DNA from: Oikopleura dioica
Lineage: Eukaryota > Animalia > Chordata
Direction of reading: 5' to 3'
Assembly: GCA_907165135.1 (NCBI GenBank)
Contig: OU015569.1
Location: 12,028,001-12,092,000 of the forward strand
DNA length: 64,000 bases
Made by a program: the position numbers and the translations under genes. A model generated the notes under the pieces. That model was not told where the DNA came from and made no database searches. It saw only the letters and a list, made by a program, of their open reading frames with translations. Positions 1 to 64,000 of the stretch are shown in pieces. Position 1 is the stretch's first letter. Each line of letters opens with the position of its first letter.

Positions 1-198
1 GCTCAGAATCCTGCTATTTATTTCCGCGAACTTCGGTTTCAAGAGTCCTTGAAGGCAGCGCCCATCTTCCAGGATCTCTAGGAAATCGGCTAATCATCCG
101 CGAATTTTCCAGAAGCTTTTATCTAAATAGCAACAAAATTTAAAATAAAAGAATAATTTTTAGGAAATCTTAATTCTCTAATGGACTTTCTTAGTCCA

Positions 199-520
199 TT
201 AAGGACCCCCGCCAACGATTTTCCTCAAAAAATCAAAAATTTTAAAACAGCCATATTTTTTAAAACTTGTTCGGAGCACTTTTTGACCAATAAAAATCTA
301 AAATTTTAGCGAATATGGGACTTTTTCGTCATTTTTCGTCAAAAGTCCAATTTTCAAACGCGATTTTAAGGGTGTTTGAATCGAGATAGACCCCAAAAAA
401 TGAAGCCTCAAAATCGTTTTTTGACCTGTAGAATCCATTTCTGGGGTCAAAATTTTGAAATTCCGAAAATAGATTTTTCGAAAATTGTTGACGGGGGGGA
501 GGGGGGGGTTTGTTCCTTAA
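199..520. mobile_element. TTAA-bounded element with short imperfect TIRs
   Basis: TTAAGGACCCCCGCCAACGATTTTC at left versus GAAAATTGTTGACGGGGG...TCCTTAA at right. Confidence 0.45.
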
Positions 521-1228
521 GGCTTTGAAATTTAAGGGTGTCACTAGGTTTATCTTTTGCAAAGATATTTCTTGTCTTGGCTCAATAGTAACTAAAAGTG
601 CTTTATAAAAGGGGTTGAACACAGCCCTTTTGACCTACTTTAACTTTATTATAGACTGGAGAGATTTGGAATCTGAGATTCGGTATTTGAAGGAGGGAGA
701 TCTTTCTGGAATGGAATTGCGACACGTGAAGAATGTAAGAGCTCCTTGAGGATCAAGAATCGGCGTTGTGTCGGTTCTTGCTAAGTATAGCTCAAGTTGT
801 CTTCTGAGATCTGTTGAAGAGGCGGATCAGAAGACGGACCTTCGCGCGCGTCAAGAGGATCAGCACCGGCTTCTTGAGCACTCTACAAATCCAGGACATC
901 GGCGATGAACTTAGCACGTCACTTCTGAAACAGCATCCGGTCTTTCCTTCTCGAAAATATTCAAGAAGCTTCGAACTCTCTTCTGTCACGGAAAAAAATT
1001 TATTGGTCAATATTATGCAACATATCTATTGATAACTCGAAGTTTTTAAAAACATAAAATAAAATTTCTTAATAAAAAATGTCAAAAATATAACTTTTAA
1101 TTTTAAATTAAAAAAATTTTAAAGAAGTATAATTTTCAAGTTTCATATTGAAATTCTCTTATAGAAATCATTAATCACCCTTTTTAATTTATTTTGACGG
1201 ACAGGTTGAAACAACAGCGATTCTTTTT

Positions 1229-1939
1229 TTAGGCTTCTATGTCTGAAGCTAAAATATAAGATTATTTCAGCTGTGTTTTATTAATTGATTTCACTAACCT
1301 GCCAGCCTGGAGAGAACGAATTGGACTTGAAACGAAATAAAAGACTGAAGCAAAGTAAAAAGTCGGCTCTTATTTTAAGAAAATGCTTACCAAAAACATA
1401 GCGGCGGCAAAAATAAAGCAGTAAAGAACAAAAGTCATAATTAAACCGATACTGTAGTCGATCGAATGAAACGATTTTATAAAGAAGAAATATGAAAATC
1501 CTTTCAAAGGTCTTGAGCCTTTTCTTATTTTCTTTGGGGTTCGGGTTAGGGTTTGGGTTGAAGGATGAAGGCTTCATGAAGCTTAAAGACGCTTTTTCCT
1601 AAAGCCAAAAAGCTGTTCGCCAAAGCCAGGCCGCTGCAGAACAGATAGACATCATGCTTTACATCTTGCAAGCATTTATTCGCCACGAGCAGGAAAGCAA
1701 TATTCAAAATCACAAGGCTGAAATATTTTTAAGGATAAAAAAAGTTGAAATTTTTACCAATAATGAGCGACAATAACTGCGTGAACGAGCGAAGTGAGCT
1801 GCTCTGAAAGAAGAAATGCAAAGATCACTGCGTTTCCCAAGCATAAAAGCCCAAAAGTTAGACATATCCAGAGCAGCCAGCTTCCAGCTATTTCGATGTC
1901 CGAAAAGAAGGATTTTTGAATCTGAATAAGGTGATCCAT
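1229..1939 (-). CDS. Four-pass membrane protein of unknown family, 5 exons (1939-1758, 1717-1599, 1500-1391, 1344-1299, 1248-1229)
   Basis: Manual splicing gives MDHLIQ...GSWLLWICLTFGLLCLGNAVIFAFLL...LVHAVIVAHYCLVILNIAFLLVA...VYLFCSGLALANSFLALGFSYFFFI...IGLIMTFVLYCFIFAAAMFLSFISFQVQFVLSRLAASDIEA*. Four hydrophobic segments, three GT-AG introns and one GA-AG intron (1598-1501), all phases compatible. Confidence 0.6.
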
Positions 1940-2115
1940 TGCTCTTGGTTTGGCGACCTGTGTTGAAGCCTGAGTCAGAGTCCTGAGTCAGAATTTTAAG
2001 AAAAGGATGAAGTGGCGATTCTAGTGAAGGCGCTTTGCGGCTCCGTTTTTGTAAAAGCCGCTACGCGACTTTATTTATGATTTTTCAGGATCCTGACTCA
2101 GGTTTCGACACATTT

Positions 2116-2690
2116 TTAATATTTTTTCACCTTTTTATCAATGTCCCATTTTCGTATTTCGACAGTGTCATTTTTTATCAGATCGATTCGATTTTGGTAT
2201 GGAATAAGAACACCGTCGTTCTCGAAGTTGGCCTCGGACGTTTTTCGTCCAGAACCAGACGTTTTTTGAAGAAAGTCGGAAATAGGATGGGCAGTGTTTC
2301 GCCGAGCTGAGCGCTTTGAAAAAGCACTTGCTGAACGGCTCACTACGCGAGCGCGGTTGTACTCTTTTTTCACGGTAAGAATATCGCTCAACATTTTACT
2401 TTCTGACAGAGCAAGGAAAATTCATTTTACCGGTTCCTCCAAGAGAGCTGACTACAGACAATGAGTCTCCGTATTCGTGGCTGTCTTTTTATTGCAGGTC
2501 GAAAAATGCTTTTTTACCTGGAAAAAGTAATTGAAAACAAGAAAGTTCGATCCCGCTCCTGTTGTAGAATGAGGCCGTTTCTGTTCTTTCTCTGACTTTT
2601 CTTCGCAGCTTTTCATTTTTCCGTTCCGCAGCGAGAAAAAGATACGGCTGTTTGAAATGATTTGGTCGATTCGCGAGCTGAACGAAAAAA
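2116..2690 (-). CDS. Partial multi-exon gene, hydrophilic protein of unknown function
   Basis: Exons join in frame across two very short GT-AG introns: ...ELSCFQLLFP|DSHEYGDSLSVVSSLGGT|ESKMLSDILTVKKEYNRARVVSRSAS...EIRKWDIDKK. No recognisable domain; ends uncertain. Confidence 0.4.
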
Positions 2691-3607
2691 GTCACTAAAA
2701 CAACAATCTTTGTTATTCAGGCAGCTTTTTTCAGAATTCAGAAAATCGAATTCAGAGAGAATTCAGAATAACATAATACCTTCAAATCGACATTGTGATG
2801 AATTTATCCGATTTTCATCAAAATTTAATAACTAACGATTTTTCTGTGAATGAAAATCATCCGCGTTTCAAATATATTGAAGCGGATAAACTTCAATCAT
2901 CTCGTTTTTCCTACAAATGAAAGTCTTCCCCGTCTTAAATTTTGACAAGAATAAATCTTCGAGGAAAGAACAAAGTAAAAATATGGCTTTATTTGCAAGA
3001 TAAAGTCTGAGGTCCTCATAATCACTTCTGAGAGATCTGCATTTTAACCGATATTAAGTTCGTTAGAATGGCGACCTTTCAAAATTATTTTGCCATCAGA
3101 ATGAATACCCTGTTTACGATCATCTAGGAATTTACTGGCGCACTTGGATTGAACGAAAATATACTAACCTTGATATTTTTGGCGTGGCTGGATCCTCTGT
3201 CTCTTTCTAGTTTTTGATTGTTTGCAAGCAAGTATTTGCTATTTCTCGATAAATTCGGCGAGGCAATCGCTAAACAGCGAAAACAAAATCTGCACGGGAC
3301 CTGAGAAAGCGTGAGTGTACCTTTCGTAATATATACTAGCCCATAATTTATTCAAAAAGCAAGACGTGCACCGACACTTTCGCATCCTTTCCATGTGACA
3401 TGGACCATGTCCTGCTCTATAAATTTTAGGGTAGTATCCTTGCAAATCGGTCATTTTCAGATGCGTCGAGAAAATCTTTTCGATCTGATTGTACTCGCTT
3501 AGTAATCGCTCCTTCGAAAAAGTATATCTGATTGTTCGCTTCGAGTGCAATTTTTGCGGCGCAAAAATCAGTTTTCCCCAATCTTAACTCGAATCCTCAA
3601 ATTTTTG

Positions 3608-3881
3608 ATGGCAAAGAAGCCAATTCTTCGCAATCAGAGAAAACGAATTATCATCGATGACGAAGTCTCCTACCTTGTACCTGTCAATTTTGGCAACGCA
3701 ACACACGAACCAACTCTGTTTGAGTCAATTATGAGCGTGTTTCGGTAAGTTTTTTTTAACAAATTATCAGCTCAATTAACAATTTTTTAGGCAAACGGCT
3801 TTCATCTGGATTTTGGCATTTTTCGTCGTTGTTGTCTTCTCGATTTTCGGCATTACTCTAATCAAGAATATTTTTGTATAA
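3608..3881 (+). CDS. Small single-pass membrane protein, 2 exons (3608-3744, 3791-3881)
   Basis: ATG at 3608, gtaagt...ttttag intron 3745-3790, product MAKKPILRNQRKRIII...FRQTAFIWILAFFVVVVFSIFGITLIKNIFV*. One hydrophobic helix; the 3' end could extend further. Confidence 0.45.
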
Positions 3882-4602
3882 CTTGCTTTATTTACGGCTT
3901 TGGTCGCAATAAAACTCAGAATTCAATATTGCTGTGTGTTTTTTATATTTCTCAGGAGGCAACTTTCTATACAATGTTTACCGGAAAAGTCACAAGTAAT
4001 TCGAAAGATGTATTCATTTTTTTGAGAAGTTTGCTCTTTCGGTGGTGGGAGAAGATTGACAAAGTGACGAGACCTGTCACAGTTAAAGTATGTTTTGTAA
4101 TCTCTGACTTTTAACCAGCTTACTCTTCTTTCTCATATTCTCTACGTATTTACCACAAGTGTTAGTAACAAGACATTTCTTCAGATAAGGAACACTTTCA
4201 AAGAAACCTAGAACTCGGCTCGGTAACCTGTGTAGAAAACCTGAGTCAGGGTCTGAGTAATCTTTTATGAAAAGCCGCAAAATTGAAAATAGATGAGATA
4301 GTTAAAATATGCGAAGCCGCTTTGCGGCTTCGTTTTAAAAAAAGCCGCGTGGCGGCTTTTCATTTTAGCCCTTCAGACCCTGACTCAGGTTTTCTACACT
4401 TGATGCCGAACCTTGGAACGAGGAAACAACAGGACTTAAGAGATAAAATTTGAGCAATAGATATTTATATTTTGGAGGAAGCAGTAAGAGTATAAAGAAG
4501 GCAGAAAAAAGTACAGTAAAAAGAAAAATCGTGATAAAAATACAAAAGTTACAAATAGGGAAATTTTCGCGCAAAAGTTGTTGAAAATTTTTGTTCAAAA
4601 TT

Positions 4603-4929
4603 TCAATATCGTGTTCGAAGAAATGAGACTTTTCCGTCGCAGCAGTGAGAGGTGACGATGTCGCAGGTTTCCCAGTGTTTGTGGCTTTGCATTTCGCGGC
4701 TGATTAGTTCGAAGCAGAAGTTGCAAAAGCTCCTGGTGCACGATTTTTCCTTGGCTTGTTCGATCTGCGAGGAGGAAGAGGAAGAGGATGATCTCAGGGC
4801 GACTTTTTGACGAGGGGCGACCATTTTGAGCCCGTGGTAGGATTTGAAGCTGTTTCTGTTGAAGTATTTGTTTCGGCACTCGACCAGCTCGATTTGGATG
4901 AAGACAACGAGGAAAATATTCACGAGCAT
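4603..4929 (-). CDS. Small secreted six-cysteine peptide precursor, 108 aa, intronless
   Basis: Signal-like N-terminus MLVNIFLVVFIQIELVEC, basic/Ser-rich spacer, C-terminal CTRSFCNFC...WETC...SHCC module; many C-ending codons. Confidence 0.75.
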   Translation of the reverse strand: MLVNIFLVVFIQIELVECRNKYFNRNSFKSYHGLKMVAPRQKVALRSSSSSSSSQIEQAKEKSCTRSFCNFCFELISREMQSHKHWETCDIVTSHCCDGKVSFLRTRY

Positions 4930-5374
4930 TATCTTTTTTTTTTTTTGCTGTAACTGTTCTTGTTTTTTTTTCTATCTCTTGACTTGAAGAGTAAAGATCC
5001 GACGGCCCCTCGGTGCTTAAATACTTCCCGAAATCGTGCGGAATCGTCAACTGGTGGCGCAATGGAGCTGGATTTCTTCAGGAGCAGTTCGAGCCGGTTC
5101 TGTTTTTCGGAAAATGATACTTCTTGATTTTCGCCCTTGTGGAACTGGTTTTGTTGCTTGAGTCAGCTGACAGTTAATAATTTGATTCTTCAAAAGCTGA
5201 TGATTAAAAAGGACTGATCTAATACAGATCAAATACGTCAGTGATCACTGATCACGTGATGAAATCAAGGAGGAGAATCTTTTGTTTGCCTTTGGGTTCG
5301 TCTTTTGACCTGAATCAGAGCCTGACTCAGGATTTCTACATAGATTTTTGAGCTCAGATGTCGCAAAAATGGGA

Positions 5375-5610
5375 CTAAACCAATTTATGGAAGTACATTT
5401 TTGGATTACCAATAAGATTGCTGTATTTGGCCTACCACCCAATCAAAACCGTGATCCATAAAATCACTTCCATAAATTGGTTTAACCCCGAAAATGTGGG
5501 TAGAACCAATTTTTGGAACTGATTTTTATGGAAAGGGTTTTCATTGACCGGTAGGCCGAATACAGCAATCTTATTGGTAATCCGAAAATCATTCCCATAA
5601 ATTGGTTTAA
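5375..5610. mobile_element. MITE family C representative (also 15985, 20683, 27095, 43680, 63925)
   Basis: AAACCAATTT(A/T)TGGAA termini with core TACCAATAAGATTGCTGTATTTGGCCTACCGGCCAATCAAAACC; here two units in inverted orientation. Confidence 0.75.
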
Positions 5611-7464
5611 CCCCAAAAATGTCAAGTTGATCTGATGGTCAGAAGTAGCTGCAAGTCTAAAGTCATTTTCTGACAGACTTTTTCTCGGATCAGAAGCTGA
5701 TTTACGCGTTTAATATTTATAGAAATGAGCAGAGATTAGTTTCGCGCTGAGAATAGTAATTCACGCGGAAAATGAGAATTTAGGAAGGAACGCAGATTTG
5801 CTCATTTTTCGCCAAAAGTTCAATTTGGATCGAAGCTGCTTTTTGTAGACACGTGAGTAAAGTTATATTACTGTAGCTCAATTCAGAGCTGAAAAGAACG
5901 GCGAAGAAAGACAAAAAAAAACCAGAAAAAAAACAGATCCGCAGATTGGTTTTTCCTCAGTTCCCGATACCCAGTATTCCCAAAAAATGCCGAACGTCAA
6001 GTTGAAATCTGAACATGTTCCAATGAAAAAGTACTAATGGACAAAGAGCTAATTTCTCCACATTCTGGAAAAAGTGATCTACTGGCTCGACCTCGTGCAT
6101 ATTTCATTTTTTGCATCACGCTTCAATATTAGTAAGTACGCCGCCAAAGGATCGGATCAGCGAGTTGGAGTTGACGATTAATTGAATTTCTGTTGATCAA
6201 ACTCGTTTCCGCAAAACTTGAATCGGGGTCACCGTACTTTTAGTAAACTAGCTTCAAAGAGCAAATGAATCTCAGAAATTGGGAAAAAGAAAATGACGTT
6301 TTTTTGGATGGAGTAAAAACTCTTGTTGATTCATTTTTGTTGCTTCTCCAAATTTATTCACTTCGCAAAATATCAAATTTTTATTTGAAAAAAAAAGCCA
6401 AAAAGTAGAACTCATTTTTCCCTTACTTTAGCTCTTGGTTCGGAAACCTGTGTAGAAAACCTGACTCAGGTTTTGAAGAGATGACTTTGAATAGCTGGTT
6501 TATTATTCAAGCTATTCGGGACCTGACTCAGGTTTTCTGTACAGGCTGCCGAGTTTCAAAACTCTAGAATCTATAGATTTTTTTGAAGCAAAGAAAGAAA
6601 GCCCGTTGAAAGTAGGAAAGGTCGAGACGACGTCGAAAAAAAACGTGCCCCTAATTTTCTTTTCTCTCTCCACTTTTTTGGCGACGTGGAATCGGACGTC
6701 TTTACGCACCGGCCGTTGTCAGTTGATCGCCGTCTCCGTAGAAATCAGAGAAGACGGCCAATTCTCAAGGCGCGAAAAACAGGAACAATCTAGACAATCT
6801 TGAGTAACCTTCTTTCCAGCGCTTTGCCTGAATTTCTGATCGACCAATTTCTCACGATTTCGATCTCAAGACTTGGCAGCCTGTGTAGAAAACCTGAGTC
6901 AGGGTCTGAAAAATTTTTTATGAAAAGTCGCGTAGCGGCTTTTCTGAAAACGAAGCCGCAAAGCGGCTTCGCCAATATTACCATTTCAGTTTATCAAAAA
7001 CTCTGGCAGAACCTGACTCAGGTTTTCTACACAGGTTGCCGAGCCTAGTTCTCGTTTATTGAACGTCAAACTTGTCCGAAAATATGTTTTGCGGAGTTTA
7101 AATTATTTTCGGCTGTGACGCAAAAGTCGGAAGTTAAAAGGGGCAGTTTCGGTGGATTGATCGTCCTAATAGGCACTGTTGTATAATATTATCGTGGCCA
7201 CGACATTGCTGTGCTTCTTAAATGAAAGAGCGAAATTCCTGCTGCATCCGGTCGCCTCCACGTGGTCAATTAACCGCGAGCTGTTTAGAAGCGACGAAAT
7301 CAATTCGAACCTGCTCCGTGTCTGACTTTTCGGCAATTTTCCTCGGATTAGCTCTTTTCTACTAATTTAACATAATTTTTTGATTCACGAGCTCACCAGC
7401 TTCCTAGATAGATAGAGCACACTTCTTCTTTGGTAGAATAAGGGTGTAGCTAAGTCAAAAACTT

Positions 7465-7865
7465 TCAAGATTTAAAGCTAAGCTAAGGAAAAAATTTTGC
7501 TAAGCTAAGCCTAACTTTTTTACTCGGCTAAGCTGAAGCGAATTTAAAAGGCCAACATAGCGAACCTAAGCGAACTTAGCCAATAAACGAATCTTAGCTG
7601 AGAGATTGAAAATTGCGGATAAAAATGACTTAAAAAAAGTTAACCTGGCTTAGCAGCTAAGCCTTTAATAGCTAGTAGCTTAGCTGAGATGTAAATTAAG
7701 CTAAGCTCAGCTAACAAATTCTAGCCGAAGGTAAGCTGAGCCGACTTTTTTGGAAAATTATTAAGCAAAGCTAAGCTAAGTTCTTCCTGGGAATAGCTTA
7801 GCTTAGCTAAGCCTTATCTAAGCCAGCAGCTTAGCTAGCTTCCCTAAGGCTAAGCTAGCTTAGGC
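7465..7865. repeat. GCTAA/TTAGC pentamer-rich simple repeat with palindromic tendency
   Basis: Dense AGCTAAGCT and CTTAGCTTAG motifs over ~400 bp. Confidence 0.7.
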
Positions 7866-10247
7866 AACAAAATTTGTATTCATGAATTCAGTATTGACAA
7901 TGCTGAATACTTATTATAATCTTACAGTAAACAAGTTTTTTGTCGGGTAGCATTATTGATCCTTTAAAATTGAGAACACACTTTGTCAAATTTTTAAGAT
8001 GTTTTAGAACGTAATATTTGTTTTTGACTTGAACAAAATGTTAAATCGGCTTTTGTGATGGCTCAAGTACTTAATTGCCGTGTTGAACATCTTAATGTTT
8101 CAAAAAGAACAGGCCCATTTGACAGAATTAGGAGAAACCAGCTTTTTAAATTGAAGATACGACTATTTTTGAGCGCTTTGAACTCAGAATTTATCTTGCT
8201 GAGATATATAATAAATAGCGCGATTGCGCAAAAGTGACAGTTTTTAGCCGAAGATATCACCTCTAAGACGCTTGAAAAAGTATTTTTTTTTCTGTTAAAA
8301 ATCATTATCGAAGCGTTTTTCTTCTAAATTGGAAGAAAAAATATTTTTCCAAGCGTCTAAAACTTGACATCTTGGGCTAAAAACAGCTTATTTTCGGGGA
8401 GACACCCTTATTTATAATTTCAGTGTTTTTTCTTCTTCCAAAATCTAAGAAGATAAATTTTCTCCGCAAGAAACTACGGCTCGCTTTCGTCAATGAATTC
8501 GGAGTCATGGACATTTGTCTGATGATTTCATCAGTTCGCCTCGACGAGTTGAGTCAGGAGAACATTAAATGCTGTAATCAAATTATTTCCGAGTTGACGC
8601 AAGACTGAAACAATACCTCGGAACGTCGGCTGCGTGGCTATCCTTTTTCGCCAGCGCCGTCGCTTTCCAAGCTAAAGTTTCCTTGCCTCGCTATTTTTGA
8701 ACTCAGCCCTGCTCTTATTCTGAGGGTAAAAGTGGTTTTCAAGACAAGTGCGTGTAGAAAACTTGAGCCCCAGCCTGTCAGAATGGGTATTTTATAGGGT
8801 ACGTAATCGACCGCCTTGTTTGGCCCAAGATTGGGTGCGAGCTCGACCAAAAGAATTTCAGGCGGCGCTGGATTCCCGGATTTGGACCGCACATTATGTA
8901 AAGAGAATCAAGTCAAGACGTCTTGCCCAAGTCAAGGGGGCACTTAAAATTTTAACTGGTGTTAAAACCACGAAGATGTACTTTTTTCCAAAAGCGTCGT
9001 GGCTTAAACCAAACTCGCGTAATCTTTAATTGACCGCCTTTCTTGTTAACAAAAAACAAGACTTTCGAGGTTAACCCAAACACGCGCGAGGGCCTCAAAT
9101 CGCGGCTCAACTCTAAAAACCGTGAACAATTCAAAACTTGAAAGCTTGAAAAAAAGTTGCCTCATCAAAGATTCCGAGTTTCGCAAAGCCGAAATAATCA
9201 CTTTTAGAGTTTTAGAAAAAAGGGACTCTTCTGTTTGACAAAAAGATCTGTCAGCGTGTCATAATTATTGACGCAAATATTTAAGCTAATATACAACCTT
9301 AACTGATAAAATCGTGAAGAGAGAGAGAGTGAGCCCCGAGTTGTAGAGCTTCTAAAAAGCGGGAATCTGGACTCGGCGACCTGTGTAGAAGACCTGAGTC
9401 AGGGTCAATCACAAATAGTTTGAAATAGATACTTTACCCTGACTCAGGTTTTTTTGGGTGGCGACAAAAAATTTCGACAAACTTTGCGTGGGCGGCTACT
9501 CGGCTGCTGATTGGCCGGTCAGCAAAACGCAGGCTTTTGATTGGTTGAAAATTTTCACGCAAAATTTGTCGAAATTTTTTGTCGGTTCCTAAAACCGTTT
9601 TTTTGTAAAAATGTAGACGAGTTGAACATTCGTTTGACGTTTTATTCTACTAATCGCTTTTTCACGAGACCAGTCTTTTTTCGGAGCTGTTCATAATTCG
9701 ATCTCACTATTTAATCTGGGCTTCAGAGCCCGTTCTTAGGAAGAGGTTTGAAAAGGATTAACTCAGCATTTTACAATTTTCGCTTTATCTTCAAAAATAA
9801 AGCAGTTGATGATAGATCTTTCAGACCCTGACTCAGGATTCCGAGCCCAACTTTGTCTCCAATGAAAACCTAATAAGCTTGCTATGAAACTGCTACAGTA
9901 ACAAGAAGCTACGTAAAGATTGTATATACGCGGATTATCGATTTGCGGATTACGCTGATAGGGGCAATTACGGGCTGAGTGAAGTTGTATTTTTACGTTT
10001 TGCTGGAATCCGGTTTGCCCGTGCGCCGCGAATTTATTTATGACATAAATTAGCATCATCCGATAATTATCGCCAAATTCCCCGAAATTCAAAATAATTT
10101 ACTTTTTTTTATGAAAACTTTAAATTTATATAAAAAAAATAACGCGGGCTTCAAGTCCAAATGACAAGTGAGTAAGACCCGTAATCTGGGAAAGTAATTT
10201 TTACGATCGCTTAGGTTGTCTACAAGTACTGTCAACTGGTTATGCTT

Positions 10248-11191
10248 AGGGAAACTCGATGAAAAATGAGCTTTTTTTAGGGCTTAGTAGGGAGGAAGTA
10301 TAATACAGTTTTAGAAAGCCCAGGAGCTGGGGATCATTTTGACTATTGATAGTAAGGGGTTTGACTCATGCCCTAGGGCACTTTTGGCCTTCCAAAGGGC
10401 CAAATTTCTGGTACTCTTAGGATAAGGGACCGTAACTTCTAGTATCCCGGGTCTATGGAAATAAAACTTATACTCGGTTGTAGAGGAGGCTCTGACGGTT
10501 CCGAATATGTATAGAAAACCACCGGGACCCCCACCTCTAGAAGGCGCTAGAGGCTCTAGAAGTTGAGGAAGTCAACCAAAAATCGGTACTTTTTGTCAAA
10601 AAAGTGCTGGAAATGCTGTATTTTCATTCGAAATCGATTTAAATAACATTTTTGATGATTCTGTTAGATTAAAAATAAGTTTTGGGGTAATTTTGGGCAC
10701 TTTTAGGTCATCAAAAGCGAAAACTAGAATTTGCTGAAAATTCACCTCAAATGACCTCAACTGACATTTTTGAATATCACAAAATCGCTAGAAATTATTA
10801 ATAATCGATTTCGAATGAAAATACAACAATTCCAGCCTTTTTTAGGCAAAAAGTACCGATTTTTGGTTGACTTCCTCAACTTCTAGAGCCTCTAGCGCCT
10901 TCTAGAGGTGGGGGTCCCGGTGGTTTTCTATACATATTCGGAACCGTCAGAGCCTCCTCTACAACCGAGTATAAGTTTTATTTCCAAAGACCCGGGATAC
11001 TAGAAGTTACGGTCCCTTATCCGAAGAGTACCAGAAATTTGGCCCTTTGGAAGGCCAAAAGTGCCCCAGGGCATGAGTCAAACCCTTACTATCAATAGTC
11101 AAAATGATCTACAGCTCCTGGGCTTTCTAAAACTGTATTATACTTCCTCCCTACTAAGCCCTAAAAAGCTCATTTTTCATCGAGTTTCCTA
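10248..11191. mobile_element. Non-autonomous long-TIR element (Mutator/foldback-like), ~940 bp
   Basis: ~390-bp near-identical inverted arms (10248-~10640 / ~10803-11191) flanked by a perfect 9-bp direct repeat GTTATGCTT (10239-10247, 11192-11200). A 9-bp TSD with long TIRs is characteristic of MULEs. Confidence 0.8.
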
Positions 11192-11480
11192 GTTATGCTT
11201 CGGAAACAGTTTTGGCGTTTCCGAACAAGTGAGTCTATCATTCATAATATTTGTAATTATCGCTGCTCGCCGCGAAAATCGCGAAAACGTAAAACCGTCA
11301 TCTGTTTTGCTCCGGCCGCAGTTTTACGCTTTGGACAGCTCGTTTGTTACTTTTGCTACTCCCCAAAAACCACAATTCATTTTGCCCAAATCGTCAATTA
11401 CCGGAAGTCTCCAACAAGGCAGATCTGGATGGCTTGTCAAGATGTGTATAAAACCTGAGTCAGGGTTATGGTAAGGGTCT

Positions 11481-11717
11481 GGGCTCGGCAACCTGAGTAG
11501 AAAACCTGAGTCAGGCTCTGGAAGAGCTAAAATGAAAAGCCGCGTAGCGGCTTTTTAAAACGAAGCCGCGAAGCGGCTTCGCCAGGAGTTTAAAGAAATT
11601 TTATATGGATTATTTGCAAAGCCGCTTTGCGGCTTTGTTTTAAAAAGCCGCTACGCGGCTTTTCATTTTAGCTCTTCCAGAGCCTGACTCAGGTTTTCTA
11701 CTCAGGTTGCCGAGCCC
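11481..11717. mobile_element. MITE family A, full-length representative (~40 copies or half-copies in the window)
   Basis: TIR GGGCTCGGCAACCTGxGTAGAAAACCTGAGTCAGG; internal hairpins AAAAGCCGC-GTA-GCGGCTTTT and GAAGCCGC-(A/G)AA-GCGGCTTC mirrored on both arms. Other copies near 1951, 4215, 6440, 6871, 9370, 12190, 15615, 17550, 18482, 19238, 20773, 21355, 23240, 24897, 25858, 27750, 46365, 48605, 49235, 50805, 51747, 52714, 53100, 53248, 57655. Confidence 0.9.
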
Positions 11718-12652
11718 AGGTAAGGGTTCTTCAAAACTTCAAAACCCTGACTCAGGCTTGCTACGCAGGTTTTTCTTCTAAAATGGCGATTTTAAAATAC
11801 AGTACTTAAGACACCTCCGAGTCTCGGGGTTTGAGCCAAACTCTGAGGGCGAGAATTGTTTGCTGAAAACGTATTTGCATCCTTGTTTTGCATTTTGACC
11901 GGTAGGATCAAATGTTATCTCAGCGAGCAGGGATAAGAATGATATAAGAATGAAAACAATGGCCAAAGCAAGGTTGGAAAGTTGTTCCTAGAGGAAAATA
12001 AATTAGAGCAGAGTCCTGAAATTTGACGCTTTAGAAATCGCTCTTTTTTGATCCCAAAACCACAAAATTAGTTTTATGCAACATCCTCAATTACAGGAAG
12101 TTTGATAAAACTCCAGAGACCTTCCTCAAGTTTGACGACGAGACAATAAACGTCAATTAAACAACGGGGTGAAAAGAGGGGACTTTTAGGGCTCGGCAAC
12201 CTGTGTAAAACCTGAGTCAGGGCCTGAATAGATCCATAAAAGATCTATCGAACCCTGACTCAGGTATTCTACACAGGTTGCCGAGCTTAGCTCTTAAACT
12301 TTGCGATTCTGCCGACGATGTTCGAACTCCTTTGAAAGAGCGAGGGCTAGACTCTGTATCCCGAATTCCCAAAAACACCAAAACAATAAATTCCTAATTC
12401 CCAGTTCCAAACCTCAAGAATAAAAAGCCCCAGCTTAGCACGTCTGCTGCGACACGTAAACAAAGCCCCCTTTTTGATAGAATTCTGAATTGCTGCGGTC
12501 CCGAAAAACAAGATCGGAAATGAATATTCAATAACAAAAACGAATCGCCAGCTGGGCAACATTAGATGAATATATATTTTCCGGGCAAAATTTGGAATCG
12601 AATTTGACGCTCATCAGCAGCTACATTCTTTTTTATACGAAACGCGCTTATT

Positions 12653-12965
12653 TTGCGGTTTCAATTATGCTCGCCTGCAATTCGCATATTGTCGATTGGA
12701 AGTGGTGATCTTTAGGGCGAAAGATTGTCGATTTTCCGTAATGACCATTTTTGGCCTGTGTAGAAACCTGAGTCAGGCTTCGAGAGACCCTAAATGAAAT
12801 GCCGCTTAGGGTCTTTCAAAGCCTGACTCAGGTTTCTACACAGGCCAAAAATGGTCATTACGGAAAATCGACAATCTTTCGCCCTAAAGATCACCACTTC
12901 CAATCGACAATATGAGTCATATTATATGACCATCGAATTGCAGGCGAGCATAATTGAAACCGCAA
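12653..12965. repeat. ~310-bp palindrome centred on a truncated family-A core
   Basis: Left arm 12653-~12780 mirrors right arm ~12820-12965 apart from a 19-nt insert in the right arm. Confidence 0.85.
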
Positions 12966-15900
12966 TAAAAATCGACACACACCTTATCGGAGGTCAGCCG
13001 CGAAATTTCGTCGCTAAGAAATCTTCGCCTTAGGATTCTTCCTTTTTTAGCTTGTTATTTTATATTTATCCAAGTTTCGGAAAGGTTTGAAATGAAAACA
13101 GGCAGGTCTCTAGAAGCGGCTCTAAAATTCGGGCGCCATAATCCACTGTCATCGCGCTAGAAAGCTTTGAAATTTATTTAGGATTGTGATAAATATTCGC
13201 CCGTTTAATGTAACTCCCTGCGTCCTAATCCTCGCCCGGCTTAATTCCATTTCTTCCCTAACTGATTTTTCGCCCGAAAGTGCTTACATCAAAGCTGCCT
13301 GGATATCGTTTTTCTCCGCAAAGCATTAATTAATCGGGTTTAACTTTCTTTCGGAAATTTTAACGAGACTTTTAAGAAGCCCAAAACTAAATTACTAAAA
13401 TGATTTTAGAAGCAAGCGTTGTAGATACTAACCCAGCAGCTGGTCTTGACAACCTGTATAAAAAAGCTGATTTAAGGATCCCCCATCGACTTTATCTCAA
13501 TTTTCAAACAGCGTTTTATCCCCGTATACCCTTAGGATTTTCAAAAATTTTATTATTTTTATGTAGCTTATGAAGATTTCTAGAGCAAAAATGAGTTAAC
13601 AAGTGGATACCCTTAAGTTATCACTATCAATTTTTTTCAGAATTTCTTTCGGAAAAATCGCTAAAGTCGACGGAGGGATCCTTAATGAAATACGCGGCTT
13701 TTCTTTCAGGCACTTTTTGACCCTGACTCAGGTTTTTACACAGGTTTTCGAGTATTTCCCAGCAGGAAAAAGAGAAAAATAATCCTTGGCTACACCCTTA
13801 ATCTTAGGCCTGCGTCAGAAGTAAAGAAAAGAGTAATTACATCTTTCCCTAAAAAGAACAGATAATGGGTGGTTCCACCCTTAATTTAATTGAAAACCAA
13901 GCTGTAGGTTTTCACAACAACGATTTTGTAAACGCTTGACTCTCTAAATTTTTGGTTGAGCTTGTCAAGATGAGCATGATTCGTGTTTCAAATCGAAATT
14001 AAATTGTTAACTTCAAAATGTAGTTTGATCAGAAGAGGCGGAAACAAGACGTGTTTTTCTAGCATAACTTTTTTCTCTTTCAATTTTTAGTTTCAACCAA
14101 AAATACAATTTTCTTGTCGCCAGTCTGTCCATTTTCGCGTTTGAAAAAAGAAACACTTTTAGAATCGCTAAAACAGCTTTTTATTTATCTTAAACAGCGT
14201 GCCATTATATGGTTTTGTAACACTTCTCTGTTTGATGTTAGTTTGATTTGACACACGTTTTTTGGATTTAGATAATTTAGCCAAGTGAAAGAAAGTTCTC
14301 ATTCTTTCTTGGATTCGAATTCTTGTGCCGAAAGAATTTGCTTTTTATCAGATTACCAGAACTGGTTTTTGATAAGGCGTTTATCATTGAAAGAAGAAAG
14401 ACATGAAGATTCGGGATTTCTCTCCAAAATTTAAGGGGGTGTGTGAAATCGAAAAACCATAAAATCAAGATGAGTTGATGCACAAGGAATAAAAATTTAG
14501 CGCCAATGAATCGGTAAAAATGTCCTAATCTTTTCATAACTACAATTGTTGACATTATAAAATTATACTTAGAACAAATAAGATTTTGTCCTCTTTGACT
14601 CATAGACTATGGCTACCTGTAACTAACAATAGGCTCTTCGGAGGCTTCTTGAGGGGGTTGCGTCAAGAACAGGCAAAAAATATTTCGACAAATTTTGCGT
14701 GGGCGGCTTCATGGCTGCTGATTGGCCGGTTTGCCGAATCCAGGCTTCTGATTGGTTGAAAATTGCCACCGAAAATTTTTCGAAATTTCTTGTCGGTTCT
14801 GACACCTCGAAAGTTTAAGATTGTGACACCCTCATTTTCCTTCACTGAAACCCCCTTAAGCCTAACCCTAACCCCTTACCCCCCAGTAGATAGCCCCTGA
14901 CCTAGAAAAAGGTCTGGAATCATGACCTTGGTTAGGGTTAGGGTTTGAAATAATTTTTTAGAGCATAAAAATGACATTTGATCGAACTCTTATCCATCAT
15001 TTGAACTCAATTACTGTTAGTACTCAATTTTAGAGCTCGCGCAAAGAATAACTGTCTCCAGAATTGAGAAGAGTTTCAAAATAAATCGCGAGTTATAAAA
15101 ATCAAAGCGATTTTTCGGAATAAGAATTTCAATTCTTGCCCAATCACTAATTAGATCACAACTCGGGCACAATAAATCGAATCAAGTGTTTGTCGTAATA
15201 CTGTTTGGCGCGTTTTGGCGTAGTAGGTGGCGCTCGCGAGCTGTTTTCGCGATTTCTCGCGGGGTTCGATACGCGCGCCGCGCTCTCTGACCCCACCTCT
15301 CAGACGACCCTTCCGGTAAGCGTTTTTCTTGCATCATTACTTTGCAAACTGCGGAGTTCTTACAAGAGATATAAAAAATAGGAGCTTGATCCTCGATTTT
15401 TATAATTTTGAAAAAGAGTTTTTGAAAAAGTGCGAAAGAGAGAGAGAAAATGAAGATTAGCAGCTTTCTCTCCTCGACCGGAGCTTTTGCGCAAGAAGCG
15501 ACCACGGCTTTTCCCTTTTTTGGAACAACGCAGATGGACCTCTCGATTCTCTGGGGCACTGATCAGCCCAGTGTTGCCAATCTCAAATCTTCAGTAAGTC
15601 TGAAAATCTAAACTGGGCTCGGGCTTGTGTTGAATACCTGAGTCAGGGTCTGAAAGAGGCTTCTTTTATAGAAAGATATTTTCAGACCCTGACTCAGGAA
15701 ACCTGTGTAAAAAACCTGAGTCAGGATCTGAAAGGTCTTACTATAAAAGAAGCCGTTTTCAAACCCTGACTCAGGTTTTCTACACAGGTTTCCGAGCTCA
15801 AAATCTAACTGCCCTTCAATTTATCAGGAAATGTCGAAATTAGACGCTTCTTTGTCGAGAAAATTTCCAATAAAAAATTCTGCTAAAATCTTAAATCAAT

Positions 15901-16245
15901 AATTTTAACACAAAACTTTTATTTTACAAAAAAAAAAATAAAAAAAATGAAAATAACTAAGATTTTTATTCAAAGATGTGTGGTTAAACCAATTTATTAA
16001 AGTGATTTTACGGATCAGGCTTTTGATTGGCCGGTGGGCTAAATACAGCAATCTTATTGGTAATCCGAAAATGCACTTCCATAAATTGGTTTAGTCCATT
16101 TTTTTCAATATTTATGAGTTCTCAAAAAAATAGCTTTCATTAAATGAAAAAGCTTTGCAAGAAAATTGCTTCCACGACGATTTTTTGACATTTGAAGCAA
16201 GTGGTTCCTGTCGATCAAAAGTAAAATTAAAAGCTGATTTTTCAG

Positions 16246-16467
16246 AACGATGCGTTTAACTTGAAGCAGCCGATTCAGCCTTTCGGGAGCTTGAATTTGC
16301 CGAGCAAAATCGAGCAGCAGCAGCAGGCAACGACGATGTTTTTCGAATTCGATGCTTGGGCGAATCCGACGGTTCCATCTTTTCAGGAAGAAATTCAGCG
16401 AAATCCTGCACAGAAAGTGACGAGTTTTGACTTTGCATTTGGAGAGCCCACAACTGCGCCAGATATT
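16246..16467 (+). CDS. Isolated internal exon, Q/P/F-rich low-complexity protein
   Basis: tttttcag acceptor, 74 open codons (NDAFNLKQPIQPF...FDFAFGEPTTAPDI), gtaagt donor; neighbouring exons not identified. Confidence 0.4.
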
Positions 16468-19400
16468 GTAAGTTTGAATGAAAAATTTATTTCGCTATTT
16501 AAAAATTGGTTAATCATCTGAGTGTCCCTCGGGATTTTCGGATTGGCGTCTGAAACCGACAAAAAATTTCGACAAATTTTGCGTGGGCGGCTACTCGGCC
16601 GGTCAGCTAAATCCAGGCTTCTGATTGGTTGAAAATTTCCACGCAAAATTTATCGAAATTTTTTTTGTCGGTTCCTGACACCAACCCGGATTTTCGAGTT
16701 GTTTTTGGATCTAGGCGAAGCCGATCTGTGGCAAACCCTGACTCAGGTTTCCTACACAGGTTGGAGGGTCCGGACCCTTATCCGTTAAAATGGGTCAGAA
16801 ACCGGAAAAAATTCCGACAAATTTTGCGCGAAAATTTTCAATCAATCAAAAGCCTGAACTCGGCTCAGTGGCCAATGAGAAGTCGAGTAGCCGCCCACGC
16901 AAAATTGGTCGAAATTTTTTATCGGTTCCTTCACCCGTTAAAATGGGGGCCCCCTATTTTTAAACTTCCACACCTCTATCTATTTTTCGCTTGGTGTTCC
17001 CTTAAAATAATAGATAAGGGAAAATATTGGACAATTATGATTGTTGGCGATTAAAAATTATGGTTCTATTAATAACTCTTAATTGGTACAAAGAACTCCT
17101 TCGGTAAAACAAATGTTTCGCCTGTTTTGAGTAAAGAAGGTTGGACACGATCTTCGGTCAACAAAATTAGCTGCCAGCAAATGTGAAGCAGCTTTGAGAA
17201 AGACGCGTTGATTTGGAGGCAATTATTCCCGATTTCGCAAAAAAGTGCAGCGAAATAAAAGGATTGAGAAGGAGCGAGAGGCTTCTCTGAGAATGAAACC
17301 GATCTAAGCCGCCTTAGCCGCTCAATCGCCGAAATCAAAGAAACTAACTGAGCCGAGTTTAGACCAGAAGAACTCTTAACCACGTGTTAACGAGTCGATG
17401 TAGTGCAACTTTTGTGTTTGTTTTAGACGATATCCTCGACACGTTCTGATATTAAAAATCTTGGACCTTGTTTTTTTTCTCAGAAAAAAAACGAGATAGT
17501 AATGTCTTGTCCTAATTGCGTTAAAAACCTGAGTCAGGGTCTTTAACTGGGCTCAGTAACCTGAGTAGAACACCTGAGTCAGGCTCTGGAAGAGCTAAAA
17601 TGAAAAGCCGCGTAGCGGCTTTTTTAAAAACGAAGCCGCGAAGCGGCTTCGCAAATAAACCATATAAAATTTCTTTAAACTTATGGCGAAGCCTGACTCA
17701 GGTTTTCTACTCAGGTCCTGAATCAGCTTTAGATTTTGCCCCATATTGAATATTCTAGCTTCGCTAGAATTTTAAATATCCAATCAAAATTTTGCTTTTT
17801 TTTTTCAAATTTTTTGCCATTTTTTCGATAATAAAAGAATAGAACGAGAAAAGTACATATAGTAAAAGTACATAGAGGTAATTCTAATTTGAGCTTGCCC
17901 TTTGCGATCATTTTAGAGCGGGGTGTCTTGAAAGGGACATAGTAACGGGGCTATAAATTCGTGATGTCCCGAGAAGATGATACATAAACAGCATTTTACG
18001 TTTCCTGTTTACGTGTTCTCCTCGTCTTCGGAATCTCCGAATAAGGGTCTCGCATCAATAAACGAACTGAAAAGGGAAGATTCTTCTCTTTTGAGTTGCT
18101 CGTTTTCTTATCGCGCTGGCGTCATTTTGAAAATTTTAGAAAACTGTGAGATGGTCTATCGCAACCGCTCGAGAGGTTAATTGGAGCCTGGCTAGAGATT
18201 TCCTGCCTTTTTAAACCGTCTTTCAAAAATAAGGAAAAAGACGCCTCTTTTCACGTCTTCGTTTCTGACAGGCTAATTTGAACTCTTTACAAGAGCGCTT
18301 AGGTAATTTTTTATCATTCCAAAAAATGAATAGAAAAAAACTTAAGGCTTTAGACCTCGATAAATCATTTTTACTAAAAACTGTAAATTGTTAATTTTCG
18401 GAGCTCACAGCAACCTGTGTCAAAAACCTGAGTCAGGATAGAGATTCGCTGAAGCCTTTTCAGGAGGTTCGTATAGGCTTTGGCTCGGCAACCTGTGTCA
18501 GAAAACCTGAGTCAGGGTCTGAAAGATCTTATTTACGCGGTTTTTTTAAAAGCGGCTTCGGAAAATTATATTTCAAATCAATTTTCAGATTCCGGCAAAG
18601 CCGCGGCTATTCGTTAAAGATCACTCAGACCCTGACTCAGGTTTTCTACACAGGTTGCCGAGCCCAGTACAAAACCTTAGTAAGGGTCTCGGAAGATCTT
18701 CAAAGAAAAGCTTCCTCGGGGTTATTTTCAAAATCCCGAAAAAATGTGTCAATTTTTGACAAGTAGCGAGGGCTGTCCCCTTAAGATATCTCCAGAAGTT
18801 GAGCAGTTGAGAAAATGATGCTTCTATTTAGATTAACAAGTCTCGGTAATAACTCGCTCAAAATCGAAATTGAACATCGTTAATTATCAATTAGGAAACA
18901 CCCATCACCGCTTTTTTTTAGCAACTGTTTTTGGATGAAATGTTTTTCCAATTTCAATTTTTGAAAAAAAAGAGAGCTGCTTCGAAATTGGGCAAAAATA
19001 GGATTAGGGAGCGACACGTGTAGCAGAAATCACTTCGTGCGCGCCGAGCTCATATTTTCTAATCCGCTTTTAAGCTGGAACAAATGGCTCAAACTTTTGT
19101 GCAATGTATTTTCACGTTTTGCTCCCCTCAGCAAATTACGTTCGCCAATTTAATCTTGCTCCAATTTTGCGATTTTGAGCGGTCTTCAAAAGCGATTTTC
19201 TGGGCATAAACCTCCTAACACTCGTTTCATACAGGCTTGGGTTCAGCAACCTGTGTGGAAATCCTGAGTCAGGGTCTGAATGATCTTTAATGAATAGCCG
19301 CGGCTTTGCCAGAATCTGAAAAATTGATCTAAAATATAATTTGGCGAAGCCGCTTTAAAAAAAAGCCGCGTATATGAGATCTTTCAGACCCTGACTCAGG

Positions 19401-19672
19401 TTTTCTACTGAGCTCGGCAACCTGTGTGGAAAACCTGATTCAGGGTCTGAATGATCTCTAATGAGAAGCGGCGGCTTTTTTTCAATGAAGCCGCAGAGAA
19501 AAAAAGCCGCGTCTACGAGATCTTTCAGACCCTGACTCAGGTTTTCTGACACAGGTTGCCAAGAACAATGTGCGTATGGAACACATGAAAAATAATTCGA
19601 TTGTTCTATTTTGGCCAATCAAAAGCTCAAATTTCGTTTCATTCTATTTCTTATTCCTGGAAATTTCTGTAG

Positions 19673-20041
19673 CGCTCAACCCGGCTCATTTGGCCGATTA
19701 AAAATTCGCGAAACTAGTTTTCTAACACGAAAAAGCGTATCTGTAAGTTTCTCTTTTCAGAACATCTTCTTGAAGAATTCACAAGAGCTCGCCGTCGACA
19801 ATTATTCATTGGGCACAACTGCGATGGATTTCCTTCTAAACGGCTTCTACACGACTGCGGCGATGCCACTCTTCGAAACCACAGGTGAAAAGCAAAATAA
19901 TCTTTTCATTTTTGCTGGAACGCCAGTTTTCTAAAGCGGCCAAAGCAAAATTCCAACAAGCGCTCATGACAAGGCGTTTTGGTCGATTACTGGAAATTAT
20001 CCCTTCTTACTGGAAATCGAACAAAACTGCTCACAGCTTCA
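19673..20041 (+). CDS. Three in-phase exons of an unknown protein (19673-19742, 19761-19884, 19937-20041)
   Basis: GT-AG junctions join AQPGSFGRLKIRETSFLTRKSVS|NIFLKNSQELAVDNYSLGTTAMDFLLNGFYTTAAMPLFETT|AAKAKFQQALMTRRFGRLLEIIPSYW. The first intron would be only 18 nt, so it may instead be read through. Confidence 0.35.
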
Positions 20042-21591
20042 GTAATTATCCGCAGCTAATATTACAGTTAATTAATTAGAAATATTTCAAATTATTTATT
20101 ACTGATAAAATATCTTTTTGGAACCTTTTTTGTATAATATTTTTTTAATAATAAAAAAAAATTTTTAATAATAAAAAAAATTTTTATTAATAAAAGAAAA
20201 ATTTTAATAATAAAAAATATTTTTTTAATATTTTTTAAATATTTTTCTTTAATTTTTTTTTAATAATAATTATCATTACCTGAATTTAAGCATAATCATA
20301 TAAATTTAAATTAAAAAGTATATTTTTTAATGAAATTAATATTTTATTCAATAATTTTAATTCAAAAAATTCGAATAAGGTCCTCCACATTGTAACTTGC
20401 GATTGTACAGACTATACCGGTATGACAGTTAATTTTCCGCTTCATATTCTCGGATAATTCATCTATAGATTCCCAATTATGATCATTCTCTTCGTAAGAG
20501 AATTTTATTTTTGCGATAGAAAGTAAAGACAGCCGATAGTGGCTTCTTTTGAAGTCTGCCGATATAATAATTTATTTCGACTGATAGACGCATTTTTTAT
20601 CGTTGTATTTTAATGAAAAATCGATCACTGACAATTTAATAAATTTATTTTTTGGAAAAATTCAGGAAAGAGGGCGGCATTTTTGGATTACCAATAAGAT
20701 TGCTGCATTTGGCCCACCGGCCAATCAAAACCCTGATCTTTAAAATCATTTCTATAATTTGGTTTAACCCCTGATCTCGGCAACCTGTGTAGAAAACCTG
20801 AGTCAGGCGATTTCACGAAGCGGCTTCACGTTTTTCTGACCCTGACTCAGGTTTTCTACTCAGGTTGTCGAGCCTTAGGCTAGTAGTCTTTCTGGACTTA
20901 GAGACAATTTGGCAAACAAAAATCTAAATCCGCTGAATTTGTAAATCAACTTCCGCTGTTTTCATTTCCAACTGTTCCATTCGACTCAAGTCTAGTTTAA
21001 AATCAAGCAGGACAATTAGTTCCTTGAGCGTTAATAATATTAACATCAGTTTCAATTATTTTCGGGATTATTTTTAGAACGATTTCGGCTCCGTTAAGCT
21101 TTCCTTTGATAGTGTCAATTTGTTTTAGCGCTGAATCGTAGCTCTGCTCAAAACAAGCAAAAAAATGCTGTCCTCTAATTGATTTCTGATTTTGAATTTT
21201 GGAGTTTCGATCGCTGCGGATTTTGAGATGGCGATTTTGAGTTGACCCATCACCTAACTTTAAAGTGGCAATTTCCGCGATCCGGACCGTTAATATTTTC
21301 CCTCCCTCTTCTTCTTATCTAATCTTGCAATCGTCTTCCCGACTCTGAGTTGTCACAATCTGGGCTCAGCTACTCTCGGCTAAGAAACCTGTGTAGAATT
21401 CCTGAGTCAGGGTCTTGCTTAGCGGCTTCGCTCCGTGGTACTCAGGACCCTGACTCAGGTTTTTACAAAGGTTGCCGAGTCATATTCCCCGCGCTTAAGG
21501 GTGTCAACAACGATTGGGTTAATGTTCTTTGGCGAAATCGTTGTTGACACCCTTAATTTTAAAATGACAATTTTACGATATAAAATTTAAG

Positions 21592-22524
21592 AAGCGAATG
21601 CTCTCCCTGTCTTCACAACTGATCAATCGGAAATCATGGAAATCAACACAACACCAGCTACAGTAGCAAAAGACGAAGTGGACGAAACTCTCGACCTTGG
21701 CGCCTTCGAAGGTAAATTGAAACAACTTGAACTTGATTTAGGAATGTACGGGAAGAAAGGCAGCGAGGAAGAGTTTGAGAATTTGGAGAGTCAGAAACTC
21801 GACACTTTTCAAAATCAAATCGACGCGCTCGGAGTTACAGTCATTCCCTTTGGCGGGCGCGATGATCAACCTCCACGTTCAAAGGAAGAAACGTAAGTGT
21901 TCTTTTACCGGTCAATCCGACTGCTTAGTCCCCTCTTTTCCGGGAAAAAAATTAATCAAGTCCTCCTCAAGTCCGATGCATCATTCAAAAAGTAGATTTA
22001 GTAGCATTAACATTCAGTAGATCAGAAATTGGGCAAAACTGGAGCCTCTTTTCCCGGGAGAGTAAAGTACAGCTCTCAATTATTCATTTCGACCATCGAC
22101 TGTGTCTTTTCTCGTGAACGTGTTTTAAAAAAGTACTTTCAGAACAACACTGTCCGTCGAAACAACCACCACTTTTGCGGAACCAACGTCGACCACGCTC
22201 AATCTCGATGTGACATCTACCTTTCCAACAACAACTACAGTTGCGCCAACAACAGTGGAGCCAACGACAACTAGTCTTCCAACAACAACTAGTTCTATTC
22301 CAACGACTACGGAAGAAATTCTTGCCGAGACAACTTCCACCACTTCCACAACCTCAACAACAACAACAACCACTTCGACTACTACTACTTCTACGACTAC
22401 TTCTACGACTACTTCTACATCAACGACCACAACTTCCACCACAACAACAACTCCACTTAAAACTATCAAAATGACAACTATGATTCCAACAACAACAACA
22501 ACAACATCAACCACAACATCAACT

Positions 22525-22557
<33 letters not shown>

Positions 22558-22899
22558 ACGTCGACAACAACAACTACAACCACAACGACGACAACATCCA
22601 CAACGACATCCACAACGACAACCACGACCACTACAACGACGACAACGACAACTACAACCACAACTACAACCACAACGACGACGACAACAAGCACAACAAC
22701 TCGAAAAACAAGCAGCAACATAACTTCCACCGAATCATCAAAAACCACGATAGTGTCCACAGAGCAGTCTCAAAACGAGGAGACAACTTCTATCAATCCT
22801 CGAATCCAGACAACGACAATCGAGCCGTCCTCGTCGTCGCTGGTGAAAGCGTCGACGTTGCTAATCGCCTGCGTTTTAGCGTTTAATTTATTCGTCTGA
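21592..22899 (+). CDS. GPI-anchored Thr-rich mucin-like surface protein (exons 21592-21892, 22143-22899; signal-peptide exon not found)
   Basis: First exon starts xANALP (signal-cleavage-like) then an acidic region. Phase-2 junction AC|A joins a ~200-aa poly-Thr tract ending in SSSLVKASTLLIACVLAFNLFV*, a GPI-type signal. Confidence 0.75.
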
Positions 22900-23055
22900 A
22901 CAAGTAGATTTTCAGTTCCAAATCGCAATTCGACCCTAACCCAAAATCGACAACCTGTAAAAGTTTCTGTACAAAGTGTTAAATAAATAATCGTTTTTTT
23001 CTCAACATTCTCTACACTATTGGTGACGGCACCAACTCATCAATAAACTAACGAG

Positions 23056-24427
23056 ATGCAGCTAAAAGGCAAAGTGCAGCTGCAAAACAGTTACATTCAA
23101 CTAATTCCTCCAGAAAAGAGAGAAAGCATGCTGAGACTTTTTTATTCAAGGGTGCAAAATTACAATTTCAAGAATTTACTAGTAGATCTTAGAGAGTTAG
23201 GTTGCATTGAGAAGCAAGTAAGGAAGACAGGAAGGGCCTATCTCAGCAACCTGTGCAGGAAACCTGAGTCAGGGTTCTGATTTGCAGAGACGCGGGTTTT
23301 TGAAATATTCCACAAACCTGACTCAGGTTTTCTATACAGATTGTTGAGTCTAGCGCTCGGAAAGGGCAACCTCTATAGAAAACCTGAGTCAGGACTTGCA
23401 CAGGACCCTGACTCAGGTTTTCTATACAGATTGTTGAGTCTAGCGCTCGGAAAGGGCAACCTCTATAGAAAACCTGAGTCAGGACTTGCACAGGACCCTG
23501 ACTCAGGTTTTCTATAAAGGAAATGCTGCGCTCAGTTTTTGAGTAACTTTGAGAATAACAAAAGCCCTCGTGATCCCAAGATTGAAAATAATAGCATAAT
23601 AACTAATTAGGAAAAAGAGCTCAATTTTATACGACAAAAAAGAAACTCGAGCTAGCAATTAGGCTTCGTTAAATTCAACGTAAAAAAAGAACGTAATTGT
23701 ACCCGCTGAAGCAGCAATAGTAACGATATGCAGCTCGAGCGTTATTCCAAATCTGCTCAAGGGATTTATCGACACACAAGACCTAGGTGCGTTCTTTTTC
23801 ATTTTGCAAGCTAAAATGTTTATTTCGAGAAAAATTTGCTTCGTAAAAATTCTTCAATTTCAGTTATTATTTCAGGAGAAAATATGGACTATGGAATGAA
23901 TTTTAAGACGCCTGGACGGACTGGAAAAAATGATATTATTTGTAAGTTGAAATTTTCTATGAATGATTTATGGTTAGGGTTAGGGTTATTTCGCTTCAGC
24001 AACTTCTTTGGAGCTTAAGATAGTGATACCCTTATTCTAAGGAAAGTATAATGCATAATTGTTGAGTTTTTGGCATTAATAAGAGAACTTATCCTTGAAG
24101 CGGAATAAGGGTGTCACTATCTAAAAATATGAAGGAAAATCCGAATATGCTGAATTCCCCCAGTATTAAGATAGTGATACCCTTATTCTAAGGAAAGTAT
24201 AATGCATAATTGAGTTTTTCAAGAGCTTGTCCTTGAAGTGGAATAAGGGTGTCACTATCTAAAACTATAAAGAAAAATCCGAATATGTTGAATACCCCTT
24301 AATAAGGGGCCCTTTTTATTAAAATTATCGATGAACCAAATTCCTCTTACCAAAATTTGTAGCGTCGATAATGACGATAGCTTCAAATGGGCCGCCCGAA
24401 ATGGACGACATGTATTACAGTATGTGA
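23056..24427 (+). CDS. Possible multi-exon gene of unknown function interrupted by MITE arrays
   Basis: ATG exon 23056-23217 ending in gtaagg, candidate exon near 23690-23787 ending in gtgcg, candidate last exon from 24362 followed by AATAAA near 24492. Linkage tentative. Confidence 0.25.
23316..23517. repeat. Exact 90-bp tandem duplication within family-A sequence
   Basis: CCTGACTCAGGTTTTCTATA recurs at 23317, 23407 and 23497 with identical intervening sequence. Confidence 0.85.
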
Positions 24428-27400
24428 AGCGGCGTAACGCAGCGATGGCAAAGTCATTTAATAGTTCACTCTTATTTTAACCATTGATGAATAAATAAAC
24501 ATAACGCGAGTTTGGACGTATCTCCTGCACCTCTTCTTTCGCTTCAATTCCAAATTCCAATAATTCATAATTCAATTTAATTTTCGCTTTTTCGAAACTA
24601 AAAGGATCGAGGAGTCACGTGCCCAAAAACGGATGATCCTTTCCTAATCCGTGACAATGACATTCACAAGCTCACTTGCTTTTTCCTCGTAAGGGAATGT
24701 ACCAAACGAGGTGAAAAAACAGCTTACTTTTTCACTTCTGGCAGATTTTGTTAAATTTGATTGCAGCGCAATTTCCGAAGAAAAAAGACAATTTTCAAGT
24801 GAACAGCAAAATAAAATTAGTTTGGTAAAAAGAAAAACAAAATGAGAAGAACCAAAACTTATTACAGACCGTCTGATTTTTCAAATGATTCAATTGGGGC
24901 TCGAAAACCTGTCTAGAAAACCTGAGTCAGGGTCTGAAAGCGGCTTCCTTTATAGAAAGATCTTCTCAGACCTTGACTCAGAAAACCTGTGTAAAAAACC
25001 TGAGTAAGGGTCTGACAGTTCTTTCTTAAAAAGAAGCCGGTTTCAGACCCTGACTCAGGTTTTCTACACAGGTTCCCTAGATCAGTGTTTTTAACATAGC
25101 CGCAAATATTACCATTAGAATATTTTGCGGCTTCGTTTGAAAAAGCCGCTACGCTGCTTTTCGTTTCAGAACCTGACTCAGGTTTTCTACACAGGTTTCC
25201 GAGTCTAGCTAAAAGAAGATATTTTCTGTCAAGAATAGTGACCTCGGCGGTAGAGAAATGACGGCTTTATTTTTTATTTAATTAAATCTAAACTCTCAAT
25301 TTTCTGGTTTTTGGGCGATAAGTTTGAAATACAAATAATTTTGGAGGATTAAAATCTGTTTTTGTTTTGTCAATCAACAGCGATTTTCGAGAGTTTCTTT
25401 TTCGAAAAAGCAAAAAATTTTCAATTTTGAAAATTCGATCGAGCTAGCGGCGTGGCGAGTTAATCCCGCGTTGTACCACGTCCCTTTTTTCGGCTCTGGA
25501 AATTGAGGAAAAACGAACGCGAAAGATAATTTACTTTTTGTGTAAGGGGCTTTTAATCCCATTCGCGCGTGTCTAGTTCCGCCGAATCGAGGATTATGGT
25601 AAAAATACACTTATGGTGAATGAATTCGAAGTTTTTACAATTTTCGTCTTTTCTAAAATCTCGAGTCCTTCAAATTGTGTTCCAAGCATAAACAGACAAA
25701 TTGAGCCCGAAGAATTCTGCTTCAGTTGTTTTTTAAGGGGGTAGACACCAAGAATCGCGACTTTTTGTGTCTTTTCTCTGAAAATTTTAGTTATCGTAGT
25801 GACACCCTTATTTCATTTCACCAAAAGGCCGTATCCTTTATTCAGTGCTTATGAAGGCTGGGATTGGCACCCTGTGTGGAAAACCTGAGTCAGGGACCTG
25901 AAAAATCCTTGTTAAAATTGCCTAGAACAAATTCAGAACCCTGACTCAGGTTCTCTACACAGGTTACCAACCCCAGCCTTTATAAGCACTGGATAAAGAA
26001 TAGAGCCTTTTGGTGAAATAAAATAAGGGTGTCACTACAATAACTTAAATTTTTAAAGAAATGGCTGCTAAATCTAGTATTCAGGCACTGGGCAAAGGGT
26101 TGAGCTTTCTTTTGGCGAAAAAATAAGGGCGTCAATTCGATAAATTTTGAAATGATGAAAGAAAGTAAAAAATGGCGATTCAAGATGTCTTCTACCGAGT
26201 TTTGAAGGTGCCGCAAGATGATATTACGCGAAGGGTTAGGACAAGTCGCGCGCACTTGATTTAACTGATTATGAAAATCAAGAAGCCGTCGCAATTCAAA
26301 CTTCTTAGAATGACGAGAGTTTCGAATTGATTAGAATACATCTTTTGTTGCTCCAAACTACTTTCTATTTTCTATTCAGCTCTAAAATTCAAAAAAGAAC
26401 ACTATCTTGCCTCTTGATTGGCCTGATCATCCCTTCTTATTTTCGATCAATCAGCGAGCTTGATCAAGATGGAAAAAGTTGTTATCTTTCGGAACAATTG
26501 TTGATTTTCGATTTATTTTATTTGACATAATTTCAAAAACTATTTTTAAAAAGAAAAATCTGAAATATTTCGCGGAATTGCTTTCACTCTAAATAACCAC
26601 CGTGGTCGATTTATGCCTGGACTAAGAGGTTATCGACCTTAATTTCGACCCCTGTTTAGTGTATCGCAAAATATAGCAGTTTCAAAACATAAAATTCGAT
26701 GTTACTCAATTCGTGTTTACAGCTATAATCAACTTTTAAATTTCAAGCGTGCCTCAATTTTTAGACTCCGCTTTTTCATAAATTTTGCAAGAAAAAAAAC
26801 TTCTAAATGCTTATTGAGAATAATCCCTGCCTCCGAGAAATAGCAATAGTTAGCTAAAACGCAAGAATAAAGTTTAGATTTGAAAATGTAAGTTTTTAAA
26901 CTTTCGCGTCTTGCAAAGTGAGTTAACACTGGTTCTGTTTATGTCTGATTCTTCTTTGCCAGGTGCGCCAATTTTTTGATAAGCGGAGAAAATCGACAGC
27001 GATAGAAGCAGAAAAACCTCGATTTCGCGCGTACTTACTTTACTTCCCCAGAATTTTCCGCCGATTTTCGGTGAATTTTGCTGGATTTTTGGACTGAACC
27101 AACTTTTGGAAATGAATTTTCGGATAACCAATAAGATTGCTGTATTTGGCCTACCGGCCAATCAAAACCTTTTCCATAAAAATCTGTTCCGAAAATTGGT
27201 TCTACCCGATTTTTCGGGTTGGTGTCAGGAACCGACAAAAAATTTCGACAAATTTTGCGTGGGCGGCTACTCGTCTGCTGATTGGCCGGTTAGCCGAATA
27301 CACCTGTTTTATTGGTTGAAAATTTTCACGCAAAATTTGTCGAAATTTTTTGTCGGTTCCAGACACCAACCCATTTTTCTTCAAGAAAATCTTCCAAGAA

Positions 27401-27748
27401 GGAAGTGGTAACTAAACGTGACAGTGAGTTATTAAACGAGTGTTTTAGTCGTTGTCCATTCGGCTTTAGAAAAGAGGGCTCAAGTAGGTCTGCTAACCTC
27501 AAGGCTGCCCTTGCACGTGTTCCTGTCAATCAGAGGGATAATTTCGCTTTCACTCGGATGTGGCAACACTTTGTCCGCGCAGCAGCAGATAAAGCGCGCA
27601 CCAGATTGTTACTTTGTAAGACTTGGTTTCCTGACTCCAAACAGTTCTAAAAAGCGATTCTTCAATGCTTCATTCGCCATCTCAAGAATAGAAAGGGAAA
27701 ACTTGGTTTACAAGGAGTCTGTCATTTCTCATAGAATCTCGTCTCGGG

Positions 27749-28159
27749 AAAATGTGTAGAAAACCTGAGTCAGGGTCTGAAAGCGGCTTTGTTTATAGAA
27801 AGATCTTTTCGAATCCTGACTCAGGAAACCTGTATAGAAAAGCTGAATCAGGCTCTGAAAGCGGCCTCTTTAGGTGAACGATCTTTCACGCCCTGACTCA
27901 GGAAACCTGTGTAGAAAACCTGACTCAGGGTCTGAAAGCGTCTCTTATCACAGAAAGAACTTTTAGACCCTGACTCAGCCAATCTGTGTAGAAAAACTGA
28001 GTCAGGGTCTTAAAGCGTCTTCTTTTATAGAAAGAACTTTCAGAGCCTGACTCAGGTTTTCTACACAGGTTTCCTGAGTCAGGGTCTGAAAGATCTTTCT
28101 ATAAAAGAAGCCGCTTTCAGACCCTGACTCAGGTTTTCTACACAGGTTTTCGAGACCAG
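27749..28159. repeat. Head-to-tail array of ~76-bp family-A units (4 direct, 1 inverted)
   Basis: Repeating GAAACCTGTGTAGAAAACCTGAGTCAGGGTCTGAAAGCG...GACCCTGACTCAG; 2-unit arrays also at 15630-15800 and 24897-25080. Confidence 0.8.
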
Positions 28160-28249
28160 CTCTAAGCGAGGAAGAAAGGAGACCACAAGGCAAATATCAA
28201 GAAGAAAAATTCTGAAACTTTATTTTCTGCAAATCTGAATTTGCAAAAA

Positions 28250-29836
28250 ATGATCTTGAAGCTTCTATTTTTGTTTCTGCAAGTTGCTGTTGGCACAGAT
28301 CTCCAGAAAGATCTGAGAGAATGCCCGTAAAGTGGATATTTTCTTATCATTTCTTATCAAGAATTTAGAGATCAAGATTTGGCAGAGATTTGCAATGGCC
28401 AGTGCGGACAGAAATTTGTCGAGTGCAGGGAAGCATGTACTGATTCTATTTGCGAGTCTGAGTGTCTCGCTTCATTTTCAGGTTTTTGTTTTTTGTTTCT
28501 GTTTTTCCCCGGAATTTTAGCTTGCATTGATTCATGTCCTTGTTATCGAGATTGTCCTGAAGGCTGCTTTGATTGTGAGCATCCTTTGTGCTTTTGCAAG
28601 GATCCGGAAATTACTAATCCTACATACAAGCAATGCATCGAAGAGGCGGGGCGTGAATTGAAAGATTGCGTAGTCAATTGTGTGGCAAATAAAGACTGCT
28701 TTGACCTTTGCTATGGAAATTTTACGGTCGCCTCGGAACGATGCCCTTGCATGGCTGAATGTCCTGGCGGATGTCCCTGTGAAAATGGATACAATTGCCA
28801 ACCGTTCATTTTGGCTCTGGGTGAATGGCGAGATCACAGAATCAGCTATGTAATTTCTTCGGATGGCCATTTTATTGAAAATCGACATTTCGATATTCCA
28901 GATGGCGATGGAACGTACTCATATCTAGAATCTGCTGGCTTCTCGATTCTCAATGGCGAAGTGTACATTTTCGGGGAAAATTTTCTGATAAAAAGTAAAT
29001 GAAAGGATATTTGAATTCAATCTAATTTTCTTAAGATCGCGAAACTTAATTCGTGCTCGATTGAACAGTTGTCGATCGAACTTCTGGATGGGTATCGTTC
29101 CTACAGAGGAGATTTAGTGCTCGTTGATACCTCGCCTAATGAAGTTTTTCTCTGTTTTGCGTCAGGTTCTTATACGAAATGTGAAGATTTTGATGGTGAA
29201 CGATCCAAGGACAATCCCTTTCTATCAAATTATCCACATAACCACGGGAGCATGTGTTTGCACAATCGTGCACCAACAGCTATTGGTGGAGGAAATGACT
29301 CTGACCGGTATTCAAAGAAAACGGAAACTCTTGGTCTTGGAGGATGGACGGTTATTGAAGATTTTCCAAAAAAAGTTAACTGGGTGGGTTGCATGACAAT
29401 CAATGATGATCTTATAACAGTTGGCGGTCGAACTCTTGTAAATGACGAGATAATTTATCTCAATGACGTTTATGTTTTGAAAAATCAGAAGTGGTTTACT
29501 GCTGGAAAGCTCAAAGAGGCAAAATCATGCTACTTGAATTATTCGCATAACAAAAATTAAGGTTACTATGCTTAATGCTTTGATTCATTTCGGTGACTAT
29601 TTCTTTTCCTTTAGTGGCAACATCAGGTAGAGTATTGATATATTACGTGGATCCCATTTAAACGAGATAAGTCCGTTTGCAGTTGAAAAGGCTTTTGGAA
29701 TGGTACTCATGTGACATCATCAGAAGTTCTGAACTATCATCAGCAAATAATTGACAAACCGATTGTAATGGAAGTGATGCCTGACTATTGCACCGAAACG
29801 TGTGAGAACTACTGTTTCCCTGAGTACTCTCCTTGA
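28250..29836 (+). CDS. Secreted Cys-rich repeat + kelch-like beta-propeller protein, ~6 exons
   Basis: Signal MILKLLFLFLQVAVG, CxxxC-rich repeats (CIDSCPCYRDCPEGC; CPCMAECPGGCPC), kelch-like GG/W blades (PTAIGGG..KTETL..GGW; ITVGGR..KNQKW), end PIVMEVMPDYC. One GC-AG intron (29519). Needs homopolymer corrections near 28973 and 29693. Confidence 0.8.
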
Positions 29837-31235
29837 ATACAGAGTTCAAATAAACAAAATATTTCCATTTATGAGGCCAGCTTGGGGTTTTTCCTAAATA
29901 AAGCTTGGTTTTATTCATAAATCTCGAATTCCGTCTATTCCGAAATAGCATCTCTGCTAGTTTAAAATGGGTCCACGTCAGGGGATGCGGGGCGAACATA
30001 ACCTCCCTGAATTTACATTTTAAAGGGGCGCGCAGAATGCGTTTGTAGAAAACATTCCTGCATTGCGACATGAGGCAATAAGCATTTCCATCAATCGACA
30101 CGATTATTAGAGCATTTGAGAGTCAACTAGAGGCGTCAGAAGTGTTTTATTCAAAATGAAAGCAAGGGAAAAATTTGAAGAAAAGTCAAAGCGTCAAACT
30201 GAAGATTTGCGGAATCGCGAAAACGTAGAAATACGCAAGATTCTTACAGTTAAGCAGTCAGCACCGTTTTTCGTGTTTACAAGGCGAAAATCCGCTGTTC
30301 ACCTCCGAAAAACGTACTGCGACTTATACCCACTAGAAATGTAATTTTTCACGCTACAAGTCAGCGTCACTTGAGCATTAATTCCACAAAAAAAGAGGAA
30401 TTAATGTGAATTCATAATTCTGTCTGATGACGCAGGGAGTCAAAACGATTCACCGGATTTTTAAGGGTGTCAACCACGAAAATTTGGCTTTTCGAATGAG
30501 ATTCCTGGCATATTTCTTTACCTAGGGTAATTCTAAGGTTAGTAGGATAAATGTCAAACCCTAACCCTAAAATATTCTGAGGCAAATTTAAGATCGTGAC
30601 ACCCTTAGTCTTGTGATATCTTATCAAGTTTATCAATGCTAAATTTTCACTTGCCTTATTTTGTTGTAAATTTGGCATTAATAAACTTGATTAGATATAA
30701 CAAAACTAAGGGCGTCACGATCTTAAAAAGAAAAATATTTATTTCCCTGGAATTTTGGACAAAATATTTCACATTTAGTACCAGAATTTCCGCTCAAGTT
30801 TCTTAACATTTTTGCCAAGTGAGAGGAGTTTGAAAATAAAACTTATTTTTGAAAACAAAAATTTTTAGAAATTGAAGATTTTGACTTTCAAGGAAATTTA
30901 AATAAGGTAAAATTACTTGAAGATAAGGGTGTCACAATGTTAAAAATTCCGTTTCGAGCAAATTTGGCGGCGGCGTCATAAAACGAGCAAGTGCCGTGAC
31001 AGTTGGAATCCGCGGCGGTGGAAATAATGGGCAGTTACGTGTTTCTTTCCTGATTGAATTGGCTTCTTCAAAACTGACTAAGAAAATATTTTCACTTTGT
31101 ATTCAATAGCACGCTCGTGGAGCCAAATCTCCTGCATGTTTAGATACGCTTCCAGGAAACGAAAACGTAGTTACCGATTTTTTATTCATTTTCAATGAAA
31201 ATCGCAGAAGAATAATCAAAAGATTGAGTGAAAAG

Positions 31236-31925
31236 ACTGGGGGAAGGGATTGTTTATTTGCATTTTCTGGTTCATCAAGCGTGCGAAATTCTAGCTGCTC
31301 AGGAAACCGTGAATTCTTGCTTAAAAATTAGCTTCTGTGGGGATTTTTTAAGAAACTAAAATGAAACAAAACGACCTACAGAGATTCAACCCTCGAAATC
31401 GTTCTTATGTGAAAGAAGCCAAAAATCGTACTGCTCTGTCAATTTGAATTATATATGAGGTCTCATAATGAAACTAAAATGAAACAACACAATTCATATA
31501 TGCTACTACTGTTCCCTGATTGCCCAACTCTAAATAAATGAGAAAAAATTGCTCTGTGAATTTAAATAAATTAAATTTTTTCAGACCAATCATATGAGAA
31601 ATTTTTGTTGAAATTTTCTAGCAAAAATCATCAAATATTTATTGATCACACTCAAAATTTAGAGATCAAGAATCGTGGAAAAAATCTCGACCACCACCCC
31701 CGAGAGTAAACTGCCGCTTTTTGATAAGGAAGCAAAAGCAAATCATATTGCTTAGTTGTCTCAATTTGTTATTGAAATTTGTTTATCAAATTGTTGCATC
31801 AAAAGATATACTTTCGTGAAAAAGGGAAGGAATTGTATATTTGCATTTTCTGGTTCATCAAGCGTGCGAAATTCTAGCTGCTCAAGAAACCGTGAATTCT
31901 TGCTTGAAAATAAGCTTCTGTGGGA
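31236..31925 (+). CDS. Two tandem copies of a ~100-nt exon-like segment (31236-31345, 31825-31925)
   Basis: Both read EGIVYLHFLVHQACEILAAQETVNSCLKISFCG; the five substitutions in that stretch are all synonymous in this frame. Confidence 0.4.
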
Positions 31926-34575
31926 ATTTTTTAATAGATGCTAAAATGAAACAAGAAGCCAAGAAAATTGCCAAGGCCTTGACGGTGGTTATATATGAAT
32001 AAAGTCTAAAAACCTTACTGCAACTGTATGTGAATTTTTAATAAAAAATTTCTTTCAGATAACTGAAAATTTTAGCAATAAATTTATTAGTTCTTTTGAA
32101 AATCAGGGCAAAGAAAAAGTTGATATTGTAAACAGGCGCCATTTGAAAGAGGAAGGAAAAGTAAATCTTAGTCCCAAGTCCGGGGCGTGTGGATAAACTT
32201 AGCGCGAGTAATTGCATCACCGGCGCTCTAAAAATAAAGGGGATTTCCATATTAAACGCGTGCCGACTCTGCAACACCCATTTAAAGACTCGCTTTTTGT
32301 GAACACAAGGAGGGGCAGCGTCTTTTTTTGACGGAGGGTTGAAAAGCTCGCGCCGAGCGGCGTTTTCACAACTCCAGCTTGTGGTTGCTTTAGCCAGCAG
32401 ATTCCATGGACTCGTGGACAGCCCAAGCGCTTTCTTACTGTAGCCCAGAAGGGGGCTTCTTACGAAAACGCAAAAACATTAATTCTCATTTTTTATTAAT
32501 TCTCATTTTTATTAATTCTAAATTGCCGTCCGTTACAAACTTATCGGGTTAGATTTTTTGAATTCGAATTAATTGGTTTTTCTACAAAAACTTAACATAG
32601 TGATGCCCTTATTTTTCTGCTGATAAATAGATAAATAAATTAATAACATGACACCCTTATTTATTTTAAAATTGATTTTTTGAATTCGAATTATTTTGAC
32701 TTTTCTACAAAAACTTAACATAGTGATACCCTTATTTTTGCTATAAAAATAATGAAAAATAAAATTTATCATCTACGATTTAGCTAAGAAACCTGAGTCA
32801 GGCATCTAAAAAAGCCCTAAAAAGCAGTTGAAAAACTACTTCTTTTAATTACTACTGTTTTAGGTTCCTGACTCAGGTTTCTCAGTCGAATTGTCGATAA
32901 GTAATTTTTTATTTATTTTCGACAGCAGAAAAATAAGGGTATCAATATGTAAAGTTTGTAGAAAAGTCAAATTAATTCGAATTCAAAATATAAATTTTTG
33001 AATCAATAAGGGTGTCAATCTCCAAATTTTTGGGTAAAAAGTATGAACTTAAATCACGACTCTATTAGTCGCAGATCCAAAATCGACCTTTTTTAGAAAA
33101 TTTTAAAAAGGCCTCTCCAAAGTGTCTAAAAAGAATGCTAGCTTTGAGTTGTGTAGAAACTTTAACGAGGGGATCGCTACGCGCCCAGCCCCGGCGAAAA
33201 TATTTTAAAGACACCTTTTTTCTTCTCACGTTTTTTTGTCTTAGCTTTGTTTCAGATCAATGAATTACTCGCATTCACAAATGTAATAAAATAAATCACT
33301 TTTTCTTTGGTTGCACAATTTTCGAATTATTTTTCAATAAAAAATTATATCAAATGAATCAAAGTAATTTCTTTTTATTAATAATAAATAATATTGAAAT
33401 AATTAATTAATAAAATAAAAAATATTTAAAAAACGATAATAAATATGAAAATAAATAATATTAATTCATGTTTAATTAAAAATTATTATTAAATAATTTA
33501 AAAATATTTTTTTACAAAAGCCAATTAATTAAAAGAAAAATATTTTTTTATAAAAATAATTATTATTATTCATATTTAATAATATAATAATAAATAATTT
33601 AAATATGATATTTGAAATAGAATTTTTGCAGAAAATACGACCCGCGAAGAATCTCAAAAAGAAGCTGCCATTTTTCCCAATTTAAATATTTTATCTTCCG
33701 CAGTGGCGTTTTAAAAGTATAGCATCCTTGTTTCTGGCCACGTTGCCCTAGAATGCGTTGCGATTACGATTTTGGGACTTGTTGAAATTTAGAGCCTGGT
33801 GCTGTTGCTACTACATGGTTTTCGTGTAACTTCGATAAATAAAACGGTCGCCGCTAAAAAATGGAATAACCATTTTTTATTATCTTTTGCGTTTTAAATA
33901 TTTATTAAAGAAATAGAGACATTTCTGCTAATTCCTCAGCGGTCTTTTTTCGCCGCAAAGAAGGAGAAATATACGAGTTCCAATCTATACGAAATATTCA
34001 AAAGTATCAAAAATTAAAAAAATAGCTGAAGTTTTTTAGTTTTTTTCCAAGAAAAATTTCTATTTTTAAACTTATAGAAATTCGATAAAATTAATAAATT
34101 TAATTTAATAATTAATAAATAATTAATATAATAAATATTTAATAGTATATGAATTACATTTAAATTGTATAATCAATAAACAAAATATAAATATTATTTT
34201 CTGTTTCACTTTTAATTGTTAATAAATATGAAATTTTAGTCTATTTTATTCGGAGCCAAACTGCGCGAAACGAGGAAAAGTGAAAACACCATAAAGAGAA
34301 GCTGAGCAGATGCGGAAGGAGTTCAATTTTGCGGCAACTAATCGGAATGAAATTAATACTCTTATTATTCTTGTCGTTCTTTTAAAAGAATCTTTTTGGA
34401 CGATCTCATCAAATAGTTGAGCACAAGTCTACTGATCTAGATCAAACATTCCTACTAACATTAATTGCATCAAATATTAAAATAAAGCTCTAAAAAGCTC
34501 CCCAGGATCCCAAAGATCTTTCAGTCCCTGACTCAGGTTTTCTACACAGGTTTCCGAGCCAAGGGTTTCTACAAA

Positions 34576-35161
34576 GACGTGCTTTTTTAAGGTTAAGCAA
34601 GTTATTTCTCTTCGTACTTCTTTCTAGACCGGGAACATCATACATATTTGGAATCAGCAGGAAATTTTAAGAACTTTGACCGTTTTAGTTTCCAAAATTT
34701 CCACTTCCGGTCCGATTCTAGAGCCGGAAGTTAACGAAATTTTTGAGTTTGGGCAACTTGTGACCTATCAAATTGATGCTCAGAAGATTTTGATTCATCT
34801 CATCTAAAAATCATCCAAAAACCATCCCAATCGCGGTCAAACCGACCGGCAAAACTAGGAAAAAGGCATAAATTTGTGATTTTTCTTTACGCTTTCAGCG
34901 CTTGATTTGACCGCGGTCGACATTGATTCTTCTCTCAGATGATAGGAAATCTTCTGAGAATCAATTTGATAGGTCACAAGTTGCCTAAACTTAAAAATTT
35001 CACTAACTTCCGGCTCTAGAATCGGACCGGAAGTGGAAATTTTCGAAACTAAAACGGTCAAAGTTCTTAAAATTTTCTGCTGATTCCAAATATGTATGGT
35101 GTTCCAGGTCTAGAAAGAGGTACGAAGAGAAATAACTTGCTTAACCTTAAAAAAGCACGTC
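34576..35161. mobile_element. Foldback element with ~230-bp TIRs
   Basis: GACGTGCTTTTTTAAGG...CCTTAAAAAAGCACGTC, arms alignable throughout; AAA on both flanks. Confidence 0.8.
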
Positions 35162-36198
35162 AAAGGCTTTTTCAAGTGAAGGTCTTTAATCGAGATCACT
35201 TCTATTCCGACCGCGTTTTAAAAACATATCCCAACTAAAACTTATCGTCTTTTTCGTGTTAAAAACACACTAATCTTCCGTGTTTTAATTGTATTTGCCC
35301 GGGTGTAACATGAAATCGGAGCTGAATAGTCGCTTTACGTAGTCTTTTAAGAGCTATTAACGGATCAATTGAATTAGACGCTTCCCCGTAAGGCGACCCC
35401 AGCGCTATTTACAGGCAGATACAGTTGCTTGTCACACTCACTTACAGTCATTACAGTCAGAAAACAAGAACCAAGACATGAAAAAATAAGTGTTTGGAGC
35501 AAAAGAAAAGCTGCGAAATCGAAGAAGCGCGAATCCTGTAACTGAATCCAATTAATATTATCTAAAAGATACACAGACACATCCGCTCGTGCCTCTGTAG
35601 TTTTTCGCACTTGCGCAACTTTACAGCCAAAATAGCAATTCAACTCGTGCCACGCGCTGTTCAATGAATTTATTCTTCTCAGCTGACTCGAAGATTTCAT
35701 CAAAAAATAATGAGTCAAGTGAACTTTTCGTCCAAAAGCTCTAGTTCTCGTTTTTTTGCCTCTTTAAAGAAAACCTGAGTCAGGGTAAAGTGATGTAATA
35801 AAAGCCGCGTAGCGGCTTTTCAGAAAACAAAGCCGCAAAGCTCCTTAACAACTACCAATTAAATCATCCTTTTGATTTCTTTTCAGAGAAAGATTTTTAT
35901 TTTGATGTTTATTTCTTTATAAAAATGATCAAATCGCGATTCACGACTGATCTTTTTATTAGACAAGAATCCAAAAGAAAGCGCAAAGTTTCGGCCGAAT
36001 TTCATCAAAGTAATAAGCGATAAAAAAAGCGGCCGAGAGCAATAAAATCTAGATCCCGGAATTATAAAAGGGGATCGGATTAAGAAAAGAGCCAACAGAG
36101 AAATTTTTCATTTTAAATGTGACACCTACTTCACTCGGATGTTGACTATTTATGTGATTTCTTGCTAATAAATGATATCCAAAAAGGTCGAATTCGCG

Positions 36199-37678
36199 TT
36201 CAAAATTATGCAAGTTAAAAAATTGCTGTTATCATTGTGTTTTGATTCTGGTTTAATTTAACCCGCGCGGCGGCGACTAAAACGAACCTCACTCGGAAGA
36301 AGCTGCTTTGCTGAGTGCGCAAAATATACTCGAAAATTTCCGCTGTTGATTCTTCCTCGCCCAAAATCCGAAAATGAAGCTGGCCAGGGAAAAGTATTTT
36401 TCGTCCCTGACTCAGTCCCTGACTAAGGTTTTGTACACAGGCTGACTCCGCTAGCTTTGTTTTAAGGGTAATGGTATACATCGGCGCGGCGCTGCTCTCT
36501 CGATCCGCGCTCCGCCAGAACCTATTTCTCACGGAGCCGTAAAATCTGAACGGATAAAGATTTTTCAAAATTCAAAAGATTCTGAATAATTAAAGTCTTT
36601 TCTACTAACACAGCGAAATTGGAAATGATTGTCAAAGAAAAACTATCTGAAAATTGCCAGTTTCCTTCAAATGACATTTTCTTCGATATTACTCATCCAA
36701 AATTTTTGAAAATTATACTGTCTTGTAGAAAATCGTCAGCTCTACAAGTCCTGTTTTTCAGATTTTTGTTTGAAGATCTTTGGATTTTAATATGCGCCCT
36801 TGAAGTCAGCGCTGCGAGGTCGTGGCGTGAGAAATAGAGAGCGGAGAGGCGCGAGAAGAAGTAGCGCTCTTTACAAATTGCGATGTAAAATTTATAAAAG
36901 CTTCAAACAAAAATCTGAAAAACAGGATTTGTAGAGCATACAATTCTCTACAAGACAGTGTAATTTTCAAAAATTTTGGAGGAGAAATATCGAAGAAAAT
37001 GTCATTTGAAGGAAACTGGCAATTTTCAGATAGTTCCTCTTTGACAATCATTACAAATTTTGCTGTGCTAGTAGAAAAGACTTTAATTATTCAGAATCTT
37101 TTTGAATTTTGAAAAATTTTTATCCGTTAAGATTTTACGGCTCCGTGAGAAATAGGTTCTGGCGGAGCGCGGATCGAGAGAGCAGCGCCGCGCCGATGTA
37201 TACCATTACCCTTAAAATTTCAGGGTAGAGAACAGAGAGATTCTTGATGTTTGTCCGCTCTACTGTTCGCTTCATCTTTTCCAAAAAAGAAAAAACGGGC
37301 GGATCAAAAAGGCTGACGAATTAATGTGGTCGGCATTATTACATGTAATTCTGCTTTGCGCGTCAAGCAAACACATTTTCCGCGAATGCCAATTCTCCAA
37401 AAAGTAGCCAGATCTTCGAATTACTTGTTTTTTGCATTTTTCCAGTTTGACTAGATAGCTTTTCTAAAATGCAAAAAATACATTCCTTCGGGCAGCTTCA
37501 TTTTTGGCGGATTTTGGGCGAGGAAGAATCAACAGCGGAAATTTTCGAGTATATTTTGCGCACTCAGCAAAGTAGCTTCTTCCGAGCGAGGTTCATTTTA
37601 GTCGCCGCCGCGCGGGTTAAATTAAACCAAAATCAAAACACAATGATAACAGCATTTTTTAACTTGCATAATTTTGAA
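36199..37678. repeat. Outer inverted repeat (~185-bp arms 36199-36383 / 37488-37678) enclosing the 36462 element
   Basis: TTCAAAATTATGCAAGTTAAAAAA...CCAAAATCCG at left is mirrored by CGGATTTTGG...TTTTTTAACTTGCATAATTTTGAA at right. Confidence 0.85.
36462..37215. mobile_element. TTAA-bounded foldback element with ~315-bp TIRs
   Basis: TTAAGGGTAATGGTATACATCGGCGCGG...CCGCGCCGATGTATACCATTACCCTTAA; arms 36462-36777 / 36901-37215. Confidence 0.85.
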
Positions 37679-38000
37679 GACGAACGAACGATGAATGCCG
37701 GTAAAAAATATAGATATTAATAAAATGATATCTTTCTCTATCCGTTGTTATATCAATTAATTCACGACTAAATGAAATTGGATTGGCAAGTCTAAATATT
37801 GAATAAAAAAGGAATAAGAGTGGATAAATCTGCGGTTTTTTTCCACACTGATTTGAAAGTCTAAGAAATTTCTTACAAAAAATTGAAACACATTTTTATT
37901 TAATCAAGTTTATTCACCGAAATTCCGTCACCAAATAATAAAAAATGGATAAATTTTTGTAATCAATTCTCTTTCGTGAATCTTCTTCTTTCTTCAATTA

Positions 38001-41000
38001 TTACGCATTTGAATCGATGGTGGTTTCGATCCATTTGTCGAAGGCAACAGATGAGTAGATTGTAGGCCATTTTTCCCAGCCGCAGCCTCCCTCTCGTGCA
38101 GTCCTAGAGACGACACCAAAAAGAGTCGCTACGCCATTAACGTTGCACACAAGTGGTCCGCCCGAGTCACCGTTGCAGCTTCCGAGGCCGTATTTTCCGT
38201 CATCATAATCCCCATCGTAGTCATAGTAGTCCCAGACGGTTCCTTCGGCTGCTCCGTCTGTCCATCCGTCACCATCTTCATCTGGAAGGCCAGCACAAAT
38301 ATCATAGGTTTTAACGGCGCCCATCATCGAGGAAGGGTATCCAGAATGTTTATTGCAGTAGTCAAGATCCATGATAGAGACTCCGGCGCTTTTTAAATAT
38401 CGTGAACCTTGTTGAGGGCCTTGTTCTGCGATCCTTCCAAAACCTGCGATCCAGCAAGCATCTCCGTCTTTAAAAATATCATGATTAACTTCACCCTGAA
38501 GGTCCCTGCTTATAACTTACGCTTTGGATAACTGTCCGCCAGGCAAACTTCACTTGTTAATCCTTCGCCTTGAGAGGAAATGCTCTTGTCGAATTTGATT
38601 AAGCAAAGATCAGCAAGGTCTGGTCCTGAAGTCCACCCGGGATGAACAAAAATGTTTTCCTTTGGCGCGATTCGGATAAACTCATCAGAACTTGTCAACG
38701 CTTGGTCATTGTCATTGAAGACTGCTATCACTCTGTCAGCTTTCTCGTTGTCGTCCGAAAGACAACAATGTGCAGCAGTTACCACCCAATTATCGCGAAT
38801 AATCGAGCCGCCACACCCGCCGGCATTATCACCGAAGATCAGCTGAAGTCGAGCAAACCAAGGCCAGTGAGTATGATCTGCTTGGTCGAGTCCACCAACG
38901 ATTCGAGCAGGTGATGGTTTGTTATTTGAACATGTTTTGAGCGTGCTTGGGATCTCATCTGTTCTTGGCTGGAATTGGTCACTTGCTTGACTTGCACTTG
39001 TGGAGCCCTGCGTTGATGGAGCTTGAGTTGTTGGAGCTTGATTCGTATTGGAAGCGATAGTTTGCGCGATCCAATCATCCGTCCCAGCTTCCGCAACAGC
39101 CGAAAAGATTGACGGGTAATTTTTCCAGCCGCAACCCTCTACCCGAGAAGCAACACCAAAGACAGTTGCTACACCGTCGACGTTACAAACGAGAGCTCCG
39201 CCGGAGTCACCCTGGCAGACGCCGAAGCCGTCTTTTAAATTCTCGAGATTGGTGTCGTAGTCGTCGTAGACGTTCCAGGAGGTATAGTTCAATCCGTCAG
39301 TCATTCCGTCGCCATCTTCATCTGGATAGCCAACACAAATGTCGTATGTTCTGATAGTCTCACCCTTTTGAGGATATCCAGATTTGGCATTGCAGTATTC
39401 GTGATTCATGATTGAAACTCCTGCACTCTTGAAAAATTGAGTAGAGGGAGAACCTTCTCCTTGCTTTCCAAAACCAGCAACCCAGCAAGCGTCTCCGTCT
39501 TAAAAAGACATAAATGGGGTAGGCCTCGGTTTGGAGAAAGTCGGAATTTTATTACTTCTAATACAGATTCTTAAAGGGGCTTACGTGTGGGATGCTTGTC
39601 AGCGACGCAAATTTCACGGGTTCCTTTGCCTTCTGAAGAAATACTTTTGTCGAATTTGACCAAGCAAATATCAGCCATCCCATCTTCGGTAAAGTGCCAA
39701 CCTATGTAACCTGGATGAAGAAAAATATTTTCTTTTGGCGCAACTCGGATAAACTCATCAGGATCAGTAGCGTACTGGTCAGCGTCGTTAAAAGTCGCTG
39801 TTATGCTGTCGGCGATCACGTCCAGTTTATAGTGTTTACAACAGTGCGCAGCAGTTAATACCCAGTTATCATGAATGATCGATGCACCGCACCCGCCACC
39901 GGTGCCACCAAAATCCATATAGAGTCGAGCGTACCACGGCCAGTGGGTGTGATCAGCCTTGATTCCGCCAACGATTCGAGCAGGTGATGATTGGTCATCA
40001 GAGCATGTTTTCAATGTACTTGGGATATTATCAGTTCTGGTTTTGAATTCTCCAGTCTCGGAAGTTGAAATCGTGGAACTTTGAGTCGTTGGAGCTGTCG
40101 TTGTTGAAGGTGGTGATGTAGGATTGCTATCGATTGTTGCTTCGATCCAGTTGTCCAATTTAGTTGCAACAGACGTGTAAAGTCCTGGAAAACCTTCCCA
40201 GGCGCATTTGAATCCTCTAGATACAACACCGACAAGAGTGGCAACGCCGCCTTCGTCGCATACAAGTGGTCCGCCAGAGTCACTTTGGCAAGCATCGACA
40301 CCAGCACTGAAAGCTTCGACGTGTCTTCGAAGGTTTTGTCATCGTCCCAAAGAGTACCAGCTGGTGCTCCGTCGGTTTGTCCATCGCCGTCGCTATCAGG
40401 TAGACCAGCGCAGATGTCATTCTCTGCGTAAGGACCGAATATATTGAAGTTTAGCGACTTCTCGTTACAGTAGTCGTGCGACATTATTGATATTCCAGCA
40501 CTTTTGAAAGCCGGAGATAATGGAGCGCTGTCAATATTTGATCCTGGTTGCCGATCTCGCCCTATTTTTCCAAAGCCACCGACCCAGCAAGCTTTTCCAT
40601 CTTAAAGACAAACTAAGTTTAAATTTAGAAACGTATTGACTTACGCTGAGGGGTCGACTCAGCAAGACAGATTTCACGTGTTCCTGTGCCTCCAGCAGAT
40701 ATACTCTTGTCGAATTGGATAAGACAAAGATCAGGTTTGGTTGGAGAGTCAGACCAAGATTCAGTCAGTCCATGGTGATAGTCAGGATGTGGAATGATCT
40801 TCGTTGCAGTTAGATTGAATTCGCCAGGGTTTTCTTCGAATTGGTTCGAATCATTAAAGATAGCTAAAACTCCATCAGCATCGCCTAGTTTGCTATCTTG
40901 GCAGCAATGCGCAGCAGTTACAACCCAGTTGTCACGAATAATCGAGCCACCGCAAGGAGCCATATTGTGCAGCTCGCCCCAGGAAAAGTAAAGTCGAGCG

Positions 41001-43127
41001 AACCAAGGCCAGTGTTGGTGATTCGCCTCGATTCCACCAATTATACGAGCAGATGATGGAACATTATTGGAGCAGGTTTTTAGCGAACTTGGAATAGCAT
41101 TCGTTCTCTTCTCGAATTCTTCAGCTGCTGGAGTTGAAGCCGTAGAGCTTTGAGTCGATTGGGTCGTTGGAGCTTGCGTCGTTGGAGGTTTCGTCGTTGG
41201 AGGTTGCGTCGTTGGAGGTGGAACTGTTGGATTATTAGCGATGATTTCTTCAATCCAGTTGTCCATGGCAACAGACGTGTACATACCAGGAAAACTTTCC
41301 CAAGCGCATCCTTCTCCTCTCGAAACAACGCCGACAAGAGTGGCAACACCGCCCTCGTCACAAACAAGGGGACCACCTGAGTCACTTTGGCAACTATCGA
41401 GTCCATTGCTAAACGCCTCAAGATTGGTTGCTTCGTCTAAGCTCTCGTCCCAATAAGTTTCAACGGGTGCTCCGTCGGTCAATCCATCCATATTAACATC
41501 AGGGAGGCCCGCGCAGATATCTTCCTTCGCGTAATTGCCGAAGATTTCGTGATTCTGCGATTTTGCTTCGCAGTATTGTCGCGACATGATTGATACTCCA
41601 ACACTTTTGAATTCTGGAGATAGTGGAGCTTCTTCGCCAACGAATTTGCCAGATCTTCCGATCGTACCAAATCCAGCAACCCAGCACGCTTTTCCATCTA
41701 AGAATTATTCATTTTCAATTTTGTCTTTTAAAATTTTACGTACGCTTAGGAAGTGCGTTTGTGAGGCAAATCTCACTGGTCCCTTGGCCGGCAGCAGATA
41801 TACTTGTCTCGAATTTGATCAGACAAAGATCGGGCTTAGTCGGAGAGTCAGACCATTCTTCAGTAAATTCATACCGGAAATCATCATGTGTGAAGAAGTT
41901 TTGGCTAGTTGCCGTAAGATTAAATTCACCAGGATTGAATTCATTCTGATTCGAGTCATTGAATACGGCTAAAACACCATCTGGATCGCCGTTTGGATCT
42001 TGGCAACAGTGAGCAGCAGTGACAACCCAGTTGTCTCGAATAATCGAGCCACCGCAAGGGCTCTCAACGTACTCGCCGTCATAGGAAAAGTGAAGTCGAG
42101 CGAACCAAGGCCAATGTTGGTGATTCGCGATGGTTCCGCCGACAATACGAGCTGACGATGGACTGTTGTTAGTGCACGTTTTTAGCGAACTTGGGATCTC
42201 GTTCGTTCGTTCTTCGAAATTCTCAGAGTATGGGCAATCTGCTCCGCTTCTAGCATCACATGGGACTTGTTGTCTTAGCTCAGCAATGTCAGCATCAGTG
42301 ATCATTCCCCGAGCTTTGGCGAGTTCCAGCCGCAAACCCGATTGTTCCATCGTGGACAAGTGCAAGTAGCGCCGATTCCGCCAAATCTCTCGCCCGTTGC
42401 ATCGTAGACAATGTCAAGATGCTCGTTCTTCGAGGTGTAGATGCATTTCTTCTTGCCAACGTGAGTAGACTTACATTCAACGGCGATTCCATTCGGAGGA
42501 GGAGCAAGATCAGGACATGTTTTGCACTCGCCAAGCTCTCGTTTCCAAAAAACTGTTTGATGTTATTGAATCGGCATTTTGTGCGTCTTCTTCCGACAGC
42601 AACGAAACCTAAAAAATCAATTTCAAAATTTTTGCATTTCTTACAAGAAATGAAATGGGTGATGTCTAGAACCGACAAAAAATTTCGACAAATTTTGCGT
42701 GGGCGGCTACTCGGCTGCTGATTGGCCGGTTGCCGAATCCAGCCTTCCGATTGGTTGAAAATTTCCGCGCAAAATTTGTCGAAATTTTTTGTCGGTTCCA
42801 CATTAAAAATCGACCTAATCTCGGTTTTTACTGTATCCCTGTACTTCTATTATTATTTGGAATAAATACCTTGATTACAGACAAGAGCGCATGTTGCTTG
42901 ATCACAGACGACTTTTCCATTCTCAGGAGCGGTCAGCGGAGGGCAATTTCCATGAAAAGAGGCAATTCGATCAGTTGGTGCACCCCATCCAGTCTTCTTC
43001 TGATTCAAAGCTCGAAGAAAATCTTCATACTTTGGCTGCTCATAAGCATTTGTTAGAGCAAGGATGCTAGCAAGAAGCTAAAAAAATTAACAATTGAAAA
43101 TAAGAAAAAAAGTGTTACTACCTTCAT
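38001..43127 (-). CDS. Secreted polyprotease: signal peptide, 1-2 CCP/sushi-like modules, four tandem S1 (chymotrypsin-fold) domains; exons 43127-43122, 43077-42870, 42608-41744, 41697-40645, 40600-39585, 39498-38521, 38467-38001
   Basis: [13 protein letters not shown] signal; four AR|I(V/I)GG activation sites, four TAAHC, four D(L/I)CL Asp motifs, four DSGG motifs; all introns GT-AG, with one phase-1 intron at the same position in each domain. Three 1-nt deletions (42547-42552, 42307-42310, 40322) must be corrected for one ORF. Confidence 0.9.
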
Positions 43128-44219
43128 CTCTGCTTTGAAAACTTGTGAACTTGACAATTGCCGGCCTTGATTTTAAACAGTCAGATTGGCATTTGATTAA
43201 TATCATTGAATTGAGATTCAGTAGCAATTAAATTCTAAAACCGGGAAAACGTGAGAATTAGAAACCATGACCTTCAAAGCCGCTTGAAAATTTCATTCGA
43301 AAATGGTAACTTGCAAGAATTTTGCTGAGAAAATCTAGATGCTCCTTGAAATTGGCGATTTTTTAAAAAAAACGGGAATAACGACCTTTAATCATAATGC
43401 ATAACGAGTCTGGTGGAGTCCGCAGACGCATAAACATTAAAAAGAGAGAAAATTTTTTTCGGAAAAAATCGCGATTTTACCACCAAAAATCCAAAATTTT
43501 AATTTTTACTATTTTTTATAAAATCAAAAATGTGCTTAGCCTAGCTTACAAGAAATTTAGCCAATTTTAGGTCTAAACCAATTTTCGGAAAATTTAATTT
43601 TGGAGAAATGAATTTTGAAACGATTAATTTTTAAAAATCTAGGACCGACTTATATTGGAAATCCAAATCTCTAGGATCCATTTTTGGATGACCAATAAGA
43701 TTACCGTATTTGGCCTACCGGCCAATCAAAACCCTTCTCCATAAAATCATTTCAAAAATAAGTTCTTCCCAAATTACTCGTTTCAAAATAATTTTATCCC
43801 CACTAATTGTTCCTAAATTATTTTATTCTCACTAATCGTTTCTCTACTAACTTCTCCAAAATTAAATTTTCCAAAAATTGGTTTTACCCCAATTTTATCA
43901 AAAATTCATCGATTTTTTAATTTTAATAAATTTAAGCGCAGCGTTTTTATATTTCACCAAAAGAAAAATCAAGACTGAAGCAAAATGCAAATGTTGATGT
44001 GTGCCTCTTACAGTAAGGTCGTTACAGTAACTGAATGATAAGCAAAGTGGCATTCGTGGACAGACGGCGACTTCTGAGAGTCAATTTATCTATCTCTGCG
44101 GTGAAATATTAATCCTCTAAATGAGAGAGTGGCTTTACTTGTTTTTAACTAACTAAGAATTAATTCTGACGCTCTTTATCAAACCACATTTTCATTTTTC
44201 GACAAAAAAAGAGAAAAAA

Positions 44220-45746
44220 TATATAGTGTAAGACTACCGAACTATCCCCTAGCTTTCTTTGGCACACAATCTTTCCCCTACCGATTCTCTTTCTTATTTC
44301 CTGTTTCACACCTTTCCTCTCGGCATATAATCAAGCCGACTTCTCTCTCTGCATTCATTCACTCACTCGACATCACATTCACCACAATAAAACTCCTCCT
44401 CATCATCGAGCCATTTTGAGTCCTTTTTGTTCCAGTCAAGTCCCACACTATATAGTTTGGTGACTGATCAACAGATCGAACTAAGAGATTCCCCGAAGAG
44501 CCGCTCCAATAACTCAAATGGCTGAAAAAGAAGAAGAGGAGGAGAAGAAAAATCTATCTTCAAGCTAATCACCACCTCAACAATGACGACAACTACTCCA
44601 ACAATTCCATCCACCTCTCCCACTTCATTACCATCAACATTTTCAATGACCACATCTCAAGTACATTAACTACAACAACTACATCTTAAACTAGACGTCA
44701 GCCAATCTCTGGGTGCAACCCACAACCAGCAAAACGACTACTACTTCGACCAAATCGACTTCAACTCATCCTCCATCATCACCTTGAAACAGCTAAAAAA
44801 TTCTTCCAAAAGTATCTCCTTTCAAATTCTATCTTTTTTTGACTCATTAATCTATTTTATTATTTAAAATTCTAGTAATTTTTAAATTTATGATAATTCT
44901 AAAATAATTATTAAAACTTAAATTTTGCCTTTATAATGCTCATGTTTTGAAGAGCGCCCATACCGAGAGTTCCGCCTTATTTCCGTATACTTGAGTAAAA
45001 GAAAAATTTTTCGGGATTTTAAGAGTATTCTCAGAACGTAAAAATTTAATGCTAAGAATTCTACTGGGGACGCTTGGTTAAATGATAATTATCGCGTAGC
45101 ACTCTCGAATTACTGGTGAATTTCTTTACTAGTTCGCCACAGAAACACAGAAAAAAATAGGTCGGGGTATCCCTAAAGAGGCTAGATTCGACGTTCGCCA
45201 GTAACCGTGAGATGGTCCTTGTTACCTGACACTCATCATTTTATTATTCTTATCAATTAATATTTTTCGCGATATGATGGCTCTTAGCATTAGCAAACAA
45301 ATTAAACTCCAGAAACACTTATCAAGTTAGTCAATAAAGCTATGGCAACTACTGAACGCGACACACCTTCTCAAGAATCCATAAATCAGTTAAACGTGCT
45401 CGCCAAAACTTATTCTTTAAATTTCGCCAAAAACGATTTATTAATTTCTTTGATACAGTGACTATTTCTTTTAATTCTACCTGAGCTTCGCTCACTATAA
45501 AGTAGGGAGGGCTATATATAGTGTAAGACTACCGAACTATCCCCTAGCTTTCTTTGGCACACAATCTTTCCCCTACCGATTCTCTTTCTTATTTCCTGTT
45601 TCACACCTTTCCTCTCGGCATATAATCAAGCCGACTTCTCTCTCTGCATTCATTCACTCACTCGACATCACATTCACCACAATAAAACTCCTCCTCATCA
45701 TCGAGCCATTTTGAGTCCTTTTGTTCCAGTCAAGTCCCACACTATA
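44220..45746 (+). mobile_element. Non-autonomous LTR retroelement (TRIM/LARD-like), LTRs 44220-44452 and 45515-45746
   Basis: Two ~232-bp direct repeats identical except one T in a homopolymer; inverted ends TATAGTGT...ACACTATA; internal TATAA and AATAAA; PBS-like TGGTGAC at 44458; polypurine tract AAAGTAGGGAGGG at 45499-45511; no RT, integrase or gag motif found. Confidence 0.85.
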
Positions 45747-47289
45747 AAAAGAGGGGCTGAAAAGATGGGATTTGAAGAACTCGAGTTTCCAGAGGTAAAA
45801 GATTGGATTCGCTGATTTCAATTAGTTTATTGAGTTGTTTTTTATTATCGGCTTCGTTGGATTTTAGCGATCATCCTCCGGAGCATCCTTAAAAGTCGAG
45901 TTTGATATTTTCTTTTTCAGTCTTCTGGATCACACACGAGAGCGGCGCTTTGTTTCTTTATACTTTGGGTAAGAAAAACTCAAAAATCTTTTCTAAAAAT
46001 ATATTTTTCATTTTTTCCTTTTTTCAAATTTTTCAATGTCCCCAAAAATAAGGGTGGATTTAAAAAACGCGGCGTTGCGTAAAACCAACTCGATGGAATG
46101 AATCTGGAGAAGCGACCGCAAAGTCTTGTATGTACGTACAATAATAGCCAGTTCCGGGGTGGTTATGTCAGACCGGAACTGGTTCCACTAAAACACCCGC
46201 CGCCTGCTTCGACAAAAATACTCAACCACATTTTTTTACCACGGCGACGATCTCTCTAATTTCTGGCGACGAGACTAAACAGAAAATGAAAATCGAGGAA
46301 TTTTTCATTCTCAAAAAATAATTAACTAGTAGATAGCCCCTTTACGGAGCAATATTGGCTCGCCAAGCTGAGTCAGGGTTCTAAAGGAGTAAAATGAAAA
46401 GCCGCGTAGCGGCTTTTCAAAACGAAGCCGCAAAGCGGCTTCGCTAGTTGAAATAATTCATTGAGTCGGTAACTGTGGCGAAGCCGCTTTGCGGCTTCGT
46501 TTTGAAAAAGCCGCTACGCGGCTTTTCATTTTACTCCTTTAGAACCCTAACTCAGGTTTTTACTCAGGTTGCCGAGCCCAGCGGAAAACTGTGCAGAAAA
46601 CCTAAGACAGGGTCGAGCTTCGTTGAAAGTTGTTTCAAGCCCCTGACTCAGGGTTCTCAAACAGGTTGCCAAGCCCAGGAGCAGGCACTAGATAGGCTAT
46701 CTAAGATAGCCACTCTTCTCGGAGATTCGTTTCAAGTCATATTTCTTTATTATTTTTTATTATTTTTGCTCCATTTTTCTTTGATTCTACTGATAAGTAA
46801 CGTTTTCCGACTAAGCTAAAAATGAAAAAGTCAAAAACAAGTTGCCGAAAGAGCAGTTATGGTGTCTCTTTTTCTTTTCTAGAGAATATTTTAGTTTGTG
46901 ATCGGTCTTGGGCGTTGCTTTCGTAAATGCACAAAATCGACGCTGGATCGGTGAGTTTAGAGTTATGGATGGACGGAGGCTTTGAATACTAATTTATGAA
47001 AATGGGCTCCTAAGGCTCATCATTCCTATTTAGGCTGCTGGACAAAGAGCTGCGCCAAGAGCTTTCTCCCGAGCGGGCCAGGTTTAATTTTCTTTTTTTC
47101 TTTCTAGAGATCTCTTCGGAATTACTTACCGAGGCTGCTCATTGCAAAACCACCCAAAACACTAATCAGAAGCGATCGAAAGCTACAGTCTCAAAACTAA
47201 CAGTTTTACTCTCCAATAAGACTCTTCGCTCTTGTTTTAACAAGGGTATCTCCCTTATTTTTCCATCAAAATTTTCTTGACTTTAAGGG

Positions 47290-47443
47290 GGTGGTGTCTG
47301 GAACCGACAAAAAATTTCGACAAATTTTGCGTGGGCGGGTACTCGGCTGCTGATTGGCCGGTTCGCCGAATCCAGGCTTCTGATTGGCTAAAAATTTTCA
47401 CGCAAAATTTGTCGAAATTTTTTTGTCGGTTCCAGACACCTCC
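47290..47443. mobile_element. MITE family B representative (~11 copies: 9468, 14670, 16553, 16800, 27230, 42671, 47290, 47948, 51865, 54960, 62635)
   Basis: TIR (GGTGTCT)GGAACCGACAAAAAATTTCGACAAATTTTGCGTG around a core GGGCGG...CTGATTGG(23 nt)CTGATTGG. Confidence 0.85.
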
Positions 47444-49811
47444 CTCTTTAAGGGGTCCCCATAGGTTTTGCGAAAGTGCGAAAAACCGATGGGGACCCCT
47501 TAATCCTTTATCGTTACCCTTATCTAACCAATAAGTTTTGAGCGAGAAAGCTTCAAAAGATATTTTTCCGGAAACGTGAGTGGTCTTATAATGAGCAGGC
47601 TGTGTAGCTAATGCGAGTGTATCTGGCGCGATAATGCTAAACCGGACAAAGGTGCTCGGAATCGGCGAGTATTCAAGAATGCGCTCTCCAGATGCCGAAA
47701 TTGAAGCTCAACTTTAAGCCACAAATATGAAAATACGCGGCATACGTATTTCAAACAAGCGTGTCAATTATTTGTGTTGAATACGTGAAACTCAAAGTAT
47801 ATCTTCTCGCCACTCGCAACTTGTTGAAGTCAAAACAATCTTTCTATAAATTTCTTATGATCAATGATCATCGTAATTAATTTTTAAACAACGATGAAAT
47901 TATTTTCAAAGAAAATTCATGAGGTCAATTTTATGGGGAGGTGTCATGAACCGACAAAAAATTCGACAAATTTTGCATGGAAATTTTCAACCAATCAGAA
48001 GCCTGGATTCGGCTCACTGACCAATGAGCAGCCGAGTAGCCGCCCACGCAAAATTTGTCGAATTTTTTGTCGCTTCCTGACGCCACCCCAAATTGGGGTC
48101 CCCAATTTTAAGGGGTCGCAGGTGAAAGCGAGTTTTCGAAAAATAGCGAACTGACATCCTTATTTCTTCGTTTCTCTTTTACAGTAAACTTCACCTGTTT
48201 TCGAAAAGAAAAATTAACAGAGTGACACCCTTATTTTCTCTTCAAAAATAATCGAATAAATAAGGATGTCAATTCTTTATTTCAAATCGTTTTTTATGAT
48301 GGCGACTCCCTTAAAATTTCCTCTTGGGCAAATGAGATGCCGTAAGTTTCGCGTGGTAAGTTACGTGTCTGAATAATTAGCCGGTTTAAGATGATAGCTG
48401 TCACTCGTGTGAATATTGACTTCAAGTACAAGTTTAGACAACATTGACATCACTTCAGAAATTATACGAGCTTCGCGTTTTGGAGAGCGCGGCGAAAGTA
48501 AATGCACCAAGGAGCTGTTCGACGACGACTGCGACTATCCCAAGTTTAGATGGATGAAGAAAAGGGTCGAGAAAGAAATTCAAAGCGGGTTCCAAATCCA
48601 AAAGCTGGGCTCGGGAACCTGTGTCGAAAACCTGACTCAGGCTTTGAAGACCAAAATGAAAAGCCGCGTAGCGGCTTTTGAAAACGAAGCCGCAAAGCGG
48701 CTTCGCAACACAATCAATCTTATCCATTTTCAAATATTTGCGAAGCCGCAAATATAAAAGCCGCTACACGGCATTTCATTTCAGCGCTTCAAAACCTGAC
48801 TCAGGTTTTCTAAACAGAAAAATTTCAATTGAAAGTTTTCTCATAATTTTCCGTGAATTGAGCTTTAGAGCCTCCGAGTCAATCTGGGAAGGCATTGATC
48901 GCCGCATAGCTCGACCCTGTTTCAGATTCTCTTCTTCGTTCAAATACTCACAGGCATAGCATGCGTCGCCGCCACTGCCTTTCTTATATGCAGGGCTCAG
49001 CAATTAGCATTTCTAGCGCCATTTGCATTTTTCAAGTTGCAAACGCGTTCACTAAACAAAATGAAAGCGACTCTCTTTTGAGGACTCTTTCTCACGCTTT
49101 CGCTGCTAAAATAATGAATTACCACTCAATTATTATTCTTCTTTATTTCATGTTTGAATAAGGGGTAGAGACCGTTAAACCTGTTTTTCAGGATCAAGGT
49201 TTTTCTCCAATAGCTTTCCTTATACTACCATTCTGGGCTCGGCAACCTGAGTAGAAAACCTGAGTCAGTTTCTGAAAGAGCAAAGATGAAAAGCCGCGTA
49301 GCGGCTTTTAGAAACGAAGCCGCGAAGCGGCTTCGCCAGAATTTAAATATAAGATGGAATGATAATCGGCTTTTCATTTTTGCTCTTTCAGACCCTGACT
49401 CGGGTTTTCTACTCAGGTACTTAATACTAAGAAGGTTTAAGTGTCAATAGGATAAGTGTCCTGTGTAAGCCTGTGTTAAAAACCTGAGTCAGGATTTGAA
49501 AATTTTAAATAAAAAAGCCGCTAAGCAGATTGGCCGAAATTATCATTTTCATTGGATGAAAACAACAAAATCCTGACTCAGGTTTTTCACACAGGTTCTG
49601 AACCGAGCTCAGGTCTGAAGATCTCGACTAGTTCTCCATGAATAGCTTGTAAAACTAGACTTGAAAAGAGCTACAAAGAAAGAAGGACTAATCTATGTTA
49701 GATAACTGATAACAAGGGATTCTTTGTAGCAATTAGGAAACAAATCTCTTTCAAGTTTAATTATGTAAATGAGCTGTAATTGTTTTGCCAATAAATGCGC
49801 CCTTTGAAAAG

Positions 49812-50641
49812 ACCTGACGGAGTGGAAATGGATCCAAAGAATCATTCTCGCGTACGATGTTCTCGTTGTGCTCTCCGCGCTCTCCGGCTACAGATGTTAT
49901 TGGGTCCTTTCCAGCAAAGGTATTTTCAACAAGGCTAATTTCGGCAATTACATAACAATTTTCAATTTTCAGGTTTGGAAATGTTTGCGCTGACGGAGCT
50001 CTTTCTGATGGTCACTATTCTGTCAATTCCAGTCATGTCGATCAAAATTGTCGACGAATCGGCCACAGGCATGACTTGTTAAATTAAAAGATTAATATTA
50101 ATATTATTAAAAATATTAAATTATTAAATTATTAAACATTAAATAAATTAAATTTAATATAAATTAATTTTGATAAAAAATAGTATTATTTTTTATTAAT
50201 TTATTACTATTAATTTTTTAATAAAATAATATTTATTTTTGTATTAAATATAATATTTTATTAAAAATAATTTTGTTAAAAAAATAAATATCATTTTTTA
50301 TTATTTTTTTATTAAAAATATTTTTATAAAATAATATTAATTTTTTTATTAAATATTATATTTTATTAAAAAATAAAAATATTTTCTGTTTTCTTTTTTC
50401 CCTATTTTTTGTCGAAGTCTTTTTCAAAGTGCAAGGGACTCCGCGAGAACTGACGATTTGCCTCGTGCTGATGACTTTCGCTCACGTGCCGTTGATATTC
50501 CAGCTGCTTCCCTTAATCTTCCTGGGCATGGACTGCTCTCGGGTAAGAAATCTGACAATTTGGCAGCGAATTGAGCCCACATGTGGTGTCTTTCAGCTCC
50601 CACGTGCGTACAACCCAACAAAGTACCCGTCTCGTCAATGA
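49812..50641 (+). CDS. Multi-pass membrane protein, 3' part (exons 49812-49919, 49973-50068, 50430-50542, 50597-50641)
   Basis: In-phase splicing gives WKWIQRIILAYDVLVVLSALSGYRCYWVLSSKGLEMFALTELFLMVTILSIPVMSIKIVDESATVQGTPRELTICLVLMTFAHVPLIFQLLPLIFLGMDCSRLPRAYNPTKYPSRQ*; one GC-AG intron (50069-50429). A hydrophobic ORF at ~48910-49000 may be an upstream exon. Confidence 0.6.
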
Positions 50642-53600
50642 CCCCCAAAAACCCGCTTCATCATGTGAAAGTTTTTCTTTTCAAAAGATTGCGTCATTAG
50701 CACTAGAAATTCTTTGTTCCCTGACAAACTTTAACCCTAACGGATAAATTGACAATTTCAAACTATAATTTGTTTCTTTTTGTTAATTTAACAATTTTCA
50801 ATTTCCTGAGTCAGGATTCTTGAAAGTCGCGGAGCGGCTTTTCGAAAATGAAGCCGCGTAGCGGCTTTGCCAAAATACCAATTAAAATGTAAGTTTTTTT
50901 AATTCTAGCGAAGCCGCTGCGCGGCTTTTGAAGAAGTTGAGCCGCGGAGCGGCTTCGCTAGAATTTGAAATACTTAGTGTCATTTGAATTGGTATTCTTG
51001 GCAAAGCCGCTACGCGGCTTCGTTTTCAAAAGCCGCTTCGCGACTTTTCAATATTCCAACCATGACTCATCTATTTCTAGCTAGGAATTAATTTCAGAGC
51101 TTCAAAAATGGCCTCTTTTCTTCATTTTTTTGATGCTCTAATTGAATCAATGCAACGAGCCGCAAGTGGTAAATGAGGCGGTCGATACGTGTTTGGTCGT
51201 TTGGACGGCCGCACCGGTGGCTATCTATTCAATTGTGGCACACCTCGCTGCTTTTTCGAAAAGCTCCATCACTGTTCTCTTTTTTGAGAAAAGGCCGCAG
51301 ATCGACCAATTAATTGGAATTACGGTCTTTTATCATTTTTTCAGCTTCGGAGCATTTTCGGAGAACAACAACAGTCTTTAATTTCAAAAATCAAATTCGA
51401 AAAGCGAAAAAGGCAAAACATATTTTGGCCGCGCCCAACAACAATTTCGAATTGGGTCTTTCTAATCCCTATTTCTCTCCAGAAAAGAAAACGCTTTGTT
51501 TGAAGCAGAGTTTGTTTGCGTTGTTCTCAACGGTCGGAAAGCAGGGATCAGCCCGTAACACGAACTCGGACAGGAAATTCGGAAAATGTTCCACGTTCGA
51601 TTTTCTATTTTGGAAAGAATCACTTTTCGGAAAGGACTTTTCACGATCCAACTTTTTTACTATTTTTGTAAACTTCATAGAAACTCCGGTTTTCTTAAGA
51701 AAAAATGGCGATAAGAGATTGAGTTTTTTCAATTAAAAGAAGCGATCCTGTGTAGAAAACCTGAGTCAGGGTCAGACTGAAAGATCTTAATTGAAAAGCC
51801 GCGTAGCGGCTTTTAAAACGAAGCCGCGAGCGGCTTTCTTAAAGGAAGAAAAGGGGATGGCGTCTGGAACCGACAAAAAAATTCGACAAATTTCGCGTGG
51901 GCGGCTACTCGGCTGCTGAGTGGCCGGTGAGCTGAATCCAGGCTTCAGATTGGTTGAAAATTACCACGCAAATTTTGTCGAAATTTTTTGTCGGTTCCAG
52001 ACACCTCCCGAAGAAAAGAGTTAACTTTGTCGAGAGTCATGTCAATTTCGTTAAAATCTTCTCTAGAAAAGAGAAAAGGGCACCATAACTGCTCTTTTGT
52101 CAACTTGTTTTTGACTTTTTCATTTTCAATAAATCGGAAAAAGCTACTTATCAATTGAATTTTGACTAGGAATATTACCATGAATAACTTGATGATAAAA
52201 TAGCGAAGAAATATGACTTGAAGCAAATTTCAATCAGGGAGTCCCTCATCTGCCTGCTCTTGGGCTTGGAGACCTGTGGACAAAACCTGAGGCAGGGGCT
52301 TCAAAAGCTTTTCTGGTTATAATTTACTGGGTGAATAATGAGTCGACTTGTCAAATTGGTGCGGAGGATATGAGCGTAAAAATAAAGTCTGAATTTTGCG
52401 CTTTATCGAATTTGTCGCGCGCGCTAGAACAATAAGCGAGTCCAACCGAATTTTCAAAATTCTAAAAGTTTATTTCAGTCAATCGACTACAGAATCGACA
52501 AGCTGTTTCGGCACACGAACTGCGCGCCGGGCATCATCTCCCGAAAATACGCGCTTCCTTCTAACTCTTCTCAAAATCGCTGAATAAATTTAAAAAAATT
52601 ATGAACAAAAAATCGAGATTTACCAATCGTGTAAAATGCCGTCTGGCTCAGTTTGGGTCGAAATCGGCTCCGACTTGAATTTCACGTGATTCAGCTCGAT
52701 CGACGCAATACTGAGCTCGGCAACCTGTGTAAAAACCTGAGTCAGGGTCCAGAAAAAGAATTTTAATCAATTGATTTTGAAATTTTTCGAGTTTTTAAGA
52801 AAAATCTGCAAAACCGCTTTCAAAATCAATTGAAAAAGCTTTCTCAGGACCCTGACTCAGGTTTTCGACACAGGTTGCCGAGCCCACACACGAATTGAAT
52901 GAACAGAGCAAGCAAGACCTGCGCAAATCCTTGTAAAAACGAGTCTTTTTCAAGCGGTTTGAAATTAAAAATGCAAATGAAAAACAAAAATCAACACATC
53001 GACTATTCATGTGCGATTATGTTAATCAAGTGAGCCAGCGAGTTAAATTTCAAACCATTTTCTGGTGGAATTAACGGCAATTTCGGACCACTGGTGACTG
53101 AGCTCGGCAACCTGAGCAGAAACCTGAGTCAGGGTCCTGAAAAATATTTTTCAATTTTAAGGACCCTGACTCAGGTTTTCACACAGGTTGCCGAGCACAG
53201 ACTAGTGAGCAGCAGCGTGTGAATAAAGACATACAATCCTTGCAGCTGGGCTCAGCAACCTGAGTGGAAAACCTGAGTCAGGGGCTTTTCAGATCTTTCA
53301 GACCCTGACTCAGGTTTTCAACACAGGTTGCCGAGCCCCACCTGGCAGGATGCATTCAATTGTTTTCCTAAAAGATTAATTAAGTGGATTGCGGCTTGTT
53401 TAGCTGTCTTTTCCGTTTTGTAAATACCTCGGCATTTTGAATTGCGAAGCGACGAAAATAGCGAAAGAAAGATCAAGCACACGTTGAAGGGAGCTCGCTT
53501 TTTCGAGCAAATAAATCGCGGCGAAAGGGAGCACAAGAACGATTAAAAGTATGAAGCCGGCTCTGAAAATTTGCTTTCCTGCACGGGTGACTTCATTGAT

Positions 53601-53686
53601 TCCGCAAAGCATGAGAAAATAGCTTGAAACTTTGACAAAACTCCACAGCAAACACTTTGCAAGGTTCCCTTTAATTCTAGCTTTAT

Positions 53687-54225
53687 AATAAAGTGACACC
53701 CTTATTCTCTTTGACAATAAAAGAAGATTAATCTATCATTAGTAAGGCTTCCATGAAGATTAAATAATAAGGGTATCACTTGGTTAATTTTACGGAAAAA
53801 TCGATAGAATCGTCAACTAATAATAAAGTGATACCCTTATTTTATGCGACAAAAACAGATTAATCATTAGTTAGGTTTCTCTAAAGGTTGATAATAAGGG
53901 TATCACCTGGCTAATTTTCACATAAAAATCGATAGAATCATGACAACTCATGATAACAGCTTCATAATAAAGTGACACCCTTATTCTCTTTCACAATAAA
54001 AGAAGATTTATCTATCATTAGTTAGGCTTCCCTAAAGAGTAGAAAATAAGGGTATCACTTGGTTAATTTTACAGAAAAATCGATAGAATCATCAACTCAT
54101 AATAAAGTGATACCCTTATTTTATGCGACAAAAAACAGATAAATCATTAGTTAGGCTTCTCTAAAGGTTAAAAAATAAGGGTATCACCTGGAAAATCGAT
54201 AGAATCATGACAACTCATGATAACG
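53687..54225. repeat. Tandem array of four ~135-bp GTGA(C/T)ACCCTTATT...AATAAGGGTATCAC units with ABAB higher-order structure
   Basis: Units 1 and 3 and units 2 and 4 are more alike than neighbours; related units at 24015-24300 and 32530-33020. Confidence 0.8.
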
Positions 54226-55248
54226 TAAAAAGCTTCGTTCTGAAACCCTTAATTTTTCTAGTAAAGTAACTCTTTCCCTGATAATTAAATCTTCTATCTT
54301 CACGATTTGGTTGCTAAATAAAGCATTCCTGAAAAAGAAAGCTTAATTTCAGAAGAAGGCAAATAATCTAATTTGATCAAAGCAGTTTAGTTTTGTTTGC
54401 AGGTCAAAAATAATCATTTTTCAAAAGCCAATAATTTCTAACGAGTCAAATTAGCGCTCGTTAGTGTTTTTAGAACTAGAATTATCAAACGATCAAAAAC
54501 GGAGCAACTAGACCCGTGTTTTCGGAAAACAAAAGCTGTCTTATTTTTGGGCAAATAAGTTGGGAACCCCATCCTCTGTCTTGAACACTCCGATGTTGAG
54601 AAAAATGTAGCCTAGTAAAAATATTCGCAGCATTTTCGTTTTTTGGGGAAAAATTAGAAAAGTTTGGTGTTTGCCGCCGCAGCGGAAATTACGTAAGGAG
54701 GATAGCCCAGCCCAAAGCACGGAATTTGCCACGCCGGAAAACTTTCTATTCATTAGTGAAGACCCAGAGCGAGAATTTTACTTTTGGCGTTTTTAACATT
54801 TAAAGTTGAAAATCGAATTTTCGCATTATTGAATCTTTGCTCAGTTGAGGTTGGAACTGACCTGCGCTGAGCTGAGCTCAGATAGATAATAGATGAATAA
54901 AAATTATTAAAATAATTTGTAAATATTTAAATACACTTGTATTTAGAGCGGAATAAAAATTCCGACAAATTTTGCGTGACAATTTCCAACCAATCAAAAG
55001 TTTGGATTGAGCTTAACGGCCAATCAGCAGCCGAGTATCCACCCACGCAAAATATGTCGAAATTTTTGTGTCGATTCCTGACGCCAGCCCCTTAGAGCTT
55101 CTTAGGAAGCTTCAAAGAGACTATTATAAGTTAGAGGTAGTCATAGAGAACAAAATCTTGTCTGTACTTAGCCCTGACTGAAATATCGAGTAATAGTTCT
55201 GACCATTTCGTTTATTAGGGAATATTTGCATGATCTGTCGAGACAGTT

Positions 55249-55795
55249 GACGCGCTTTTTTAAGGTTGTGCAAGTTATTTCTCCCATTTTTCAATGAAAT
55301 GCCCAGAACACCATATATATTTGGAATCAGTGAGAAAAATCTAGAAACTTGACCTTTTAGTTTTTCGAAAATCAATTCCGGTTGCGATTCTAGAGCCGGA
55401 AGTTGACGAAATTTAGCAGTTAAGATAAAATGTGACCTATCAAGTTAAAGCCCAGAAAATTCTGAGTCATCTTATAATCAATTCATTAGAAAAAAGTCTC
55501 AACCCCGGTCAGATCGATCGCTAAAATCATGAAAAGAGGCATAAATTAATGAAATTTTCTTCATTTTTTACCGGTTAGTTTGGCCGCGGTTCGGTTGAAG
55601 TCTTTTTCCAAATTACTAGAAATGTTCTAAGCTTTAATTTGGTATGTCACACGCATGAATTTCCTACAAATCTCACCAACTTCCGGCTCTAGAATCGTAG
55701 CCGGAAGTGATTTTTAAGAAACAAAAAGGGTCTTGATTCTAGATTTTTCCGCTGATTCCAAGAATGTATGGTGTTCCAGGGTTTAAAATGGATGT
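55249..55795. mobile_element. Diverged copy of the 34576 foldback family; right arm truncated at the next element
   Basis: GACGCGCTTTTTTAAGG start, shared TTCTAGAGCCGGAAGT and TGTGACCTATCAA blocks, right-arm similarity stops near 55790. Confidence 0.65.
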
Positions 55796-55797
55796 CG

Positions 55798-56694
55798 AGC
55801 ACAATGCTCCGAACTCTTCTCGCATGAGGGCGCAAGGTGCGCGGAGGACTCTGAGTCCTCCGAACATTGGGAGAACTGATGAGTTGGCGATAAGACTTAA
55901 ATACGCTAATCGAGCGTAACACCTGGGAGTGAGCACAGCAGGGGCGGAGGGGATATTATTGTTCTACCCATGCTAGTATCAACTTTATTATCAATTCAAG
56001 AGGCGATTAAGAGTGATAGCGTTATTTCTTTGGACATATATGTATCAGAAGAAAGGTCTTTTCGAGCAGAATATGGATTTTACGGAATTGAAAGAAATCG
56101 TTGACCTTATTTCGCGCCTGACTTGAAGTATATTCCGATTTTTTCAAATCAGAGCTATAAAATGAACCTTTTCGATCGGTTTGTTTCCCGCCTCTGTCGA
56201 AACCGATGAGACTCTACGTATAAAATAGGACCAAAAGCCCTTCCCTTGTGATCGATGATAAGTGGTCGTAGATTGGTGGTTCCTAGACCCTGAGCCTGAG
56301 AGTTCTGCTTTTTAAACCTTATCATCGAAATTTAGTGTTTTTGACCCTTAATTTAGATTCAGCGCAAAATTTCACTCTAAAAATGATTTTTAAGTTTTTA
56401 ATGATTTCAAAAATATGAGCGTGAAAATTCAGTTTACCGAAATTAAGCTCATTCAGGGGTACTACGCGATCAGAAATGATAGCGGTGTTTGAATAAAGAT
56501 TGACACATTTCACGCTGGGATGAGGTCCCTTCCGTACTTGCTCACCCGGTGTGTACTCTCCGGAGGTTCTCCCTAGGCGCTCCTCAGCGCACTCTCCTCC
56601 GGCTCCCTGCAAAGAGCGCTCTTCAACGTCTTTTCCGATCTTCCACCTCTTTTTCCGAGCGCCCTCTGGCGGATGGAGTTCGGAGCATTATGCT
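55798..56694. mobile_element. GC-rich element with diverged long inverted termini
   Basis: AGCACAATGCTCCGAACTC...GAGGGCGC at left matches the reverse complement of GCGCCCTC...GAGTTCGGAGCATTATGCT at right; weaker blocks GGGAGAAC and GTGAGCA also mirror. Confidence 0.55.
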
Positions 56695-57765
56695 TTTACC
56701 CCTTTAAAATGAAGAAGTGGGTGAAATAACTTGAATAACTAACATAGCAGAAGACATTTTACCAACTCACTAGCGTTAAATTTTTATTCCTTCTGCATCA
56801 ACTCATCTTGATTTTATGGTCTTTCGATTTCAATCAAAAAGTCGCGCAAAAATAGCAAAAAATCAACAAGGAGTACCGATTTCGGCAAATGCGCTGACGA
56901 TTTCCGATTTTTGCGTTTTTAATCCCGCCCGTCTCTCTTCAAACCGGGACTCTTTTGTTTTGGCTAAGCGAAAATTAAAGAATCAAAACAGAAGGGGTCG
57001 ACGTAGTTCCGGAACTATAAATTTGTGTTGCCCAAAATATCCAATTATTGGAAAACTTCGGAAAAAGGCTTAAAACTGAGTTTGAATGGAACTCGCTTTT
57101 GTTGCTCAATTTCTAGTGTTGATGCTTTCCTGGGAAACTGTGGAGCGAGGATCGGTGATAACGGAAAAGAGACACCCTTTTAGCGGATTTGGCAACAGCA
57201 AATCGGCGCGAAGTTGGACTTTCTCAAGAAATTGGCGAGGAAGACCAAAAATAGAGCTTGATAGAATTCTTTCGGCTTTTTTGATGAAATGGTTTTGTTA
57301 AAATAAGGGTGTCAGTGTATTAACGAACGAAAAAATCAGCCGAAAGTCTTATAGACCAATTAAGAGTGTAATTTGTATCACGCTCTTTTCTAAAAATAGC
57401 CTGGATTGATATTGATCCGCTGCGCACATGAACACAAAATCACTCAAAAATAAGACCCAGCCTTTTCGGCTCAGTTTGCGTCACGGGAACTCTCCTCTCC
57501 TGACTCTGACAGCATCTTTAATTCTACTGTTAATAAGATCATTTTTCAGCATTATTAAAATTTTTCTTTTACGAATTTGGCAAATCATTTTATTGAAAAT
57601 AAGCAAATAATCTTTTTATTAAAAAGGAATTTTGTGCAAACTTTCTAGCGACCAGGACTCGAAAACCTGTGTAGAAAACCTGAGTCAGGGTTTGATGGTG
57701 CTTTAATAAAGCAGTGCCGCCTCCAAATCCTGACTCAGGTTTTCTACACAGTCTTTCGACCCCAG

Positions 57766-58511
57766 CTAATGACCGACTTCATACAGCATAGATGCCAAAA
57801 TGCAAGACTCGCACCAGAAGACAGTGCAGCAACCAACAGGCGGATCTATAAATAATTTGAAATTTGCAGAACTGAAGCATTTTTTTTTGTCTCAGGAAGC
57901 AATACTACCTGTTATTTGTTGACTTTGGCGCATACGCTCGCGTTCTTCGACGAGGAAAAAGACCGCGATGAATCCAAAGCAAAATCCTTCAAAATTCAAG
58001 CTTGTTTATTCAAAAAGAAAAAGCAATCAAACTTACGCAAGCAACAGGGTCCTCCATATCCGCCGCCACTCATTTGCGAGACGCTCCCATGCGCGCAGCA
58101 AGGACACCTGAAAACTTGAAAATTTGAAGTCCTAAAATTTTTAAAAACCAAAAAGCGGAGCAGCAATGTCCATCACACCAACTCAAACTTCGGTAGTCGA
58201 CTTTCCAGCTCTTCTGCGCGTACTAGAATTCTCCTTTTTCAATTTTCCTTGTTGTTGTCCGATATACCTGGGTAGTGATAACATACTGTGGCTGAGTTGT
58301 CACGACTTGCGCTTCTACTGTTGTTTGTTCAGTGTAAGGAGGTGGTGCTCTTTATTTGGTTTTTCGAAGTCAAGAATATGAATAAGGATTTAATAAATTC
58401 CCTTCTTCTGAAAGTTTTAGATTTCTCTTAACTTTAAAAGCCTAAAATATCCTGTTCTTTCTTTTCTTCTTGTTCGAGTTTCGATTCTTCAGATTTCTTG
58501 CTTTCTGCCAT
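57766..58511 (-). CDS. PLAC8/cornifelin-family Cys-rich protein, 6 exons
   Basis: MAESKKSEE...APPPYTEQ...SWKVDYRSLSWCDGHCCSAFWCPCCAHG...PCCLRFCFGFIAVFFLVEERERMRQSQQITDPPVGCCTVFWCESCILASMLYEV: W...CC..FWCPCC and CC..FWC..C motifs typical of PLAC8; first intron GC-AG. Confidence 0.85.
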
Positions 58512-59226
58512 TTCTTAAATCTGTGGCGTTCTATCTCGAAAAAATGGTCACTATGATACGAGGTCAACTCTCATGCTTCACTATTAAAATATATTTGCAT
58601 TGAACATGATTTATTGAGCTTCTAGTCGTAGGAATGCTTTTCCTAGCTATCAAAAGTTTGCTCGTCTGACAAATAAATATGAATTCTTATTCTTAAACTG
58701 ACAACATAGAGGAGTATGTATAACAGTGATTGAACAGGCTGAGAATGCGCTTATTATTGGCATTCGTAGTACTTGACTCTCATCATTTATGAGCGAAAGA
58801 TTATTGAAACTAAAATTTGAAAGAAACAAGATGCTTTGAGGCGTACACTAGATTGCGCGGGTAGTTTGCGCCAATTTTTAACCTTTAGAAATTCATTTAT
58901 TCGACCAAGATAATATTTTTTTTATTCTGACACTAGAGATGAAATTCTCCGTCAATTTTGCATCAGAAAAAATACAGTTTTGTGAATTTATGGAAATTTA
59001 TTGTGCTAATTTTTGTAATCGTAGGGATGAACTAAACGCTGAATACACTGTATTAATTTGTTTTTGATTATGCGACGATTTACATTCCTGAATGCAAATG
59101 CGATAACGGTGGCTTATAAAATGAGAAAATAAATCAATGTGAGCAAATTTCAGCAGCAATGCGCGAGAAAAATATCAGGCTCTTGACTCTGAAGAATTGT
59201 TAGAGCAAACGTTCGTAAATTAAAGA

Positions 59227-60273
59227 ATGGCCAAGGTAATAGAGATTATATAAACGAGATGAGGAAAAAATATTTCAAGAGCATCATAATTACTGGAAGC
59301 TCCAGTGGGATAGGTGCTGCTGCTGCAAGACTATTTGCCTCGAAAGGATTTAACATTACACTTCATGGACGGAACCTTGAAAAATTGAAGAAAGTTAGTG
59401 ACGAATGCATTCAACTTGGTGCAGCTGGAACACATATTGTTCAGCTTGATCTTACAAAGATCTCAGGTAGGGTAACTGAAATGAAAAAGAGAGAAAAATA
59501 TAAGTTTAGAGCTCTCAAAACTGGTGACGGAGACAATCGAACAGTTCGGAAGGCTTGATGTTCTGGTTAATAACGCAAGTGCAGGAAAGGTTTATCTACT
59601 TAAGGACCTCCCCAACGATTTTTACTCTGATCCTGTGAGGGGTCATGAAAATTTAATTTAAAAAAGAACCTTTTTTCTGCTGCCTTTGGAAACATTGAGG
59701 ACATTGATGAAGAAATTCTCGACAAAAATATAATCATGAATATTAAAGCTCCTGTGTTTTTGATCCAAGCGGCTCTTCCCTTTTTGAAACAAAGCAAAGG
59801 GTCCATCGTTATCATATCTGCATTGTCAACAGTCATACGCACAAACAGTAAATATTCATACAACACTCAAATCCAATTATTTACAACAAAGATTATTTCC
59901 CGGTTTCAATTACAAAAGCTGCAACAGATCATGCTGCTTTACTTTTGTCTGGAAATTTGGCGGCAGACGGAATAAGAGTTAACACAATTCATCCAGCAGT
60001 GACCGATACTGAGATTTGGGAGACCACGGGAATTCCCGAGGAAATGCGACCTACTTTGATGCAGATCGAAGGAGAGAAGCAGCCACTAGCTGGAATCATA
60101 AAACCTGAAGAGATTGCTCAGGTATTTATTCTCAACAGAATATAAAACGAGTAAATAAGACAATCTGGACGTGTGTGGATCCAAAAACACCAAGCCTGAC
60201 AGGTCAGAAGATCATCATCCATGGGGGGCGTGGTGAAGACTGTCCATGGAAAAATCCATTTTTAATGATGTAG
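59227..60273 (+). CDS. Short-chain dehydrogenase/reductase with atypical active site
   Basis: IIITGSSSGIG Rossmann motif, HGR, LDVLVNNA, GIRVNTIHP, TGQKIIIHGG; ATG GCC AAG micro-exon at 59227; GT-AG introns. Confidence 0.85.
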
Positions 60274-60576
60274 ATTCTCTTCCTCACATACATAAAATTA
60301 ACTGAATAAATAGTCTTAGCAATGCAAAGCGGATTCGACAAGCCTCCTGATCTTATAAAACTTACAGAATAAAATTTTTAAGATTGTCTGAGCCAATACG
60401 GTAGATAGGAATGTAAGATGAAGAAATACCTGGCAGAGATTTTTAAATAAACAATTTATTTTATATGATCCAATAAAAATGCACAAATTTTCTTATTCAC
60501 AAATTTTATTTATTTTTAAAGATGATCATCAGAAGAAAATTTTAATTAAAGAAAAAAATCTAAAATCTCTTTCAAG

Positions 60577-62504
60577 AAAAACAAGCAGTTCGTGATCGAG
60601 GACGACCAGGAGTTTGGAGAACTGAAAGCTGGCGTTGTGAATGCAATTGATCAACGAACTTCATCTCGCGTAAAAATCAAAGGATTTTATTTAACCCGGG
60701 AGATAACAGCCGACAATGCGGAAAAAGAAGCAAAGGAACTTAAATCTCTCGGTAACAAATTTATTTTGTGGATCAATTAAAAAAATTATGATCAGATCAT
60801 CGAAATATTGTGAAATTCATTGATTTCATCGGAGCAGAGAAACCATCGTGGTGTTACACAAGGATGAGTTTCATCGTCATGGAGAGTCTCGATGGTGGAA
60901 GTGTTAAAGACATGATAGCAAAACGACTTACAGCAGGAAACTTCCTTTCTCTTCCTGAAATCAAAAATCTAAGTGTTCAACTCGTTTCAGCTGTTGCTTA
61001 TTGCCACGAGAAAAGTGTTCTTCATCTTGATATCAAACCAGCAAATGTTTTTATATCGAGTGATGAAAAAACTGTAAGAAAATCATTCGAAATAAAGTAC
61101 TTTATTCTTCAGATTAAACTTGGAGATTTCGGCAGTGCCCGCGAGGTCTCAACAATAACGATCACTTCTGCTACTTCGGGAACTATTTTGTCTACCGAGA
61201 TGTACTCAACTCCAGGTTTAAAATGCTTATTTTATAACAGAAGGACATTGTTTGAATTTTAAGAATGTCTTATGAATGAACGCAAAAAATCTCCAAGCAT
61301 TGATGTCTGGGGACTTGCTCTTGTAATACAGGGAAGGTTTAAATACTCATCTCATATGAAAAATATAAAATATAATAATAAATAATAAGGAATAATAATA
61401 AATAATAAATAGATAATAATATAAATAATATAATATAAATATAAAATAAAAGTTCATTTGTGACCTCATCGAAGGAAATAATAACACTTCATCATGCCTT
61501 TTATCCCGAAGAAAACAAAATAAAAGCAAATATTCCATTTGAAATAAGTAAGAGATTTATCTAAACACATCTATCAAAGAAATTCAGGGCAAAATATTGT
61601 GGCTGGACGAAGAAGAGATATCAAAGATTTTCGCACTGATGCTGAAGAATTCGTTCCTTATCAAAAATTTTTGGAGAAATGTCTATCAGCGAGAAAAGAG
61701 ATGAGGCCAAAAAATGCAATCGTGCTGAAAGAAGAGAAAATTTTTCAACATATGCTCATTGATGATACTGTTGATCGTGAATACGGGAATGAAAAGACTG
61801 AAGATGAAATCGACAAATTAAGAAGGCATATTGAAATGCTAGAAGGAAATTTAGAGAAACAAACAAACGAAAATTTACTGCTCAAGAAGAAAATCATAGA
61901 TCAAGAGGGGATACTTGATGAGGATAATCCAAAATGGGTTGGAACATTTGGACGAAAATCAAACTTGGTTGCGGATTTTGTAAGAAAACTCACTCCACTT
62001 GATGGTCTTGGCCATTACTCTGGGCCTGACAAGTCGCAAAAGGCCGGAGGACCTCGACCTATAATGGGCGAAACTCATCTTCAAGAAGTCTGCAAAATGC
62101 TTTTCTGTGGTCATCTTCAAATCAATTTGAAGGTTCAAGAAAATAAATCTATTAGCTTCATATTTTCAGTTCTGGATGTTTGACAAAATTGAAGGAGAAT
62201 TCTGCGGATACTCTATTTCTTTTCAAAGAGAAAAAAATGACTCTCTCGGTGTTTTTGAATTCATTTTGAAGATTGGATCACCAGGTTTTAAGTCTTTTTT
62301 TATTCTTTTTAATGTCATGTAGGGCAGGATTCATTCACTGCAATAGCAGAAGAAATCGACCCTCCACTTGGGAAAATAAGAAATACGGTCGATTTAACGA
62401 GTGTTCTCGAAGACGATAAGCAAACAATGAAATTTGTCGGGAAGAATAACATGGTCTACATACGATATAATCTGACGAGAATCGTTAAAAAAGAAAAGTT
62501 TTGA
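60577..62504 (+). CDS. Divergent non-RD Ser/Thr protein kinase + coiled coil + C-terminal beta-rich (possibly MATH-like) domain; 5' end uncertain
   Basis: VKIK, EKEA, HRNIVKF, HLDIKPANV, KLGDFG, YSTPE, DVWGL, RP (subdomain XI); heptad region EIDKLRRHIEMLEGNLEKQTNENLLLKKKI; stop at 62502-62504. Confidence 0.85.
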
Positions 62505-62957
62505 ATTCTTTATTATTAAAAACTGCTGTATTGGTGACTAAATAAAATAAATTCAATTTTTTGCAATAAGAATATTGGCTCTCCAGTAAAAAACTTGCCG
62601 TATTGCCATATTGATGCCATTTGAAATCGAGGGAGAGGTGTCTGGAATCGTCAAAAAAAATTTTGCGTGGAAATCTTCAACCAATCAGAAGCCTTGATTC
62701 GGCGAATCGGCCAATCAGCAGCCGAGTAGCCGCGCACGCAAAATTTGTCGAAATTTATTTGTCGGTTCCAGACACCTCCCAAAATCGAGCTGGTTAGAAG
62801 TGGTCGCTTTGAGCTTAAGGGATCTCTCCCCCCCCGTTTTGGCCATCTTTGACTGGAAATTCAGCCGATTTGCGCTTATAAATTTGGGCGTACAATAGCT
62901 CTACGGAAAGCTCAGGTGCTATCCGCTATTCTCTAGTACAGAGAAGTTTTTGGGGCG

Positions 62958-63323
62958 CACTGGTTATGTCGCCGAATGTCGCCGAATGTCGCCATTTTTT
63001 TTCAAAAAATAGGATTTATGAAAGAAAAATTGTTTTCTGGCTCAAATTTTCAAAACAAACTTGTTCTAGAACCGAAAAAGGCGGAAATAGTAGGAGGCGC
63101 GGCAATAGAAGTGTGTCCAGCCCAACCAGTGAGTTTCCTACCACAAATTGCGCGGAGCGCTTCCTTGTCTCGAAATTATGCCAAAACAGTTCTAGAACAA
63201 GTTAGTTTTGAAAGTCCTAGGTTAAAAACCAGTTTTCCTTCAAAAAATCCTGGTTTAAAAAATAGGCGGCGACATTCGGCGACATTCGGCGACATTCGGC
63301 GACATTCGGCGACATAACCAGTG
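62958..63323. mobile_element. Non-autonomous CACTG-ended (CACTA/EnSpm-like) element
   Basis: CACTGGTTATGTCGCC...GGCGACATAACCAGTG termini with 10-bp subterminal repeats TGTCGCCGAA (about 3 left, 5 right); flanks GCG/TCG, an imperfect 3-bp TSD. Confidence 0.6.
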
Positions 63324-64000
63324 TCGACCAAGTTTTTTGCTCACTGCAAACGTACCACTAGGAGGGGCCAAAGTTCGAGAATTTCAATATACGCCATTTT
63401 AGGTCATCTTTGACTCGAAATTTAGCCGATTTGGGCTTAGATAGACACCATCTGCGACTAGATTTAGAAAGACCAAAGCCTCATCCTTAATGTCTAGTAC
63501 AGAGAAATGATTTGGTCAAGTAATTAATAAATTTTCTTAAGAACAACCGATTGGGGCCATTTTTGGCGTTTTTTGGAATTTAAATGCTCTCTAGCGCCAA
63601 CATTTTGTTCAAAAATCTAGTGCGGTTACAGCACTAGAATCAGCACATTCTAAGCTTTCGATAGATCCCTTGTATGTCTTATTTCGATGTTATTGAAAAG
63701 TCGAAAAAATTAATAATTTTTACGCTAAGTATAAATTACATGCATTTATGCAATTATCGAAGGGTAAAATTTCAGGGATAGATTTTCATAAATGTGTCAT
63801 GTAATACATCAAAATGATCCTCAGATCACGAGGAATCTTAATATATCAGATATAACACCCTATGAAAGACTTGAAAAAACAGACGGGATCAGCTAAAATC
63901 AATTAAACGTTGAAATTTTGGACTAAACCAATTTTTGGAAGTGAATTTTCGGATAGCCAATAAGATTGCTGTATTTGGCATACCGGCCAATCAAAACCCT

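Follow-up and report, generated by a model that had tools for sequence, protein, structure and literature searches.

A probable polyserine protease gene of Oikopleura dioica with four trypsin-fold domains of two predicted specificities

Introduction

The X-specific region of Oikopleura dioica OKI2018_I69, from Okinawa, contains a gene for four trypsin-fold protease domains with two predicted specificities. Taken as a whole, the data are probably best explained by a secreted polyserine protease gene, whose product would comprise a signal peptide, two Cys-rich modules, four S1 domains and mucin-like linkers. As such, the gene is a lineage-specific example of a known polyserine protease design rather than a new kind of protein. 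Architectures with multiple S1 domains entered the literature in 1999-2006, with the Xenopus ovochymase polyprotease and polyserases-1, -2 and -3 among those published, and the databases contain many tandem S1 arrays, including proteins with 4 to 17 such domains.

Gene structure

In the window, by which we mean the whole stretch of 64,000 nucleotides analysed, the gene model runs along the minus strand in seven exons (Table 1), from an ATG at 43127-43125 to a TAA stop codon at 38003-38001, the same limits (38001-43127) as in a preliminary description made from the letters of this DNA. The introns are all GT..AG, five of them of 44-86 nt and one, intron 2, of 261 nt, and a phase-1 intron precedes the HGxACW motif at the same position in the four domains. 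Exons 4, 5 and 6 each start partway through a domain, cross the linker and finish inside the domain that follows, exon 4 as a single open frame of 351 codons which the Pfam Trypsin profile matches in two stretches (E 6.7e-34). Each Pro/Thr/Ser linker closes with an activation peptide of conserved sequence, ...IPS(S/T)LKTC...(S/P)AR|I(V/I)GG.

At the other end of the protein, the N-terminus encoded by exon 1 is also present in paralogues P0162 and P0170. The Sushi/CCP profile PF00084 had no match among the window pieces; residues 47-100 of intact paralogues, equivalent to the exon 2 region, match Sushi positions 1-56/56 below threshold (11.9-15.6 bits against a cut-off of 20.7; E 0.02-0.3), and the first Cys-rich module may be Sushi-like. 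Exon 3 carries both of the 1-nt assembly errors described below.

Table 1. Features of the four-domain protease gene, in window coordinates
Feature	Position	Strand	Description
Exon 1	43122..43127	-	ATG AAG, start of signal peptide; followed by a 44-nt GT..AG intron
Exon 2	42870..43077	-	Remaining signal peptide and first half of Cys-rich module 1
MITE-like insertion	42669..42798	.	Intron 2; 34-nt terminal inverted repeats, 97% complementary
Exon 3	41744..42608	-	End of module 1, module 2, activation peptide, N-terminal half of D1
Frame break 1	42546..42547	-	T6 run, should be T7; assembly error
Frame break 2	42306..42307	-	G4 run, should be G5; assembly error
Exon 3 sites (D1)	Arg15 42149-42147; His57 42011-42009; Asp102 41831-41829	-	
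Exon 4	40645..41697	-	C-terminal half of D1, Pro/Thr linker, activation site, N-terminal half of D2
Exon 4 sites	Ser195 (D1) 41380-41378; Arg 41047-41045; His57 (D2) 40909-40907; Asp102 (D2) 40732-40730	-	
Exon 5	39585..40600	-	C-terminal half of D2, linker, activation site, N-terminal half of D3
Frame break 3	40321..40322	-	Real 1-nt deletion within the acidic insert of the D2 185-loop, before Ser195
Exon 5 sites	Ser195 (D2) 40278-40276; Arg 39978-39976	-	
Exon 6	38521..39498	-	C-terminal half of D3, linker, activation site, N-terminal half of D4
Exon 6 sites	Ser195 (D3) 39205-39203; Arg 38905-38903	-	Exon 6 is one open frame
Exon 7	38001..38467	-	C-terminal half of D4, Ser195 38165-38163, stop codon TAA
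Domain D1	41231..42146	-	aa 227-516; D189/S190/Q192/S193/R215/G216/G226
Domain D2	40123..41044	-	aa 579-871; D189/A190/Q192/S193/R215/G216/G226; broken at 40321 in the reference allele
Domain D3	39047..39975	-	aa 921-1201; G189/V190/Q192/G193/R215/V216/S226
Domain D4	38007..38902	-	aa 1250-1530; G189/S190/N192/G193/R215/T216/T226

Frame breaks and the reference allele

After splicing, the window shows three 1-nt frame breaks, at 42546/7, 42306/7 and 40321/2. The reference assembly was produced from one male with Nanopore and Illumina reads, and its error rate was estimated at 1.3% (PMC8008620). The first two breaks are homopolymer assembly errors of the Nanopore kind, since short-read contigs of two studies supply the missing base. 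At break 1, contigs X1 (37/37) and X4 (59.5/59.5) add one base and the corrected reading, QFFWKR, agrees with the paralogues; at break 2 both contigs again add one base, giving LGGMITD, in agreement with paralogue P0012. Break 3 is a real, polymorphic 1-nt deletion in the X-specific region of the reference male: the base is missing from the X1 contig of the same study, which has 0 mismatches to the window at a depth of 37, and present in the X4 contig (58/58), from another individual, where the frame is intact. Read as it stands in the window, break 3 is followed by 103 more codons and a stop at residue 908 of the spliced translation (stop codon 40013-40011, directly after the last codon of the frame-0 ORF, at 40014), with Ser195 of D2 and the whole of D3 and D4 lying downstream. 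The single X-linked allele of the reference male encodes only D1 and a partial D2 devoid of Ser195, and D3 and D4 would not be made from it because of this real frameshift inside D2. The distal domains are therefore dispensable, at least in the cultured male. In this regard, the earlier view of one zymogen chain is supported for the gene at the DNA level, exons 4-6 bridging four S1 domains, but not for the window as assembled, with its two sequence errors and a real deletion that brings a stop before D3.

The public gene model, GenBank CAG5100103.1 (g16844, XSR), of 1023 aa, shows 100% and 98.8% identity over two blocks and skips exactly the three breaks by means of false introns. It should be corrected to ~1531 aa, two of its skipped breaks being Nanopore homopolymer errors.

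Could the four units instead be separate proteins, made from internal promoters, trans-spliced cistrons or by alternative splicing, with a cryptic intron rescuing the frame? O. dioica does use operons and trans-splicing, and a cryptic 44-nt GT..AG segment (40357-40314) across break 3 would restore the frame of the reference allele. Such a scheme is nevertheless very improbable: a single open frame joins two domains within each of exons 4-6, and none of the internal units begins with an ATG and signal peptide of its own. As for the cryptic intron, two of the five GT..AG pairs that span the break would restore the frame, no more than expected by chance, and its donor (GTACTC) and acceptor do not follow the local consensus.

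Protease domains and S1 pockets

The PF00089 profile scores above its gathering cut-off in all six protease-bearing pieces (E 3.7e-13 to 6.7e-34), which puts their S1 identity far beyond chance, and 519 S1 chains of the PDB match. His57 (TAAHC), Asp102 (D(L/I)CL) and Ser195 (GDSGG, with Asp194 inside every copy) occur in each of the four domains, and the zymogen motif occurs four times as AR|IVGG or AR|IIGG, so that the intact triads and the four AR|I(V/I)GG sites first described are all found, with Arg at P1 throughout. There are 12 Cys per unit, among them Cys122 and the Cys of the propeptide.

The pocket residues 189/216/226 had been assigned by eye in chymotrypsin numbering as D/G/G, D/G/G, G/V/S and G/T/T, from D1 to D4. 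The strings quoted for them are all present on the minus strand, and the numbering was confirmed by HMMER alignments to proteases of solved structure, of D1 to tryptase, of D3 to plasma kallikrein (G for D189, V for G216, S for G226) and of D4 to porcine elastase 1 (T for V216, T for T226, equal length of loop 2). The strings of the 216- and 226-regions read VSRG/PGMY in D1, VSRG/PGLY in D2, ASRV/PSIF in D3 and VSRT/PTIY in D4. Moreover, the best alignment of the C-terminal part of D4 is with pancreatic elastase, and an AlphaFold2 model of this domain (pLDDT 84.7, pTM 0.88; 85-86 for the pLDDT of the propeptide) shows a two-barrel chymotrypsin fold, with Foldseek hits at E 1e-17 and TM up to 0.89 among uPA, elastase and trypsin (0.84 to elastase and uPA).

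These residues support predicted specificities of two classes: tryptic-type pockets in D1 and D2 (D189/G216/G226) and non-tryptic, small-residue-type pockets in D3 and D4. All four domains have, however, Arg215 and an acidic insert of 34-35 residues directly before residue 189, which make a prediction from 189/216/226 alone unreliable, and the combination of Arg215 with a large 185-loop insert in D3 and D4 is unlike any characterised elastase. An elastase-type pocket has a small uncharged residue at 189 and is narrowed by the side chains of residues 216 and 226, which are Val216/Thr226 in pancreatic elastase. A comparison of D4 with elastase 1 structures (PDB 1hax, 1elt, 1est) aligns the 189-228 region, with T216 on V216 and T226 on T226; N192 matches salmon elastase and loop 2 has the elastase length. 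On the other hand, overall identity is only 26-28%, D4 has G189, Arg215 and a 34-residue acidic insert, and its orthologues have Gly216.

The oxyanion hole adds a further complication. D3 and D4 have Gly193, and D1 and D2 have Ser193, which does not exclude them from family S1 but is atypical for an active enzyme: among the motifs of the fetched homologues, residue 193 is Gly in 328/343 and Ser in 2/343. Mutants of Gly193 indicate that Ser193 may cripple the oxyanion hole, and the rarity of this residue places the catalytic strength of D1 and D2 in doubt. The initial reading as two trypsins plus two elastases survives as pocket classes and in the alignment of D4 with elastase, but is weakened by Ser193 in D1/D2 and by Gly216 in the orthologues of D4. 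Ser193 did not figure in the preliminary description.

Origin and selection

Tree support is 99/96 for D1 with D2, 97/90 for D3 with D4 and 100/100 for the four domains with paralogue P0012; D1 and D2 are 69% identical, D3 and D4 61%. These relationships indicate that the four S1 domains were built by intragenic duplication, in two rounds in which the duplicated unit was 'C-terminal half, linker, N-terminal half'. Since the clade of the four domains and P0012, an O. dioica paralogue, is nested amid single-domain proteases of larvaceans, the array arose independently; with the vertebrate polyserases it shares the design and not the descent, belonging to a different gene family.

Two contigs from Tara Oceans metagenomes, L001 and L002, contain orthologous ORFs that are 88% identical to exon 6 and share with the gene the C-terminus ...TTIDSNA before the stop. 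G189, V190, V216 and S226 of D3 are kept in both, and residue 216 of D4, Thr in the window, is Gly in the two contigs. Orthologues spanning D1-D2 or D2-D3 were found nowhere else, the four-domain form being known from Okinawa alone. Between domains, dN/dS is 0.17-0.24 with dS above 1, and against L001 and L002 it is 0.28-0.30 for D3C-D4, at a dS of 0.22; selection on the domains thus looks purifying. In the distal pair, D3 and D4, a small-residue pocket replaced the trypsin-type one, and the triads were kept in all four copies under purifying selection.

A decaying or unexpressed pseudogene of the Okinawan lineage, its intact-looking domains a young relic, would account for the real frameshift, common to the reference and the short-read contig of the same study, as well as for Ser193 in D1 and D2. 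Moreover, none of the indexed RNA runs searched was shown to contain the stretch. We nevertheless give this idea little credence. The base deleted at break 3 is present in the X4 haplotype, whose frame is disrupted by no further indel. Among the variants listed, which cover positions up to 40211, this haplotype departs from the window in 14 synonymous and 12 nonsynonymous codons, none of them changed to a stop. These counts, together with the dN/dS against the metagenome orthologues, indicate constraint, and the triads, Cys pairs and activation sites have all been kept in four copies despite a dS above 1. No transcript of the gene was seen: the 33 reads from X11 and the 8 from X12 are 90-95% alike, align only in part and bear the paralogue signature KLGKMITD.

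Comparison with known polyproteases

The human polyserase-1 (TMPRSS9), polyserase-2 (PRSS36) and polyserase-3 (PRSS53) have 2 or 3 S1 domains per translation product, and only the first of the three domains of polyserase-2 is active, the other two lacking critical triad residues (PMC1435904). Like the Oikopleura gene, they have an activation site for each domain; polyserases-2 and -3 are secreted, and the domains of polyserase-2 stay in one chain, as proposed for the Oikopleura product. The latter differs in its four domains with a complete triad in each, its N-terminal Cys-rich, possibly Sushi-like modules in place of a TM/LDLa region, its mucin-like linkers, the two pocket classes on one chain and its independent origin in a larvacean-specific clade. 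The Xenopus ovochymase polyprotease and Bufo oviductin are cited in PMC1435904 (Lindsay et al. 1999; Hiyoshi et al. 2002) as single precursors with several S1 domains. In these, CUB domains are interleaved and the precursor is processed into separate enzymes, whereas the Oikopleura gene has no CUB, and its propeptide Cys and Cys122 predict tethered domains. Differing specificities on one precursor are a shared feature: Lindsay et al. reportedly described in 1999 a chymotrypsin-like ovochymase together with trypsin-like ovotryptases in Xenopus.

Closer relatives are the single-domain paralogues of O. dioica (CBY11088.1, CAG5104654.1 and others; P0162, P0171, P0174, P0012), which share with the gene the signal peptide, the Cys modules, the PT-rich linker and the activation-peptide motif, as well as Cys59, Cys104, Arg215 and a PDxDGxGxTDG loop before residue 189, with 41-49% identity in the protease domain and 59-64% in the N-terminus. 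Each has a single protease domain, except P0197 with two, D189/G193/G216/G226 in all cases (216 and 226 unreadable in P0012) and Lys/Arg|IV(N/G)G sites, and none has the G189 pockets of D3/D4 or the Ser193 of D1/D2. The long acidic insert occurs among them only in P0012, a truncated model with D189 and G193.

Tandem S1 arrays were the best matches in the whole-library search, at 35-36% identity. These uncharacterised proteins, with S1 domains set head-to-tail on short linkers as in the Oikopleura gene, include KAM6963464.1 of Tautogolabrus adspersus (17 domains), XP_029133939.1 of Labrus bergylta (6), XP_069044036.1 of Lepisosteus oculatus (13 motifs), the metagenomic P0196 (4) and P0017, with mixed pockets. 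They belong to other lineages, with separate origins, and most have uniform D189/G216/G226 pockets or dead domains.

Proposed working and significance

From an intact allele, the chain would be secreted as a four-fold zymogen, each domain being activated by a trypsin-type cleavage after Arg15, performed by its own D1 or D2 or by a trypsin-type paralogue. The Cys of each activation peptide would pair with Cys122 of the following domain, so that the cleaved domains would stay tethered. D1 and D2 would cleave after Arg/Lys, possibly weakly because of Ser193, and D3 and D4 after uncharged residues of small or medium size. The chain as a whole would form an extracellular protease string of two specificities, for digestion or matrix processing.

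The preliminary description had gone further, proposing a self-contained cascade in a single gene, in which D1 and D2 auto-activate and cut all four Arg|Ile bonds in cis or trans, with no external protease. Their D189/G216/G226 pockets, the Arg at P1 in 4/4 sites and the joining of the domains on one chain are in its favour. In vertebrates, proelastase is likewise cut after Arg, but by trypsin as a separate gene product, whereas here activator and target lie on one chain. We consider this cascade unlikely: Ser193 is a rare state of the oxyanion hole, zymogen auto-activity of D1/D2 is only a supposition, the reference allele lacks D3 and D4, and the Arg|Ile bonds could be cut instead by single-domain paralogues of O. 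dioica, every one of those inspected being trypsin-type, which makes self-containment unneeded. A full cascade in a single gene, if shown, would be of interest to protease biochemists. A more elaborate version, a disulfide-tethered and self-priming string of four active proteases in which D1/D2 cut all four Arg|Ile in a two-tier cascade, with the acidic DxDxDG-like insert, peculiar to the family and adjacent to the S1 pocket, as a calcium-dependent gate, seems to us distinctly doubtful; if true, one polypeptide would deliver two specificities to the same spot.

The gene is a natural experiment in building a multi-catalytic protease, and its truncating allele, which the reference male carries on a hemizygous X, offers a ready-made test of whether D2-D4 matter.

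A last observation concerns intron 2, which measures 261 nt instead of ~45 nt because of a MITE-like insertion. The element reaches a contig depth of ~1e5, compared with 37-58 for the gene, and three further copies lie within the window.

Gene Structure and Domain Organization

Translation of the minus strand in three frames (43400 to 37800) revealed four trypsin-fold protease repeats (D1 to D4) distributed across the three frames, and reading of the junctions yielded a model of seven exons (see table), whose ATG and stop codon coincide exactly with the ends of the interval given in the preliminary description. All introns are GT..AG, five of them spanning 44-86 nt, and intron 2 reaches 261 nt because of a MITE-like insertion of ~130 bp, whose terminal inverted repeats measure 34 nt (97% complementary) and over which the depth of DNA contigs rises to ~1e5 versus 37-58 in the flanks. 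Related copies of this element occur elsewhere in the window at ~14733, 47984 and 51931. A phase-1 intron sits at the equivalent position of each protease domain, directly ahead of HG(K/D)ACW, and since it splits every domain, exons 4, 5 and 6 each carry a C-terminal half, a linker and the N-terminal half of the following domain. A scan of the whole 64-kb window detected no protease genes besides these four domains, and a reading of D1-D4 as separate genes was rejected.

Features of the polyprotease locus (window positions; residues of the spliced product)
Feature	Position	Strand	Residues
Exon 1	43127-43122	-	
Exon 2	43077-42870	-	
Exon 3	42608-41744	-	
Exon 4	41697-40645	-	
Exon 5	40600-39585	-	
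Exon 6	39498-38521	-	
Exon 7	38467-38001	-	
D1			227-516
D2			579-871
D3			921-1201
D4			1250-1530
Acidic 185-loop insert, D1	41395-41500		
Acidic 185-loop insert, D2	40290-40400		
Acidic 185-loop insert, D3	39220-39320		
Acidic 185-loop insert, D4	38180-38280		
MITE-like element (intron 2)	42669-42798		
Downstream ORF	36215-36568	-	
Downstream ORF	37469-37720	+	

The spliced product comprises 1531 residues, with X placed at three frame breaks, and is ordered as a signal peptide, two Cys-rich modules, an activation peptide and D1-D4. Interdomain linkers of 48-62 residues (46-59% Pro/Thr/Ser) end in a conserved peptide, ...IPS(S/T)LKTC...(S/P)AR|I(V/I)GG, and every motif originally quoted for the gene was found in the window. 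Pfam Trypsin matched all six protease-bearing pieces (E 1e-13 to 1e-34); the N-terminal pieces had no Pfam match, and Sushi was sub-threshold in the paralogues. Immediately beyond the gene's 3' end, a pair of oppositely oriented ORFs encodes a nearly identical peptide (...GQLHF.ILGEEESTAEIFEYILRTQQSSFF.VRF.LVAAARVKLNQNQNTMITA.F), which points to putative inverted repeat copies flanking ~900 bp.

Frame Breaks and a Truncated Allele

The proposal that all four domains lie in one ORF fails for the window, where three 1-nt breaks persist after splicing (42546, 42306 and 40321), two of them assembly errors and the third a real deletion. These were judged from the contigs of two short-read DNA runs, X1, with no mismatches to the window and from the study whose run matched it best, and X4, from another study and ~1.8% diverged. 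In the T6 run at 42546 and in the G4 run at 42306, one additional base is present in the contigs of X1 and X4 alike, and the restored readings, QFFWKR and LGGMITD respectively, agree with the paralogues; both breaks are homopolymer assembly errors. Comparison with the contigs of the two studies gave four homopolymers under-called by the assembly, two in coding sequence (42306 and 42546, +1 each) and two in intronic T runs (42610, +4; 43104, +2). At 40321, the extra base that restores the frame is present in X4 (58/58), while X1 (37/37) reads as the window does, so that this is a real 1-nt deletion, polymorphic among individuals. A cryptic intron across this site was also considered, as a 44-nt GT..AG span would restore the frame, yet two of the five spanning pairs do so, which is the level of chance.

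The public gene model of the locus, GenBank CAG5100103.1 (Oidioi.mRNA.OKI2018_I69.XSR.g16844.t1, 1023 aa), is identical to ours at residues 1012-1531 (100%) and nearly so at 307-799 (98.8%), and bypasses exactly the three breaks through invented introns. Owing to the coding homopolymer under-calls, it lacks the Cys modules and the end of D2, together with one half each of D1 and D3, and further gene models of the Okinawan assembly may have suffered the same damage. The identity of this protein places the locus on the X-specific region of the Okinawan O. dioica assembly, which was obtained from a single male with Nanopore and Illumina reads and whose error rate is estimated at 1.3% (PMC8008620). 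The truncated allele was therefore hemizygous in the reference animal. Such an allele reads through D1 and D2 as far as the 185-loop, followed by 103 out-of-frame residues and a stop, and as read would yield neither Ser195 of D2 nor any D3 or D4.

Selection, Polymorphism and Expression

Among D1-D4, dN/dS is 0.17-0.24 (dS from 1 to >2). Two ocean-metagenome contigs from ENA, L001 (Tara Oceans project PRJEB4352) and L002, keep open orthologous frames for the C-terminal half of D3, the linker and D4 with the same stop (88% identity), and their comparison with the window gave a dN/dS of 0.28-0.30 at a dS of 0.22. In the stretch from the C-terminal half of D2 to D4, 14 codon changes between X4 and the window are synonymous and 12 nonsynonymous; the sole further indel of X4 in the reading frame is an in-frame 15-nt linker insertion behind 40082, and no stops occur among its listed variants, which omit 40212-42696 (D1 and the N-terminal half of D2). 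Altogether, the interdomain ratios, the metagenomic orthologues and the X4 polymorphism indicate a gene under purifying selection, and given these signs of constraint the deletion at 40321 appears to be a recent null allele and not the outcome of old decay.

The differences between X4 and the window are very unevenly distributed, with 35 falling on D3 and its linker to D2 (39254-40211), a 4-base cluster at 39691-39694 among them, versus a single one on D4 (38004-39253). The haplotypes may differ in age, or the domains may have undergone gene conversion with one another.

Against an active gene, none of the indexed RNA runs contained the gene stretch. The oligo-dT runs X11 and X12 provided a few partial reads, 90-95% alike, with flanks encoding ...TRKLGKMITD; they were rejected as transcripts of the polyprotease gene, as KLGKMITD is a signature of the paralogue CBY11088.1.

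Specificity Pockets and Unusual Residues

Alignments to tryptase, kallikrein and elastase confirmed the chymotrypsin numbering previously assigned by eye. In D1, the Ser195 region, the 216 region and PGMY fall on DSCQGDSGGP, VSWGEGC and PGIY of tryptase, and D3 places G, V and S opposite D189, G216 and G226 of kallikrein. The C-terminal part of D4, whose second and third best PDB matches are elastase 1, aligns T216 with V216 and T226 with T226 of porcine and salmon elastase 1, with a loop 2 of elastase 1 length and N192 as in the salmon enzyme. Structure prediction, suggested as a check in the preliminary description, gave for D4 with its propeptide a confident AlphaFold2 model (pLDDT 84.7, pTM 0.88), whose weak parts are confined to the activation bond and the distal, acidic part of an insert, where pLDDT is low. 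Foldseek retrieved uPA, elastase, acrosin and trypsin at a TM of ~0.84, which confirmed the fold but could not separate elastase from uPA or trypsin, and was discarded as a basis for assigning D4.

Several features had been missed in the initial reading. D1 and D2 carry Ser at the oxyanion-hole position 193, normally Gly; in GDSGG-type motifs of the fetched homologues this residue is Gly in 328/343 and Ser in 2/343. All four domains show Arg215 in place of the usual aromatic residue (Trp/Phe), found in 40 of ~318 motifs of the fetched set, larvacean for the most part. They also share an extra pair of cysteines, Cys59 (AAHCC, after Cys58) and Cys104 (D-x-C-L, two residues past Asp102), which suggests an additional disulfide beside the catalytic His/Asp. 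Both Arg215 and this pair are family traits, atypical of S1 proteases and common to D1-D4 and five paralogues (P0162, P0171, P0174, P0177 and P0197). Directly before residue 189, D1-D4 contain an insert of 34-35 residues with 9-11 Asp/Glu, of which paralogues have a short form (PDNDGNGMTDGG). In D2-D4 it begins with a DxDxDG-type motif, PD(S/E)DGDGxTDG (PDSDGDG, PDEDGDG), and the insert could be a calcium site adjoining the S1 pocket.

Orthologues and Origin of the Array

Orthologues were found only for the C-terminal half of D3 plus D4, in L001 and L002. Searches across D1-D2 (C-terminal to N-terminal half) and D2-D3 reached best identities of 49-54% and 55%, respectively, a search with the misannotated model P0159 retrieved distant multi-domain proteins alone, and none of 21 pattern matches in a JGI metagenome scan was a relative; the four-domain form is therefore documented in the Okinawan lineage only. 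In a maximum-likelihood tree, D1 pairs with D2 (99/96) and D3 with D4 (97/90), all within a 100/100 clade that includes the O. dioica paralogue P0012. Its sister group is formed by single-domain O. dioica proteins sharing the N-terminal modules, mucin linker and activation peptide. As these paralogues all have D189/G193/G216/G226, with Lys/Arg at P1, G189 (D3, D4) and Ser193 (D1, D2) are derived within the gene. V216 and S226 of D3 are kept in L001 and L002, whereas their D4 reads SRGGDGC (Gly216, with a loop 2 shorter by two) versus SRTAREGGC (Thr216) in the window, so that only the Okinawan lineage has the elastase-like residue 216 in D4.

Proposed Mechanism

The intact allele would encode a secreted, O-glycosylated four-fold zymogen, in which a cut after Arg15 of each domain would free Ile16 for a salt bridge with Asp194. 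Any trypsin-type enzyme might perform this cut, either D1, D2 or trypsin-type paralogues. Each protease unit has 12 Cys, among them one in the activation peptide and Cys122, and the propeptide docks confidently in the D4 model; by analogy with Cys1-Cys122 of chymotrypsin, cleaved domains would remain tethered. D1 and D2 would prefer Arg/Lys, with a turnover possibly lowered by Ser193, and D3 and D4 small or medium uncharged residues, although these predictions are softened by Arg215 and by the acidic insert beside the pocket. The preliminary description was largely right in what it observed, leaving aside the single ORF, and is partly supported in its interpretation: a self-contained cascade, with D1/D2 activating every Arg site, is possible, but the observations do not require it.

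Relationship to Known Polyproteases

The presence of several S1 domains per chain is a published design, known as polyserase or polyprotease. Human polyserase-1, -2 and -3 contain two or three S1 domains, with catalytic activity in polyserase-2 limited to the first of three, and similar mosaic serine proteases are cited from Xenopus, Bufo, Drosophila and C. elegans (PMC1435904). Tryp_SPc and CCP are among the oikosin domains in the house-proteome paper, where nothing ties the polyprotease gene to oikosins. The Oikopleura gene evolved independently and adds a new member to a known architecture; it is not a new kind of system, its noteworthy traits being four apparently complete catalytic sites, the 2+2 split of pockets and a segregating truncation. 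Chymotryptic and tryptic domains reportedly coexist already in one chain in the Xenopus ovochymase precursor.

An exhaustive protein search returned tandem S1 arrays as best matches, among them Tautogolabrus adspersus KAM6963464.1 (P0151, 17 domains), Lepisosteus oculatus XP_069044036.1 (P0001, 13 motifs), a Labrus protein (6 domains), the metagenome family P0196 (4 domains) and P0017, with mixed pockets. In the Tautogolabrus protein there are 17 R|IVGG sites, and the pockets are D189/G216/G226 in 16/17 domains, the last having V226. These fish giants, with 13-17 head-to-tail S1 domains, are uncharacterised and extend far beyond any published polyserase.
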